DNA from: Myxococcota bacterium
Lineage (GTDB): Bacteria; Myxococcota_A; UBA9160; SZUA-336
Assembly: GCA_965247115.1 (NCBI GenBank)
Contig: CBDFGR010000003.1
Location: forward strand, 2,144,001-2,208,000
Direction of reading: 5' to 3'
Length of the DNA stretch: 64,000 nucleotides
Shown: positions 1 through 64,000 of the stretch, piece after piece
Position numbering within the stretch: position 1 is the stretch's first letter
How the letters are laid out: each line of letters starts with the position of its first letter
Translations under genes and position numbers: made by a program
The notes under the pieces: model-generated
Databases searched by the model: none
Seen by the model: only the letters and a program-made list of their open reading frames with translations
Told to the model about the DNA's origin: nothing

Positions 1-700
1 CGCCCTCGTGGGCCTCCAGTCTGCGCTCCGGGTCCTTGACGCGGCGACGGATCCAGGCCGTGCGCATGCCTAGCTTGCTCGCGCCGTTGACGTCGCTCTC
101 GAGATCGTCGCCCACGTGGACGACCTCTTCGGGAGGGACGTCGAGCTCTGCCAGCAGGGCCTGGAAGATCTCGGGTCGCGGTTTGCGGATGCCGACGGTC
201 TCCGAGATCGTCACCGCATCGAAGTGGGGGCGCAAGCCGGAGTCCGCGAGCACGCGTTCTGCCGTCGGCGTGTGGCTGAAGTTCGAGCAGACCCCGAGCT
301 TGAGCTCGCTCCCGAGCTCGGCCAGGACCCGCTCGTGATGCGAGAGGAAGCGCGTCTGCTCGTAGATGCCCCGCATGTGTGTCTCCGTGAGCTCCTCTGC
401 CAACGCGGAGTCGTCGACGCCGAGCCGTCTGGCAAGCTCCGCGAAGCGGCGGATCGTCGGCAGCTCCAGTCCGCGCGAATACGTGGAGGTTCGCAGCTCG
501 GAGTCGACGGCGAACAACATCTGGCCGAAGCTCTCGAAGTCGATCGGATGCCTCTGCGCGGTCACCGCGTGCAGCGCCTGGAGGGTGGAGTGGAACTTGC
601 GACCGCCCACCTCGACCAGGGGCAGGTTGTTCATCGAGAGATCGACGAGGGTGTCGAAGAGGTCGAAGGAGATCGCACGGGTGGGCACGCGTCGCATCAT
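1..700 (-). CDS. HAD-superfamily hydrolase, 3' end outside window (start ATG 700/697 or GTG 688)
   Basis: Manual minus-strand translation, not in the ORF track: ...RAISFDLFDTLVD (motif I) ...CSNF... IRKPRPEIF... HVGDDLESDVNGA (motifs III/IV). Confidence 0.85.
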   Translation of the reverse strand, partial: MMRRVPTRAISFDLFDTLVDLSMNNLPLVEVGGRKFHSTLQALHAVTAQRHPIDFESFGQMLFAVDSELRTSTYSRGLELPTIRRFAELARRLGVDDSALAEELTETHMRGIYEQTRFLSHHERVLAELGSELKLGVCSNFSHTPTAERVLADSGLRPHFDAVTISETVGIRKPRPEIFQALLAELDVPPEEVVHVGDDLESDVNGASKLGMRTAWIRRRVKDPERRLEAHEG

Positions 701-1520
701 ACTCGGTGACAACCTGGTGGTCCTGCCGCGCCTGCCCGACGCATCCGTCGACCTGATCTACATCGATCCGCCCTTCAATACTGGCAAGCAGCAGCGTCGT
801 GCTCGCATTCGCGTCACGCGCGACCCAGCCGGAGAGCGCGGCGGCTTCGGAGCTCGTCGCTACCGCAGCCGTGCGGTCGCGTCCGCCGGATTCGACGACA
901 GCTTCGATGACTTCTCGCTGTTCCTGGCGCCCCGCCTCGCGGAAGCGTGGCGACTCCTGAAGCCGACGGGGTCGTTCTTTCTGCACGTCGACTACCGCGA
1001 GGTCCACTACTGCAAGGTGCTGCTGGATCAGGTCTTCGGCCGCGATTGCTTCCAGAACGAGATCATCTGGGCCTACGATTTCGGCGGCCGCTCGCGCAGG
1101 CGCTGGCCCGCCAAGCACGACAATCTGCTGTGGTATACGCGCCACCCGAGCGACTACACGTTCAACTACGAGGCGATCGACCGCATCCCGTACATGGCCC
1201 CCGGACTCGTCGGCGCGGAGAAGGCCGCGCGCGGCAAGACCCCCACCGACGTGTGGTGGAACACGATCGTACCGACCAGCGGCCGCGAGAAGACCCGCTA
1301 CACCACGCAGAAGCCACTCGCGATCCTGAACCGGATCGTGAACGTGCACTCGAATCCCGGTGACCTGCTGCTCGACTTCTTTGCTGGCAGCGGAACCCTC
1401 GGCGAGAGCGCCGCCCGCAATGGCCGTGACTTCGTCCTGATCGACTCGAACCCCGAGGCGGTCGAGGTCATGCGGGAGCGGCTGGCCTTCGCGGATCCCG
1501 ATTTCAGCTGCTCGGGGTAA
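681..1520 (+). CDS. Orphan site-specific DNA methyltransferase (N4/N6, beta-class motif order)
   Basis: LIYIDPPFNTG catalytic motif precedes LLDFFAGSGT SAM-binding motif; YTTQKP; probable GTG start at 681 within ORF 366..1520. Confidence 0.9.
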   Translation: MGTRRIILGDNLVVLPRLPDASVDLIYIDPPFNTGKQQRRARIRVTRDPAGERGGFGARRYRSRAVASAGFDDSFDDFSLFLAPRLAEAWRLLKPTGSFFLHVDYREVHYCKVLLDQVFGRDCFQNEIIWAYDFGGRSRRRWPAKHDNLLWYTRHPSDYTFNYEAIDRIPYMAPGLVGAEKAARGKTPTDVWWNTIVPTSGREKTRYTTQKPLAILNRIVNVHSNPGDLLLDFFAGSGTLGESAARNGRDFVLIDSNPEAVEVMRERLAFADPDFSCSG

Positions 1521-1553
1521 GGCGTTCTCAGCCGTGCTAGCATCTGTCCACGC

Positions 1554-2774
1554 ATGGACGCGAGCCCCCCTCCATCCGCGAGCCCCTCTGCATCCGCAAG
1601 CCGCGGGGAGCTGCTCGACAGGATCCGCAAGGCCGTCGACGCTGAGCCTCTCGGGCGGACTGCCGCCGTCGCCATCATGGAGCGGCTCGAGCACGACCCG
1701 CAGCAGATCCTCGAGCCGTTGCTCGAGGCGGGCCAGGAGCTGGGCAGGCGGGGACACGGGGACGAGATCACGGTCTCGCGGAACGTCTTCATCCCGCTCA
1801 CGAACCTGTGCCGGGATCGCTGTGGCTACTGTGCCTTTGCCGTCGACCCGAGCTCTGCGCAGGCCAAGACCTACTCGCTCGACGAGGTGCGCGAGATCTC
1901 GGGCAAGGCGCTGGCCGCGGGCTGCTGGGAGGCGCTCTTCTGCCTGGGCGACAAGCCCGAGGTGGCCTACCGCGGCTACCGGAGCTGGCTCTCGGAGCTG
2001 GGCTACGCATCGACCTCGGAGTACCTGGTCGATGCTTGCCAGGTAGCCTTCGCCGAGGGTCTGTTCCCGCATACCAACGCCGGCATCATGAGCGCCGAGG
2101 AGATGTCGGCACTGCGCCCGTCCAATGCCAGCATGGGGTTGATGCTGGAGACCACGAGTGCGCGGCTGCGCGAGAAGGGCCAGGCGCACTTCTACGCACC
2201 GGACAAAGACCCCGCCAAGCGCATACGGATGACGCGCGAGGCGGGCGAGCTCGACATTCCGTTTACGAGTGGGATCCTGATCGGAATCGGTGAGACGCCG
2301 GCCGAGCGGATCGACACTCTGCTCGCGATCCGAGAACTGCAGGCCGAGGGAGGGCACATCCAGGAGGTCATCGTTCAGAACTTCCATCCAAAGCCCGGGA
2401 CGGCGATGGGGGAATTGCCCCAGCCGTCGGACGAGCTGATGGCGGGGACGGTGGCCATGTCCCGATTGCTGCTGGGACCGACGATGAATATCCAGGCACC
2501 GCCGAACCTGTCGCCGAGCTCGCTCGAGCTCCTGGTACGCTCCGGGCTGAACGACTGGGGTGGCGTGTCTCCCCTCACCATCGACTTCATCAATCCCGAG
2601 GCGCCCTGGCCGGAGCTGATAGAGCTCGAGCGCCGCACCAGCGATGCGGGCTACACGCTTCGCGACCGCCACTGCGTGTATCCAGAGTTCATCGTGCAGC
2701 GTCCCGAGTTCTTCGACCCCGAGATGCTCCGCCGCCTGCACGCAGCCACAGATGAAGAAGGATATCCCCCATGA
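1554..2774 (+). CDS. cofG: FO synthase subunit CofG (radical SAM, F420 precursor)
   Basis: SRNVFIPLTNLCRDRCGYC (CxxxCxxC), PHTNAG, SMGLMLE, IQAPPNL, NDWGGVSPLTIDFINPEAPWP. Confidence 0.93.
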   Translation: MDASPPPSASPSASASRGELLDRIRKAVDAEPLGRTAAVAIMERLEHDPQQILEPLLEAGQELGRRGHGDEITVSRNVFIPLTNLCRDRCGYCAFAVDPSSAQAKTYSLDEVREISGKALAAGCWEALFCLGDKPEVAYRGYRSWLSELGYASTSEYLVDACQVAFAEGLFPHTNAGIMSAEEMSALRPSNASMGLMLETTSARLREKGQAHFYAPDKDPAKRIRMTREAGELDIPFTSGILIGIGETPAERIDTLLAIRELQAEGGHIQEVIVQNFHPKPGTAMGELPQPSDELMAGTVAMSRLLLGPTMNIQAPPNLSPSSLELLVRSGLNDWGGVSPLTIDFINPEAPWPELIELERRTSDAGYTLRDRHCVYPEFIVQRPEFFDPEMLRRLHAATDEEGYPP

Positions 2775-3973
2775 GTCTATCCGACATATTGCTCCGGGAT
2801 ACGAGCGCGCCCGTTCGCTCTGTGCTCGAGAAGTCGCTCGAGGGCCGCGAGCTCGAACGTGACGATGCCATAGTCCTGCTCGGTGCCTTCGGGCGCGACC
2901 TGCAGGTGCTGTGTGCGGTTGCCGACGGCGCGCGCTTCGACGATGTGGGTGACGAGGTGTCCTATGTCATTTGTCGGAACATCAACTCCACCAACATCTG
3001 CTACATCGGCTGCAGCTTCTGCGGCTTCGCGCGCCACAAGCACGACGAAGACGCGTACGACCGTGGGCTCGACGACGTGGTCGCCAGAGCGACCGAAGCC
3101 TGGGACCGAGGCGCATCAGAGGTCTGCATCCAGGGCGGGATCCATCCCAACAAGGACGGCTTCTGGTACCGCGAGATCGTTCGCGCCATCAAGGACGTCC
3201 TCCCCGACATGCACATCCACGCCTTCTCGCCCGAGGAGATCGACTTCGGCGTCGAGCGGGCCGACGGGATGTCGCTGCGCGACTACCTCACCATGTTGAA
3301 GGACGAGGGTCTCGGGTCCATTCCGGGCACCGCAGCGGAGATCCTCGACGATGAGGTCCGCAAGATCCTGAGTCCGCGAAAGCTGATGACCCAGCGCTGG
3401 ATCGAGATCGTGACGACGGCGCACGACGTGGGACTGCGCTCTAGCTCGACGCTCATGTATGGCCACATCGAGAGCCCGCGTCACGTGGCTGGGCACCTGG
3501 AGCTGCTGCGCGATCTGCAGAAGCGGACGGGCGGCTTCACGGAGTTCGTGCCCCTGGGGTTCATCCACCACAATACGAGGCTATTCCAGGAGGAGGGAGG
3601 CAGACACGGCGCGACCACGCCCGAAGATCTGCGCCTGCTCGCGACGAGCCGGCTCTTCCTCCGACCCCACATCAAGAACATCCAGATCTCGTGGGTGAAG
3701 ATGGGGCTCAAGCTCGGCCAGGTCGGGCTGATGTCCGGCGCGAACGATTTTGGCGGCACGCTGATGGAGGAATCGATCAGCAAGGCGGCCGGCTCCGAGC
3801 ACGGCGATCACGTGGAGGCCGAGACCATCGAGCGTCTCATCCGCGAGATCGGCCGCACTCCCTACGAGCGCACCACGACCTACGGTCGGCGCAAGAAGAG
3901 CCTGGCCGCGGCGGACCCCGCCTCGCTGCCTCAGGTCTCGCGCACCGAGATCGGCGTGCCGAGTGGCTACTGA
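2771..3973 (+). CDS. cofH: FO synthase subunit CofH (radical SAM)
   Basis: NINSTNICYIGCSFCGF, PGTAAEILDDEVR, TEFVPLGF, GANDFGGTLMEESISKAAG; ATGA overlap with cofG. Confidence 0.92.
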   Translation: MSLSDILLRDTSAPVRSVLEKSLEGRELERDDAIVLLGAFGRDLQVLCAVADGARFDDVGDEVSYVICRNINSTNICYIGCSFCGFARHKHDEDAYDRGLDDVVARATEAWDRGASEVCIQGGIHPNKDGFWYREIVRAIKDVLPDMHIHAFSPEEIDFGVERADGMSLRDYLTMLKDEGLGSIPGTAAEILDDEVRKILSPRKLMTQRWIEIVTTAHDVGLRSSSTLMYGHIESPRHVAGHLELLRDLQKRTGGFTEFVPLGFIHHNTRLFQEEGGRHGATTPEDLRLLATSRLFLRPHIKNIQISWVKMGLKLGQVGLMSGANDFGGTLMEESISKAAGSEHGDHVEAETIERLIREIGRTPYERTTTYGRRKKSLAAADPASLPQVSRTEIGVPSGY

Positions 3974-4012
3974 CGCTTCAGCTCCGTAACGGGTGCGTCG
4001 ATTGAGTCTTGT

Positions 4013-5038
4013 ATGACTCGAGTGCTCGTGACAGGCGGCTGTGGCTTCATCGGCTCGAACTTCATCAGACACCTGATCGACGAGGATCCCGGGGTCCTCG
4101 TGACCAACCTTGACCTGCTGACCTACGCAGGCAACCCGCGGAACCTGGAAGGGCTGGACGTTCCCGGCTACCGCTTCGTGCGCGGTGACGTCCGTGATCC
4201 GAAGCTCGTGGACGAGCTCGTCCCGGACGCAGACTGGATCGTCCACTTCGCGGCCGAGACGCACGTCGACCGCTCCACCTCCGAGCTGGCCGGCGACTTC
4301 GTGCGCACAAACGTCTACGGCACGTACACACTGCTGGACTCCGCGCGCCGCCTCGCCCCGCGGGCCCGCTTTCTCCAGGTTGGAACCGACGAGGTCTACG
4401 GCGACCGACCCGCGCCGGAGTACCCCTCGGAAGACGCGCCGCTCGCGCCGTCGAGCCCCTACTCGGCGTCGAAGGCCGCGGGCGATCACATGGCGCTCGC
4501 CTTCGAGCGCACTCACGGGCTCGACGTCCTGGTCTCTCGCTGCACCAACAACTACGGCCCCTTCCAATATCCGGAGAAGGTGATCCCGCTCTTCATCACG
4601 AACGCGCTCGAGGACGAGCCGATTCCGCTGTACGACGGCGGCACCCAGGTTCGAGACTGGCTGCGCGTCGAGGATCACTGCCGCGCCCTCCTGCTGCTCT
4701 TGCGGGAGGGGAGGTCGGGCGAGATCTACAACGTGGGCGCGAATCAGACTCCCGAGATCTCGAACCGCGAGCTCACCGACCTGATCCTGCGCTGTCTGGA
4801 CAAGCCGGCATCACTGATCAAGCCGGTTTCCGGAATCCGACCCGGTCACGACCAGCGGTATGCCGCCGACACGACGAAGATCCGTACACTCGGCTGGGAG
4901 CCAACGGCAGACTTGGAGGCTGGCCTCGCTGCGACCGTGCGCTGGTACGAGCAGCGGCGCGACTGGTGGCAGCCGATCAAGTCGGGCGCGTACCGCGAGT
5001 ACTACGAGAAGATGTACGCCACACAGATCGGGAGCTAA
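4013..5038 (+). CDS. rfbB: dTDP-glucose 4,6-dehydratase
   Basis: VTGGCGFIGSNF, HFAAETHVDRS, TDEVYG, PYSASKA, NNYGPFQYPEKVIP, RPGHDQRYA. Confidence 0.95.
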   Translation: MTRVLVTGGCGFIGSNFIRHLIDEDPGVLVTNLDLLTYAGNPRNLEGLDVPGYRFVRGDVRDPKLVDELVPDADWIVHFAAETHVDRSTSELAGDFVRTNVYGTYTLLDSARRLAPRARFLQVGTDEVYGDRPAPEYPSEDAPLAPSSPYSASKAAGDHMALAFERTHGLDVLVSRCTNNYGPFQYPEKVIPLFITNALEDEPIPLYDGGTQVRDWLRVEDHCRALLLLLREGRSGEIYNVGANQTPEISNRELTDLILRCLDKPASLIKPVSGIRPGHDQRYAADTTKIRTLGWEPTADLEAGLAATVRWYEQRRDWWQPIKSGAYREYYEKMYATQIGS

Positions 5039-6338
5039 AGCGCGCTGCCAGGGCCTCCAGCTCGTAGCGCAGCTGTGGCCGTTCGACAATCCGGCGCTCC
5101 ACCACCTCCACCGCGTAGATGACGCTCGAGTGATCGCGATCGAAGGCGCGGCCGATGTCCTTGAGCGACAGGTTCGTGTACCTGCGGCACAGGTACATCG
5201 CGAACTGGCGCGGCTGCACGACGCGCCGTCGCCGCGAGCGACCGCTGAGCTCCCCGCGTGTTAGCGAATACGTCTTGGCCACCAGCTCCGTGATCTGCTC
5301 GAGCGTGTGGGGTCGTCCCGGCACCTCCACGGCGGTCAACGCCTCGGCTACCAGCTCGGGTGTGATCCGCGTACGGAGCAGTGACGCGCGTGCGACGACC
5401 TGGTTCAGGCCGGAGAGCAGATCGCGGACGCTATCGACGGGGCGCTCGGCCAGCTGCCGGAGGCACTCCTCGGGCAGGCCGATGCCGCCTCCCGCTGCCT
5501 TCTCGCGCAGGATCTCGGTTCGAGTCAGCAGCTCGGGTGGAGCAATCCGGGCCACGAGCCCCGAGGCCATCCGCGAGGCGAGCTTGTCATCGAGATCCTC
5601 GATCTCCACGGGAAGACGGTCGCCGGACAGGACGACCGTCTTCCCGTGTGAGATCAAGTGGTCGATCGTGTGAAACAGCTCGATCTGCGTCGCCCGTTTT
5701 CCTGAGAGGAACTGGACGTCCTCCAGGATCAAGACGTTCAGCGAGCGTCTGTAACGCTGGCGGATATCCTGCATCCGGCCGCCGCGGATCGCGGAGGTCA
5801 CCTCCGTGGTAAACTCCTCGCTCGAACGATAGATCGCGTGTGATGACAGCTCACGCTGAATCGCCCGGCACAGGTGGGTCTTGCCGACGCCACTCACCCC
5901 ACTCAAGAAGAGGGGACTGCAGCGTCCTGACTGCTGACGTGCGACTGCACGCGCCGCCTCGACGGCGAGCGCGTTGCCCGAGTCGACGACGAAGCTGTTG
6001 AAGCCGGAAGTGGAAGCGCCGACAGCTTGGGCCGGCGAGAGCGGCGAGCCGACGGTGTCGGGGACGTCCCCACTCACGCCCCGTTCCGTCGGCTCGCCTC
6101 CACGCTGGGGTCGATCGGGCTGGACGCGGTAGTCGACGCAGCGAATGTCTGCGGATGCCTCGATCACCGAGCCGTACCTGGATCGAATCCAGTCGCGGGT
6201 AAAACGATCCGGGCAGTGGATCACCAGACAATCGTTCTCGACGACTCCATCGAGCCTACGGAACCATGCGCCGAATGCTGACGCACCTACAGCCTGACGG
6301 ATCGTCTCGCGGACGACCTCCCACCCCCCACCTGGCAT
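4977..6338 (-). CDS. dnaA: DnaA-family protein with domains I, III and IV; probably a paralogue because no dnaN follows
   Basis: FNSFVVDSGNALA, Walker A GVSGVGKTHL, Walker B LILEDVQFL, LASRMASG, domain IV RQFAMYL...LSLKDIGRAFDRDHSSV. Confidence 0.85.
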   Translation of the reverse strand: MPGGGWEVVRETIRQAVGASAFGAWFRRLDGVVENDCLVIHCPDRFTRDWIRSRYGSVIEASADIRCVDYRVQPDRPQRGGEPTERGVSGDVPDTVGSPLSPAQAVGASTSGFNSFVVDSGNALAVEAARAVARQQSGRCSPLFLSGVSGVGKTHLCRAIQRELSSHAIYRSSEEFTTEVTSAIRGGRMQDIRQRYRRSLNVLILEDVQFLSGKRATQIELFHTIDHLISHGKTVVLSGDRLPVEIEDLDDKLASRMASGLVARIAPPELLTRTEILREKAAGGGIGLPEECLRQLAERPVDSVRDLLSGLNQVVARASLLRTRITPELVAEALTAVEVPGRPHTLEQITELVAKTYSLTRGELSGRSRRRRVVQPRQFAMYLCRRYTNLSLKDIGRAFDRDHSSVIYAVEVVERRIVERPQLRYELEALAARFSSRSVWRTSSRSTRGTRPT

Positions 6339-6678
6339 CTCGACCCGTATTCCCCCCGTGTGGGCCAGATTTGTCGGATCTGGCCCGAACTAGAGAATCT
6401 CTCACGCACGACTGTGGTCGCGCAAAGGCGATTCCCGTCGACCTCGCTTTCGCCTCGGAGCACGACCGTACCCCTACACATGATTGCGCGCGGGCATTCC
6501 CCGTCGGCGAGCGAAGGGGCCGAAATTACAGGTTCTCGGTCCCGTGTCGTGACAAACGGGACTCTCGTTCACATGATTGTGCACAGCCGTTCACACGGGC
6601 GAATGGGCACATCCGTGTGTGGAGCGGACTCGAGAATTCGGCCGATTTCGAATAATCGTGAAGAAATGCGACGAATTA

Positions 6679-7350
6679 TCAATTGAGGCTATCGGGTCGC
6701 TCCGGTAGCCGGGCGGCGGCTAGCTGGAAGTCGAGCAGCTGAATCAAGAGCCGCGCGCGCGCCAGTGGATCCGCCGTTTCCAGGAGGCTCTGCTTCTCGA
6801 CGAGCCCGCAGTCGATTCCGAATGCGATGGCGTGCACCAGCGCCACCGGGTCGAGCTCCCGCATGCGCGTGCGCAGGGTCTCGACGCTCTGGCGCACGGC
6901 CAGCTGCGCATAGGCGAGCATCTTCTCTTCGAGCTCTGGACGAATCGAGAGCAACCCCTCACGCGTTGCCTCGGCAAGCTCGTCATCTGACGGATCGTCG
7001 AGTAGCTCGGCTCGCGCGAGGATGTAGTCGTCCTCGCTCTGCTCCTGTTCAAGCAGTCGAAAGCGCCGGCGTCCCTCGAGCAGGATGTCGTACTTCCCGT
7101 CGGGCAGCTCGTTGTGGTCTGTGATGCGACCCGCGCAGCCCAGCTCGAAGACGTGCGCTGGACCCGACGGCGGTGCCATGGATCCGGTCTTGAGCAACGT
7201 CATCCCGATCACGCGATCGCCGCGCAGTGCGTCTCGAGCCATAGCGCGGTACCGAGGTTCGAATATGTGCAATTGCAGATAGGCGTCCGGAAACAGCACC
7301 ACGTTTGGCAGCGGGAAGATCGGAAAGCGCGCGGGAAAGCTGGCGTCCAT
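6679..7350 (-). CDS. Stand-alone LON peptidase substrate-binding (N-terminal) domain protein
   Basis: PIFPLPNVVLFP..LHIFEPRYRAM..DGKYDILLEGRRRF; no AAA+ or protease domain. Confidence 0.88.
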   Translation of the reverse strand: MDASFPARFPIFPLPNVVLFPDAYLQLHIFEPRYRAMARDALRGDRVIGMTLLKTGSMAPPSGPAHVFELGCAGRITDHNELPDGKYDILLEGRRRFRLLEQEQSEDDYILARAELLDDPSDDELAEATREGLLSIRPELEEKMLAYAQLAVRQSVETLRTRMRELDPVALVHAIAFGIDCGLVEKQSLLETADPLARARLLIQLLDFQLAAARLPERPDSLN

Positions 7351-7846
7351 GACGAGAAGGGTATACTCCGGGCACCCCCCGGCACCAGTGACCAAGACAG
7401 AGCGCGAGGAGCAACGGGTCGTGCTGGAGAGGTTGCGCGCAGATGCGCTCAGCCTGGCGACCGCGTATCGTCTGCCTCTGCGCTCCCTCGATGCCGAGCG
7501 ACCGCAGGTCAAGCGCCGCTACGGCATCTGCTACGACGATGGCAGCATCCGCATTCGGCTGCGCCACGTGCGCACCGGTCAGCTGCTCAAGTACTCGGCG
7601 CTTGTCGACACGCTATGCCACGAGCTGGCACACCTCAGGCACTTCGACCACGGTCGCCGCTTCAGCGCCTTCTACGAAAAACTCCTCGCCTACGCCCGCC
7701 GCAGGGGAATCTACCAACCAACCCCCCGCCCCCCGCGTCGCCGTCCCCCCCAACGCCCCGGCCTCTTCGAGATCCCCCCTCGCCCTCCGCCACACAAACC
7801 ACCGCAGCAGCTAGACCTCTTCCCCCCTCCACCGGAACACCCGTAA
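7349..7846 (+). CDS. Zn metallopeptidase-like protein (WLM/SprT/YgjP-like) with Pro-rich tail; start may be GTG 7388
   Basis: YGICY...IRIRLR...DTLCHELAHLRHFDHGRRF (HExxH plus downstream H). Confidence 0.75.
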   Translation: MTRRVYSGHPPAPVTKTEREEQRVVLERLRADALSLATAYRLPLRSLDAERPQVKRRYGICYDDGSIRIRLRHVRTGQLLKYSALVDTLCHELAHLRHFDHGRRFSAFYEKLLAYARRRGIYQPTPRPPRRRPPQRPGLFEIPPRPPPHKPPQQLDLFPPPPEHP

Positions 7847-7967
7847 GCCCACCCTGCGAATCGCCGCGAAGCGCGGCGCTTGCACGGTTGCCGATCCGGC
7901 TAGGTGTCCACTGGCTGCGCGGCCGCAAACCGCGCCAAGAGCGCGCTGCGCAAGAAGCCGGGTCCTT

Positions 7968-8120
7968 AACTTGGGGACGGTTCTTAATCTGAACTCATTC
8001 CGCGTGAGACGACCGCAACGACGGCTAGATGGACGAATGTAGCCAAGAGTCCCGCCAGAGTGACCAGAAGTTCCGATATCGGCCAAACAAGTTCGGATTG
8101 AGGACCGTCCCCAAGTTCGG
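7968..8120. repeat. Family-A non-autonomous REPIN/MITE-like element, copy 1 (~153 bp)
   Basis: Ends AACTTGGGGACGGTTCTTAATCTGAACT and AAGTTCGGATTGAGGACCGTCCCCAAGTTCGG are inverted copies of the transposase terminal repeats; interior colinear with copy at 51064. Confidence 0.85.
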
Positions 8121-8163
8121 ATTCCGTGGAGAACCGGCAACCTCCTACGGGGCTTGGCAACCA

Positions 8164-8346
8164 TGCAAGCGCCGCGGAACGCGGCGCGCGCAGCGAAGGG
8201 CCTGGCCCTGAGCGGAGGTGGGTGGCAGCAAGCCGTGCCGAAGGCGCGGTGCGCAGTGAGGCGATAGCCGAACGAAGAGCGGGTGGCGCGCGACCGCTCG
8301 CGCGCCGGGCCCCGCAAGACGGGCCGCCCGCGGCCGGGTCCCACAG
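8164..8346 (+). repeat. Family-B three-hairpin REP-like repeats (one partial copy, one diverged full copy and a fragment in tandem)
   Basis: GCAAGCGCCGCGGAACGCGGCGCGCGCAGCGAAGGGCCTGGCCCTGAGCGGAGGTGGGTGG, then a second unit ending CCCGCAAGAC. Confidence 0.85.
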
Positions 8347-8354
8347 GGAGAGAC

Positions 8355-8558
8355 TCAGGCTTCTCGGACCTTGTCGTAGTCCTCGAGGGAGTTCGGCCCC
8401 TCGACTACCTTGACCTCGACGCCCTCGAGCGCGATCTGCTTGTCGAGGATCTGGGAGACGAGCTGGTCGACGGTGAGCTCATCGTACTCGGCCAGGGCGT
8501 CCTCCAGCCCGCTCTCTTCCACAGACATCGCGATCTGTAGCTTGATGGTGATGGGCAT
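8355..8558 (-). CDS. Small acidic hypothetical protein (67 aa)
   Basis: Clean ORF with GGAG upstream and host-like codon usage; no recognisable motif. Confidence 0.65.
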   Translation of the reverse strand: MPITIKLQIAMSVEESGLEDALAEYDELTVDQLVSQILDKQIALEGVEVKVVEGPNSLEDYDKVREA

Positions 8559-8760
8559 GGGACTCCGCCGTCCGGCTTCGCGGCGAGCGGGAAGATAACG
8601 AAGGCGGCCGGGAACACAACGAGATTTCGGCGCGATACCCGGTTGAAATCGTCAAATATGTCGCCCCGATGGATGCTTGGGCGGCTTCTTTTTGAGTCCC
8701 CTGCCCGGTGCGAAACTGGCTCGCGGCGCGTACCCTACCGGGTCCACCGAAGGAGTCTCC

Positions 8761-9312
8761 GTGCTCGTCAGAAGCTTTGTAGGGGTGCTGCTGATCGTTT
8801 GTGGCGTGGGCTGTGATCGCAGACTGGAGCCCTGGATCGACAAGGAGGCGGAGCTGCCCGCGACGGAGCGACCCGTGCACGTGCCGGGACTCGACGCCCC
8901 GATCGTGCGCTCGCAGCCGGGAGCTGCGCTGGCTTCGAGAAGCGAGCGTCGCGGAGCGGAGCGTGGCTCAGAAGCCCCACCCATCCGCGGCACGTTGCGG
9001 CTCGCTACAGGTGAGGAGCCGGGTCCCGGCGGCGTACTCTTCCTGATCGCGCGCACCTCTCCGGTTGGTCCGCCGCTAGCGGTGAAGAGACTGCCCGTGG
9101 GTCCGTTCCCGCTGGACTTCGAGATTGGACCGAATGACGTGATGATTCCAGGGCTGCGCTTTGCGGGGGCGATCACCCTCACGGCGCGCATCGACGCTGA
9201 CGGGGATCCCCTGACGCCTGCGGCTGCGGGAGACCTTCAGGGGGCACTCGCTGGCCCAGTAGAGCCGGGCTCCGCCGGAGTACAGCTCGTGCTGCGAGCG
9301 AGCGAGGGGTAA
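8761..9312 (+). CDS. Probable lipoprotein with CcmH/CycH-type C-terminal Ig-like domain
   Basis: Lipobox-like VCGVGC; VLFLIAR..GPPLAVKRL..FPLDFEIGPNDVMIPG..LTARIDADGD. Confidence 0.7.
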   Translation: MLVRSFVGVLLIVCGVGCDRRLEPWIDKEAELPATERPVHVPGLDAPIVRSQPGAALASRSERRGAERGSEAPPIRGTLRLATGEEPGPGGVLFLIARTSPVGPPLAVKRLPVGPFPLDFEIGPNDVMIPGLRFAGAITLTARIDADGDPLTPAAAGDLQGALAGPVEPGSAGVQLVLRASEG

Positions 9313-9358
9313 TTCGATCTCAAGCTGAAGCCCGCTGGCCACGACGGATTGAGTAGTA

Positions 9359-10348
9359 GTGACTGAATCCCTGCATACCCGCCATCTCGCCGGGCGCGAG
9401 ATGATCATCGCGATCGACTCGACCCAGCGCGGGCCCGCGCTGGGTGGGTGTCGTTGGAAGACCTACCCCGACAGTGCGGCGGCGCGGGACGAGGCCCGCG
9501 CTCTGGCCGCAGCCATGACGCGCAAGGCGGCGCTGGCCCGATTGGCTCTGGGAGGTGGCAAGGCCGTCGTCGTGGGCGATCCCTGCAAGCGCACCCGCGA
9601 GGAGCTGCTGGCCTTCGGGGACTTCGTGGAGAGCCTGGGCGGCGCCTACATCACCGCCGCGGACATGGGGAGCGGTGAGCAGCAGATGGCCATCATTCGC
9701 GAGCGGACCAGCCAGGTGCTGGGCCTGCCCCGCGGAGTCGGAGGCTGTGGGGATCCAGGCCCATTCACGGCCCGGGGCGTCTACATGGCGCTGCTCTTCG
9801 CACTTGGCGGTTCGGTATGTGGGGCCCGGGTGGTGGTTCAGGGCACGGGAAACGTCGGTGGACCGCTCGCACGTCTGCTGATCGACGGAGGGGCAGCGGT
9901 CGTGGCGAGCGATACGAACCGGCAGGCCCTCGAGTCGCTGCCGCACGAGGTGCGCGTGGTAGATCCTGGAGAGGTCACCGGCGTTCCTTGCGAGGTCTTT
10001 GCCCCGTGTGGCCCGGCTGGCGTCCTGGATCAGAGGCTCGCCGGCGAGATCTCCTGTCGGGTAGTTTGCGGCGCCGCGAACAACCCGCTGACAGATCCTG
10101 CCGTGGCCGGGGTGCTGCAGGAGCGCGGGGTGTTGTACGTCCCGGACTTCCTTTCGAACGCGGGCGGGCTCATCCATCTCGCTGTAGCGCTGGAGGGCGG
10201 GGATGCCGAGACGACGGTTGAGCGCCTGCAGGTCATTCCCGACAACCTGGAGGAGGTCCTCACCGCCGTGAAGTCGGAAGGTGGCGACACGCTCTCGGCC
10301 GCCGAGCGTCTCGCGAAGCGGCTACTCGCAGGAGGAGAGCGCGTCTAG
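9359..10348 (+). CDS. Glu/Leu/Phe/Val dehydrogenase family (leucine dehydrogenase-like)
   Basis: IDSTQRGPALGGCR, MTRK, LGGGKAV, YITAADMG, QGTGNVG, GAANN, PDFLSNAGG. Confidence 0.9.
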   Translation: MTESLHTRHLAGREMIIAIDSTQRGPALGGCRWKTYPDSAAARDEARALAAAMTRKAALARLALGGGKAVVVGDPCKRTREELLAFGDFVESLGGAYITAADMGSGEQQMAIIRERTSQVLGLPRGVGGCGDPGPFTARGVYMALLFALGGSVCGARVVVQGTGNVGGPLARLLIDGGAAVVASDTNRQALESLPHEVRVVDPGEVTGVPCEVFAPCGPAGVLDQRLAGEISCRVVCGAANNPLTDPAVAGVLQERGVLYVPDFLSNAGGLIHLAVALEGGDAETTVERLQVIPDNLEEVLTAVKSEGGDTLSAAERLAKRLLAGGERV

Positions 10349-11188
10349 GATCTTCGGCGAGACCAGGTCGGGATCCAGCTGAAGCTTGGGTTTGACGCTG
10401 CGAAGGACGCGGAAGGCACCGCAGGCCGCCGCGTCTCGCTCGAAGGCCACGTACGCGAAGATCAGATGCTTGAACAGCTGCTCCCGGTCAGCGTCGTCAC
10501 CTTGGGCGAGCAGCGGTGTGCGAAGCGCCTCCAGAAGCTCCAGCGACTCCTCGAAGCGGCCATCCAGGTATGCATTCACGGCGCGTCGCAGCTCAACCTC
10601 GCCACCCCTTGGGGGTGCAGCCGAGACGTTCGCCGTCGGGGCGGGTCGGCGGGCCAGCTTCGTAAAGGGAACCCGCAACACGGCTCCGGACTGCAGGCGG
10701 CGAGGATCTTCGATCCGGTTCAGCTGCGCCAGGGCTGGGGCTCGGTCCGCGCTTCCGTAGAAGGTCCGAGAGACGGAGATCAGGGTGTCTCCCGAGTGGA
10801 TCCGCCATGGCAGCAGCTCTGGCATGGGGAGCACGACACCCGCCGGAGGGCCGTGGCCCGCGTCGAGCTCCAGGAAAACGGCCAGGTGCCGGCCGAGCTC
10901 CGCGTCTCCCCAGTGATCCCGCGCCAGGGAAGACCAGGTGTCGTTGGCGCTCACCTCGTGCTCCACGGCGGAGGGGAGCGAGAGCTCCAGTCCGGCGAGA
11001 GGATCCGTGCCCCCGAGGGCGTTCGTGGCTGCGAGGATCGCGGCGAGGCCAGGCTCCGAGTAGTAGTCGTTCGCAATCCCCGCAAGCGTTTGCTCCGGAC
11101 CGACCACGTGAACGAGGCGGCCCGCCTCGGCGTTCGTTGCGAGCAGCACCAGCGAGATCAAGAGCTCGGCGCGCCTCATGGGCCTCAT
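10322..11188 (-). CDS. Secreted multi-LysM domain protein with TPR-like C-terminus
   Basis: Signal peptide; three LysM-like units (HVVGPEQTLAGIA, HEVSANDTWSSLA, IHSGDTLISVS..LNRIEDPRRLQSG). Confidence 0.75.
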   Translation of the reverse strand: MRPMRRAELLISLVLLATNAEAGRLVHVVGPEQTLAGIANDYYSEPGLAAILAATNALGGTDPLAGLELSLPSAVEHEVSANDTWSSLARDHWGDAELGRHLAVFLELDAGHGPPAGVVLPMPELLPWRIHSGDTLISVSRTFYGSADRAPALAQLNRIEDPRRLQSGAVLRVPFTKLARRPAPTANVSAAPPRGGEVELRRAVNAYLDGRFEESLELLEALRTPLLAQGDDADREQLFKHLIFAYVAFERDAAACGAFRVLRSVKPKLQLDPDLVSPKILDALSSCE

Positions 11189-12429
11189 GGGAGTCCCGCC
11201 GCGTCGAAGACGTGACGCACTACTCGCTCCTCCCCCGGCTCCAGATCGAGGGTGTGGAGCGACTCACCGTAGCGAGGGTGCCGAAGCGCGACCGCGTGCC
11301 GTCCCGGAGCCAGTCGCAGAGGGCGCGCGCGCGGCGTGAGGAAGGGCCTCTCCTCGTCGACGGATACCTCTGCCCACGGGTAGACGGCAAAGAGGACGGC
11401 GGCGCTCTGACCCTGCATCACGGGGTCGAGATCGGAGAACAGCCCGCTCGATTGCTCGACGATGCCCGCGTCCACCGGGGGGCGGGACTCGGTGCGAAGC
11501 GGGGGGCCGAACGTCAGGAGTGCGATGCCGCCCAGCACGAGGGCCGAGGCGGTGGCGAGCAACGGCGCACGTTGCGGGCCGGACTTTGTTGTCGACGAGG
11601 AACCCTCACCCTCGAGCCCATCCTCGTTTTCTCCCTGCGTGCTCTCCCACAGCCACGCTGCGATCTCCGCACGTGCTTCAGCGGGACTCACACGGCGAGC
11701 GGAGCGAGCCAGCCCCTTGCTCAGGCGGGTGAGGGAGGGACGCCGTGCAGGCTCCGGATCCATGCAACGGCGCGTCAGCCTCGCGAGGCGAGGGTGACGA
11801 GCGCGAAGGGGTCGCAGCGCAGTGGCGCCAGGGGAGCCAACCAACATCTCCGCGAGGATCGCTCCCATGGCGTACACGTCGCCGCTCGGCAGGGGAGTGC
11901 CGCGGTCCGGCGGTGAGTAGGCTGTCGGCTCGGGCTCGGGCTGGTCTGCGTCACCACTCACCTCGTGCGCCGCTCCCAGACCGCATAGCTTCACGTCGCC
12001 CCAGCGGGACAGCAGAACGTTCTCGGGCCGCAGGTCGGAGTGGACGATGCCCTGGGCGTGGAGCGCGGTCACGCCATGAACCACCTGCTCCAGCAGCATC
12101 GCGACGAGCCTGGGTGGGATGTACCCAACCCGATTCAGCAGCGCGCGCAGGCTCGGCCCGTCCACGTGCTCCATGACCAGGTATTGGTCGCCGCGCTGGG
12201 AGAAGAAGTCGAACACCGCGACCACGTTCGGGTGGGCCACCCTGCCGGCGACACGCGCTTCGTGCTCCAGGCGAGCGACCAGGGAGGCATTCCCGAGCAG
12301 GTCGCGGCGCAGCTTGCGCACGACGACGCGGCGCTTGAGCCCGAGCTGTTCGGCCAGATAAAGGCCACTGGACCCGATGCGCTCGCCAATCTGAATGCTT
12401 CCGACGGACCCGCGTCCGGTCTCGCCCAT
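11185..12429 (-). CDS. Membrane Ser/Thr protein kinase-like protein (probable pseudokinase) with C-terminal PEGA-like domain
   Basis: HPNVVAVFD, LVMEHVDG, VHSDLRPENVLL, DVYAMGAIL; DFG replaced by CGLG; one TM segment; PWAEVSVD. Confidence 0.82.
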   Translation of the reverse strand: MGETGRGSVGSIQIGERIGSSGLYLAEQLGLKRRVVVRKLRRDLLGNASLVARLEHEARVAGRVAHPNVVAVFDFFSQRGDQYLVMEHVDGPSLRALLNRVGYIPPRLVAMLLEQVVHGVTALHAQGIVHSDLRPENVLLSRWGDVKLCGLGAAHEVSGDADQPEPEPTAYSPPDRGTPLPSGDVYAMGAILAEMLVGSPGATALRPLRARHPRLARLTRRCMDPEPARRPSLTRLSKGLARSARRVSPAEARAEIAAWLWESTQGENEDGLEGEGSSSTTKSGPQRAPLLATASALVLGGIALLTFGPPLRTESRPPVDAGIVEQSSGLFSDLDPVMQGQSAAVLFAVYPWAEVSVDEERPFLTPRARPLRLAPGRHAVALRHPRYGESLHTLDLEPGEERVVRHVFDAAGLP

Positions 12430-12454
12430 CGCTCTTGCGCCCCCGAGGCGGAAG

Positions 12455-13786
12455 CTACTTGGCGGGGGACGCCGCTGTCACCTCTAGGTAGAGCCAGTAG
12501 GCGACGAGAAAGTCCAGGCCCGTATACTCGACATCGGGCGCGACGCTGTAGTGGAGCCGGTAGGGGCTGGACTTCCATTCGAAGGAGCTCACGGGTCGGA
12601 GCTGCATCGGAACCAGGTCGCGCGCCTGGCGCCGCCACTTCCTGCCCGGGAGGAGCCGCTTCGGAAGTCTGGTCAGGGCAGTGGGTGGCGCGATCTTCCG
12701 TTTGTTGAGGGGGAAGGCGGCGAGTTGGTCGTGCGCCGTGTCCAGCAGCGCGGCGTCGCAGGCCTCGGGCTCGAGCTTGCAATACACGAGCGTGAAGTAC
12801 GCGTTGCGGTCCTCGCGCACGCGTCGCCACGTCCGCTTCATGCTGCGGAGCAGATCGGGAAGGGCTGGATCGTCGCTGCGTCGCAAGAGCGGAACCAGGA
12901 CTCTGTAGAGGTTCCACGCCATCAAGTCGTTCGAGCTGTTGGTGACACCGAACACGCCTAGGTTCGTGCGCTGCGCGCGGGCCACGACTCTGTCGTCGTC
13001 GCGCAGTCGATCGCGCTGTCGCGCCCAGCGCGGGTCCGGGTCGAGAGCGGCCCCGAGCGCGAAGACGCCGTAGCCTGTCAGCTGCGCGAGCGAGTTGAAG
13101 CCGAACCCGGAGCTGGCCGACAGGTCGCCGAAGCGAGTCGGCCTCCCGTCCGGATCCGTGAGATGCATCTCGTGCCTGAGCAGATGCTCCGCGCTCGCCA
13201 CGATCAGGGCGCGCGCTCTCTCCGGGAAGTGCTCGGCGCACAGACCGACCGCGGGCAAGAGCCCGTTCGCGTACTGATCCATCGAGACGTTCCCGCGGAA
13301 CGAGTACTCCTGGTAGCCCGGTCCGCCGCGCGACCACCTGCGTCGTTCGGGCGCGCCTTCCGGCGGGGCCGCGCGACGAGCCGCCCTGGCCAGCGGGCCG
13401 GAGCTCCCCGTCACCGCCATCAGTAGCTCCAGCCCCGCGAGCGCGCGATCCGCGTCCACGAGCGCGCTCCGTCGCGCCGGGCCGGACTCGAACGTGGCGC
13501 GACCACACGCAGCGCCCGCGAGCAGTCCCGTGAACGTCGCTCCATCCGCGAGATCGGGGTAGGTGCCCCGCACCAGGTCCGTCTCGATCGAGCGAAGGTC
13601 GATGCGGTAGAGCAGTAGGCCCTCGGGCGACAGGTGGCGCTGTTCGAGCGCACGCGCAAACACGAGTGCCTTTGTGGTCAACGGGTCCGGAGCCAGCAGA
13701 CCGAGCGCGAGGAGGGCTGGAAGTAGCGCCAATGCCACTGGCTCAGGGCTGACCGAGCGCGCTGGCCGCCGAGCGAGCCGGTGCAA
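12455..13786 (-). CDS. Exported hypothetical protein (start uncertain)
   Basis: Long ORF with hydrophobic N-terminal segment; co-oriented with neighbours; family not recognised. Confidence 0.6.
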   Translation of the reverse strand: MHRLARRPARSVSPEPVALALLPALLALGLLAPDPLTTKALVFARALEQRHLSPEGLLLYRIDLRSIETDLVRGTYPDLADGATFTGLLAGAACGRATFESGPARRSALVDADRALAGLELLMAVTGSSGPLARAARRAAPPEGAPERRRWSRGGPGYQEYSFRGNVSMDQYANGLLPAVGLCAEHFPERARALIVASAEHLLRHEMHLTDPDGRPTRFGDLSASSGFGFNSLAQLTGYGVFALGAALDPDPRWARQRDRLRDDDRVVARAQRTNLGVFGVTNSSNDLMAWNLYRVLVPLLRRSDDPALPDLLRSMKRTWRRVREDRNAYFTLVYCKLEPEACDAALLDTAHDQLAAFPLNKRKIAPPTALTRLPKRLLPGRKWRRQARDLVPMQLRPVSSFEWKSSPYRLHYSVAPDVEYTGLDFLVAYWLYLEVTAASPAK

Positions 13787-14750
13787 GCCGGGGGCTCGCG
13801 GTGGCGTAGTGTCCCCGGTAGGCGGTCGGGAGCAGGTCCGCGATCAGAAAGCCGATGGTCTGCGCCAGCTCGGCTCGCCTCGGACACGTGGCGCGCAGCA
13901 CTGCCGCGTCCACCGGACGGCCGAAGCGGATCTTCACCTCTGCGGGATGCACGTGCTCCTCCCCGAGGGGCATCAGCGTCTCCGTCCCCCAGATCCCGAA
14001 GGGAATCATCAGCGCGTGAGGATGCTCGAGATAGCGAGCGACTGCCGTCAGAGCGGGTTGCATCGCGCCGGAGCGGCTGCGCGATCCCTCGACGAAGATC
14101 AGGAGATGGTCGCCGCCTTCCTGGCGCATGCGAACGGCCGAGAGCGTGTCGACCGCGAGTCGAGCGACCTCGCGAAGCGACATAACTGCCTCGTCCGAGG
14201 CGCGTGTGGTGCTCTGCGGAATCTTGATCACTCCGAAACAGAGGCTCGCCAGCCTGCGGATCGGCAGCGAGAAGACCTTCGGGCCCACGACCACCGCGAG
14301 CCGATTCGCGACCTCCTCGAAACCGGCGGAGTTCAAGAGAGCGTCGACGACGTTGGCGTCTACGAAGGACAGATGGTTGCCGAGAAAGATGACCGGACGA
14401 GCTCGCGCGATCTCCACGAAGCCCGGATCGATCAGCTCGGAGCTCGGCTCGAGCACAACGCGGTGGATCGCCCGGGAGACCCTGCGAGCCACGAGATCGG
14501 GGGGATGGTACCCCCAGTGCTCTCCCGTGCTGGCGACCCGGGCGACCGCTCTCCGCAGGGCCGCCTCCGGGAAGTCTCCGAGCTCGGAGGCGACGAGCGG
14601 CAACAACCGTTCCTCGTCGCCGGCGCCCCACTCGGAGATCATTCTCGCGACTTCTCGAACGTGCTCGCTGCGCTCATTGCTCGGGTGCACGCCTTCCGCC
14701 ATCGGTGCCGAAACATAGGGCAGATGCCAGCGCGAAGCCGAAGACGCCAC
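13743..14750 (-). CDS. Lysophospholipid/glycerol-3-phosphate acyltransferase (PlsC family)
   Basis: NHLSFVD (HxxxxD) and IFVEGSRSRSG motifs. Confidence 0.85.
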   Translation of the reverse strand: MASSASRWHLPYVSAPMAEGVHPSNERSEHVREVARMISEWGAGDEERLLPLVASELGDFPEAALRRAVARVASTGEHWGYHPPDLVARRVSRAIHRVVLEPSSELIDPGFVEIARARPVIFLGNHLSFVDANVVDALLNSAGFEEVANRLAVVVGPKVFSLPIRRLASLCFGVIKIPQSTTRASDEAVMSLREVARLAVDTLSAVRMRQEGGDHLLIFVEGSRSRSGAMQPALTAVARYLEHPHALMIPFGIWGTETLMPLGEEHVHPAEVKIRFGRPVDAAVLRATCPRRAELAQTIGFLIADLLPTAYRGHYATASPRLAPARSAASALGQP

Positions 14751-14936
14751 CGAGGGGCGAGTTCGAGCCGGGGCGGAACACGGGGGCGCCGGGCTCGTGC
14801 CCTCCGTCGGTCTCGTACAGCGGGACTGTAAGCGCGTCGCTGGTGTGAACGGATAGCTCCTGAGGTCCGCTATCGGAACCGATTCCAGTAAGCCTGGATT
14901 GCCCGAGGTCTTCCCATATACCTAGATTCCCGCATC

Positions 14937-15695
14937 ATGCGGGATCGGCTGGCGATCGAACGACGTTTCGCGAAGTTCTACTCCACATTTGCTGCGGACT
15001 TCTCTCCGGACCTTCCGGTCTACACCGAGCTCGCCGCGAAGTATCCCGGCCCCGTGCTCGAGGTCGGCTGTCGAACCGGACGCGTCTCCGCACGGCTGGC
15101 CGCGTCTGGTCACGAAGTGTGCGCGGTAGACACGTCCCGACCGATGCTCGAGGTCGCGCGCGACAGGCTGGCGCGCTGGGGCGACCGGGTTCGGCTGGCG
15201 GACTTCGACCTCCGGCAGGGCGCTCTCTTCGACGGCTTCCACGTAGTCCTGGCGACGCTATACACCTTCAACGCCCTGATCGAGATCGAAGAGCAGCGGT
15301 TGTTCCTCCGCCACGTGTCCCGCTCCATGGGCTCCCCCGGGATCCTCGCGATCGACCTGTTCTGTCCGCTCTCGATCGTGCGGCCCGAGTCGGTTGGGCA
15401 GTGGAGCACGATCGAGCGCCGCTGCGGGGAGCTCAACCTCTCCTGCCGGGTCAAGCGCGAGATGCTCACGCCTCTGCTCGAGCGGCGCATTCAGGTATTC
15501 AAGGTGGGTCACGGCCCCGAGAGCGAGCTCGAGACCTACCGGCGCTACGTCCCGCCGCAGCAGGCCGCCTCCTTGCTGCGCGAGTCCGGCTTCGAGAGCG
15601 TCCGCTGGATCCAGGACTACGATCTCTCCTCGGCCCGCCCCGTCGAGCCCGGAGATCGCCCAACCGGCCCCTTCATCATTCTCGGAGAGAGATGA
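14937..15695 (+). CDS. Class I SAM-dependent methyltransferase
   Basis: GPVLEVGCRTGRV, AVDTSRPML, GILAIDL. Confidence 0.82.
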   Translation: MRDRLAIERRFAKFYSTFAADFSPDLPVYTELAAKYPGPVLEVGCRTGRVSARLAASGHEVCAVDTSRPMLEVARDRLARWGDRVRLADFDLRQGALFDGFHVVLATLYTFNALIEIEEQRLFLRHVSRSMGSPGILAIDLFCPLSIVRPESVGQWSTIERRCGELNLSCRVKREMLTPLLERRIQVFKVGHGPESELETYRRYVPPQQAASLLRESGFESVRWIQDYDLSSARPVEPGDRPTGPFIILGER

Positions 15696-15700
15696 GTCAG

Positions 15701-15951
15701 GTCTTGTGGGACCCGCCCGCGGGCGTCCGCGGCCACCCACTCTTCGCTCGCCTCCGGCTCGCTGCGCGCGCCGCTCCGCGGCGCTTGCAGGGTGCCGGTT
15801 AGAGGGCATATAGCCCGACTAGCCGGAACGTAGAATCAATCCCGCCCGGGTGTCTCCCTGCAAGCGCCGCGAATGCGGCGCGCGCAGCGAAGGCCGTAGG
15901 CCTGAGCGAAGGTGGGTGGCCCGCGGACGCCCGCGGGCCGGGTCCCACAAG
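15701..15951. repeat. Inverted doublet of family-B repeats (minus copy 15701-15789, plus copy 15859-15951)
   Basis: Both copies match the GCAAGCGCCGC...GGTCCCACAAG consensus in opposite orientation around a ~70 bp spacer. Confidence 0.88.
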
Positions 15952-15958
15952 GCAAGGA

Positions 15959-16072
15959 GTCGGTGGTCGGGAAACGTCCCCCGGAGGACTGTGGTAGCGG
16001 TATCCGAGGCGAGCAAGTCCTCTGTGCACGCAAGGAGCGGAGTCCGCCGGGGGACGTTTCCCGGCCTCCGAC
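15959..16072. repeat. 32-bp inverted repeat with 50-bp spacer upstream of leuC (family C)
   Basis: GTCGGTGGTCGGGAAACGTCCCCCGGAGGACT vs reverse complement of 16041-16072 GTCGGAGGCCGGGAAACGTCCCCCGGCGGACT (29/32 identical). Confidence 0.8.
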
Positions 16073-16160
16073 GGCGCCGGTCGTGTGCTGGCCACTTCGC
16101 AAGGCTCGTCGGATCGGTTAGAACCATGTTGGGGCGGGGGTTGGACCTGTCGAGGATGGT

Positions 16161-17564
16161 ATGGCGGGGACTCTGCTGGACAAGGTTTGGGATCTGCACA
16201 GCGTCAGGGAGCTGGACGGTGGGCAGACCCAGCTCTTTATCGGCCTGCACCTGATTCACGAGGTCACGAGCCCTCAGGGCTTTCAGATGCTGGAAGAGGC
16301 AGGGCACAAGCTGCTCTTTCCCGAGCGCACCTTCGCCACCGTCGACCACATCGTTCCGACCGACTCGCACGAGCGACCGCTCGCCGATCCGCTTGCCGAG
16401 GAGATGCTGGCGGTGCTCGATCGGAATACGCGGACCTACGGCATCGAGTTCTTCGGGATCGGCAGCGGCCGACAGGGGATCGTTCACGTCATCGGACCCG
16501 AGCTCGGACTCACCCAGCCCGGCATGACGATCGCGTGCGGCGATTCCCACACCTCGACGCACGGAGCGTTCGGCGCGATCGCCTTCGGAATCGGCACGAG
16601 CCAGGTGCGCGACGTGCTCGCGAGTCAGTGCCTGGCCATCGCGCGTCCCAAGGTGCGGCGTATCCGCGTGACCCGGGAGCTGGGCTACGGTGTGTACGCG
16701 AAGGACGTCATCCTGCACATCATTCGCACGCTCGGCGTGAAGGGCGGGGTCGGCTACGCGTACGAGTACGCCGGCCCGGTGATCGAGGGCTTCTCGATGG
16801 AGGAGCGGCTCACGCTCTGCAACATGTCGATCGAGGGCGGAGCGCGCGTTGGCTACGTCAACCCGGACGAGACGACCTTCGACTATTTGCGCGGTCTCCC
16901 CTACGCCCCGCAGGGGGAGGACTTCGATCGAGCGGTGCGGTGGTGGCGGTCGATCGCCAGCGACCCTGCCGCGAGCTATGCGGACGAGGTCGAGATCGAT
17001 GGCACCGAGGTCGCGCCGACCGTGACCTGGGGAACCCATCCCGGACAGAGCGTCGGCGTCGACCAGAGCTTGCCGCGACTCGACCAGGTCGACGAGGCCG
17101 ACCGCTCGGGGGCGGAGGAGGCGCTGCGCTTCATGGAGCTGCGCGCGGGTGAGCCGATCAAGGGGACACCGATCGATGTCGCCTTCATCGGTTCCTGCAC
17201 GAACAGCCGGATCTCTGACCTGCGCGAGGCAGCGAGGGTCGCTCGGGGCCGCACAGTGTCCCCGCACGTGCGCGCGCTCGTCGTTCCGGGTTCGGAGCAG
17301 GTCAAGCGGCAGGCCGAGGCCGAGGGGCTACACGAGACCTTCCTCGAGGCTGGCTTCCAGTGGCGGGAGGCCGGCTGCTCGATGTGTCTCGCGATGAACC
17401 CCGACAAGCTGGTCGGTCGCGAGCTCTGCGCGTCGAGTTCGAACCGGAACTTCCGCGGCAGGCAGGGCAGCCCCACCGGTCGCACCCTGCTGATGAGCCC
17501 GGCCATGGTGGCCCACGCCGCCATCGAAGGTCGCGTCAGCGACGTGAGGGAGGTCCCGAAATGA
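16161..17564 (+). CDS. leuC: 3-isopropylmalate dehydratase large subunit
   Basis: [52 protein letters not shown]. Confidence 0.97.
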
Positions 17565-18175
17565 GTGGAGCGGCGAGCGAGCAGATCCGGGAACGCCGTG
17601 GCCAGGGCATTGTGCTCCGCGGGAACGACATCGATACGGACCAGATCATTCCCGCCCGCTACCTGATCTCAACCCACTTTGCGGGGCTGGAGGAGGGGGT
17701 TTTTCAGGACCTTCGCTTCAATGCCAACGGCGAGGCGAAGGGTCACCCCTTTGATCGGGAGGAGTTCAAGAACGCCTCGATTCTGGTCGTGAACAAGAAT
17801 TTCGGCTGCGGGAGCTCACGCGAGCACGCTCCTCAGGCCCTCATGCGCTGGGGAATCCGCGCCATCATCGGCGAGTCCTTCGGCGAGATCTTCCACGGAA
17901 ACTGCGTCGCGCTCGGCGTCCCCGCAGCGGTGGTGGCGGAGGAGGATGTCGCGCAGCTGATGGATTCGGTCGAGCTGGATCCCTCTCAGGAGATCACGCT
18001 CGACCTCGTCGATCGTCTGGTCCGCTGGCGCAGTGGCTCAGCCCCTGCCACCGTCGGCGACGGCCCACGCCAGCAGCTCCTGGAGGGCACCTGGGACGCG
18101 ATGGCCACCCTGATCGCCGCCGAAGACCAGATTCGCGCCACCGAGAAGGCCCTTCCCTACCCCCGCTTTCGCTGA
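17561..18175 (+). CDS. leuD: 3-isopropylmalate dehydratase small subunit
   Basis: [43 protein letters not shown] overlap with leuC. Confidence 0.96.
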
Positions 18176-18277
18176 AGCAAGCCCTGTCGGAGATCGAGAA
18201 CGTCCGAAGGTGGAACCGGGAGTTCTGGCGAGAGTTGCGCGCTTCAGGAATGATTCGCCGCGACCGCTAATGGGGAG

Positions 18278-18634
18278 GTGGACGGAGCCGCTTCGGGAGT
18301 GGCGTTCGCTGAGTTCCTGGCCGCGTTCCGGGCCTCGCTCGTCATTCTGAGCGGTGCCGCCCGGGGTGCCGAGCTGCCCCTCGACCAGCTGAGGGTCACC
18401 CTGGGACGGGGTCCTGGGGTCGACCTGTGCTTCGAAGACGGGGAGATGGCACGCGCGCATGCCGCGATCGAGTTCTCCGAGGGCTGCTATCAGATTCGGG
18501 CTCTGGCTGCTGGGAAGGAGCTCTTCCTGAACGGGGGCGAGACGGCGGCCGCAGAGCTGAAGAGTGAGGATCGCTTCCGACTCGGCGGCCACACCTTCCA
18601 GTTTCTGCTGGAAGAACGGCGCTTTCCGACCTAG
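18278..18634 (+). CDS. FHA-domain protein with degenerate phosphothreonine-binding motif
   Basis: VTLGRGPGVDL..MARAHAAIE..LFLNG..LKSEDRFRLG; canonical SxxH appears as ARAH. Confidence 0.7.
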   Translation: MDGAASGVAFAEFLAAFRASLVILSGAARGAELPLDQLRVTLGRGPGVDLCFEDGEMARAHAAIEFSEGCYQIRALAAGKELFLNGGETAAAELKSEDRFRLGGHTFQFLLEERRFPT

Positions 18635-18870
18635 TAGACGCGGAAGAAGCGCGCAGCACGGTAGGCAAACCAGATGCTCGCCACGTGGATCAGGAAGCCG
18701 GGCACCAGAATCGCCCAGTAGCCGAAGCTCGCGGCCAGGAACCACAGCAGGCCGACTCCGAGCTGCCCCGAGTAGACGTGGCCCAGGCCGGGCAGCAGCA
18801 CCGAGAGGACGGCCGCAATCCCCGGGCTCGGTCCCCGACGCACCTCGATGTCGTAGGTCTCTGACGGCAT
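18631..18870 (-). CDS. Small membrane protein (TM2/NINE-like)
   Basis: PGIAAVLSVLLPGLGHVYSG motif; GGAGG RBS before ATG 18870. Confidence 0.75.
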   Translation of the reverse strand: MPSETYDIEVRRGPSPGIAAVLSVLLPGLGHVYSGQLGVGLLWFLAASFGYWAILVPGFLIHVASIWFAYRAARFFRVY

Positions 18871-19015
18871 GGCACCTCCTTCCGTGATGTTGGGCAGACA
18901 GAGCAAGGGGTGTGCCCGGCTCGACGCGGGCAAAGCGGCCGCCACGAGGCGAGCTCGTGCATCCGGCTGCCGACAGGGCAGGACAGAAGCTGCAGCTCGT
19001 GAGATGCTCCCCAAG

Positions 19016-19918
19016 GTGCCAGAGCTCCCCGACATCACGGTCTACATCCGTGCCCTGGAGAGCCGCATCCGCGGGTACAGGCTGCAGACCGTTGAGCTCA
19101 AGTCCCCGTTTCTGCTGCGTTCCGTAGATCCGCCGCTGTCAGCGTTGGGGGGTCGACGTGTGCTCGGCCTGCGCCGCCTCGGAAAGCGGATCGTGATCGA
19201 GCTCGAGGACGAGCTCTTCTTGGTACTCCACCTGATGATCGCCGGGCGGCTGCATTGGCGCGAGCCCGGAGCCAAGCCGGGGCGTGCAGGGCTCGCGCGT
19301 TTCGAGTTCGACTCGGGCACGTTGACGCTGACGGAGGCGGGCAAGAAGCGGCGAGCCTCTCTCTACCTGGCGCAGGGGGAGGAGGCGCTCGCGCTCCACG
19401 ACCGCGGTGGTCTCGAGGTGCTCGAGTCGGATCGCGACGCCTTCGTCGCCGCGCTGACGCGTGGGAACCACACGCTGAAGCGGGCGCTGACCGATCCGCG
19501 TCTCCTCAGCGGTATCGGCAACGCCTACTCCGACGAGATCCTACACCGTGCGCAGCTGTCTCCGGTTCGACTGACGCAGAAGCTTTCCGGTACCCAGCTC
19601 ACGCGGCTGCACGCAGCGACCAGGGAGGTGCTCGAGGAGTGGATCGAGCGGATCGAGCAGGAGGCCGGTGAGGGGTTTCCCGAGAAGGTGACGGCCTTCC
19701 GACCGCAGATGGCCGTGCACGGGCGCTATCGTCAGCCCTGTCCGAGCTGCGGCTCGCCCGTGCAGCGCATCGTTCGCGCCAATAACGAGACCAACTACTG
19801 CGCAACCTGTCAGACGGAGGGAAAGCTCCTGGCCGATCGGGCGCTCTCGCGACTGCTCAAGCGGGACTGGCCGCGCACACTCGAGGAGCTGGAGGAGCGG
19901 CGCGCCTCAGACGACTGA
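19016..19918 (+). CDS. Fpg/Nei family DNA glycosylase
   Basis: N-terminal PELPD, RRLGK, HLMIAG, SGIGNAYSDE, C-terminal CPSC..YCATCQ zinc finger. Confidence 0.92.
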   Translation: MPELPDITVYIRALESRIRGYRLQTVELKSPFLLRSVDPPLSALGGRRVLGLRRLGKRIVIELEDELFLVLHLMIAGRLHWREPGAKPGRAGLARFEFDSGTLTLTEAGKKRRASLYLAQGEEALALHDRGGLEVLESDRDAFVAALTRGNHTLKRALTDPRLLSGIGNAYSDEILHRAQLSPVRLTQKLSGTQLTRLHAATREVLEEWIERIEQEAGEGFPEKVTAFRPQMAVHGRYRQPCPSCGSPVQRIVRANNETNYCATCQTEGKLLADRALSRLLKRDWPRTLEELEERRASDD

Positions 19919-20539
19919 GGTTGCCAGCTCGAAGCGGGAGCCGCGCGCAACGGCGGCGGCACTGGTCACTGGGTTCGTGAGCTTCGCGAACTCGCCGCCG
20001 TCCACCACGGCCCGGGCAACTCCTTCTGCGTCCACCGCGTCGATGACCGAGCTCTGGCCGGCTCGCGGATCGTCGAGCTCGTAGGTCGCCACGTACGAGG
20101 CGCGACCGGCTTCGAGCGGAAGCTCTACGAGAACGAGCGCGTCCCGCCGCACCGTTGCCAGCCAGCCCGAGTCTCCTTCGAGCGGCACCGCACCTGCGAT
20201 CCGCGGCGTGTTGTAGTCGTCCTTCTCGTAGTCGAGCGCGAGCAGCGAGAGCGCCAGCGCGTCGCGGATGGGCATACCCGCCTCGACCTTCTCACTGATG
20301 GGATCGGTGTGGCTGCCGTTGCTGACGATGGCCCACGAGCCGGCCCGGCGCAGGCAGTTGTAGGCGATGTAGGGGTTCTTGGCGATGTCGTCCTCGTGCC
20401 CCTCGCGCGGGACCACCGCGCAGCGTCCGTCGATCTCTACGGCCTTGCGGTTGGGGAACGAGCGCGACGAGACGCGATAGGCGCCGAGGTTCGAGCCTGC
20501 GGTCGTTCTTCCGATCGCCACGATCCTGCCCACGTACAC
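19907..20539 (-). CDS. purO: Archaeal-type IMP cyclohydrolase
   Basis: (M)YVGR..YRVSSRSFPNR..NPYIAYNC..SNGSHTD..DYEKDDYNTPRIAG; GGAGG before GTG 20539. Confidence 0.88.
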   Translation of the reverse strand: MYVGRIVAIGRTTAGSNLGAYRVSSRSFPNRKAVEIDGRCAVVPREGHEDDIAKNPYIAYNCLRRAGSWAIVSNGSHTDPISEKVEAGMPIRDALALSLLALDYEKDDYNTPRIAGAVPLEGDSGWLATVRRDALVLVELPLEAGRASYVATYELDDPRAGQSSVIDAVDAEGVARAVVDGGEFAKLTNPVTSAAAVARGSRFELATSVV

Positions 20540-20704
20540 GGCGCGTCCTCCGTTCGGGCCGATCATAGCCGCTCTCGCCGTGAGCTGTGAGCCGTGGCCG
20601 CTCGGGCGTCGGCGGCCGGTGAGCCGTACCCTTTGCAGGGCGCACCTGCGCGCTCAACTCCGTGGACCGACACCCCGAAACGAGGTCGAGGAGGGCGAAT
20701 CCCC

Positions 20705-22432
20705 ATGTCCGGCTACCTGCACGACGGCATCCTGCTCTACCTGCAAGAGATGGTCGACTGGGACGGGTACTTCCGCTACCGGAAGGGTGAGGACTGCGAC
20801 GTCGAGAGCGAGCGGGCGGCGCTCGTCGGGGTACTCGAGACCTGTGCGGCGATCTGCGAGGAGATAGAGCCGGAGGCCCGGGAGGGCTGGCAGGAGACGG
20901 CGGAGCTCGTCGACGGGAGAGTCGTCCAGCCGCCACACGTCCGGCGTGGGCTCGACAAGCTGCGGCAGGCCGGGCTGTTGAGCCTTGGCGTCTCGGAGCG
21001 GTACGGCGGCTTCGAGCTCCCTGTAATGGTCGTCAACATGGTGATGGAGATGATCTCGCGCGCGGACGCCGCGCTGATGACGATCGTCGGACTGCAGAAC
21101 GGCGTGGCGGATGACATCGAGCGCTACGCAGACGAGGAGCTCTGCCGTCGCTACCTGCCGCGCTTCACGAGCGGCGAGGTCGAGGGAGCGATGGACCTGA
21201 CCGAGTCTGAGGCGGGCTCGGACCTGGGCGGCATCGTTACGCGCGCGACCGAGAGGGACGGCCGTGCCTTTCTCTCGGGCCAGAAAATCTTCATCACGAA
21301 CGGCGGCTGCGAGATCCACCTGGTGCTCGCACGCGACGACGACGCCTTCGAGCAGTCCAAGGGGACCACGAATGGGCTGTCCCTTTTCATCTGTCCCACC
21401 ACGCTGCCCGACGGTACAGCGAACGGTATCGCCGTGGAGCGGCTCGAGCACAAGCTCGGCATTCACGGCTCGCCAACGTGCGTCGTGCGCTTCGACGACG
21501 CGGAGGGCTGGCGCATCGGGACCAAGGGCGGGGGCTTCAGGGCGATGCTCGACCTCATGAACAACGCGAGGCTGGGTGTCGCCGGGCAGGCCGTCGGCAT
21601 CGCAGAGGCCTCAGTCGAGGAGGCCGTGCGCTACTCGACCGAGCGCAAGCAGTTCGGCGTACCGATCGGGGCACAGCCCCTGATGAAGAACATGCTCTCG
21701 CGCATGGTCATGAACCTGGAGGGGAGTCGCGCGCTTCTCTACCGCTGCTGCGTACTCGTCGACCGCAATCGCGCCATCGACGCGTACCTGGCGCGGCAGT
21801 CGGACATCTCCGAGCCGGAGCGCGCCGAGCTTGAGCGGATCAAGGAGCGCAACACCGTGCGCTACCGCCTGCTCACGCCGCTGTCCAAGTATCTCGCGAC
21901 GGAGTGCTGCGACGACATCTCGCGCTCTGCCATCCAGGTACACGGTGGGCTCGGCTTCATGGCGGAGTCAGCGGTGGGCAAGCTCCACCTCGACGGCATC
22001 ATCACGACGATCTACGAGGGCACCTCCGAGATCCAGGTCTCCTTCGCACTGAAGGAGATTGGCAAGGGCGCGCTCACGATCGTGTTCGACGAGCTGCGCA
22101 AAGAGCTCGGTGAGCTCAGCGACTCCACCCTGCTCCCGCTCGCCGATAAGGTCCGCGTCGGCATCGAGCGCATCGAGGACGTCTCGGTCGCGCTGCTCCG
22201 AGACCCGGCCTACGCGCTGCTCTCCGCGCGTTCCGTCGCCGAGATGGTCATCCACGTGATCGTGGGCACCGAGCTCCTGCGTCAGGCACACGCGAGCAGC
22301 TCCCGCTTCGATCTCGCCGCAAGCTGGGTCAATCGCAAGATGCTCGAGCTCGAGATGTACGCGGCCCGCGTCGGAGAAGGCGACGCCGCCCGCATCGAGC
22401 GCTGCGAGAAAATCATCGCCCTCTGGGATTAG
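20705..22432 (+). CDS. Acyl-CoA dehydrogenase family (long, AidB/FadE-like)
   Basis: AMDLTESEAGSDLG, GQKIFITNG, EHKLGIHGSPTC, MNNARLG, IQVHGGLG, TIYEGTSEIQ. Confidence 0.92.
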   Translation: MSGYLHDGILLYLQEMVDWDGYFRYRKGEDCDVESERAALVGVLETCAAICEEIEPEAREGWQETAELVDGRVVQPPHVRRGLDKLRQAGLLSLGVSERYGGFELPVMVVNMVMEMISRADAALMTIVGLQNGVADDIERYADEELCRRYLPRFTSGEVEGAMDLTESEAGSDLGGIVTRATERDGRAFLSGQKIFITNGGCEIHLVLARDDDAFEQSKGTTNGLSLFICPTTLPDGTANGIAVERLEHKLGIHGSPTCVVRFDDAEGWRIGTKGGGFRAMLDLMNNARLGVAGQAVGIAEASVEEAVRYSTERKQFGVPIGAQPLMKNMLSRMVMNLEGSRALLYRCCVLVDRNRAIDAYLARQSDISEPERAELERIKERNTVRYRLLTPLSKYLATECCDDISRSAIQVHGGLGFMAESAVGKLHLDGIITTIYEGTSEIQVSFALKEIGKGALTIVFDELRKELGELSDSTLLPLADKVRVGIERIEDVSVALLRDPAYALLSARSVAEMVIHVIVGTELLRQAHASSSRFDLAASWVNRKMLELEMYAARVGEGDAARIERCEKIIALWD

Positions 22433-22483
22433 CTACGACTCCCCGTAGGAGGACAAAACGCCTGACGGCAACACTCACGGGAT

Positions 22484-22864
22484 TCAGGGTGTGAACTGGC
22501 CGCGGTGGGTGGCTATCTGCCACGAGTTCCCCCAGGAGTCGCTGACCATCGCACGGCGGTCGCCGTAGGGCATCTCGCGCGGATCTTCGATAGATGTCGC
22601 ACCAGCGTCCAACGCACGCATATATGTGGCATCTGTGTCTTCTACGTAGACGTAGAGGAATGCAGGCTTGACGTCTCGAGCACTCGTCCCACTGATCATG
22701 AGGATCGACTCACCAATCCGGAGCTCTGCAGGCCGCCCAGATTGGTAGTCACCAGTGGCGCCGAATACATGCTTGATGAAACGGACCAGGTTCTCGGGTT
22801 CGTCAACGACGATCCGGGGGGTGACGGTGTGCCAGCCCTCGGGGACGTAGCTAGGGTTTGTCAT
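22484..22864 (-). CDS. VOC/glyoxalase (PhnB-like) protein, low GC
   Basis: PEGWHTVTP, AELRIGESILM, LYVYVEDTDA, MPYGDRRAMVSDSWGNSWQIAT. Confidence 0.88.
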   Translation of the reverse strand: MTNPSYVPEGWHTVTPRIVVDEPENLVRFIKHVFGATGDYQSGRPAELRIGESILMISGTSARDVKPAFLYVYVEDTDATYMRALDAGATSIEDPREMPYGDRRAMVSDSWGNSWQIATHRGQFTP

Positions 22865-23034
22865 TCTGGGTCCCCTCCGCGCAACTACCATACAAGTTGG
22901 CGGGCCATGGCGGTTCGGTCCCCCGACAGACTGCACTGCAGGCGTATGATGCAGCTCTCAGAATGGTCTGGAGGGACGCCCCGCACGGCCACGCCTGACT
23001 CCCCCCAGAAGCTCGTTCCTACGGGAGGATATGC

Positions 23035-24519
23035 ATGGGCAGTCCGGATCTGGTAATTCGCAACGCACGGATTCTGGACGGGTCGGGTGGCCCGGCGTTT
23101 CCTGGCGACGTCGAGATTCGGGCTGGGCGGATCTCTAGCGTCGGGTCGGCAACCGCGGGCCAGCGAGAGATCGACGCGGTGGGGCAGGTGCTATCGCCCG
23201 GGTTCGTGGATACGCATACCCACGATGACGCGGCGCTGCTCCGATATCCCGGGATGGAGTTCAAGCTCGCTCAGGGGTGCACGAGTCTCGTGATCGGGAA
23301 CTGTGGGTTCAGTGCGGCTCCGAATCGGCCCGAGGGGAGGGAGCCGCCAGGGAGTGGCGGCCTGTTTCGCGGGGTGAAGGCCGAGTGGGAGGACCTCGCC
23401 GGCTACTTCGAGGCAGTGGAGGCGCGAGAGCCCGCGCTGAATGCCGTCGCGCTCGTCGGTCACAATACGACTCGCGCGCTCGTGATGGGTGACGAGGATC
23501 GTGCGCCCAGTGACTCGGAGCTGGCGGAGATGCGCGCGCATACGACGCTTGCGATGGAGCAGGGCGCGTGCGGGTTCTCTACGGGGCTGATCTACCGGCC
23601 CGGGCGCTACAGCGAGACCGAGGAGATCATCGCCGTCGCTGGGCCTGTGGCCGAGCACGCTGGGATCTACGCCACGCACATGCGCGACGAGGGGGACGGG
23701 TTGCTCGACGCGGTGGAGGAGACGTTGCGCATCGGCCGCGAGGTCGGCTGTGCGATCCAGATCTCTCACCACAAGTCGGCCGGCCGCGAGAACTGGGGCA
23801 AGGTCGGCGCCTCGCTGGCGCGCGTCGACAAGGCAAACGCGGAGGGTGCGGACGTCACACTCGACGTCTATCCCTACACCGCGGGCAGCGGTCCCATGAT
23901 CGAGTACTTCCGGCTGGATGCCATCTCGCGCTCACTCGCAGAGGTGGTCCGCATCGCGAACTGTCCAGCCTTTCGCGAGTACGAGGGGCGCATGGTGACC
24001 GAGATCGGCAAAGAGCTCGGGCTGCCCGCGACGGAAGTGGTGCGGAAGATCCTGACCGCGCCGGGCGGCGAGCGGACGATCTGCATCCAGTTCATTATCG
24101 ACGAGGCCGACATCGAGACGAACCTGCGCCACCCGAAGATGATGGTCGGGTCCGACGGGATCCCGGATCTTACCGGGAGTCCGCATCCGCGGCTGTTCGG
24201 CACGTTTCCGCGCGTACTGGGCCACTACGTGCGTGAGCGCAGGGTGCTGTCGCTCGAGGATGCCGTGCGCAGGATGACAAGTCTGTCTTGCGAGCGCTTC
24301 GGACTGCTCGAGCGCGGTCGCATCCGGGAGGGCTACTGGGCGGATCTCGTGATCTTCGATCCCGACCGGGTCGTCGATACCGCGACCTACGACGACCCGA
24401 AGCAGGAGCCGGAGGGTATCCGGGCCGTCATCGTGAACGGCCAGGTCGCCTACGAGGACGGTCGTCACACAGGCGTGGGTGCTGGCCGAATGCTGCGCTA
24501 CAGGAGCCCGGTGGCGTAG
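23035..24519 (+). CDS. N-acyl-D-amino-acid deacylase (amidohydrolase family 3)
   Basis: PGFVDTHTHDD, GNCG, GFSTGLIY, THMRDE, ISHHK, GSDG, HPRLFGTFPRVLG. Confidence 0.92.
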   Translation: MGSPDLVIRNARILDGSGGPAFPGDVEIRAGRISSVGSATAGQREIDAVGQVLSPGFVDTHTHDDAALLRYPGMEFKLAQGCTSLVIGNCGFSAAPNRPEGREPPGSGGLFRGVKAEWEDLAGYFEAVEAREPALNAVALVGHNTTRALVMGDEDRAPSDSELAEMRAHTTLAMEQGACGFSTGLIYRPGRYSETEEIIAVAGPVAEHAGIYATHMRDEGDGLLDAVEETLRIGREVGCAIQISHHKSAGRENWGKVGASLARVDKANAEGADVTLDVYPYTAGSGPMIEYFRLDAISRSLAEVVRIANCPAFREYEGRMVTEIGKELGLPATEVVRKILTAPGGERTICIQFIIDEADIETNLRHPKMMVGSDGIPDLTGSPHPRLFGTFPRVLGHYVRERRVLSLEDAVRRMTSLSCERFGLLERGRIREGYWADLVIFDPDRVVDTATYDDPKQEPEGIRAVIVNGQVAYEDGRHTGVGAGRMLRYRSPVA

Positions 24520-24529
24520 AATGGGAAGT

Positions 24530-25069
24530 ATGAAGACAGCCAGAACTATCGCACTCGTTGGGTTCTCCTTGCTCATGACCGGTTGGAGCTCTGCCGCGTT
24601 CGGAGACGGCATCGAAGTGGGGGGTCGCGCGCCGGGCTTCAGCCTGGCGGGAACCGATGGGAACACGTACTCACTCTCGCAGTTCGCGGGAAAGCAGGGG
24701 GTGGTCCTGGCCTGGTTCCCGAAGGCCTTTACAGCGGGCTGAAGCCTCGAAGTAGAGTCGCTGCGTGACAGCGCCGCTGCAATCCATCGCTTCGATGTCG
24801 CCTACTTCATGGTGAGCCTGGACCCGCTCGACAAGAACAAGGAGTTCGCGGAGTCGCTGAAAGCGAACTTCCCGATCCTCTCCGATCCGGAGGGGCAGGT
24901 CGCGAAGGCCTACGAGGTCTTGGGTGTGGCGCGCTTCTTCGCCAGTCGGACGACCTTCTACATCGATCCCGACGGCGTCATCCGCCACATCGATAAGGAC
25001 GTCGACGTGCGGACGCACGGAGCCGACGTCGCGCGTAAGCTGGGGGAGCTGGGCTTCCCGGAGCGCTGA
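24530..25069 (+). CDS. Exported peroxiredoxin (BCP/PrxQ family) with in-frame UGA (24740-24742) at the peroxidatic Cys; probable selenoprotein
   Basis: ORFs 24479..24742 and 24809..25069 share one frame and join as WFPKAFTAG-U-SLEVESLRD...VSLD..FPILSD..RTTFYID; N-terminal signal peptide. Confidence 0.85.
24759..24773 (+). promoter_or_regulatory. Candidate bacterial SECIS hairpin
   Basis: CGCTG-cgtga-CAGCG stem-loop starting 16 nt after the UGA, with G at loop position 2. Confidence 0.55.
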
Positions 25070-25076
25070 CCTCGCG

Positions 25077-25760
25077 CTAGCGAGCGCTCGTGAAGGCCGC
25101 GACGTAGTCCGCAAGCTCACCGAGTACCTCGGGGTCGGTGCGTCCCGAGCGTTTCAGGACATGGAAGGAGTGGTCCGCGCCCTCGATCCGGCGGAGCTCC
25201 GCGCGCGCCCCGAGGCCAGCGCACACGGGCGCGAGCAGCTCCGGCTCCGCCAGCTTGTCGCGTGTGCCTTGCAGGAACAGCATGGGAACCTTGACGCTCG
25301 CCAGGTGCTCGCCTCGTTCGGTTCCCGGCCGCCCAGCTGGGTGGAGCGGGAATCCCACAAAGACGATGCCACGCAATCCAGGCCATGCCTCCTCTGACTC
25401 GGCCAGCGAGGTCATCCGGCCGCCCATGGACTTGCCACCGGCAAAGAGCGGCAGATCCCCAAGGACGCCGCTCGCTTTGGCCAGCGCGGCGCGCACGGTG
25501 GCGAGCAGGATCCGGCGCGGGTTCGGTCCCCTTCGTCGTTCCCCCTCTATGTATGGGAACTGGTAGCGAAGCGTCGCGACGCCGCGCTCGGCGAGTCGCC
25601 CGGTCAGAGCCTCCATGAATGCGTGGCGCATTCCCGCTCCTGCGCCGTGCGCGAGTACGAGAAGGGCGTGCGCGTCGCTCGGCTGCTCCAGCAGAGCCGA
25701 GACGCGGCCGGTCTCTGGCGTGACCTCGAAATCGAGCGCGGTCGGAGCTGGCACGCTCAC
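25077..25760 (-). CDS. Alpha/beta hydrolase (dienelactone hydrolase/KANSL3-like)
   Basis: LAHGAGAGM, GGKSMGGR, GFPLHP, LQGTRD, ADHSF. Confidence 0.88.
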   Translation of the reverse strand: MSVPAPTALDFEVTPETGRVSALLEQPSDAHALLVLAHGAGAGMRHAFMEALTGRLAERGVATLRYQFPYIEGERRRGPNPRRILLATVRAALAKASGVLGDLPLFAGGKSMGGRMTSLAESEEAWPGLRGIVFVGFPLHPAGRPGTERGEHLASVKVPMLFLQGTRDKLAEPELLAPVCAGLGARAELRRIEGADHSFHVLKRSGRTDPEVLGELADYVAAFTSAR

Positions 25761-25764
25761 GCCG

Positions 25765-26922
25765 TCAGCTCCTCGGTAGTCCGAGTCCACGCTCCGCGAT
25801 GATGTTGCGCAGGATGTTGTTCGTGCCGCCCTGGATCGTATAGGCCGGCGCGTACAGCAGGCTGCGCGCTCCCCGTCCTTCGAGCGGGGCCCTGTGAGAG
25901 TCGAGCGCCAGCTGGGCGGCCGGGCCGAGCAGCTCGCTCGCGCAGTCAGCGATCCGCTGCTCGAGGGACGTGCAGAAGGTCTTGGCCGCCGCCGCCTCAA
26001 AGTTCGGGCTGCGACCCTGCGACAGGATCTCGGCGACCCGATAGATCATGCCCCGCCCCGCACGCCACGCAATCTCGATCTCGGCCAATCGCTGGCGCAC
26101 GAGCGGGCTCGCGGATAGGCCGCGCTCCTTGGCCAGCCGTTTGATGTCGCGCCAGAGCGGGTAGTTCGAGAGCAGGCGCTCGATGCCGCTGCGCTCGTAG
26201 TCGAGCTGCTCCATGATCTGATAGAAACCCCGGTTCTGCTTGCCGATTAGCGAGGTCTGGGGTACGCGCACGCCGTCGAAAAACAGCTCGCAGAAGTGGG
26301 CCTCGCCCACCATGTCTACGATCGGGCGAATCGTGATCCCGGCCGAGTCCATGGGGATGAGCAGCTCGCTGATGCCCTTGTGCGGCGCGGACTCGCCGTC
26401 GGTGCGGGCGACGAGGTAGCAGTAGTCGGCCTCGGCCGCGAAGCTGGTCCAGATCTTCTGGCCGCGGATGATGAAGTCCTCACCGTCCACCTCCGCCCGG
26501 GTCTCCAGCGACGCCAGGTCGCTGCCCGCGTTGGGCTCGCTCATTCCGATGCAGAAGCTGATGCCCGCGCGCTGGATGCGGGGCAGGAACTCGCGCTTCT
26601 GTTGCTCGCTCCCGTGGGCGAGCAGAGCCGGACCAATCTGGCGATCTCCGAACCAGTGGGCCGCGACGGGCGCCGCTGCGAGCAGGAGCTCCTCCGTCAC
26701 GATCAGGCGATCGAGGTAGCTGCGCTCGGCGCCCCCGTATGCCTTTGGCCAGGTCAGGCCGATCCAGCCCTGCTCTGCGAAGCGCCTGGAGAACGCGGGA
26801 TCGTAGCCGGCGATCCAGCCGTCTTCTGGGATCGCACGTCCGGCGCAGGCGGGGTCGCTCGCGAGGAACGCGCGCACCTCCTCGCGCAACTGCGACTGCT
26901 CTTCACTCGGCCGAAAGTCCAT
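25765..26922 (-). CDS. Acyl-CoA dehydrogenase
   Basis: CIGMSEPNAGSDLASL, GQKIWTS, TIQGGTNNILRNIIAERGLGLPR. Confidence 0.92.
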   Translation of the reverse strand: MDFRPSEEQSQLREEVRAFLASDPACAGRAIPEDGWIAGYDPAFSRRFAEQGWIGLTWPKAYGGAERSYLDRLIVTEELLLAAAPVAAHWFGDRQIGPALLAHGSEQQKREFLPRIQRAGISFCIGMSEPNAGSDLASLETRAEVDGEDFIIRGQKIWTSFAAEADYCYLVARTDGESAPHKGISELLIPMDSAGITIRPIVDMVGEAHFCELFFDGVRVPQTSLIGKQNRGFYQIMEQLDYERSGIERLLSNYPLWRDIKRLAKERGLSASPLVRQRLAEIEIAWRAGRGMIYRVAEILSQGRSPNFEAAAAKTFCTSLEQRIADCASELLGPAAQLALDSHRAPLEGRGARSLLYAPAYTIQGGTNNILRNIIAERGLGLPRS

Positions 26923-26949
26923 GCCCGATGATATCTCGACCGGGACTGG

Positions 26950-28185
26950 CTAGGGGGCCAGGCTCTTGGTGATGCGCTCCATGGCGTCCGTGACACGTTC
27001 GCGCTTCGCAAAGGCCGACAGGCGAAAGTAGCCCTCTCCGCAGCTGCCGAAGCCCGCGCCGGGGGTTCCGATGACGTGCGCGTGATCGAGCAGCCGGTCG
27101 AAGAGCTCCCACGATCCGATCCCGTCCGGTGTCTTCACCCAGGCGTAGGGCGCGTTCGTCGCGCCGTACACGCGCAGACCGAGCGAGCGCATGGCGTCGC
27201 GAATGATTCGCGCGTTCTCCATGTAGTAGGCGATGTTCGCCTCGATCTCGGCCCGACCTCGTTTGCTGTAGCAGGCGGCAGCGCCGGCCTGGACCGGGTA
27301 CGACGTCCCGTTGAACTTGGTCGTGTGGCGGCGGATCCAGAGGCGCTGGATCGAGACCGGCTCGCCGTTCTCGTCGCGGCCCTCGAGCTCGTTCGGGATG
27401 ACCACGAACCCGCAGCGCACGCCCGTGAAGCCCGCGGTCTTGGAGTAGCTCCGGAACTCGATCGCGCACTCGCGGGCACCAGGAATCTCGAAGATGGAGT
27501 GCGGGATGTCGGGCTCCCCGATGTAGGCCTCGTACGCGGCATCGAAGAGCAGGATCGCACCGCTGTCCCTCGCGTAGGCGACCCAGCGGGCGAGCTCGTC
27601 GCGGCTCGCGACGGCCCCCGTCGGGTTGTTCGGGAAGCAGAGGTACACGAGGTCGACCGCCTCGCTCGGGAGCTCCGGAAGAAAGTCGTTCCCTTCTCTG
27701 CACGGCAGATAGATCAGGCCCTCGTACGCGCCCTGCGCGTCGGCGTTGCCGGTCCTCCCCGCCATCACGTTCGTGTCGACGTAAACCGGGTAGACCGGAT
27801 CCGGGACCGCCACGCGGGCGCTCGTCGAGAAGATCTCCTGGATGTTCCCGCTGTCGCATTTAGAGCCGTCGGAGACGAAGATCTCGTCCGGCGAGATCTC
27901 GACGCCCCGCGCCGCATAGTCGTGCTCCGCGATGGCTTCGCGCAGGAACCCGTAGCCCGGCTCCGGTCCGTAGCCACGGAACCCGTCTTCCGTCCCGAGC
28001 TCGTCGATGGCGCGGTGCATCGCGCTGCGAACACTCTCGGGCAGCGGGAGCACGACGTCGCCAATGCCGAGTCGGATCAGCTGAGCCGCGGGATGACGCT
28101 CGGTGAACGCGGCCACTCGCCGGTCGATCTCCGGAAAGAGGTATCCACTTGCCAGCTTCAAGTAAGAGTCATTGATGCGAGCCAT
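26950..28185 (-). CDS. dapL: LL-diaminopimelate aminotransferase
   Basis: [51 protein letters not shown]. Confidence 0.95.
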
Positions 28186-28216
28186 GCGGAGCTCCTTGCG
28201 CTCGAGAGGCGGCCAG

Positions 28217-28576
28217 CTAGGGGCGGATCGTGGCGAGTACCAGCTCCGCGAGACCCGGCGCGCTCCCGACCGGCGGTGTGATCTCGTAGCTGAGCTGTGG
28301 ATACCGACTGACGGCGCTCTCCACCAGCCGCGGGATCTGCTCGGAGAGGTGCTGTCCGGGTACCAGGAACAGGGGGTGTACGATCAGCTGCGTGGCGCCG
28401 TCCGCAACGCACGAGGCGATCGCCTGCGGGATCGAGGGCTCGGCCAGCTCCATGTGCGCGATGTAGACCGGAAGATCCGCCGCTCGTCCCCGTACCTCTC
28501 GCGCAACCCACTCCAGGTGCGAGTGGGCCTCGGCGCGGCGGCTGCCGTGATCCACGATGAGCAGCGCGCGAGACAT
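28217..28576 (-). CDS. CbiX/SirB N-terminal domain (short chelatase)
   Basis: [30 protein letters not shown]. Confidence 0.88.
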
Positions 28577-28578
28577 GA

Positions 28579-28872
28579 CTACTCGACCGGACCCCAGTAG
28601 TCCGCGGTCAGCACCAGGTCGTCGTAGACGCGGATCGCGCAGGCCAGGCGCAGCCCGGCACGTATTCGGTTGTTCTGTTTGGTCCGAAGCTCTGCCGCGG
28701 ACTCCCGGCTCACGCTGCCCTCGAGTATCTCCACTCCGCAGGCGGCGCAGATCATCTCATCGCCACAGGCCCTGGCGATGGGGAGGCCGACCTGTCGTAT
28801 GGCGTCGACCAGACGGGCCCCCTTCTGGACCTGCAGCTTCGTGTTTTTCGGCATGAAGCGGACGGTCGGCAT
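28579..28872 (-). CDS. 2Fe-2S ferredoxin
   Basis: ACGDEMICAAC ... RLAC. Confidence 0.85.
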   Translation of the reverse strand: MPTVRFMPKNTKLQVQKGARLVDAIRQVGLPIARACGDEMICAACGVEILEGSVSRESAAELRTKQNNRIRAGLRLACAIRVYDDLVLTADYWGPVE

Positions 28873-28903
28873 AGCCCCCCAGGGTAGAGTAAGATGACGA
28901 GCG

Positions 28904-29632
28904 ATGTCGACGGCGGGCCTGCTGATCATCGGCAACGAGGTGCTCTCGGGTAAGGTCGCGGACGAGAACACGCCGTACCTTCTGCCCGAGCTGCGCAAAC
29001 AGGGCGTGGACGTGGGCCGCGTTCACGTGATCCCCGATGACGTCGACCTGATTGCTAGCGAGGTGCGTAGCTTCTCGAGCTCGTTCGACTATGTGCTGAC
29101 CACCGGCGGTGTAGGCCCCACTCACGACGACGTGACGATGGAGGGCATCGCGAAGGCGCTCGGCCGGCAGCTCACCACTCATGTCGAGATGAAGAAGCTC
29201 CTGCTCGGGGCCCTGCGAGGGACGGAGGCGAACGCGAGCCAGCTCAAGATGTGCGAGCTCCCCGAGGGTGCGGGGCTCATACAGGGCGGAGATCTCTGGT
29301 TTCCCCTCGTGTTCGTCAAGAATATCTACATCTTTCCTGGCATCCCCCGACTGCTGCAGGCGAAGTTCGACGGAGCGCGTGACCACTTCAAGGGCAGCCC
29401 CTTTTATCTTCGAAAGATCTTCATGAGCTGCATCGAGAGCGATATTGCCCAGGATCTGCACGACCTGCTCGAGGTCTTCCCGGCTCTCGACCTGGGAAGC
29501 TACCCGAGCACCTCGGCTGTCGACTACCGCACGATGCTCACGCTCGAGTCCCGCGACGCAACGTACGTGGAGAAGGCAGTGGAAGCCCTGCTGACCCGCC
29601 TCCCCTCAGCTTCCATACTCCGAGTGGAGTAA
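28904..29632 (+). CDS. Molybdopterin-binding (CinA N-terminal / FAD synthetase-like) protein
   Basis: IIGNEVLSGKV, TTGGVGPTHDDVT, IFPGIP, GSYP. Confidence 0.88.
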   Translation: MSTAGLLIIGNEVLSGKVADENTPYLLPELRKQGVDVGRVHVIPDDVDLIASEVRSFSSSFDYVLTTGGVGPTHDDVTMEGIAKALGRQLTTHVEMKKLLLGALRGTEANASQLKMCELPEGAGLIQGGDLWFPLVFVKNIYIFPGIPRLLQAKFDGARDHFKGSPFYLRKIFMSCIESDIAQDLHDLLEVFPALDLGSYPSTSAVDYRTMLTLESRDATYVEKAVEALLTRLPSASILRVE

Positions 29633-29645
29633 AGTGGACTGCCCA

Positions 29646-29739
29646 GCAAGCGCCGCGTAAGCGGCGCGCGCAGCGAAGGGCGAAGCCCTGAGCGAAGGTG
29701 GGTGGCCCGCGGCCGCCCGTGGGCCGGGTCCTACAAGAC
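29646..29739 (+). repeat. Family-B repeat between convergent genes
   Basis: GCAAGCGCCGCGTAAGCGGCGCGCGCAGCGAAGGGCGAAGCCCTGAGCGAAGGTGGGTGGCCCGCGGCCGCCCGTGGGCCGGGTCCTACAAGAC. Confidence 0.9.
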
Positions 29740-29744
29740 CTGTT

Positions 29745-30500
29745 TTAGGCGATGTCTTTGAGGCGTTCGCGGGCGGTGAAGATGGCGAGGCGCTTTGACG
29801 CGATCGTGTGTAGGGAGATGAGGCACTCGACGCGAACGAAGTCTCCGTTCGGGCGTTTGAGGACGATCTCGATCGGTCCGGAGTCCTCGCCCGCGTCCAG
29901 CCGCGCCTCCAGGTCGGAGTAGAACTGGCGGTCCTGGGCGGCGATCAGCTTCTCGAAGCTCTGATCGAGCAGCTTGGCGACATCCGCGCCGAGCAGCGCC
30001 TCCGCGGCGGGGTTCACGTCAAAGATCTTGCCGGTGTCGAGATTCAGCGCCACGTACGCATCGCTGATGCGATCGATTGCGGCGCGTATGCGCTTACCCG
30101 CGTTCGGCCTGCGGCGTCTGCCCTTGCGCTGCTTGCGGCTCTCTACCGGAAGCATGAGCCGCCGGATAGCGGCGCGGAACTGCTGTTCCATCCTGCGCAA
30201 CGCGCCGGCCACCTCAGGCTCCGGTCCACACTCGATCGCGATCTCGACCGCTACGGAGAGGGCACGCTCGAGCGCAGCAGGTTCGTTGCCTCCAAGGCCA
30301 TCGAGTGAGGGACGGGCGGCATTCGAGTCGAGACTTGCCAGACGGCAGTAGGTGCGGAAGCGCCGGATGATCTCTGCGCGCGCGGCCGGTGTGGGCTGCG
30401 CTCCGCCCATGCGGCGGTCGACCTCCGCCTCGATGGCACTCCGATAGCGCTCCATGTGGAGCACCGCTCCTCTGAGCGCCACGCTCTCACCCCCACCCAT
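29745..30500 (-). CDS. PAS-domain protein without output domain
   Basis: C-terminal IFDVNPAAEALLG..LKRPNG..TARE PAS signature. Confidence 0.75.
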   Translation of the reverse strand: MGGGESVALRGAVLHMERYRSAIEAEVDRRMGGAQPTPAARAEIIRRFRTYCRLASLDSNAARPSLDGLGGNEPAALERALSVAVEIAIECGPEPEVAGALRRMEQQFRAAIRRLMLPVESRKQRKGRRRRPNAGKRIRAAIDRISDAYVALNLDTGKIFDVNPAAEALLGADVAKLLDQSFEKLIAAQDRQFYSDLEARLDAGEDSGPIEIVLKRPNGDFVRVECLISLHTIASKRLAIFTARERLKDIA

Positions 30501-30537
30501 CGCATAGTTAGATAACGCTCAATCCGCAGCTGGACCA

Positions 30538-30975
30538 GTGAGCATCGCGACTGTAGCCTCGAGGAGCGTGATCTGGCTCGCGTACCTGCATCCCGTGGCG
30601 ATGATCGCGATTCTCGCCGTCGGGATCGTGGTACTGCGTGAGGGCTTGCGTATCCGCAGAGGCAGGCTCACGGGGCGCCCCGTAGAGAGCAGACGCCATC
30701 TCTGGCTCGCGAAGCGCTTCGTCCCACTCGCCGCGCTTGGGTTCTGTGCGGGACTCGCCTCGATGGCGTGGCTACGAGACGAGGACCTGTTCGAGTCCGT
30801 TCACTCGTTTCTGGCCCTCGGAGCGCTCGTCGGGTTGGTGTCGGGCGGTCTGCTCGGGCTGCGCCTCGAGAGGAGAGGCGGCTCCAGGCTCCGTGTTCTT
30901 CACTCGATCTGCGCGGGGCTGGGCCTCTTGATCGGGCTGGCTGCGGCGATCGCAGGCATCGCGATCCTGCCCTGA
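30538..30975 (+). CDS. Four-TM membrane protein (DUF4079 / cytochrome b561-like)
   Basis: Four hydrophobic helices carrying His residues (LHP, RRHL, SVHS, VLHS). Confidence 0.7.
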   Translation: MSIATVASRSVIWLAYLHPVAMIAILAVGIVVLREGLRIRRGRLTGRPVESRRHLWLAKRFVPLAALGFCAGLASMAWLRDEDLFESVHSFLALGALVGLVSGGLLGLRLERRGGSRLRVLHSICAGLGLLIGLAAAIAGIAILP

Positions 30976-30984
30976 GCGCGCCGC

Positions 30985-31941
30985 TCAGTTGGACTCGGTG
31001 CGCGCGAGCACGCGCCCGAAGACGCGTTGGAAGCCCGGATGGGCGAGTAGGGATAGCGTGTCGTGAGTGCGGAGGGCGTTCTGGATCTCGGGGTCCTGGG
31101 CAAGCTCACGCAGCTCCGGATCGTTCCTGAGGTCGCGCAGCGCTGGGCTTGCTCGTTTCAGCAAGTCCTTCGTCGCGTTGCGGAAAAGCCTGGGGTCGTG
31201 TCGGGAGGGCTCGCTCACGACTCCCAGATCGACGAGCTGGCCGCGCAGCGTCGCGTCGTGCGTGATGCCGAGGAAGCTGCTGCGGTTCAATGCCTGGTCG
31301 AGCGCACCCGTCGAGACGTATTGCCAGAAGAGCAGATCGCTCTGGAGCATGCTGATCCTCGGATTGTCGAGCAGGCTCTGCATTGCGACCACGGTTTCGG
31401 CCGGGTTGGAAAGCAGGTTGGCACCGATGCGGCCCGTAGGCGCATCTCCCAGCGCGGCTCTGGCTCCCGAGGCGATCACGTTCTGGCTGGCCGATTGGAC
31501 GATCGAGGGGCCGCTCAGCAAATCAAACTCGAAGCTCTCGGTCGCCCGACCCGCCTCCAGCCACAGCCCGAGCCAGCCCAGCAGCAGCGCGACCAGGACA
31601 CCTTGCGCGGCGCCGACCGTGCCGCCACCGATCCTGTCGAGGGTGCTGCGCGGATAGTCAAAGTGGTGCTGGCGGTCCCGGCGCAGGAATTTCGCGGCGA
31701 CGACACTCAGGATCACGAAGGTGCCGACGAAGGCGACGCCCCCGGCCACGGCGGCGGCCAGCAGACTGAACAGCCCGGTTGCCGCGGCGACCGGACCTGC
31801 GAGCTGGGTGCCCGCGAAGTATGCGGCCACGTAGGCGACGACGAGCACCGCGATGCGGACGCCGCTGGCCAGGGTCCCCCGCAGGGCACCGAGGGTCACG
31901 AAGCCGATGAAAAGCGCAGCCGCCAGCAGATCAATCGCCAT
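30985..31941 (-). CDS. CvpA (colicin V production) family membrane protein with C-terminal extension
   Basis: IDLL..GALRG N-terminus, LDRIGGGTVGAAQG motif. Confidence 0.78.
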   Translation of the reverse strand: MAIDLLAAALFIGFVTLGALRGTLASGVRIAVLVVAYVAAYFAGTQLAGPVAAATGLFSLLAAAVAGGVAFVGTFVILSVVAAKFLRRDRQHHFDYPRSTLDRIGGGTVGAAQGVLVALLLGWLGLWLEAGRATESFEFDLLSGPSIVQSASQNVIASGARAALGDAPTGRIGANLLSNPAETVVAMQSLLDNPRISMLQSDLLFWQYVSTGALDQALNRSSFLGITHDATLRGQLVDLGVVSEPSRHDPRLFRNATKDLLKRASPALRDLRNDPELRELAQDPEIQNALRTHDTLSLLAHPGFQRVFGRVLARTESN

Positions 31942-31980
31942 CGACCTCGCGCATCGGCAATGTGCAGCTTCAGCTGTAGG

Positions 31981-33060
31981 TCAAGACTTTATGGCGCGCT
32001 GGCGCAGCAGGTGATCGCACAGAACGAGACACACCATGGCCTCGACCATGGGCACCGCGCGAGGGAGTACGCACGGATCGTGGCGGCCCTGGGCCTCCAG
32101 GACGACAGACTCCAGGTCCCGGTTCACGGTCTCCTGCTGCTTTCGGATGGTGGCAGTGGGCTTGAATGCGGCGCGTACGACGATCGGCTCGCCGTTCGAG
32201 ATCCCGCCCTGCACGCCGCCCGAGCGGTTGGAACGAGTGCGCACCTGACCCGCTTCGGCGTAGAACGGGTCGTTGTGTTCGCTCCCTTTCAACAGCGTGC
32301 CCGCAAAGCCAGATCCGATCTCGAAACCCTTGCAAGCAGGAAGCGAGAGCAGCGCCCGTGCGAGCTCAGCCTCGAGCTTGTCGAACACCGGCTCACCCAG
32401 ACCGGGTGGGACAAGGTGCGCCACGCAGGTCACGACGCCACCGAGGGAGTCCCCCTCGTTGCGCGCGAGATCGATGCGATCGATGATGGTCTGGGCCGCT
32501 TCGGGATCCGGGCAGCGCGTTGGACCGGCCTCCACCTGCGCGCGTGTCACCCGAAGCGGATCGGACTTGCACTCGATGGTGTGCACGCGACTCACGAACC
32601 CGGTGATCTCTCCGAGGCCCGCGAGCGCCAGCACCTTGCGCGCGATCGCTCCCGCGGCAACACGCCCGATGGTCTCGCGCGCACTTGCGCGCCCCCCTCC
32701 CTGCCAGTTGCGGACCCCGTACTTCGCCTCGTAGGTGTAGTCCGCGTGCGAGGGTCGATAAACGTCGCGCAGCTCCTCGTACGCTTCGGGCCGCGCGTCC
32801 CTGTTGTCGACGGCGATCAGAATGGGCGTTCCGAGAGTCTCTCCCTCGAACACCCCAGACAGAATCCGCGCCCGGTCCTCCTCCTGCCGCGGTGAAGTCA
32901 GCCGACTCTGCCCAGGCCGCCTCCGATCCAGCTCAACCTGAATCTCCTCGACCCCGAGCGAAATCCCCGGCGGACACCCATCGACCACCACCCCGACCCC
33001 GCCCCCGTGCGACTCCCCCCAGGTATGCACCCGAAACAACCGCCCAAAAGAAGACCCCAT
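31981..33060 (-). CDS. aroC: Chorismate synthase
   Basis: [47 protein letters not shown]. Confidence 0.97.
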
Positions 33061-33075
33061 CCCCAAATTCTAGCG

Positions 33076-34049
33076 CCGAACTTAGGGACGGTCCTTAATC
33101 CGAACTTTTCGGATCACGACCACTCCGAGCACCAGCGCCTCGTCGCACATGGCGGCTGACGGCCGAATCTGAGACGCCGAGCGCCTCGGCGATGAAGATC
33201 TTGGACAGCCCCAGTTCGACTGCTGCGCGATAGGCGATCTCTGTGCGGGCTCTTGAAGTCGCGCGATCTCTGCGACCCTGGATCAGGCCCACCGGATCGA
33301 TGCCATGAGTACGGCAGACCTCGTGGATTAGATGTTGGACTCGACTCGGCGGAGTCTCTCCGCTGGAGTCTGACGCCGGGTCGACGCCCGCCTGCATGAA
33401 GCGATTCAGCACGCTCCGCGCTCTGGTCAGGTCGCTGGCGAAGAGAGCGAGCGCCTTGGTCGAATGATGGAACTGTTGCGGGCGAATCGCCCATGAGTGC
33501 CGCGTGTCCGGACCAAGGATAGCGTCTGAGAGACGCCAAGGAGTCTACGATCCCGGCGGTCACCGGATTCAGATGGACGTAGCGGATCAGATTCAGGAGG
33601 TCGTTATCATCACGGACGAGTCGCGACTTGAACCTGTTCTGGACTAGATGCCCCACACGCCCGTGGCGCTGGTTGAAATACATCGCGTAGCCAGTGCCAA
33701 CTCGGGCCATCACGCGGCCGACTGGGACCTCCCCTGTCCGAACGACGAGATGGTAGTGATTCGACATCAACACCCAGGCGTAGCACGAGCAACCAGACTC
33801 GGGGAGGACATCCGAGAGACGTCTCAGGAGGTCTCGGGCGTCCCGATCGTCTTTGAAGATGTCGCGGCGATCGACTCCGCGAACCATCACATGATGAACG
33901 GCGCCAGGAGCATCCAGACGAGGGCCACGCGGCAAGAGATGACCTCAAGCTTCGGGACCCTGTTGAGGGAGTCGATAACATGCTTTCGGCAAACTCTCCA
34001 GTTGTCGGCGATCGAAAAAGTTCGGATTAAGGACCGTCCCCAAGTTCGG
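33076..34049. mobile_element. RAYT-type (HUH/Y1) transposase element bounded by 34-bp inverted repeats (33076-33109, 34016-34049)
   Basis: CCGAACTTAGGGACGGTCCTTAATCCGAACTTTT matches the reverse complement of the right end at 33/34 positions; extra partial copy at ~34049-34065. Confidence 0.88.
33095..33935 (-). pseudogene. REP-associated tyrosine transposase with C-terminal DnaA-domain-IV-like HTH; +1 frameshift near 33488
   Basis: HHVMVRG, MSNHYHL (HUH), RYVHLNPV, YPWSG; protein continues in another frame as IRPQQFHHSTKALALF...LGLSKIFIAEALGVSDSAVSR. Confidence 0.82.
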
Positions 34050-35109
34050 GACCGTCCCCCAGTTCTAGGTGGAGGACCTTTTTGGTGAGGGTGGAGAGGG
34101 GGAGGGTGTTTGCGGTTTTGCTTGTGCACCAGCGGGCTTCTTTCGCAAGGCCGGGGCGGAGGCGGCTTGGGAGGAGGCAGAGGGTGAAGAGGTTCAGGGT
34201 GAAGGCGCGGTGGGAAAGGGCGTGATGGATCGTGCCCACCGGTTCACCCGGTTGCGTCTTCAGGCCTGTGCGGTCTTGTAGGCCCTCGATGAGGGCGTTC
34301 ACACTTGTGCCTTCCGCGGTCGGGACTTCCCAGAGACCGCCCAGGATGCCTTTGCTGGGGCGGCGGAGCATGAGGAGTTTGTTCGCCCGTTTGACGATGC
34401 CGCAGGTGAGCGTGACCTCGCGCGGGGGGCTCTTCTCTTTTCGTGCTGGGTAGCGATTCGGGTCTCCGGAAGAGGCGGCGCGGCAGGACCGTCGCAAGGG
34501 GCAGGCCAGGCAGTTGGGGTTGCGCGGTTTGCAGACGGTGGCGCCGAGCTCCATGAGCGCCTGGTTGAAGCGTCCGGGTGTCTGGTCCGGGACGAGCTCC
34601 TCGGCTTTGGTCCAGGTGTCTGCGTCGGAGAGTGCGGGCTCCGCAACCAGGCGTGCGATCACTCGTCTGACGTTTGCGTCGACAATGGCGGCAGGCTCGT
34701 CGAACGCAATGCTGCGGATGGCTCCGCTCGTGTAGCGGCCGATGCCGGGCAGGTTGCGCAGTGCAGCGGCATCGCGCGGCACGGCGCCGTCGTGCTCCCG
34801 CAGCATCAGTTCTGCGGCGCGCTTCAGGTGACGCGCTCGTGCGTAGTACCCGAGGCCGGCCCACTCACGCAGGACGTCTTGCTCGTCCGCGACCGCGAGC
34901 GAGCGCAGCGTGGGGAAGCGCTCGATGAAGCGGTCGTAGTAGGGAATCACGGTCTCGACCCGGGTTTGCTGCAGCATCGACTCCGAGAGCCAGATGCGGT
35001 ACGGGTCTTTGGTCCTGCGCCAGGGCAAGTCCCGCTCGGCGCCGCGATACCAGTCGAGCAGGTGTCGCCGGATGGTGTCGCGTCTGTCGCGGGTGAAGCG
35101 GGGGATCAC
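34027..35109 (-). CDS. mutY: A/G-specific adenine glycosylase
   Basis: RDLPWR, SESMLQQTRV, GLGYYARAR, LPGIGRYT, VDANVRRV, CKPRNPNCLACPLRRSC Fe-S loop. Confidence 0.95.
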   Translation of the reverse strand: MIPRFTRDRRDTIRRHLLDWYRGAERDLPWRRTKDPYRIWLSESMLQQTRVETVIPYYDRFIERFPTLRSLAVADEQDVLREWAGLGYYARARHLKRAAELMLREHDGAVPRDAAALRNLPGIGRYTSGAIRSIAFDEPAAIVDANVRRVIARLVAEPALSDADTWTKAEELVPDQTPGRFNQALMELGATVCKPRNPNCLACPLRRSCRAASSGDPNRYPARKEKSPPREVTLTCGIVKRANKLLMLRRPSKGILGGLWEVPTAEGTSVNALIEGLQDRTGLKTQPGEPVGTIHHALSHRAFTLNLFTLCLLPSRLRPGLAKEARWCTSKTANTLPLSTLTKKVLHLELGDGPELGDGP

Positions 35110-36434
35110 GGGGTCTGGGCGATCGGGACCTCGAACTTGACCTCGATGTGCTCCTGGATCCACTTCTCGTCAAACCACTCGAGTGGATCTACGAATACTC
35201 CGCTCACCAGCATGGCGTAGTGCAGGTGATCGCCACCGGCGAGCCCCGTCGTGCCTGTGTGCCCGAGCTCGTCGCCGCGAGAGACTAAGGCGCCGTGCTC
35301 GACACTGAAGTCGGAGAGGTGGCCGTACATGCTGAACAGCCCGAGCCCGTGGTCGAGAATGACGCAGTTTCCGTAGATGCCCAGGTTGTCCGCGTAAACC
35401 ACCACCCCGTCGTTGGCCGCCGGGATCGGCGCTCGCGCGGTGGAGGCCAGGTCGTAGCCAAGATGCACCTGGCGGTCGACGGCCTCGTCCAGGTAGCGAT
35501 AGGTTCGGCGTGCGGCGAAGCTCGTTCCCACGCTCGAGTTGGGCAGCTGAAGGAACGCGCCCTGCCAGAGTCGATCCTGGCTCGAGTCCGAGCAGATTTC
35601 GCTGATGCTCGCCGCGTTCTCTGCGCGCACGTCGCGGTTGAGGGTCAGGTAGCCTGCGAGCACGTCCTGGGCCTGGCCCCCGGAGATCTCGGCGATCTTG
35701 GCGCTCATGAACTGCTCATTGAGACCGATCGAGTCCTCGGGAAAGCTGCGTTCGATCACTTCGATACGGACCGCCACGGAGGACTCGTTTCCAGCCCGAT
35801 CGGCAGCCATGAGGGAGGGAACCGCGTCGGGCGGCGTATCCGGAGGCAGCGCGTAGAACGCGACCCTCTTGGTCGGCTCGGAGGGATGCGGGAAGCCCGG
35901 GAAGAAGAGCTCGCCGAGCAGCACGCCGTCCGTCGCGGGCTCCTCGTCGACCTCGTACACGACCAGCTCGGTCCCGCCGCGGCGCACGTACGTGAGTCCG
36001 GTCTCGAGTCGAATTCGGGGGGTGCGGGTGTCGATCACCAGGGGTACGGACTCCCTTGCGATGTTTCCGGCCCACGAGTAGTCCATCGCCTCGATGTGGA
36101 GAACGGCCTGCCCGTCTGCCAACCCCATTGCGAGGGGATCGACGACGGCCTCAAGACGCTGGGGGCCGCTGCGATCGCCTCCGGTGAAGAGATTCCCCGG
36201 ATACGTGACATCCTCGAGCTCGTGCTCCACGCCGTCCTTCTCGAGCCAGATCCGGACGTGCTGCACGCCCGTACCCTCGTCCGAGATCCCGACCTCGTGG
36301 GGGTAGGTCTCCCCGATCCACTCGACTGCTGTTCTCGTCCTGATCTCGGGGGCGCTTCTCTCGAAGCGAGTGAACAGGTAGCCGGTCAGCCCACCGGCAA
36401 GTCCAATGAGTAGAATCCAAACAGCGATGCGCAT
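35106..36434 (-). CDS. M23 family metallopeptidase
   Basis: HLGYD, YGNCVILDHG, YGHLS, GLAGGDHLHY. Confidence 0.9.
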   Translation of the reverse strand: MRIAVWILLIGLAGGLTGYLFTRFERSAPEIRTRTAVEWIGETYPHEVGISDEGTGVQHVRIWLEKDGVEHELEDVTYPGNLFTGGDRSGPQRLEAVVDPLAMGLADGQAVLHIEAMDYSWAGNIARESVPLVIDTRTPRIRLETGLTYVRRGGTELVVYEVDEEPATDGVLLGELFFPGFPHPSEPTKRVAFYALPPDTPPDAVPSLMAADRAGNESSVAVRIEVIERSFPEDSIGLNEQFMSAKIAEISGGQAQDVLAGYLTLNRDVRAENAASISEICSDSSQDRLWQGAFLQLPNSSVGTSFAARRTYRYLDEAVDRQVHLGYDLASTARAPIPAANDGVVVYADNLGIYGNCVILDHGLGLFSMYGHLSDFSVEHGALVSRGDELGHTGTTGLAGGDHLHYAMLVSGVFVDPLEWFDEKWIQEHIEVKFEVPIAQTP

Positions 36435-36473
36435 CGCGGGCTCACCCCCCTTGCGATGTCGTGAGAGAGCGGA

Positions 36474-38438
<1,965 letters not shown>

Positions 38439-38446
38439 GTCGTCTC

Positions 38447-39763
38447 CTAGTCGCGCATCCAGCTCTCGACCTCGTCGACGATCTTCGGGATCGCCGCGGT
38501 GAGGTTCTCGAAGCCGTCTTCCGTGATGACAAGGTCGTCCTCGATGCGAACCCCGATGCCGCGCAGGTGATCGGGAGACTTCTCCTCCGTCGTGCTGAAG
38601 TAAAGGCCGGGCTCGACCGTGAAGCACATGCCAGGTTCCAGCGGTCGGGGCTTTCCGTCGAGGTAGTAGTTGCCCACGTCGTGCACGTCGAGTCCCAAAA
38701 AGTGGCCGGTCCGATGCATGTAGAAGGGCTTGTAGGCCTCGGTCTTGATCAGCTCGTCCTTGTCGCCGCTGAGCGCGCGGAGCTCCACCAGGCACTCGAC
38801 CAGCTTGTCCAGTGCGGCATCGTGAATGCTCTGCAGCGTGGCGCCCGGCCGCGTCGCTGCGAAGGCGGCTTCCTGGGCCTCGAGCACGGCCTGGTAGACG
38901 TCGCGGGTGGCGCCTTCGAAGCGGCCTCCGACTGGGTAGGTGCGTGTGACGTCCGAAGCGTAGGAGTCCAGCTCCACGCCTGCGTCGATCAGGACCAGGC
39001 TGCCCTCGACGAGGGTGTCGCTGTTCTCGATGTAGTGCAGGATCGTCGCGTTGTCGCCCGACCCCACGATGCTGGAGTAGGCCGGGCCGTTGCCGCCCCG
39101 CTTGCGAAAGATCCACTCGAGCTCCGCCTGGATCTCGTACTCCGTGCGGCCCGGCTGGCACAGCCTGGCCGCGGCGTGGTGCGCCTCACACGAGATGACT
39201 GCGGCGGCGCGCATGATGTCGAGCTCGGCTTCCGACTTGCGCATGCGCATCTCGTGAACGAGCGCCTGGGGCGAAACGACCTCGTTGGGAAGCGTAACGC
39301 CCCTGCGTACCCTTCCGCGCACGTCATCCTGGGCTGCGAGCACCACTTCGTCGATCGCAGGGTCGAGCCCGAAGCTGTGATACAGGCGCGGTCGATTCTC
39401 GATCAGGTCGGGCAGCCTCGTGCGGAGCTGGTCGATCGGATACGCCTCGTCGGCTCCGAACTGCTCGATGGCTCCCGCCGTTCCGGGGCGCCGCCCGTTC
39501 CACGTCTCCATGAGCGGGTCTCTCGGCTGTACGAAGAACAGAAAGCGATCCCGGGTGAGGACAGCGACGGCCTCGGGCTGGTCGAACCCGGTCAGGTAGT
39601 GCAGGTCGGAGTCCTGGCGAAAGACGTAGTCCGTGTCGTTTGAGCGCTGGCGCAAGCGCGCACCAGGAACGATGGCCACGCCCTCGCCCAGCTCCGCCTG
39701 AAAGCGCTTCCGTCGCTGTGCGTGCTCTGCCTGGGGTATGAACTCGGGCTTGCTCAAGGACAT
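38447..39763 (-). CDS. pepP: Xaa-Pro aminopeptidase
   Basis: [50 protein letters not shown]. Confidence 0.93.
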
Positions 39764-39780
39764 CCTCGTCTCCAGCGGCG

Positions 39781-41019
39781 TCAGCCCTTCAGCGGGGCGC
39801 CCTTCGAGCTGCGCCGTCCCCGGCTGCGCGTGCGCTTGCCGGGCGGCTCTCCCGTCGAACGGGCCATCTTGTCCGCGCGTTCGGTCGCCGTGACCAGCAG
39901 CGCCTCATCACCGAAGGCATCGACCCACCACTCCTTGAGCATGCTCAGCTTGCGGAGCTCGTCGACACTCGCACAATCCGCACAAGCGATCTCCTCGAGC
40001 GTTGCGTTGGGACAGAACACTCCCGGGTCGAGCTCGAGATCCTTGGATTGCTTCGCGCGCCACTGCTTAAGCTGCTCGAGGCGTCCCTCGCCGCGTCGAT
40101 CGAGGCGCCTGCGGACACCGCGTGCGGGCTTCGGCTCGATGGGCTCGTGCTCCGGGCCCTCCAGACCCCGTGCCACGGCGTCCGTGAGCTCTTGGCCCAT
40201 GCGCCGCATCACGAGCTCCGTCACACCCTTGCGCTTGGTGTAGGAACGTCGGGAGCGCGGCGGATTCTGGGCCAGGTCTATCAGCGTTCCGTTTCCGAGC
40301 AGCCGAAAGGGAGGCCGATCGGCGGCGCGCGCGCGCTGATCGCGCATCAAGAAGAGCTCGCGCAGGATCGCCAGCCCTCGAGCCGAGAGCTTCTTGGCAC
40401 CTTTGATCTTGAGATACCCCTGCTTGTCGAAGCTCCGCTCGGGCCAGACCCGCTTCTCGAGTGCATGGAACTCCTCCATCGCCCAGCTCAAGCGCTTCTT
40501 CGCCTTGAGCTCACGCTCGAGGATCCGCGAGATCTCGATCAGGTACTTCACGTCCGCGCCCGCGTACTCCAGCTGCGCGGGGCGCAGCGGGCGGCGCGAC
40601 CAGTCGGTACGCTGCTGGTCCTTAGAGAGCTTCACGTCGAAGTGTCGTTCAACGAGTGAAGCCAGCCCGACGGATTCGTACCCGAGCAGCTGTGCAGAGA
40701 CCATCGTATCGAACAGGTTCTGGACCCGGATGCCGCTGTGGCGCTGGAGCACGTACAGGTCGTACTCGGCGGCATGAAAGACCGTGCGAACGGCCGGGTC
40801 CGCAAAGATCCTGGCGAGCGGCTTCAAGCCGTTCTGTCCCAGGGCCAGGGGATCAATCAGATAGATGCCGGACCTGGCCGAGATCTGCACCAGGCAGATC
40901 TTCTCGAAGTAGTGGAAAAACGAGTCCGCCTCCGTGTCGACACCGATCACGGGCTCACCACGCAGCTTTCTGGCGAGGTCCTCCACTGCTTTGGTCGTCT
41001 GAAGAAAGGGGTAGGACAT
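39781..41019 (-). CDS. rnd: Ribonuclease D (3'-5' exonuclease plus HRDC domains)
   Basis: GVDTEADS, FHAAEYDL, LFDT, DWSRRPL, YAGADV. Confidence 0.88.
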   Translation of the reverse strand: MSYPFLQTTKAVEDLARKLRGEPVIGVDTEADSFFHYFEKICLVQISARSGIYLIDPLALGQNGLKPLARIFADPAVRTVFHAAEYDLYVLQRHSGIRVQNLFDTMVSAQLLGYESVGLASLVERHFDVKLSKDQQRTDWSRRPLRPAQLEYAGADVKYLIEISRILERELKAKKRLSWAMEEFHALEKRVWPERSFDKQGYLKIKGAKKLSARGLAILRELFLMRDQRARAADRPPFRLLGNGTLIDLAQNPPRSRRSYTKRKGVTELVMRRMGQELTDAVARGLEGPEHEPIEPKPARGVRRRLDRRGEGRLEQLKQWRAKQSKDLELDPGVFCPNATLEEIACADCASVDELRKLSMLKEWWVDAFGDEALLVTATERADKMARSTGEPPGKRTRSRGRRSSKGAPLKG

Positions 41020-41197
41020 GGGTCCCGGGGACTGCTCCTTCCCGATCGGCATGACCTGGACAGCACGGCCTGGGGAGGAGTCCGGCGAGCCAGGCGAAAG
41101 CCGAGTCATTCTAACCGCTTGCCTGGCCAGGGCCAATCCGAGCCGGCCGTTTTCTGAGCGGGTGATTTACCCCGCAATTGGCCGGGTTGCAGTGTAT

Positions 41198-41611
41198 TTA
41201 GGAGTCTCCGGAGCTCTTGAGGACCTGGAGGAGCTGGTCTTCCAGGCGCTCGTGGGCGCTGAAGCTGTTCAGAAAAGCCTCGAGCATCGCTCGAGCCGCA
41301 TCGAGATGCACCCGGCCGATCTGCTCGCCGATGCGCTCGAGATCGTCTCGGATCCCGATGTGGGCCAGGCGCAGGCTGTGGATTGGCTGGGCCTGCTCCG
41401 GGCTGCGTTCCTCGGTCAGCGGGAAGACGACCTCGTCCTCCGTCCGGAGGTGGTCGCGGATCACGCTCTCGAACTCGCGGAAGGCCGTACCGACCTGCTC
41501 CGCCTCCCCGCTGTCGAGCGCCGCGATCAGCTTGCGAATCAGCCCGCTGACCTCGCCGCGCTCGGCCCACCAACCCCTGAGATCCCGAACGTCGCTCGGT
41601 GTCTCTGTCAT
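41198..41611 (-). CDS. Hemerythrin/HHE domain protein
   Basis: HLRTEDEVVFP, LAHIGI, HERLED. Confidence 0.75.
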   Translation of the reverse strand: MTETPSDVRDLRGWWAERGEVSGLIRKLIAALDSGEAEQVGTAFREFESVIRDHLRTEDEVVFPLTEERSPEQAQPIHSLRLAHIGIRDDLERIGEQIGRVHLDAARAMLEAFLNSFSAHERLEDQLLQVLKSSGDS

Positions 41612-41638
41612 CGCGCCGCCAGTCTACTACGCACGCGG

Positions 41639-43069
41639 ACCGCGGTCCTTCGCACGGCTACTGCGGTCCTCCGCACGGCTGCTGCGGTCGCCACACTGGC
41701 CTGGGTCACCCTGCTGTCCCCGCATGGCGCCGCGTGGGCGAATGGGTTGGCCTGGAGGCCATGCGGGGACGGGCTCGAGTGCGCTGCCCTCCGGGTCCCA
41801 GTGGAGCACGAGCGCCCCGAGCGTGCGACTCTGGAGATCGCACTGATCAGGCGACCGGCTGGAGACCCCGCTCGACGGATCGGCCCACTCGTCGTCAACC
41901 CCGGCGGACCGGGAGCGTCGGGCGTCGGCTACCTGCGCGCGACGGTTTCGCAGCTGGACCCGAAGCTGCTTGCCCGCTTCGACGTGGTGAGCTTCGATCC
42001 GCGCGGGGTCGGTAGAAGTGCGGGTCTCGACTGTCACGACGATCTCGCGCGCTGGCTCGGTGTGGATCCTTCTCCAGACGACGAAGCGGAGTGGCTGGTC
42101 CTGGCGGAATCCGCGCGAGCGTTGGCGCAGCGTTGCGCGGACCGCCACGGCGGGGTGCTGCCTCACGTCGGTACCCCCGACGTGGCGAGGGACCTCGAGC
42201 TGCTGCGCAGGGCGCTGGGAGCGGAGCAGCTGTCCTATCTCGGCTTGTCCTATGGCAGTCTGCTGGGCGCCGTCTACGCGGAGCTCTATCCCGAGCGCGT
42301 GCGGGCCTTCGTGCTGGACGGCGCCCTGCTGCCCGGCCAGACGCTCGCCGAGTTCACGCTCGAGCAGTCCGTTGCCCTGGAGCGCGCCTTCGAGCCGCCG
42401 GCCGAGCTGTCACGCGTAACGGTGCGGATCGAGCGAGAAGGTATTCCTTCGTCAGATGGCGCTCGGCCTGCGGGACCCGCCGATCTGACCCTTGCCCTCG
42501 CCCAGTCGCTCTACCTGCCGCACACGGGTTCGCGCGCGCTGCGCCGGGCGCTGGCTCGCGCGCTCGAAGGTGATGGCTCTGGACTCGTCTCCCTGGCGGA
42601 CACCTACCTGGAGAGGCGCCCCGACGGCAGCTATCCGAACAGTTTCGAGGCGAACCTGGCAGTTACGTGTCTGGACCTGGCTGCCCCCAGGAGTCTGGCG
42701 GAGTGGCGCGCGGTGGCCGAGGAGATTTCACGGGCGGCCCCCCTGTTCGGTCTCGCGAACTGGAATTGGGCAATGCCCTGCGTGTTCTGGCCCGCGGCTC
42801 CCGCTCCACTGTCGACACTCCGTGCCAGCGGCGCCGCCCCCATTCTCGTGGTGGCGAGGATCGGGGACCCTGTCACTCCCTTCGCCTGGGGCGAGGGACT
42901 CGCCACGGCTCTCCAGTCGGGGGTGCTGCTCCCAGTCGACGGGCCCGGCCACACCTCGAGCACCCGTGGAGACGAGTGTGTGGATGCGGTCATACGCGAC
43001 TACCTGCTCGAGGCGCGTCTCCCCCAGGCTCGAGGTTCTGAGCCCGCGACGCTCCCCCCCTGTCCTTGA
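41639..43069 (+). CDS. Exported TAP-like alpha/beta hydrolase (start not resolved)
   Basis: ECAALRVP, NPGGPGASG, FDPRGVGRS, YLGLSYG, DPVTP, GHTS. Confidence 0.85.
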   Translation, partial: TAVLRTATAVLRTAAAVATLAWVTLLSPHGAAWANGLAWRPCGDGLECAALRVPVEHERPERATLEIALIRRPAGDPARRIGPLVVNPGGPGASGVGYLRATVSQLDPKLLARFDVVSFDPRGVGRSAGLDCHDDLARWLGVDPSPDDEAEWLVLAESARALAQRCADRHGGVLPHVGTPDVARDLELLRRALGAEQLSYLGLSYGSLLGAVYAELYPERVRAFVLDGALLPGQTLAEFTLEQSVALERAFEPPAELSRVTVRIEREGIPSSDGARPAGPADLTLALAQSLYLPHTGSRALRRALARALEGDGSGLVSLADTYLERRPDGSYPNSFEANLAVTCLDLAAPRSLAEWRAVAEEISRAAPLFGLANWNWAMPCVFWPAAPAPLSTLRASGAAPILVVARIGDPVTPFAWGEGLATALQSGVLLPVDGPGHTSSTRGDECVDAVIRDYLLEARLPQARGSEPATLPPCP

Positions 43070-43161
43070 TTGGCGCTCCGCGCCTCGGCGTGACGGCGCC
43101 CGCGCCTCGGGGTTGACCGGCGCTCGGCTGCCCAGCAGGACCCTGCTATCTTGCGTCGATC

Positions 43162-44862
43162 GTGCGCTGGTCCGAGCTGTTCATCCCGACTTTGCGCGAC
43201 GACCCCTCGGATGCCGAGGCGGTCAGTCACAAGCTCATGTTGCGCGCGGGTCTGCTGCGCCAGCTCCAAGCCGGCATCTACTCCAAGCTGCCGTTGGCCC
43301 GTCGCGTGCACCGCAAGATCGAGGCGATCATGCGCGAGGAGATGGAGCGCATTGGTGCGCAGGAGTTCCAGCTGCCGATCCTCCAGCCGGCCGAGCTCTG
43401 GCGGGACAGCGGCCGATGGGAATCCATGGGCGAGGAGCTGTTTCGCCTCCACGACCGCAAGCGCTCGGAAATGTGCCTCGGCTACACGCACGAAGAGGCG
43501 TTCACATCGATCTCACGCGAGCTGCGGAGCTATCGTCAGTTACCGCAAATCTGGTTCCACCTTCAGACCAAGTTCCGCGACGAGGCGCGGCCGAAGTCAG
43601 GCGTACTGCGCAGCCGCGAGTTCACCATGAAGGATTCCTACTCCTTCGACGTCGACTTCGAAGGACTCGACCGCTCCTTCGATCTACACACAAGAGCGTA
43701 CAATCGCATCTTCGAGCGCTGCGGTGTGCCGGTCATGGCCGTCGAGGCGTCCTCGGGAGTCATGGGCGGCAGCGAGTCTGTCGAGTTCATGGCGCTCTCC
43801 GATGCGGGCGAGGATTGGGTCGTTACCTGCGAGGGTTGCGGGTATGCCGCGAACCTGGAAAAAGCCGTCGCGGTTCCCAGGCCCGTGAAGGATCCCGAGG
43901 AGTCGCCACCGCTCGAGAAGTTTGCAACTCCAGGCGTGCGCACGATCGAAGAGCTGGCCGCTCTTGCTGGCGGCGCAGCGGCAGAGCGCCAGATCAAAAC
44001 GCTGGTTCTGGTGGTCCGAGACGAGCTTACACTTTTCCTTCTGCGTGGCGACTACGAGCTGAACGAGGTCAAAGTCGCGGAGCTCTGTGGCACGACGGAC
44101 TTCCGACCTGCGCACCCCGAGGAATGTCGGGAGGCGCTCGGCGCGCTCCCCGGGAGTCTCGGGGCTGTGGGAGTGACGGAGCTGCCCGTGTTCGCGGATG
44201 AAGCGCTCCGGGATCGGCGCGGCATGAGCACGGGCGCGAACGAGGATGACTTCCACCTGCGCAACGTCGATGTAGCCCGTGACCTGGGACAGGTGCGCTG
44301 GGTCGACCTGCGCTGCGCGGAGGAAGGCGACTCCTGCGCGAGCTGTGGCAAGCCCGTGAAGCTGGACAAGGCCATCGAGGTCGCCCACATCTTCAAGCTC
44401 GGCGTGCGTTATTCGGAAACGATGGGGTCCCGCGTGCTGGGTCCGGACGGCAAGGAGGTCCCGATCGTCATGGGCTCCTACGGCATGGGTGTCGAACGCC
44501 TCATGGCCTCCGCCATCGAATCGCACCACGACGAGAACGGCATACGCTGGCCGGTGTCGATCGCACCGTTCGAGGTGGTCGTCGCTCCTGTTCGGATCGG
44601 TGACGCGGAGCAGGCGGAGAGGGCGGAGGGGATCTACTCGGATCTGCGCGAGGCCGGCTTCGACGCGCTGCTCGACGATCGCGACGAGCGCCCGGGCGTC
44701 AAGTTCAAGGACGCGGATCTGATCGGCTTTCCGTTGCGCATCGTGCCCGGTCCGCGCTCGCTCGCAAAGGGCTGTGTCGAGCTCGTCGATCGCGTTGCCG
44801 AGGAGTCTGTCGAGGTGCCGCTGGCTGATCTCGTGGCAGAGGCGCGCAGGAGAATTCGATGA
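43162..44862 (+). CDS. proS: Prolyl-tRNA synthetase
   Basis: SHKLMLRAG, KFRDEARPKSGVLRSREF, HIFKLG, GSYGMGVER, KFKDADLIG. Confidence 0.97.
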   Translation: MRWSELFIPTLRDDPSDAEAVSHKLMLRAGLLRQLQAGIYSKLPLARRVHRKIEAIMREEMERIGAQEFQLPILQPAELWRDSGRWESMGEELFRLHDRKRSEMCLGYTHEEAFTSISRELRSYRQLPQIWFHLQTKFRDEARPKSGVLRSREFTMKDSYSFDVDFEGLDRSFDLHTRAYNRIFERCGVPVMAVEASSGVMGGSESVEFMALSDAGEDWVVTCEGCGYAANLEKAVAVPRPVKDPEESPPLEKFATPGVRTIEELAALAGGAAAERQIKTLVLVVRDELTLFLLRGDYELNEVKVAELCGTTDFRPAHPEECREALGALPGSLGAVGVTELPVFADEALRDRRGMSTGANEDDFHLRNVDVARDLGQVRWVDLRCAEEGDSCASCGKPVKLDKAIEVAHIFKLGVRYSETMGSRVLGPDGKEVPIVMGSYGMGVERLMASAIESHHDENGIRWPVSIAPFEVVVAPVRIGDAEQAERAEGIYSDLREAGFDALLDDRDERPGVKFKDADLIGFPLRIVPGPRSLAKGCVELVDRVAEESVEVPLADLVAEARRRIR

Positions 44863-46010
44863 GCAGGCCCGCGCTCACCGTCCTCTCGGAAGAAGAGGAG
44901 ATCTTCCGCGCCACCGTTCGCGACTTTGCGGAGGCCGAGCTCTCGCCGCGTGCCGCGAAGATGGATCAGCAGGGCTACTACGATCCGGAGATCATTCCCA
45001 TGCTCTTCGAGCTCGGGATCATGGCAATCGAGACTCCGGAGGAGCTCGGCGGGGCTGGTGGGACCTTCTTTTTGAGCGTGCTCGCAATCGAGGAGCTCTC
45101 GCGCGTGGACGCGGCGGTGGCTGTGCTCGTTGACGTGCAGAACACGCTGGTTGCGAATGCCATCCTGCGCTGGGCCAACGACGATCTGAAGGCGCGCGTG
45201 TTGAGCGAGATGGCGAACGGCATGCTCACGTCATACGCGCTTTCGGAGGCCGGCTCCGGGAGCGACGCCTTTGCGCTCAAGACCAGGGCCGTCGACGACG
45301 GAGACTCGTACGTTCTCAGCGGACGCAAGCTCTGGATCACGAACGCCGCGGAGGCGGGGCTCTTCCTGGTCATGGCGAACGTCGATCCTGACGTGGGGTA
45401 CAAGGGCATCACGAGCTTCCTGGTCAGCAGGGACTCGGAGGGGCTGCAGGTCGGGAAGAAGGAGGACAAGCTCGGCATCCGCGCCAGCTCGACCTGCGAG
45501 CTCATCCTGGACGGCGTGCGCGTTCCGAAGGCCAACGTGCTCGGCGAGCCCGGGCTAGGCTACAAGATCGCGATCGAGACGCTGAACGAGGGGCGGATCG
45601 GCATCGGAGCGCAGATGGTAGGGATCGCCGACGGAGCGCTGCAGGATGCGCTCAACTACACGCGCGAGCGACAGCAATTCGGCCGCGCCATCGGGGAGTT
45701 CCAGGCGGTTCAATTCGACCTGGCTCAAATGGCGACCGATATCGAGGCGGCGCGGCTGACCGTCTACAATGCCGCCCGACTGAAGGACGCCGGCGAACCG
45801 TTCCTGACCCAGGCTGCCATGTCCAAGCTCTTTGCGTCGCAGGTTGCGGGGCGGGTGACATCCCGTGCGCTCGAGCTCTTCGGGGGCGTCGGCTACACGC
45901 GCGAGTATCCGGTGGAGAAGCGCTACCGGGACGCGAAGATCGGCACGATCTACGAGGGTACGAGCAACATGCAGCTTGCGACGATCGCCAGGCAGATCCA
46001 GGGGGCATGA
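44859..46010 (+). CDS. Short/branched-chain acyl-CoA dehydrogenase
   Basis: YALSEAGSGSDAFAL, KEDKLGIRASST, LNEGRIGIGAQ, YRDAKIGTIYEGTSNMQ. Confidence 0.93.
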   Translation: MSRPALTVLSEEEEIFRATVRDFAEAELSPRAAKMDQQGYYDPEIIPMLFELGIMAIETPEELGGAGGTFFLSVLAIEELSRVDAAVAVLVDVQNTLVANAILRWANDDLKARVLSEMANGMLTSYALSEAGSGSDAFALKTRAVDDGDSYVLSGRKLWITNAAEAGLFLVMANVDPDVGYKGITSFLVSRDSEGLQVGKKEDKLGIRASSTCELILDGVRVPKANVLGEPGLGYKIAIETLNEGRIGIGAQMVGIADGALQDALNYTRERQQFGRAIGEFQAVQFDLAQMATDIEAARLTVYNAARLKDAGEPFLTQAAMSKLFASQVAGRVTSRALELFGGVGYTREYPVEKRYRDAKIGTIYEGTSNMQLATIARQIQGA

Positions 46011-46020
46011 CCCGGAGCTG

Positions 46021-46545
46021 ATGGCGAACGCGCTCTCCGCGTTCCGGCTCCTGCTGGTGCTGCCCTTCGCCTGGACCGTCCTCCAGGTGTCTGCGCAGGC
46101 TGCGGCGCTCTTCTTCATACTCGCGATCGCGAGCGATTTGCTGGACGGGCGCATCGCGCGCAGGCGGGGCACGGCGGGCCCTGTCGGCCGGGCGCTCGAC
46201 CACGGTGCCGACTTTGCGTTCGTCACAGCCGGCCTGGCAGCGGCCGCAGCCAGGGATCTGCTGAGCTGGCTCTTGCCTGTGCTTGTCACGCTCGCGTTCG
46301 CGCAGTACGCCATCGACTCGTACCTGCTCCACCGCGAGCGTCAGCTGCGCATGAGCGCGCTAGGACGCTGGAATGGGGTGCTCTACTTCGTGCCGGTGGG
46401 AGGCGTGATCCTTGCGGACCTCGGCCTCGCCTGGCTCGCGCCGCTGATGCCAGCTGTCGCCTGGCTTCTCGTGGCGTCGACGCTCGCGTCTATCGCGGAT
46501 CGGTTGTTCGAGCTGGGACGTCGTCGCCCAACAGCTCCCGATTAG
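46021..46545 (+). CDS. CDP-alcohol phosphatidyltransferase family
   Basis: ANALSAFR, DLLDGRIARR..GRALDHGAD signature. Confidence 0.88.
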   Translation: MANALSAFRLLLVLPFAWTVLQVSAQAAALFFILAIASDLLDGRIARRRGTAGPVGRALDHGADFAFVTAGLAAAAARDLLSWLLPVLVTLAFAQYAIDSYLLHRERQLRMSALGRWNGVLYFVPVGGVILADLGLAWLAPLMPAVAWLLVASTLASIADRLFELGRRRPTAPD

Positions 46546-47491
46546 CCCTGCGCAGGAAGAGCAGTCCGATCGCGGCGTTGAAGAAGATGAAGAAATTGTG
46601 CTGCACGAAGCCGAAGGCGGCAGCTTCGCCAGGATGCTCGGGAAACAGGATCACCCAGAGGGTGATGGCCACGCTGCGCATGGGACCGGGCGTCGCCGCA
46701 CCGAAGAAGACGATCGGCGCGTAGCCGAGCATGGTCGCCAGGTTGATCTGGATGCCGAACAGGCCGGCTGCTTGCGAGTAGACGAAGACGGCGCCCAGCA
46801 ACGCAGGAGAGCGCAGCAGGATCAGGGTGCCGTACTGCCAGACGCTGGCCTGCCGGAAGGAGCTGAAGACCGCCCGTTCGCGCAACGCGCGACCGAGAGT
46901 GAAGCGGCCGCTGAAGAATACGGCGAAGGCGGCGAAGAAGAGCAACGCTGCGATGGCGATGCTCGGCACGAGTCCGAATACCTGTGGCAGAGAGGCATGG
47001 CTGATGGCGTAGCCGATCGTCGCCCAGCCGAGCAGATAGTAGAACTCGCAAAACATGATGAAGAGCATGCTCGAGCCGACTTCCCAGCCGGGCACGCCGT
47101 GACGTCGATACAGGTAGAGGCCCATCGCACCCTTGCCGACCTGCTCGTTGATGATGGACAGGATGTAGCTGCTGCCTCGAATCGGGAGGATGTCCCCGAA
47201 GCTCACTCGCGTGTTGAACCAGTTCACGACCCGCCAGACGATGAGCGAGTCGATCAGGAAGAAAAAGGCGGAGTAGGGGATCATCAGCGCGAGCCAGCGT
47301 CCCCAGCTCACGCTCGCGAAGATCCCGCCGAGATACGAAATCAGAGTCTGCTCGGGACCGGCTGCGGCGCCGAGCTTCCGATAGAGGTAGGCAAAGCAGG
47401 TCGCCGCGATGAGCCAGGGCAGCGTCCGCTGCCAGAGCGCGGGTCTGCGCGCGACTTCCGCGCCCTGCTCGCTGTTTATGGCATCGCTCAC
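46490..47491 (-). CDS. Polytopic membrane protein (lysylphosphatidylglycerol-synthase TM / flippase-like)
   Basis: About 8 hydrophobic segments; family assignment by overall pattern only. Confidence 0.6.
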   Translation of the reverse strand: MSDAINSEQGAEVARRPALWQRTLPWLIAATCFAYLYRKLGAAAGPEQTLISYLGGIFASVSWGRWLALMIPYSAFFFLIDSLIVWRVVNWFNTRVSFGDILPIRGSSYILSIINEQVGKGAMGLYLYRRHGVPGWEVGSSMLFIMFCEFYYLLGWATIGYAISHASLPQVFGLVPSIAIAALLFFAAFAVFFSGRFTLGRALRERAVFSSFRQASVWQYGTLILLRSPALLGAVFVYSQAAGLFGIQINLATMLGYAPIVFFGAATPGPMRSVAITLWVILFPEHPGEAAAFGFVQHNFFIFFNAAIGLLFLRRANRELLGDDVPARTTDPR

Positions 47492-48405
47492 TGTGCGCTC
47501 GTGTCCTCCAGACTGCGGCGGATCGTATCATCGAGACCGCTGAGCTCGATGCCGAGTGCGCGCGCCGCGGGCTCGGGATCCATGCGCACCTCGCTTTGCA
47601 TGACGTCGATCACGTCGGGCGAGAGACCGCCTCTCGTGAACCTGCTGCGCAGAGCGAGGAGCAGCTTCAAGAGTCTCGGGGGAAGCGAAACGACGCGTAG
47701 CCGGGCTCCGCGCAGGCGCGCACCTCGTCGCACCAGCTCGTGCATGGGGAGCGACTCCGGTCCGACGAGGTCGAGCACGCAGTTTCGCGCTTGCGGCGCG
47801 CCAGTTGCGGCGTTCAGGGCTCCCGCGGCGAGGTCGCGCGCATCGATCGGCTGCTCGCACGCGCGCCCGCCCCCGATCAGGGGCACGAGCCCGCCCGCGC
47901 TGTCGCGTGCGAAGGCCCTGGCTCCCTCGGAGGCGCAGCCCAGCACGAGGGGAACTCGCAGCACGGTGTAGGCGAGACCGGAGTGGGTCAAGAGCTGCTC
48001 GCCGATGCCCTTTGTGCGAAGGTACGGATTCGCCGAGCCGGAGTCCGCGCCCACCGAGCCGACGAGCACGAAGCTCGCGACGCCTTCCGCGCGCGCAGCG
48101 CCGATCGCGACCCGGAGTGTGTCCACGTTCGCACTCTGGTAAGAAGAGCTCGCCGTTTCGATCAGGAGTCCGGGAAGGTGGATGACTCCGGCTGCGCCGC
48201 GGAAGGCGTGACGCAAGCTTTCAGGGTCTTCGAAGTCGACGCGGGCGGCATGACCGCGAGCAGCTGGGATCGGTGGGAGCTGGGAAGCGGCCCGCTCGGA
48301 TCGCACGCAGGCGACGATCTCGATGTCGCCACGGGCGAGCGCACGGCCTACGACGACTCGGCCCACGGCGCTGTTGGCCCCGGTGATGGCTACCCGAACG
48401 CTCAG
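47488..48405 (-). CDS. NAD(P)-dependent epimerase/SDR (NDUFA9-like); probable CTG start
   Basis: VAITGANSAVG Rossmann motif, YLRTK, QPIDARDLA, DLVGPE. Confidence 0.82.
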   Translation of the reverse strand: MSVRVAITGANSAVGRVVVGRALARGDIEIVACVRSERAASQLPPIPAARGHAARVDFEDPESLRHAFRGAAGVIHLPGLLIETASSSYQSANVDTLRVAIGAARAEGVASFVLVGSVGADSGSANPYLRTKGIGEQLLTHSGLAYTVLRVPLVLGCASEGARAFARDSAGGLVPLIGGGRACEQPIDARDLAAGALNAATGAPQARNCVLDLVGPESLPMHELVRRGARLRGARLRVVSLPPRLLKLLLALRSRFTRGGLSPDVIDVMQSEVRMDPEPAARALGIELSGLDDTIRRSLEDTSAQ

Positions 48406-49475
48406 ACGAACTTCCCCCGACCGATGATCGGCCAGACCTCCTCGACCTCTTCCCCGCGCACAGCGTAGTAGCGCTCGTGCAGGTTGATGGTCGTGTCTCC
48501 GTGGCTGGGCAGGATCCGGATCCGGTCGCCGATCGAGAGGTCGAGCTCGTGACCCTCGTCGATCCCTACGTGTCCGTGCTCCTCTGAGAGCCCGAGACAG
48601 GTGACCGGCAGGTCGTAGCCTGTGGGAAGTCCGAACTCGTGACTCAATGCCTTCATGCCGCAATCCGTGATCAGCACGCGACGGCGCCTGTGGATCACGG
48701 TCGTGAGGACGCTGAGTGCGCACTCGAGGTCCGAGCGCACGCGCTGGTACGCCCCGTCCATGAATACGTAGCTGCCGGCCTGGATCTCGGTGACGCCCGG
48801 CGCGGTTGCGGTGGTCTCGCAGGTCCCGGTTCCGCCAGCGCTGACGATCTTCGGCGCAAGATCGGCGTCGACCAGCGCTTGTCGGTGCTCCAGCAGGCGC
48901 GCGACCGCGGTCTCCGCCAGCACCTTCCGCTTGGCGTCGTCTGGAACCAGGACCGCGTGTCCCTCGTAGCCCATCATGCCGCGGTACGCGATCCTGCTGG
49001 CCTCGACGTGTCGTGCGAGCTCCACGGTCTGCTCGGGCTTGTCCGTTCCACAGCGGCTCATCCCGACGTCTACCTCGATCAGGGCGCCGACTGTTGTGCC
49101 GCGCTTTCCGAGCTCCGCGTCGATCGCATCGATCTGACTCGAGTCGTCGATGGCGACGAGGAGCTCCGGAACGCGTTCGGCAAGCGCCGCGAGTCGAGCA
49201 ACCTTGGCTGACCCAACGATCTGGTTGGCGATCAGCACGGACGTGAGTACGCCCGCATCCGCTAGGGCCTCGGCCTCGCCGAGCTTTGCGCAGGTCACGC
49301 CAATTGCTCCTGCTTCGAGCTGTCGCCGCAGCACCTCCGCGCACTTCGGCGTCTTCCAGTGCGGGCGCAGGTCAGAGGTCTGTGTCGCGAAGAAGCGCGA
49401 CATGTGGGAGATGTTCCGCTCCATTCGCTCCAGGTCGACGATCAGCGCGGGCGTATCGATCTCTTGGAGCTTCAT
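48402..49475 (-). CDS. PLP-dependent DSD1/D-threonine aldolase family enzyme
   Basis: DTPALIVD, LRPHWKT, MGYEGH, SAGGTGT, EIQAGSYVFMD, SEEHG. Confidence 0.9.
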   Translation of the reverse strand: MKLQEIDTPALIVDLERMERNISHMSRFFATQTSDLRPHWKTPKCAEVLRRQLEAGAIGVTCAKLGEAEALADAGVLTSVLIANQIVGSAKVARLAALAERVPELLVAIDDSSQIDAIDAELGKRGTTVGALIEVDVGMSRCGTDKPEQTVELARHVEASRIAYRGMMGYEGHAVLVPDDAKRKVLAETAVARLLEHRQALVDADLAPKIVSAGGTGTCETTATAPGVTEIQAGSYVFMDGAYQRVRSDLECALSVLTTVIHRRRRVLITDCGMKALSHEFGLPTGYDLPVTCLGLSEEHGHVGIDEGHELDLSIGDRIRILPSHGDTTINLHERYYAVRGEEVEEVWPIIGRGKFV

Positions 49476-49479
49476 GACC

Positions 49480-49493
49480 GCATGCTAGCATGC
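49480..49493. promoter_or_regulatory. Palindromic bidirectional -10 element (GCATGCTAGCATGC) between two divergent, probably leaderless genes
   Basis: TAGCAT on each strand lies exactly 6 nt before ATG 49475(-) and GTG 49498(+). Confidence 0.6.
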
Positions 49494-49497
49494 AGGA

Positions 49498-51042
49498 GTG
49501 AGCGCACGGATCGTCTATGGCGGAGCCGCAGCTCTTCTCGTCTGCGCGTTGCTGGGTGTGCGCTCCGCGGGCCAGAGCAGCTACGCCATATGGATCGAAG
49601 ACTCGCTGCCGCTGCTAATCCACGAGCCCGATGCGGCGACGTCGCGCGACGGAGAGCGCCTGCCAGTGGTCGTGCTCTCGCACGGATCCCTCGGCAACAG
49701 CAGCTTGTTGAACTCGTTGGCGCGGCGCCTGAGTGCTCAGGGATTCGCGGTGATCACCTTCGACTCTCGCGGTCAAGGGCGTAGCCGGCGCCCTTTCGAG
49801 CGAAGTGTGGGCTTTGTGCCCGAAGGCCTGATCGAGGACTTCGACCAGGCCGTGCTCTGGGCGCGTTCGCAGGCGCGCTACGATGGTCAGCGCCTCGCCG
49901 TAGGAGGCCACGGAACGGGCGCGGCCGGCGCGCTCGCCTACGCGGCGCGGCGCGATCCCGGAGTGGCCGCCGTCGTTGCCATCTCCGGTAGCGCTTCTCT
50001 GGACGGGCCCTACACGCCACCGAACGTGCTGTTACTCTGGGGGGAGCGTGCCCCGTCAGCTCTGCGCGCGCTCTCACGGCAGCGCGGGGCCGAGCTGATC
50101 TCTGCGAACCGGGCCGTGCTCGAGCGTACCTACGGCAGCTTCGAGCGGGGTACGGCCGTGCGCCTGGCCGAGGTGGAGGGAGCGAACCATCTCTCCGTTC
50201 TTTACGCTCAGGGCGCCGCCTCCGAGATCTCGAGCTGGTTGGCCGGCGCGCTGACACCCACGCCCGACCTCGGGCCTGTCCCCCGGGACGCGTCGCTTCT
50301 CTGGGCGCTTGTCGGGATGTTGGGCGCGCTCGCTCTGCTCTTGGGAATGCCGCAGGCCGTCGCACCGCTCGCGCCGCGCGTCGCACTTCCCGCGGTGACA
50401 CATCCCTGGCAGCGGCTCGGGCTCGTAGCCGCTGCTCTGGCCGCCAGTACGGTGCTGCTCGTCGGCGCCGACCAGGTTGCGGGCAGCGCGCCTCTCGCCG
50501 TCTTCCCGCTCTCCGGCGCTCGTGACGTGCTGGGCTTCTTCGCCATCGCGGGAGTCGGTCTGCTCGCCTACGCCGCCAGGGATACGCGCGTGCGCGCCGA
50601 AGGGCTTCGAGACTGGCGCACCTGGACCAGCGCTGGACTCATTCTGGGTTTCATCTATGTCAGCATCGGGGTGCTGAGCCAGCCGTTCTGGGATCCGTTG
50701 CTGAGCTCCCGAAGGCTATTGCCCTGGGCCGCTGCCACGCTGCTGTTGCTGCCCTGGTTCGGCGTCACCGAGTGGCTGCTCCGCGGCCCCCTGCTCGCTC
50801 AGGCCTGGCTCCCCGCTGCGGCCCGCCTCCTGACCCTGGCCGCCCTCGCGTCCGCAGCGTTCTTCGGCCTGGTCCCCCGCGCACTTCTCGCCGCCCTCGT
50901 CCCGCTCGTTCTCCTCTTCGCCATCTTCGAGGCCCTGGCCTTCCGCCTCTCCCGTCAGCTCCCGAACCCCTGGCTCTCCGCCCTCGTCCAATCCGCCTGG
51001 TTCGCCTGGCTCCTAGCTGCATTCTTCCCCATCGAGGGCTAG
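49498..51042 (+). CDS. Alpha/beta-hydrolase-fold protein fused to a multi-TM C-terminal domain
   Basis: VVLSHGSLG, FDSRGQG, GGHGTG (no nucleophile Ser), NHL; hydrophobic C-terminal half. Confidence 0.72.
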   Translation: MSARIVYGGAAALLVCALLGVRSAGQSSYAIWIEDSLPLLIHEPDAATSRDGERLPVVVLSHGSLGNSSLLNSLARRLSAQGFAVITFDSRGQGRSRRPFERSVGFVPEGLIEDFDQAVLWARSQARYDGQRLAVGGHGTGAAGALAYAARRDPGVAAVVAISGSASLDGPYTPPNVLLLWGERAPSALRALSRQRGAELISANRAVLERTYGSFERGTAVRLAEVEGANHLSVLYAQGAASEISSWLAGALTPTPDLGPVPRDASLLWALVGMLGALALLLGMPQAVAPLAPRVALPAVTHPWQRLGLVAAALAASTVLLVGADQVAGSAPLAVFPLSGARDVLGFFAIAGVGLLAYAARDTRVRAEGLRDWRTWTSAGLILGFIYVSIGVLSQPFWDPLLSSRRLLPWAAATLLLLPWFGVTEWLLRGPLLAQAWLPAAARLLTLAALASAAFFGLVPRALLAALVPLVLLFAIFEALAFRLSRQLPNPWLSALVQSAWFAWLLAAFFPIEG

Positions 51043-51063
51043 GAACGCGTAGGGGCCCCCAGT

Positions 51064-51220
51064 CCGAACTTAGGGACGGTCCTTAATCCGAACTTATTCC
51101 GCGCGAGACGACCGCAGCGACGCCTGGATGAACGAGTGTGCCCACGAGCCCCGCCAGAGTGACCAGAAGTTCCGACTTTCGGCCAAACAAGTTCGGATTG
51201 AGGACCGTCCCCAAGTTCGG
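51064..51220. repeat. Family-A non-autonomous REPIN/MITE-like element, copy 2 (157 bp)
   Basis: CCGAACTTAGGGACGGTCCTTAATCCGAACTT ... AAGTTCGGATTGAGGACCGTCCCCAAGTTCGG; left end identical to the transposase left repeat over 32 nt. Confidence 0.9.
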
Positions 51221-51225
51221 ATGGA

Positions 51226-51297
51226 TGCGGCGCGCGCAGCGAAGGGCGAAGCCCTGAGCGGAGGTGGGTGGCCGCGGGCGCCCTCGGCCGGGTCCCA
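51226..51297 (+). repeat. 5'-truncated family-B repeat abutting the family-A element
   Basis: TGCGGCGCGCGCAGCGAAGGGCGAAGCCCTGAGCGGAGGTGGGTGGCCGCGGGCGCCCTCGGCCGGGTCCCA. Confidence 0.85.
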
Positions 51298-51306
51298 TGG
51301 GGTGCG

Positions 51307-51741
51307 CTACAAGACCTGACCGTGAGAGAACTCGCAGGTGTTGCCGCTGGGGTCGCGAACCATGGCGAAGTAGCCCACGATGGGTCCCGCATCGGTGGGG
51401 CCGTACTTGAGGCGACCCTCGCTTCGCGCGAGTGCGGCGATCTCGTCAACCTCTTCTCTCGAGCTCACGTCGAAGCCGAAGTGGTCCGTCGCGTTGGGCT
51501 CTGGCAGCGACTCGTGTGGCATCTCGAGCACGACGATCACGAAGTCGGGATCATCGCTCCGGTGGGCGAGCCAGGCTACATGGATGCCGTCGTCCTCGCG
51601 CTCGTGCACGATACGCAGTGCTGCGTAGCGTTGGTAGAAGTCGAGCGACTCCTGCATGCGGGTCGTTCGAATCGCAATATGGGTCATCCGCGCCGGCCGC
51701 TTCAGCGCGACGGACCGTGCTGCCTGCTTGCCCTCACTCAC
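51307..51741 (-). CDS. VOC/glyoxalase family protein (start GTG 51741 or ATG 51687)
   Basis: THIAI..SLDFY, DHFGF, RDPSGNTCEF. Confidence 0.85.
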   Translation of the reverse strand: MSEGKQAARSVALKRPARMTHIAIRTTRMQESLDFYQRYAALRIVHEREDDGIHVAWLAHRSDDPDFVIVVLEMPHESLPEPNATDHFGFDVSSREEVDEIAALARSEGRLKYGPTDAGPIVGYFAMVRDPSGNTCEFSHGQVL

Positions 51742-52876
51742 GTGGTACCTTCTCGCCGCGCTCAACATCGGTGAGGCGGAGCATGGGCCGGAGCGGGCTC
51801 ATGCCGTCGTGATTCCAGTCGATCGGGGGCAGCTGCATGCGGCCTAGCGGACAGATGCGCGACGCTCCCGAAGCGGTGGCGATCGCCGCGAGTTCCATGT
51901 CACTCTCCCATCCGCTGTGTCCAATGGAGGATAGGTGAGGTGAGAGCTCCTGGCAGCGTTCTCCGAGCTCGGCCACGCTCCGGATGGCAACGACGCGCGC
52001 GAACCGAAGCGCACCAGGTGACGGCAGCGGACCGCCAGCGTCGTATGCGACGGTCCAGCTCGTAGAGCCTTCGGACACCCAGACTCGGCTCTCCGGTCGC
52101 AGCGCGGCAAACGCACGCTGCTCGCGGATGTGCGCCTCTTCGGCCAGGTCGAGCGAGGGGCGGGGAAGCGTGCTTTCGCAGTCAGCGAGGGCGCGCGCCA
52201 GATCGGCGGCGAAGGACTCGGCTCGCCCCGCTGGCTCGTCCAGCAACAGCGCATAGGCGGGCGATAGACAGCCGCGGCCGTCCCAGAGCGATAGGTCTAG
52301 CGCCAGGTCCACTGCGGCCTCCGCAACACTCACATGTGTACCGATCGCGGCGAGCGAGAGCTTGTGCCCATAGCCCACGAACGGCAGCGTGGTTGGCACG
52401 CGGCGGCGGACCGCCTCGAGCGTCTCGTCGCTCCCGTGAGCGACCAGGCAGTCGACCTCTCGGAGCAGCTCGTCCTCCGGCGCGATCCGTATCACCTCGG
52501 ACAGTCCGGCCTCGGCCAACGTATCCCTGAACAGGGCAGGGGTCAGCGGATCGCTCGAAGATGGCTTTGCCCAGACCGCCGAGCCGGTCAGGAGCGGCAG
52601 CAGCAAGGCGGCGAAGGTTGCCGTCGGAACGGAGCCGGCCAGCCAGACGCCGGTCAGGCCAGGGACCCAGGCAGGCTCGACGAGCTCGCGCTCGCGCAGT
52701 GCCGCGAGGACATCGCGCGTCCAGTGCTCGACTCCACTGCGCACGCCGAGCGTGATGACCTCGGGCGAGAAGCCGCCGTGCTCGTCCGCGAGCCGGCGCA
52801 ACCAGGGCGAATCGGGGGCGCGCCACAGCTCGAGCGCGCGATCCAGCCGACGGACGAGCTCGGTGGGGGCGAGCAT
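51734..52876 (-). CDS. LuxC-like acyl-CoA reductase
   Basis: WAKPSS, AHGSDET, VGYGHKLS, WDGRGCLSP (catalytic Cys), RICPLGRMQ.P..W.HDG. Confidence 0.85.
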   Translation of the reverse strand: MLAPTELVRRLDRALELWRAPDSPWLRRLADEHGGFSPEVITLGVRSGVEHWTRDVLAALRERELVEPAWVPGLTGVWLAGSVPTATFAALLLPLLTGSAVWAKPSSSDPLTPALFRDTLAEAGLSEVIRIAPEDELLREVDCLVAHGSDETLEAVRRRVPTTLPFVGYGHKLSLAAIGTHVSVAEAAVDLALDLSLWDGRGCLSPAYALLLDEPAGRAESFAADLARALADCESTLPRPSLDLAEEAHIREQRAFAALRPESRVWVSEGSTSWTVAYDAGGPLPSPGALRFARVVAIRSVAELGERCQELSPHLSSIGHSGWESDMELAAIATASGASRICPLGRMQLPPIDWNHDGMSPLRPMLRLTDVERGEKVPRE

Positions 52877-52878
52877 GC

Positions 52879-53967
52879 TCAGCGACCCGCGAATAGGGCG
52901 TCGGCAGCGATCGAGCAACCGCGCTCCTCAGCGCCCTGGAGGCGCCCCAGTACCTCGAAACCGTCGTCGCTGCGCAGCCCGAGGTCCGAGGTCTGGACTG
53001 CGAGCACCGAGCCGGTGTTTGCGAGATCGTAGTGCACGAGCACGCCAGTCTCCCCGGCGGGCACCTCCTGCCAGGTCGCGGGATCGAGCACGCGCGTGCG
53101 GACCCAGGGTGGAACGCGCTTCGTTTGCGTGGGTCGCCCCGTCAGGAGCGTAGCCTCGTAGAACTGGCTGCCCAGCTCGCACATGCCGTACTGGTTGACG
53201 ATTGCCGCCATCGGAACACCGAGTGCGGTCGAGATGCCGGTGTGGAGCTCCACCCTCGTCAGCTCGCGGGAGCGGCCCTTGAAGCCGCCCGTCTCCATGA
53301 CGCGCGATCCCTCGGGGAGTGCCAGGCGCACGCCGCGCCTCTCGAGCTCGTCGAGCAGGTGGACGAAGGAGAACGCGGTACCCACGACGGCGGCCGGCCC
53401 ATCCAGCTTGCCCAGGTCCGCGATGGCTCGCTCGGGATCCCAGCCGTGCTGTGTGACGTAGAAGGACGGCTCTCCTCGGCCGAGCTCGCGGGCCGCGCGC
53501 TCGAACATGTAGGACAGGGAGGAATCCGGGGCTTCGGTTGCGGACGGAGCCAGGACACCAAAGCGCAGGCGTTCGGCACCCCGGCACACGTAGGTTCCGA
53601 ACGTTGCCAGCAGCGAGGCGTCGTAGAGCTCGAGCGTGTCCAGATGGAGAGCGCCGCGTGCGGCGCTCGAGCTTCCGCTGGTCCGGAAGGTGCGGACCTC
53701 CTGCTCCTCGGGGAAGGTCGCGAGTCGCGCCTGCTTGAAGGCCCCGGTCGGAACCGCGGGGATGTCGGACCAGTGCTCGATGTTGGCTGGGCTCCGGCCA
53801 AAGGAGTCGCAGAGCACCCGGTACGCCTCGCCTGACTCGTACTGGTGCGCGAAGAGCTCGAGTGCGAGCGTGCCAAAGCGCCTGTCCGCGGCCGCGCGAT
53901 CGGTGACTGAGTCGACGCCCTCCGCGATCCAGGCCAGGATGCGCCGCTCGACGGCTCTCCGGCTCAT
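52879..53967 (-). CDS. LuxE-like acyl-protein synthetase
   Basis: IPAVPTGAFK, FRTSGSS, METGGFKGR, YGMCELGSQFY, DLAN..QTSDLG..LGR..ERGCS. Confidence 0.88.
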   Translation of the reverse strand: MSRRAVERRILAWIAEGVDSVTDRAAADRRFGTLALELFAHQYESGEAYRVLCDSFGRSPANIEHWSDIPAVPTGAFKQARLATFPEEQEVRTFRTSGSSSAARGALHLDTLELYDASLLATFGTYVCRGAERLRFGVLAPSATEAPDSSLSYMFERAARELGRGEPSFYVTQHGWDPERAIADLGKLDGPAAVVGTAFSFVHLLDELERRGVRLALPEGSRVMETGGFKGRSRELTRVELHTGISTALGVPMAAIVNQYGMCELGSQFYEATLLTGRPTQTKRVPPWVRTRVLDPATWQEVPAGETGVLVHYDLANTGSVLAVQTSDLGLRSDDGFEVLGRLQGAEERGCSIAADALFAGR

Positions 53968-55223
53968 GCGTGCAGGTGCGCCACCAGTCGATCCGTGGCG
54001 CGGTCGAGGAGCTCCTCGGAGATCGTCAGAGGCGGGGTCAGGGAGAGCACGCGACCCTCGACCCCCTCGGCGAGCAAGATCCAGCCTTCGCTGAGCATTG
54101 CCGCGACCACGCGCTGTGCGACAGCGGCGGTGTCGAGCTCGATCCCGAGCATGAGCCCGCGGCCGCGCACTTCGCGGACGCACGGCGCGTTGCCCAGCTC
54201 TCTGTGCAGCCGTTCGAGCAGGCGCGCGCCAACCCGGGTCGCACGCTGCGGGAGCCGGTCGCGCTCCAGGATCTCGAGCACCGCAGCGGCGACCCTGCAG
54301 CCGACGGGATTGCCGAGGTGGGTGCTCGTGTGGACGGCCTCTCCCGACGACGCTCTCCAGGCGCGCATGACGTGCTCGCGACCAACGCAGGCGGAGATGG
54401 GAAAGCCGTTGCCAAGTCCCTTTCCCAGCGCCACGACGTCGGGTAAGACGCCTTCGTGCTCGCAGGCCAGCCAGGAGCCCGCTCGACCTAATCCTGTGTA
54501 TACCTCGTCCACGACAAGCAGCGTGCGGGACCCATCGGCAAGCTCCCGCAGCTCGCGCAGAAAGCCCTGCGGAGGAACCACGCAGCCGCCACGCCCCTGG
54601 ATCGGCTCTACCAGGATGGCTCCCACCTCCCCGGCAGCGAGCGCCTCACGCACGGCCTTCGCATCGCCGTAGGGGACGAAGCGGGTGCGGCCGGGAAGCC
54701 GCGCCTCGAAGGGGGCGCGAAACAGCCGGCGGTGTGTCGTGTCGAGGGCGCCGAAGCCGAGGCCGTGATAGGCGCCCTCGAATGCGATGACGTCGGGGCG
54801 TCCTGTTGCGACAAGAGCCGTCTTGAGCGCGGATTCCACTGCGTCGGAGCCCGACGAGGAGAGGATCGCGCAGCCCAGGTCTCCCGGCAGGATGCGGGTC
54901 AGCGCCTCGAGCAGCTCGACCTTGACCCTTGCCGGGTACACGTCGCCCATGGCGTGGGGCAGCTCACCTGCCTGCGCGCCCCAGACCGTCGTGATGGCAG
55001 GGTGCGCGTGTCCGAGCGCTGCAACACCGAAGCCGGACAGCAAGTCCACGTAGCGATTCCCGTCCACGTCGATGACATTGGCGCCGCTCGCGCGCTCCCA
55101 GAAGATGGGTCCGTCCGAGAGGCACGTGACTTCGGGGCACTCCACCTGTGCGAGCCGAACCCCCAGGGCCTTCGAGCGGGGTCCCGGTACGGGTGTGCAG
55201 ATCTCGGGAAGGAGGTCGTTCAC
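53964..55223 (-). CDS. Class-III PLP aminotransferase
   Basis: DVDGNRYVD, SGSDAVESA, YHG, EPIQGRGG, VDEVYTGLGRAG, LGKGLGNG. Confidence 0.9.
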   Translation of the reverse strand: MNDLLPEICTPVPGPRSKALGVRLAQVECPEVTCLSDGPIFWERASGANVIDVDGNRYVDLLSGFGVAALGHAHPAITTVWGAQAGELPHAMGDVYPARVKVELLEALTRILPGDLGCAILSSSGSDAVESALKTALVATGRPDVIAFEGAYHGLGFGALDTTHRRLFRAPFEARLPGRTRFVPYGDAKAVREALAAGEVGAILVEPIQGRGGCVVPPQGFLRELRELADGSRTLLVVDEVYTGLGRAGSWLACEHEGVLPDVVALGKGLGNGFPISACVGREHVMRAWRASSGEAVHTSTHLGNPVGCRVAAAVLEILERDRLPQRATRVGARLLERLHRELGNAPCVREVRGRGLMLGIELDTAAVAQRVVAAMLSEGWILLAEGVEGRVLSLTPPLTISEELLDRATDRLVAHLHA

Positions 55224-55235
55224 TGGCTACTCAGG

Positions 55236-55886
55236 CTAGCTGATACGGGGCGAGGTCGCGCTGGCCAGGCGCTGGGCGCGTCGGAAGACCGCTCGCCACA
55301 TCGGACGGGTCAGGACACCGGTGTTCGTGTTCTGGCGGGACGGGTGGTAGCTCGACAGGAGCGGAGGGTGGCCGTCGACGCGGTGGATCGTGGCATGGCC
55401 GAACGGGTAGCGCTTGCGCGGGAGGGCCTGCCAACAGCGCAACACTGCCATGTGTGCGATCGCGCCCAGCGCGAGCACGACGCGCACGGACGACAGTAGG
55501 GCGAGCTCCTGCTCGAGCCAGCCGAGACAAGCAGCCTGCTCGGCGCCGTTCGGACGATTGCCCGGTGGGACGCACTTCACCGCGTTCAGCACGTACGCGC
55601 CTCTGAGTGACTTTCCGTCCCAGAGCTGCTGACGCTCGAGCTCCCCGTAGAGCCACTCGCCCGACGCGTCCAGCCAGAATGGCCGCCCGGAGCGATTCGC
55701 ACCGTGCAGGCCGGGGGCCAGGCCCACGATCGCGAGCCAGGCGCTCCGATCGCCGAAGCCCGGGACGGGGTTGTTCCAGTAGTCGGGATAGCGCTGACGC
55801 AGCTCGCCGAGATAGGCGCCCAGTCTCGGACAGCGACGGCAGCTCGGTATCTCTCGTTCGAGACGACGCAGCGCCGCGCCGCTCAT
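55236..55886 (-). CDS. Uracil-DNA glycosylase (family 5, UdgB-like)
   Basis: CRRCPRL, VGLAPGLHGANRSGRPF, NAVKCVPPGNRP, SYHPSRQNTNTG. Confidence 0.9.
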   Translation of the reverse strand: MSGAALRRLEREIPSCRRCPRLGAYLGELRQRYPDYWNNPVPGFGDRSAWLAIVGLAPGLHGANRSGRPFWLDASGEWLYGELERQQLWDGKSLRGAYVLNAVKCVPPGNRPNGAEQAACLGWLEQELALLSSVRVVLALGAIAHMAVLRCWQALPRKRYPFGHATIHRVDGHPPLLSSYHPSRQNTNTGVLTRPMWRAVFRRAQRLASATSPRIS

Positions 55887-55887
55887 C

Positions 55888-56439
55888 TCACTTGAGGAGT
55901 GCCTGGACCGACTTGAAGCTCGGGTGATCTGCGCTGCGCATGCACTCGAGCAGGATGCACTCGACGCTGCTACCGATGGCGCCGGAGCGCAGCAGCTTGT
56001 CGAGCGCAAGCGTGTGCTCGCGCTCGCTCCGGGCAGAGACGGCATCGACCGCCAGGTGGACAGAGCTCCCGCGACCGAGCAGGTCGTGCACCGTCTGATT
56101 GATGCAGGCCTGAGTCTCGATGCCCACAACGATGGCCTGGGAGCGCTCGAGCGTGGCAATGGTTTCGAGCAGCCCTGGGGCGCCCAGCGCCGACATCGTG
56201 CGCTTCTCGAAGCCCGGAACGCTGCCCAGGGCGTCCAGCACCTCTGGGGCCGTGGGTCCGAGGCCCTTCGGATACTGCTCTGTATAGAAGATAGGGAGCT
56301 CCAGCATGTGCGCGGCCCGGATCAGGACGCAGGCGCGCTCGACCGTGCGTTTCCATTCGAAGAGCTTGTCCCGATACGTTTCCTGCAGATCGACGACGAG
56401 GACGTAGGCCTGAGCGGAGTCGACCACATTTTCGTGCAT
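55888..56439 (-). CDS. Isochorismatase family hydrolase
   Basis: VVDLQE, TEQYPKGLGPT, EKRTMS, GIETQACINQT. Confidence 0.9.
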   Translation of the reverse strand: MHENVVDSAQAYVLVVDLQETYRDKLFEWKRTVERACVLIRAAHMLELPIFYTEQYPKGLGPTAPEVLDALGSVPGFEKRTMSALGAPGLLETIATLERSQAIVVGIETQACINQTVHDLLGRGSSVHLAVDAVSARSEREHTLALDKLLRSGAIGSSVECILLECMRSADHPSFKSVQALLK

Positions 56440-56522
56440 CTGGAGTGCACCTTACGTGCAGATGGGCCCGAGCTCAAGCTCGGAGGGGCTGGCGCCGATG
56501 ACATGCAAACGGAGGATCTGCC

Positions 56523-56822
56523 ATGCGCTCGCTCGGATTTGCAATCGTGGCCGCTTCCCTGGTCTTCAGCGTGGGAGGCGTGAGCGTTCGGGCCGGAGAT
56601 GCCGAGTCGTCGGAGCTGGCCATCGAGAACGGCGCTGCGGACAGCTGTCAGGTTCCAGAGGCGCCGACCACGCGCACCATCCAGATCAATCCGCTCCGGG
56701 GTGCGACCGCGCGCGCGAAGAACGTGTTCGTGCTCAACTCGCGCGGGTACAACTACCTGCGTCCCGGAGAGCTGCCGGTGCTCGAGCCGGGCGGCGACCC
56801 GCGGGAGAGTCCCGAGGACTAG
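56523..56822 (+). CDS. Small exported hypothetical protein
   Basis: GGAGG RBS, signal peptide, conserved-looking LNSRGYNY. Confidence 0.65.
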   Translation: MRSLGFAIVAASLVFSVGGVSVRAGDAESSELAIENGAADSCQVPEAPTTRTIQINPLRGATARAKNVFVLNSRGYNYLRPGELPVLEPGGDPRESPED

Positions 56823-56846
56823 CCCACCCGAGGTGAGATCCTCGGG

Positions 56847-57365
56847 CTAGAGACCGCGGCGCGAAGCGCCCAGACCGCGGCGCGCAGCGCCCAGACCGCG
56901 GCGCAGCGCCCGGTACAGGAGGAGCTGCCCCGCGACGAGCCCGGCCAGTGCGGGCACCAGCGATTCCGCCCAGATCAGCCGGAGCGCTGCGGCGAGCAGC
57001 AGCGGAGCTGCGCCGGTCCAGAGCGAGAGCCGTAGCCGCTGGAGCTCTCCGAGCGGGCTGAGCCCGCCGACCCGTCCCAGCCCGAACGTACTCACGAGGT
57101 GAAGCAAGGCGAGTCCGCCGGCAGTGCTCCAGTCCGGCACCGCCAGAGCCAGCGCGACCAGCCCAAGGAAGAGGCCTATCCGCCCGCCCCGGCGAGCTCC
57201 GAGTACCCTGCGCTGGGCAACGGGCTCGGCGCGGCAGACGCCGAGCAGGAGCCCAGGCACCTCACTCGCGCGCAGGAAGACGCGCCGCGGTGGCGCCTCC
57301 TTCTTCAGGTGGCTGCTCTCGTCCCCTGTCGGGACCGACGGATCTGAGCGCCCCACCCCCTCCAC
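56847..57365 (-). CDS. Hypothetical membrane protein (start uncertain), C-terminus encoded by a 21-bp tandem repeat
   Basis: Hydrophobic segments; AGACCGCGGCGCG(A/C)AGCGCCC about 3 times at 56851-56912. Confidence 0.45.
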   Translation of the reverse strand: MEGVGRSDPSVPTGDESSHLKKEAPPRRVFLRASEVPGLLLGVCRAEPVAQRRVLGARRGGRIGLFLGLVALALAVPDWSTAGGLALLHLVSTFGLGRVGGLSPLGELQRLRLSLWTGAAPLLLAAALRLIWAESLVPALAGLVAGQLLLYRALRRGLGAARRGLGASRRGL

Positions 57366-57435
57366 GAATCGTGCCCTCCGCTGGTTCGAGTCTGCGGGCT
57401 TTCGGCGCGGGATTGTAGCCCGTACTTTGTGAGAC

Positions 57436-58740
57436 ATGGCCCTTTCGCAGCCCCCCCGGAGGCCCTCAGTGGAGCGAACACACGTACTGATCGCGGGTGG
57501 GGGCATCATCGGCTCGGCGATTGCCTGTGCGCTCGTCGAGCGTGGGGTCGGGGACGTGTGCGTCGTCGACCTCGACCTCCAGGGCACCTACGCCTCGTCG
57601 GAGCTGAACGCGGGCGGTGTGCGCGCCACCTGGTGGCAGGAAGTCAACATTACGAGCTGTCTGGACACGCTTGCCTTCTTCGAGGACCACGCGGAGGAGT
57701 TCGGCTTGCGCCAGGCCGGCTACCTGTGGCTCTACGACGACCGGGAGCTGTTCGCGAAGGCACTCCGCCGCCACTCGCTGCAGGAGCGTCTGGGTGTCGA
57801 GGTCGAGATGTTGTCCGCGGGCGAAGTCGCTGCTGGGTTCCCACTGCTCGATCGCAACATGGACGAGCTGATCGGCGCCACGTTCTCGAAGCGGGACGGG
57901 CTGATCAATCCGAACGCGGTGCGCTCGTACTACCGAAGGCGCGCCGAGGCTGGCGGAGCGCGCTTCCTGAACCGTCACTACATCGAGGGAGTCGAGGTCA
58001 CGGAGCGCGAGCCGGGTGTGCGCCAGGTCAGTCTGGTGCACATCGTGGAAGTCGCGAAGGGGGACGTCGCTGACGAGAGCCACGCCATCCACCGCATTCT
58101 TACACAGCATCGCGTAACGCCAGAGATCGCGGTCGATCACCCGTCGATCAAGCCAGAGTTCTTCATCAACGCGCTGGGAGCCTGGAGTCCCGTGCTCTCC
58201 TCAAAGCTCGGCGTGCTCGATGTGGCGCTCCCCGTCCGGCGCCAGATCGCGATGGTCGACGTGCGCGCGCGCGATATCCGAGAAGAGGTGAACCTCGGGT
58301 CGCTGGGCATGATCGTCGATCCTTCTTGCCTGTATTTCCACCCCGAGGGTGCCTACCTCCTTGCGGGCTATTCGGAGCCCGCCGAGCCCTCCGGCTACGC
58401 CTTTCACTACGACGGGGACGAGTACTTCGAGCAGCAGCTCTGGCCCCGCCTCGCTCATCGCGCGAGCACGTTCGAGCGCTGTGGTCACGTGCGCGGCTGG
58501 GCCGGCCTGTATTCCGTCACGCCGGATCGCAGCGGCATCGTCGGGCTTGTGCCGGGCTTCAGCAACCTGATCGAATCGCACAGCTTCACTGGTCGGGGGG
58601 TCATGCAGTCTCGGGCCATCGGCCGGGGCGTTGCGGAGCTCGTCGTGGGTCAGCGGTTCGAGACGCTGGACCTGTCTCCTCTTGCCAGCAGCCGCTTCCT
58701 CGGAGACGGCCCGCTCGTCACCGAGGATCTGCACATCTGA
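57436..58740 (+). CDS. FAD-dependent oxidoreductase (DAO / sarcosine-oxidase-beta / FOXRED1-like)
   Basis: IAGGGIIG, SELNAGGVR, WAGLYSVTPD, FTGRGVMQS. Confidence 0.88.
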   Translation: MALSQPPRRPSVERTHVLIAGGGIIGSAIACALVERGVGDVCVVDLDLQGTYASSELNAGGVRATWWQEVNITSCLDTLAFFEDHAEEFGLRQAGYLWLYDDRELFAKALRRHSLQERLGVEVEMLSAGEVAAGFPLLDRNMDELIGATFSKRDGLINPNAVRSYYRRRAEAGGARFLNRHYIEGVEVTEREPGVRQVSLVHIVEVAKGDVADESHAIHRILTQHRVTPEIAVDHPSIKPEFFINALGAWSPVLSSKLGVLDVALPVRRQIAMVDVRARDIREEVNLGSLGMIVDPSCLYFHPEGAYLLAGYSEPAEPSGYAFHYDGDEYFEQQLWPRLAHRASTFERCGHVRGWAGLYSVTPDRSGIVGLVPGFSNLIESHSFTGRGVMQSRAIGRGVAELVVGQRFETLDLSPLASSRFLGDGPLVTEDLHI

Positions 58741-58753
58741 GCAGGCTGGGGTC

Positions 58754-59569
58754 TCAGCGCAGCCCGAGAATCAGCTTCCCCTCGAGCTCTGCCAGGTCGA
58801 TCCGATAGGTTCGTTGCAACGCGCGGTCCACGCTGTTCGTCTGGGTGATGCGTTTCAGCAGGCGTCCAAGCGAGTCCGCACCCCGCTGCCTGACGAGCAG
58901 CTCGACCGCGGCATAGGACTCGAGGTAGGCGAGCCGCGCCCTCTCCGACTCGAGGTGTCCGAAGCTCGGGGGCCCGAGCTCTGCGAGCGGGATCCACTGA
59001 TCCTTCGCGTGTGCGTCGCGAAGGGCCGCGTACTCGCCGAAGCTTGGAGTGCGCCTGCCGAGTGCGAGACGTTCGAAGTACCCTGCGATTCCCTCGTTCA
59101 GCCAGCCGGGGAAGCTCCCGCGCGGGGATGCGGCGTCGAGCGTAGCGTGCACGAACTCGTGATGGAGCGTGCCTGTCAGCTCCGCGCTGACATTCGTCGC
59201 ACCGCGGACATGGATCACCCCATCGTAGAAGCCTGCGGCCTGGAATCGGAACAGGCCATCGTACTGGCGCCCGAAGAGCTCGGGATCCCAGACAACCACT
59301 TGCACCGCGCGCGGGGGAGCGACGCCCAGGCTGCTCCGCACGTCGCGGTAGGCGTCTTCCAGAATGTCGAGAACGCGTTGCTCGAAACGTCGGGACCCGT
59401 TCCACCCCGTGTAGCGGTCGATTCCGACATCCTGATAGAGCACGAAGTGAAGAGAGCGGCGCTCACTGAACTCACCGTCCGCTCCGCCCCCTGCAGCGAT
59501 CGACCCCGGGCTCGCACAGATCAGGATTGTCACCAGGCTCCCAGCAACCTGACAGGCGGCTCGATGCAT
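58754..59569 (-). CDS. Exported peptidase MA-like (gluzincin) protein
   Basis: LHHEFVHA..PGWLNEGIAGY..AYLES. Confidence 0.8.
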   Translation of the reverse strand: MHRAACQVAGSLVTILICASPGSIAAGGGADGEFSERRSLHFVLYQDVGIDRYTGWNGSRRFEQRVLDILEDAYRDVRSSLGVAPPRAVQVVVWDPELFGRQYDGLFRFQAAGFYDGVIHVRGATNVSAELTGTLHHEFVHATLDAASPRGSFPGWLNEGIAGYFERLALGRRTPSFGEYAALRDAHAKDQWIPLAELGPPSFGHLESERARLAYLESYAAVELLVRQRGADSLGRLLKRITQTNSVDRALQRTYRIDLAELEGKLILGLR

Positions 59570-59704
59570 CGCGTCACGATAGCAGGATCCCTCGGGCGCT
59601 CTTGCTTTTGCGCAGGTCGATGGTATTGACGACTGCCGCGCATGAAGCGCGTCGAATCGGTGTCGCGCCGGAGCGCAACCAATCAGGGGAGAGGAATCAC
59701 AGCA

Positions 59705-59932
59705 ATGGCAGCCAGGAAGAAGGCGGCAGGACGGAAAAAGGCGGGGCGGAAGTCGGCCGCAGGGGGGCCCATGATCATCTCGAAGTCACGCGTCAAGGCG
59801 GCGGCGAAGAAGTGCAACGTGGGAGCTGCCTTCTATGATGCGCTGGAAGACCGGGTTCGGGAGTCGATCGCGAGCGCCGAGGATCGGGCCATCGCGAACG
59901 GCCGCAAGACCCTGCGTCCGCAGGACGTTTGA
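59705..59932 (+). CDS. Prokaryotic histone-fold protein (HMf/DUF1931-like) with basic N-terminal tail, 75 aa
   Basis: IISKSRVKAAAK..NVGAAFYDALEDRVRESIASAEDRAIANGRKTLRPQDV; purine-rich RBS (GGGGAGAGGA) upstream. Confidence 0.82.
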   Translation: MAARKKAAGRKKAGRKSAAGGPMIISKSRVKAAAKKCNVGAAFYDALEDRVRESIASAEDRAIANGRKTLRPQDV

Positions 59933-59993
59933 CGGCCCGGGCGTAGCCCTGGACTCCGCGGGCGGTCTCGCCCGGCGGCGCGGCCAAGAAAAA

Positions 59994-60023
59994 AGCCGGC
60001 GGACCCCTCAGGGTCCGCCGGCT
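59994..60023 (-). terminator. Intrinsic terminator hairpin; U-tract on minus strand, possibly bidirectional
   Basis: 13-bp perfect stem AGCCGGCGGACCC/GGGTCCGCCGGCT, preceded on the + strand by AAGAAAAAA. Confidence 0.75.
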
Positions 60024-60044
60024 CTCCCACGGACGAGCGCTGCT

Positions 60045-60212
60045 CTATTGCGCAGGGATTACAGGGAATGCAGGAACTGCGCGGAGATGCGCGGCCTCGC
60101 GGGGTTCGAGCACCGAGCCGACCGGGAGAGGGGCTGGGGCGGTCTCACACGTCCACGGGAGTCCGTCGCGGCTAGGTCTCGCGCGAAACTGGAGGGGCTC
60201 TCTGATCATCAT
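60045..60212 (-). CDS. Candidate 55-aa small ORF, below the ORF-track cutoff
   Basis: MMIREPLQFRARPSRDGLPWTCETAPAPLPVGSVLEPREAAHLRAVPAFPVIPAQ*; stop lies ~20 nt before the minus-strand terminator. Confidence 0.3.
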   Translation of the reverse strand: MMIREPLQFRARPSRDGLPWTCETAPAPLPVGSVLEPREAAHLRAVPAFPVIPAQ

Positions 60213-60303
60213 GGACTGTGTACCTGGTCCTCTATCAGAGGTACGATTCGCAGTGTTGCGCGGTTACGGCGGGGGGGAGTAACCGAGGGCGAGGCACGGA
60301 CGT

Positions 60304-60873
60304 ATGAGCGATAGCGGGGAGGGCGACGTTCCTCCTGAGTCCTCGTGGTGTGAGCTCATGGAGGCCGCTCAGGGCGGAGACCGCGCTGCCTATGAGCGTC
60401 TGCTGCTCGCGATCCTTCCCGTGCTTCGTCGGCTGGTTTTCGCGCGTCTCGGAGATCCCGCCGGCGTGGAGGATGTGGTTCAGAACGTGCTCCTCTCCAT
60501 CCATCGCGCGCGGCACACCTACCAGCCGGGCCGGCCCTTCGGACCCTGGATGCGCGCGATCGCGCGCAACGCGGTCGTGGACTCCCAGCGGCAGCGGAAC
60601 GTGCGCGTGCGCCGCGAGCAGCCCCTGTCCGAGGTCGAGGAGCTCCCGGACCCGGCGGCCCCCGCTCCGGAGTCGGGGCTCTCGGACCCGCTGCGCCGAG
60701 CCCTGGAGTCCCTTCCGGCTGGCCAGAGGCAGGCCGTGGAGCTGATCCAACTTCGCGAGCTCTCCGTCGCAGAGGCGGCCAAGCAGGCTGGGATCTCACC
60801 GGGGGCGCTGAAGGTGCGCGCCCATCGGGGCTACCGTGCGTTGCGCGCATTGCTCTCGGGACAGACTCGGTGA
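60304..60873 (+). CDS. ECF RNA polymerase sigma factor
   Basis: EDVVQNVLLSIH, WMRAIARN, LPAGQRQAV, LSVAEAA..ALKVRAHRGY. Confidence 0.92.
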   Translation: MSDSGEGDVPPESSWCELMEAAQGGDRAAYERLLLAILPVLRRLVFARLGDPAGVEDVVQNVLLSIHRARHTYQPGRPFGPWMRAIARNAVVDSQRQRNVRVRREQPLSEVEELPDPAAPAPESGLSDPLRRALESLPAGQRQAVELIQLRELSVAEAAKQAGISPGALKVRAHRGYRALRALLSGQTR

Positions 60874-61544
60874 ACGATCGGCACGAAGCGCTCATCCTGG
60901 AGCTCGCGAGCGAGCTTCAGCCCGTGCAGCCGCTCTCCACGCTGCGCCGGGTTGGAGTAGCGATCGCCGGGGCAGCGCTCCTGAACGCGTGCTTGTTCCT
61001 CGGGATTCCCCTCGCGCTCGGAGTATCAGTCGAAAGCCAGACCGCCGCCGAGCTGTGGACCCTGGCCGCTCACCTGGAGCTCGCGAGCGGCGGACTCGCC
61101 CTCGCGCTCGCCTCGTCCGTCCCGGGAAGGCAGCAGCTCGAGCGAGCGGGGCTCGCGATCCTGGTGGTGGGTGTCGCCGTCGCCGTTGCGTCGGCCCCCG
61201 CGCTGCGAGGGGCTGGGCTGGAGAGGATCGAAGTCGCCTGGCTCGGGGGTGCAGGGGTCTGCACCCTGGCAGCCACCGTGCTCGCCGTTTTCCCCGCTGC
61301 AATTCTGCTGCGCTTCGTAGCTCGCGCCGAGCCCTTCCGACCCTCGTGGACGCTCGCCTTTGGAGGCCTTGGAGCACTGGCGCTGGGAGCCGTGCCTGTC
61401 CGCATAGCCTGCAACTCCGACGGTCCGTTACACGATCTCGTGGCTCACTCGTTGGCGCCGCTGACCGGTGGGCTGCTGCTCGCTATTGGACTGCTGCTCC
61501 TCTACCAGCGTCGGCTCAGGCTCTCCGAGCGTCGCACCGTCTAG
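60870..61544 (+). CDS. NrsF/DUF1109-like membrane anti-sigma factor
   Basis: LILELASELQPV N-terminus, about 6 TMs, two Cys (GVCTL, RIACNSD..H..H); GTGA overlap with the sigma gene. Confidence 0.75.
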   Translation: MNDRHEALILELASELQPVQPLSTLRRVGVAIAGAALLNACLFLGIPLALGVSVESQTAAELWTLAAHLELASGGLALALASSVPGRQQLERAGLAILVVGVAVAVASAPALRGAGLERIEVAWLGGAGVCTLAATVLAVFPAAILLRFVARAEPFRPSWTLAFGGLGALALGAVPVRIACNSDGPLHDLVAHSLAPLTGGLLLAIGLLLLYQRRLRLSERRTV

Positions 61545-62398
61545 CTCGTCCCGAACTCCTCCGGGATCGGCGCGCTGGCCGCGAAATCTCCGATCCGGAT
61601 CGAGTGGGCATGGAGCAGGTGGCGGGATAGCTCGACGGTCGAGCCGTAGAGAACGTCGCCAACCACGGGGTGGCCCAGGTGAGCCAGGGAGACGCGGAGC
61701 TGGTGGCGCAAGCCAGTACTCGGCCGCAGCTCGACGAGGCTGGTCTTCGCTCCCGGCTCGAGCGGCGCGAGCTGCGTGATCGCTTCTCTTCCGCCGCTCG
61801 TGACGACGCGCGCGTGGTCGCCCCGGTTCTCCAGGCGAAGAACGAGGGTGCTGGCGGCGTCGAGCCGACCGTGTACTCGTGCCACGTAGCGCTTCTCGGC
61901 CGATCGCTCTCGGAATGCCCGACGCGCTCGCCGCCAGGACTCTGCCTCGGTGGCGAAGAGCTGGACTCCCGAGGTGAGCACATCCAGGCGGTGAACGACG
62001 CCTGAGAGCAGGCCGCCCTCGCCCACTCCAGCCAGCCCTGGATAGTGCGCAAGCAGACCGTTCAGCAAGCTGTTCCTCTCCTCGTAGTCGAGCGGGTGGG
62101 TCGGTATTCCAGCAGGCTTGTCGACGGCAACCAGACCCAGCTCCTCACGCAGCACCGGAACTGCGAGATCGGAGTTGGGTGCCGGTCCCTCGCTGGGGTG
62201 GCGGAGCTCGAGGAGCTCCACCAGATCGCCGCGGCGCAGCATGGCACCCTTTCTGGCTGGCTGACCGGCCAGCAGGATCAGCCCGTGACCGATCAGGCGC
62301 CGCACGTAGCCCCGAGTGATGGCAAGCTCCTTCGCGACGACCACGTCGAGTCGCTGACCGGCCAGAGCTTCGCTCACCACGATCGAGCGGGGCTTCAT
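61541..62398 (-). CDS. RluA/RluD family pseudouridine synthase with S4 domain
   Basis: RLDVV, VDKPAG, VHRLDVLTSG, TGLRHQLRV, HPVVGDVLYG. Confidence 0.92.
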   Translation of the reverse strand: MKPRSIVVSEALAGQRLDVVVAKELAITRGYVRRLIGHGLILLAGQPARKGAMLRRGDLVELLELRHPSEGPAPNSDLAVPVLREELGLVAVDKPAGIPTHPLDYEERNSLLNGLLAHYPGLAGVGEGGLLSGVVHRLDVLTSGVQLFATEAESWRRARRAFRERSAEKRYVARVHGRLDAASTLVLRLENRGDHARVVTSGGREAITQLAPLEPGAKTSLVELRPSTGLRHQLRVSLAHLGHPVVGDVLYGSTVELSRHLLHAHSIRIGDFAASAPIPEEFGTS

Positions 62399-62417
62399 CG
62401 GTGTAGGACGAGGGCGC

Positions 62418-63374
62418 TCACGCGCCCCGGAAAGAGATCCGGGCGCCACTCTTCTCCAGATCGCGCAGGATCCGGGCCGGGGGGAGCCCTTCGCGCGGGG
62501 TCAGGAGACCCGCGGGAAGCTCGCGCGCGAGGATCGCCTCGACGAGCGAGCCTGCCACGGCGCATGCCGCAGCCGGCGCGTCGCTGCAGCTGACGTCGAT
62601 CCTGGCCTCGGGCTCATGCTGGCTCGCGTCCATCCTGGCCTCGGCACTGACGATGAAGGGCCCCCGGCTCCTGGCTTTCGTAATGGGCTCGAGGAGACGG
62701 CCGGGGAGCCAGGGGTACGGCTCCAGGTAGAGAAGACGCTCCACGCAGTGCGCCCCCGCGAAGCCCGCAAGGTCGAGGCTCTCGGAGCCCCCTAGCCACT
62801 GCGATCCCAGCGGTGCGGGGAAGCGAAAACGAACGGGCAAGCCGCGCGTCGTCCTTGCTCGCGCCTCGTCTGCGTCGCCACGTGCGGTCTCCGTCTGTTG
62901 CCAAGGGCCGGTCGACGCGATGCGCAGCTCGCGAATGAAGCGAAAGCGACGCACCAGGCTCTCAGCAAGCACGCCGGGCAAACCGGGCACAGCCCCCGCC
63001 TGGAGCACCACGGGCACCTGCGCTTTCCACGCGGTCTCGCCGAGCACGTCAAGCGATCGCTCGTCGAGCCGCAACGCGCTCAGACCGACGAAGGGCACTC
63101 GCGTGGAGAGTGCCGCGGAGATCGCCGACGTGAGCTCGCCTCCGCAACAGGCGACGACCGCGTCTGCCCCCTCGAGGACTCGGCGCAGCGGGCGCATGTC
63201 TCTGGCGTCGCAGTACGCGCCGCGGACGCGATCCCCGAAGCCCACCGCCACAGCATCCGCACGCTGAACGCTTCGCCCGGCGACGACAACGTGCGCGCCT
63301 GTTCGCTGCACGAGCTCGCGCACACAGCACCGACCCAGATGTCCGTACCCCCCGAGCACGACCACCTCTGGCAT
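62418..63374 (-). CDS. Saccharopine dehydrogenase-like NAD(P)-binding oxidoreductase
   Basis: VVLGGYGHLG, VVAGRS, AGAVPGL. Confidence 0.75.
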   Translation of the reverse strand: MPEVVVLGGYGHLGRCCVRELVQRTGAHVVVAGRSVQRADAVAVGFGDRVRGAYCDARDMRPLRRVLEGADAVVACCGGELTSAISAALSTRVPFVGLSALRLDERSLDVLGETAWKAQVPVVLQAGAVPGLPGVLAESLVRRFRFIRELRIASTGPWQQTETARGDADEARARTTRGLPVRFRFPAPLGSQWLGGSESLDLAGFAGAHCVERLLYLEPYPWLPGRLLEPITKARSRGPFIVSAEARMDASQHEPEARIDVSCSDAPAAACAVAGSLVEAILARELPAGLLTPREGLPPARILRDLEKSGARISFRGA

Positions 63375-63406
63375 ACCGAGAGAGTCTAGCGGGTCTTGCG
63401 GGCCTG

Positions 63407-63731
63407 GTCTTGTGGGACCCGGCGCGCGAGCGGTCGCGCGCCACCCACCTCCGCTCAGGGCTACGCCCTTCGCTGCGCGCCGCGTTCGCGGCGCTTGCAT
63501 AGGTGCCAAGCCCCGTAGGATGGAACCTGAACTTGGAGGACCGTCCCTAGGTTCTAACGGAATAAGTTCAGATTAAGGAGTCCCTAAGTTCAGATTCCGT
63601 GGAGAACCGGCTACCTTCTGCGGGGCTTGGCAACCGTGCAAGCGCCGCGAACGCGGCGCGCGCAGCGAAGGCCGTAGGCCTGAGCGGAGGTGGGTGGGCC
63701 GCGGACGCCCGCGGCCCGGGTCCCACAAGAC
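63407..63731. repeat. Composite locus: family-B (-) 63407-63499, family-A end fragments 63528-63594, family-B (+) 63637-63731
   Basis: Direct sequence matches to both repeat consensuses; the arms extend inward as TGCCAAGCCCCGTAGGA / TTCTGCGGGGCTTGGCA. Confidence 0.88.
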
Positions 63732-64000
63732 TAAGGAGCGGGCTCGGAGGTGATGGCGTAGCCGGCGTCGGCGCGGATGGTGAGCTGGCGTTTGCCATCG
63801 AGGTCCTTGATGACGGGGAGGACGGGGACGACAGGGCGTTTGCGCGAGGCGGTGAGGGCGGCCTCGGAGCTCTCGAAGCCTGCGAGCGTGTCCAGGTTGC
63901 GGGCCGTGGGAAAGATGAGTCGGAGCTCTCCGCGTTTGGAACGCTCGAGCGCATCTTCCGGGCGGGTCCAGACGTGGTTCGTGGACTCGATCCCATCGTG
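63731..64000 (-). CDS. C-terminal part of a probable NUDIX hydrolase (5' end outside window)
   Basis: Manual translation HDGIESTNHVWTRPEDALERSKRGELRLIFPTARNLDTL...SEPAP*; resembles NUDT19-like C-termini. Confidence 0.6.
   Translation of the reverse strand, partial: HDGIESTNHVWTRPEDALERSKRGELRLIFPTARNLDTLAGFESSEAALTASRKRPVVPVLPVIKDLDGKRQLTIRADAGYAITSEPAP

Follow-up and report, generated by a model that had tools for sequence, protein, structure and literature searches.

The DNA analysed here is a window of 64,000 nucleotides from a bacterial genome (G000; 5.17 Mb, three contigs, 66% GC). Its class is, on our assumption, probably UBA9160 of the GTDB, and aroC relatives as well as the records of a congener, G002, carry the label Myxococcota. 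Between aroC and mutY lies an element that consists of two terminal inverted repeats (TIRs) and a Y1/HUH gene, TIRYT, and that is flanked on both sides by a short zone of strand bias, termed halo in the following (Table 1). The minus-strand orientation that the original prediction had given for both neighbouring genes was confirmed, and Pfam provides their identities. Further repeat-bearing junctions of the window are included in the table.

Table 1. Genes, repeats and halos in the window (position 1 is the first nucleotide of the window)
Feature	Coordinates	Strand	Basis or remark
aroC, chorismate synthase	31981..33060	-	Pfam
Left TIR, A family, core GGGGACGGTCC	33076..33109	+	87 genome matches
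TIRYT gene, Y1/HUH, NHYH and YVHLNP motifs, frameshifted near 33485	33095..33935	-	Pfam, motifs
Right TIR and partial second copy; provides mutY stop codon	34010..34064	-	
mutY-type glycosylase, HhH-GPD and NUDIX_4	34027..35109	-	Pfam
Halo, aroC 5' end, G/T-rich synonymous sites on outward (minus, coding) strand	32700..33060	-	
Halo, mutY 3' end, G/T-rich on outward (plus, template) strand	34065..34450	+	
TIR pair and B repeat	7968..8347	.	junction z 3.4
B-repeat pair and D hairpin ahead of leuC	15703..16072	.	junction z 2.8
Single B repeat	29642..29740	+	junction z 1.3
TIR pair and B repeat	51064..51297	.	junction z 4.6
B-repeat pair flanking degenerate TIR	63403..63731	.	junction z 3.6

The left and right TIRs of the element are 34 nt long and 97% identical, and besides the 87 matches of this family A the genome holds 117 matches of a second repeat family, B. 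TIRYT scores 32.3 bits against Pfam PF01797 (Y1_Tnp; cut-off 23), and its NHYH and YVHLNP motifs agree with the NH[YF]H and Y[IV]HLNP motifs given as diagnostic for TnpA-Y1 subclass 2.1 in Table 1 of PMC6006769. This subclass corresponds to the TIRtrons with their TIRYT genes (Di Nocera 2013, PMC3733652; Quentin 2018, PMC6006769). As in TIRtrons, the Y1/HUH gene with these motifs appears to have a C-terminal HTH-like tail and the TIRs appear to share a GGGGAC core, and TIRs are dispersed as singles and dimers. The TIR sequence GGGGACGG agrees with the consensus GGGGWSAS at 7/8 positions, and relatives in the class mostly have GGGGACGT. HTH_23 matches P0123 (E 0.081) and P0124 (E 0.0013), two close relatives, in both cases below the cut-off, and PF08299 or PF13384 is present in many homologues. 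The system also resembles the REPtrons or RAYT-REPIN systems, such as E. coli TnpA-REP, in the enzyme superfamily and in having intergenic repeats mostly at 3' ends, as far as described in PMC3116915, PMC3479197 and PMC8266576. However, GT[AG]G-footed hairpins were sought at the element ends and not found, the ends being TIRs without this motif; a separate B repeat has GTGG ahead of its hairpin. The REPtron model NF047646 of NCBIfam gives P0123 74.1 bits, under its cut-off of 80. By its sequence features the element appears to be a TIRtron of TnpA-Y1 subclass 2.1, which is a better fit than a GTAG REPtron. The original prediction stands in that core genes carry a strand-specific halo, a few hundred bp long and indifferent to gene direction. 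Its assignment of the element to REP/RAYT does not stand, and HUH nicking, which it named as the cause, is hypothetical.

In the window the TIRYT reading frame is broken near 33485. The same frameshift occurs in run X1 and is absent from contigs of X3, X4 and X6, which come from three other studies, and from P0123, a homologue 97% identical to the TIRYT of the window. The C-terminal TIRYT piece terminates inside the left TIR; both this piece (33095-33097) and mutY (34027-34064) take their stop codons from TIRs, and in G002 mutY is likewise terminated by a TIR remnant. Over 33082-34046, the aroC flank runs into a different TIRYT allele at the same offset in contigs of four runs, with 71-74 differences over 460 nt in three of them, which indicates two cassettes at the site in populations. 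Since the cassette between the TIRs is missing in G002 and occurs as two alleles in related samples, the site is reworked.

The skew was originally described by nine hand counts, all of which proved exact or in agreement with the description on recount. On the plus strand, 32941-33060 to the left of the element has C58/G21, and 34081-34200 to the right, a segment that partly covers the poorly constrained Pro/His-rich mutY tail, has G59/C17. Among 86,206 genomic 120-mers, 0.026% are equally C-skewed as the left one and 0.006% equally G-skewed as the right one. Other left flanks of the window are C-rich (C68/G20 at 7681-7800, C60/G23 at 50881-51000) and other right flanks G-rich (G42/C16 at 16131-16220, where 16131-16160 is intergenic, G34/C12 at 29741-29820 and G52/C29 at 63781-63900). 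The right flanks at 8355 and 51307, which had been called low in skew, are indeed flat (+0.01 and +0.07). In both, a B repeat sits between TIR and gene, and genome-wide the halo is weaker in this arrangement (3' ends +0.30 vs +0.48). The skew persists at synonymous sites: aroC has G33:C8 at four-fold sites of codons 1-80 and G57:C62 in codons 120-360, and in mutY the coding strand of codons 20-60 from the end has C22:G2, hence G-rich outward. The aroC-mutY junction ranks 10th among 4,271 junctions (z 5.3). Halo polarity is also seen at 22432-23035 and 18175-18278 (z 3.9 and 3.3), where no repeat was detected; these are possible scars of lost elements.

For the whole genome, the outward strand was defined as the one whose 5'->3' direction leads off from a repeat, and four-fold sites were scored in 4,379 genes called with our own caller. 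Gene starts were called with a model blind to synonymous choice, guarding against start-calling bias, and 3' gene ends are independent of start calling. The background GC skew of the genome is about 0.02 per 100 kb. In the 180 nt adjoining a TIR-bearing junction, outward four-fold GC skew at 3' ends is +0.45 in convergent and +0.47 in tandem arrangement (controls +0.11 and +0.06), and at 5' ends it is +0.16 and +0.19 (controls -0.04). Positive skew is found at 66/68 TIR junctions and 82/101 B-only junctions, counts from which five junctions of the tandem family C were excluded, and 0/20,000 orientation-matched resamplings reached the TIR mean. With distance from the TIR the skew takes values of 0.66, 0.56, 0.44, 0.30 and 0.13 at 3' ends and, in the same bins, of 0.38, 0.57, 0.37, 0.14 and 0.02 at 5' ends; once the baseline is removed, gene starts and ends give like curves. 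The baseline-corrected excess per 50-nt bin is 0.58, 0.57, 0.50, 0.39, 0.26, 0.21, 0.10 and 0.06, and beyond the eighth bin it is <=0.05 out to 3 kb, the halo being gone by ~400 nt. Within these 3 kb the skew does not turn to the opposite sign in any outer zone. A finite-tract (Gaussian) fit gives a chi2 of 9.5 versus 30.6 for an exponential. GC content near TIRs changes little, and a halo inside the element was sought and not found.

The checks proposed in the original prediction, namely four-fold sites, both gene strands, repeat-free controls and orthologues that lack the TIR, were all passed by the halo. An artefact of gene orientation is ruled out by the convergent controls (+0.11 vs +0.45 at TIRs), and amino-acid or low-complexity effects by the presence of the halo at four- and two-fold sites; codon positions 1-2 shift slightly. 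Generic hairpins were rejected because stem length does not correlate with skew (Spearman -0.05 to 0.04), and replication direction because no difference appeared by a crude background-skew proxy. No decaying halo was seen beside the 52 repeat-free among 53 tRNA genes. Halos accompany other repeat families of the genome as well (D, 16/19 positive; E, 11/11; a second Y1 family, 19/28). Of 12 TIRs first called solo, several proved paired or near other repeats; among five that were rechecked, four lean on both sides, unequally, and one on neither.

We show here that the halo depends on the repeat. At the aroC start the skew is 0.68 in G000 and 0.37 in G002 and ranges from -0.42 to +0.17 in 26/26 other orthologues, which lack a TIR; two of these matched a loose 7-nt pattern, yet have no TIR. 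At the mutY end, three orthologues give 0.01 versus 0.86 in G000. In 400 kb of genome G030, which alone serves as repeat-free genome control, neither a TIRYT match nor the TIR pattern was found, and skew is flat at its 53 convergent junctions. In G000 (0.10 to 0.03) and G002 (0.12 to 0.005), a mild slope persists at convergent ends after repeat masking, in line with what scars of lost repeats would leave.

The composition of the halo looks mutational. At two-fold sites of the outward strand, T rises from 0.13 to 0.29 and A falls from 0.19 to 0.09 at 3' ends, with corresponding changes from 0.21 to 0.34 and from 0.14 to 0.09 at 5' ends. The odds of outward T over C and of G over A are up ~2.5-fold at 3' ends and less at 5' ends, outward C>T and A>G have log odds of 0.96 and 0.91 and are nearly context-free, and the shift is found in all eight four-fold codon families and, at two-fold sites, in nearly all families. 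A four-fold model in which only C>T and A>G are raised yields G0.52/C0.29/T0.15, compared with 0.63/0.22/0.10 observed, whereas the observed composition is reached when C>G is added (0.63/0.21/0.12). The congener was compared over 1,223 orthologues of 88% identity from 2.0 of 5.8 Mb, with 118 genes near TIRs. Under the assumption of a reversible, stationary process and from two genomes only, outward C>G, C>T, A>G, T>G and G>T run at 1.4-1.9x control near TIRs, and G/T-ward rates at up to 2.3x where both genomes have a TIR, while outward G>C, T>C and G>A stay at 0.8-1.0x. The spectrum is thus one of added change, transversions included.

G002 has 84 TIR matches; between its aroC and mutY there is only one TIR, and no TIRYT was matched in this genome (95% complete) with the query used; G000 has the TIRYT gene. 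Where only G000 has a TIR, it is more skewed than G002 (G/C 48:22, p 0.003; G/A 21:4), and the same holds where both have one (68:39, p 0.007). At sites where the TIR is confined to G002, skew is also seen in the orthologue of G000 (G0.50/C0.34), with differences of 71:82 (p 0.42). Total four-fold divergence near TIRs is barely up (0.297 vs 0.275). Together with the skew of both genomes at G002-only sites, this small rise indicates that much of the halo predates the split or outlasts the repeat.

The halo appears to be limited to this host class. TIRYT occurs in 48/225 class genomes, TIRs are present at 40/41 examined loci, and 74/78 measurable flanks are positive. Four-fold skew at these loci declines through 0.67, 0.27, 0.07 and 0.03 at 3' ends, and through 0.27, 0.03, 0.04 and -0.06 at 5' ends. 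Dispersed TIRs of one class genome, G190, are positive in 21/24 cases; another, G209, has 9/12 positive with a mean near 0.03. Among 79 metagenome TIRYT loci from elsewhere, 50 have TIRs, 19 have none and 10 are too short. Unlike here, the flanks of TIRtrons in these other hosts are positive in only 43/86 cases, the skew at their 3' ends being weak at best (+0.17, n=293), and E. coli REPs (33 junctions in 400 kb) have no outward G excess. In other classes of the phylum TIRs were found at 3/8 loci and 1/6 flanks is positive, with two 3' ends going from 0.41 to 0.18. Since the halo is missing at TIRtrons of other hosts and at E. coli REPs, it needs this host background or long residence. Loss of mismatch repair was ruled out as the cause, as profiles find MutS in 61/61 genomes and MutL in 5/5; together with MutS and MutL, three Y-family proteins and Ku, also present, are candidate host factors.

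For a halo of this polarity, shape, spectrum, repeat dependence and host range, we favour, with a probability of about 0.5, repeated cutting at the repeat, after which 100-400 bases of the outward strand would be recopied and polymerase errors left uncorrected; this would produce the mirror-image G/T pattern. TIRYT, or a nuclease of another repeat family, would cut at the repeat; the outward strand would then be newly made 5'->3', either primed from the 3'-OH that an HUH nick leaves (for nick chemistry see PMC3479197) or as fill-in following excision and 5' resection, a sequence of events modelled for grasses in PMC5023962. Misinserted dG and dT would become fixed, and host repair enzymes might determine whether a scar forms. 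Mirror symmetry, finite tract length, indifference to gene direction and the added change towards G and T fit new outward-strand synthesis, and the halo-free element interior and the cassette turnover are compatible with either route. The proposal also resembles the leader-strand footprint of error-prone Pol I at the ColE1 origin, where strand-biased errors decay from a priming site (Allen 2011, PMC3167613). Five of six complementary substitution pairs lean as in that nascent strand (C>T, A>G, C>G, G>T and A>T above their complements), whereas for T>G versus A>C the lean is reversed; the reference there is an engineered E. coli enzyme on a plasmid, acting in one direction over >1 kb. Given the presence of MutS and MutL, the proposal has to suppose that the errors escape mismatch repair. 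Against it also count the missing halo at TIRtrons of other hosts and in G209, the skew of G000 at sites where G002 alone has a TIR, the small rise in divergence, and the halos at B, D and E repeats and at loci of the second Y1 family and of HNH-like genes. In a wider and rather unlikely version, the TIRs would be docking sites at which a domesticated HUH enzyme primes outward low-fidelity synthesis on both sides, as tiny abortive origins; the system would then naturally direct mutation to the ends of adjacent genes throughout the class, and the halo would date and map enzyme activity in vivo.

The main rival, which has the same polarity and a chance clearly below that of error-prone recopying, is that a nick leaves the outward strand displaced and unpaired, so that deamination causes C>T and A>G and abasic-site bypass adds transversions. 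The equal strength of these two transitions (0.96 and 0.91) with hardly any context would suit it, as would the action of Y1 enzymes on single-stranded DNA and their staying bound to the 5' end, as described in PMC3479197. However, transitions alone give too little G and too much T at four-fold sites, and the G/C and G/T differences are raised. Break resection would moreover leave the inward strand exposed rather than the outward one. If a double-strand break were simply resected and the single strand deaminated, the opposite polarity would be predicted. Genes of the second Y1 family are G-rich on their own coding strand (+0.35, 15/15 positive), but an IS5-like gene is equally G-rich (+0.30), and thus this is a weak sign of deamination.

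Two further explanations have been weakened. Outward transcripts fired or leaked by the repeats, which would end within a few hundred bases and until then allow mutation of the non-template strand in bubbles or R-loops, would give the observed polarity, and both the excess of 3' over 5' ends in the class (0.67 vs 0.27) and the mild slope at repeat-masked convergent ends of G000 and G002 point that way. Yet the 52 tRNA genes lack a decaying halo, 1,340 divergent control starts are at -0.04, convergent ends are flat in the repeat-free G030, no sigma-70-like site was found in 32900-34250, and the halo is strong in the translated start of aroC, which together make transcription improbable. We consider it at least as improbable that selection maintains C-rich tracts on the way into the repeat for Rho loading or that insertion chose pre-existing skew flips. 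Selection or target choice would accommodate three observations: the inward strand has much C and little G, skew is present in both congeners at sites where one of them lacks the TIR, and 38/68 TIR junctions are convergent. A rut site is pyrimidine-rich, but on the inward strand T declines and A increases. Orthologues that lack the TIR are not skewed in this way either (aroC -0.42 to +0.17 vs 0.68 and 0.37; three mutY 0.01 vs 0.86), and after the split the skew grew in the lineage that carries TIRYT.

At replication origins GC skew switches from C-rich on the left to G-rich on the right, the keto-rich strand leading away. The halo has the same polarity; however, it is 300 nt wide, occurs at ~70 sites per genome, lies far above the skew of the genome itself and is not tied to it. 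Substitutions gained in flanks of mobile DNA, genes included, are described for transposon excision in grasses and modelled there as resection with error-prone fill-in (Wicker 2016, PMC5023962). That case concerns eukaryotic DDE elements and a rate increase over ~3 kb, whereas the halo extends over ~300 nt, is strand-polar and comes with a small rate increase. For TIRtrons, the word 'skew' does not occur in PMC3733652 and no mention of flank mutation was seen there, and the terms TIRYT or TIRtron are used in only two works of the open-access literature searched. In the main texts of that literature we came across no account of skewed flanks at REP, RAYT or TIR loci, in line with an earlier remark that none was known. 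The strand bias is real, strong and anchored to repeats of a known element type, and the bias itself was not found in print. With the in vivo role of RAYT/TIRYT enzymes described as still open (PMC6006769), a strand-polar scar lets the sites, the strand and the reach of their action be read from sequence, and it can be scored in any genome. Such a strong local mutation bias recodes core genes and would mislead codon-usage, dS and origin analyses. It also points to a host repair step that might be usable for short-range targeted mutagenesis.

Some further loci of G000 were noted. A perfect 23-bp palindrome joins two TIR halves (AACTTGGGGACCCCAAGTT core) at C3:1368462-1368502, among the strongest halos (z 5.5). 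A tandem C-rich repeat family (CAGCGTCCCTCGCAGCG; 40 matches, e.g. C1:5304-5512 and C2:275235-275443) lies outside the halo counts. The second Y1 family has ~15 copies (e.g. C3:546712-547829, C2:942497-944022, C3:60266-61525) with RHPCHVTLR, DHAH/NHAH and YVLLN motifs, no obvious TIRs, a G-rich coding strand and frequent halos, and may be the partner of B or D repeats. About seven genes, among them C3:2441890-2443069, C3:1297197-1298678 and C3:1424156-1425598, are flanked by CTCTCCCCGGGGAGAG-type hairpins and encode what we take to be relatives of DUF222/HNH proteins; junctions with such a hairpin show halo polarity in 11/11 cases. Several TIR neighbours look, by eye and from protein starts, like repair or replication genes (polA, NAD ligase, priA, alkyltransferase-like); such neighbours are located at C2:1021833-1024490, C2:1547075, C3:1445128, C2:1636016 and C3:1308756, and mutY of the window is another.
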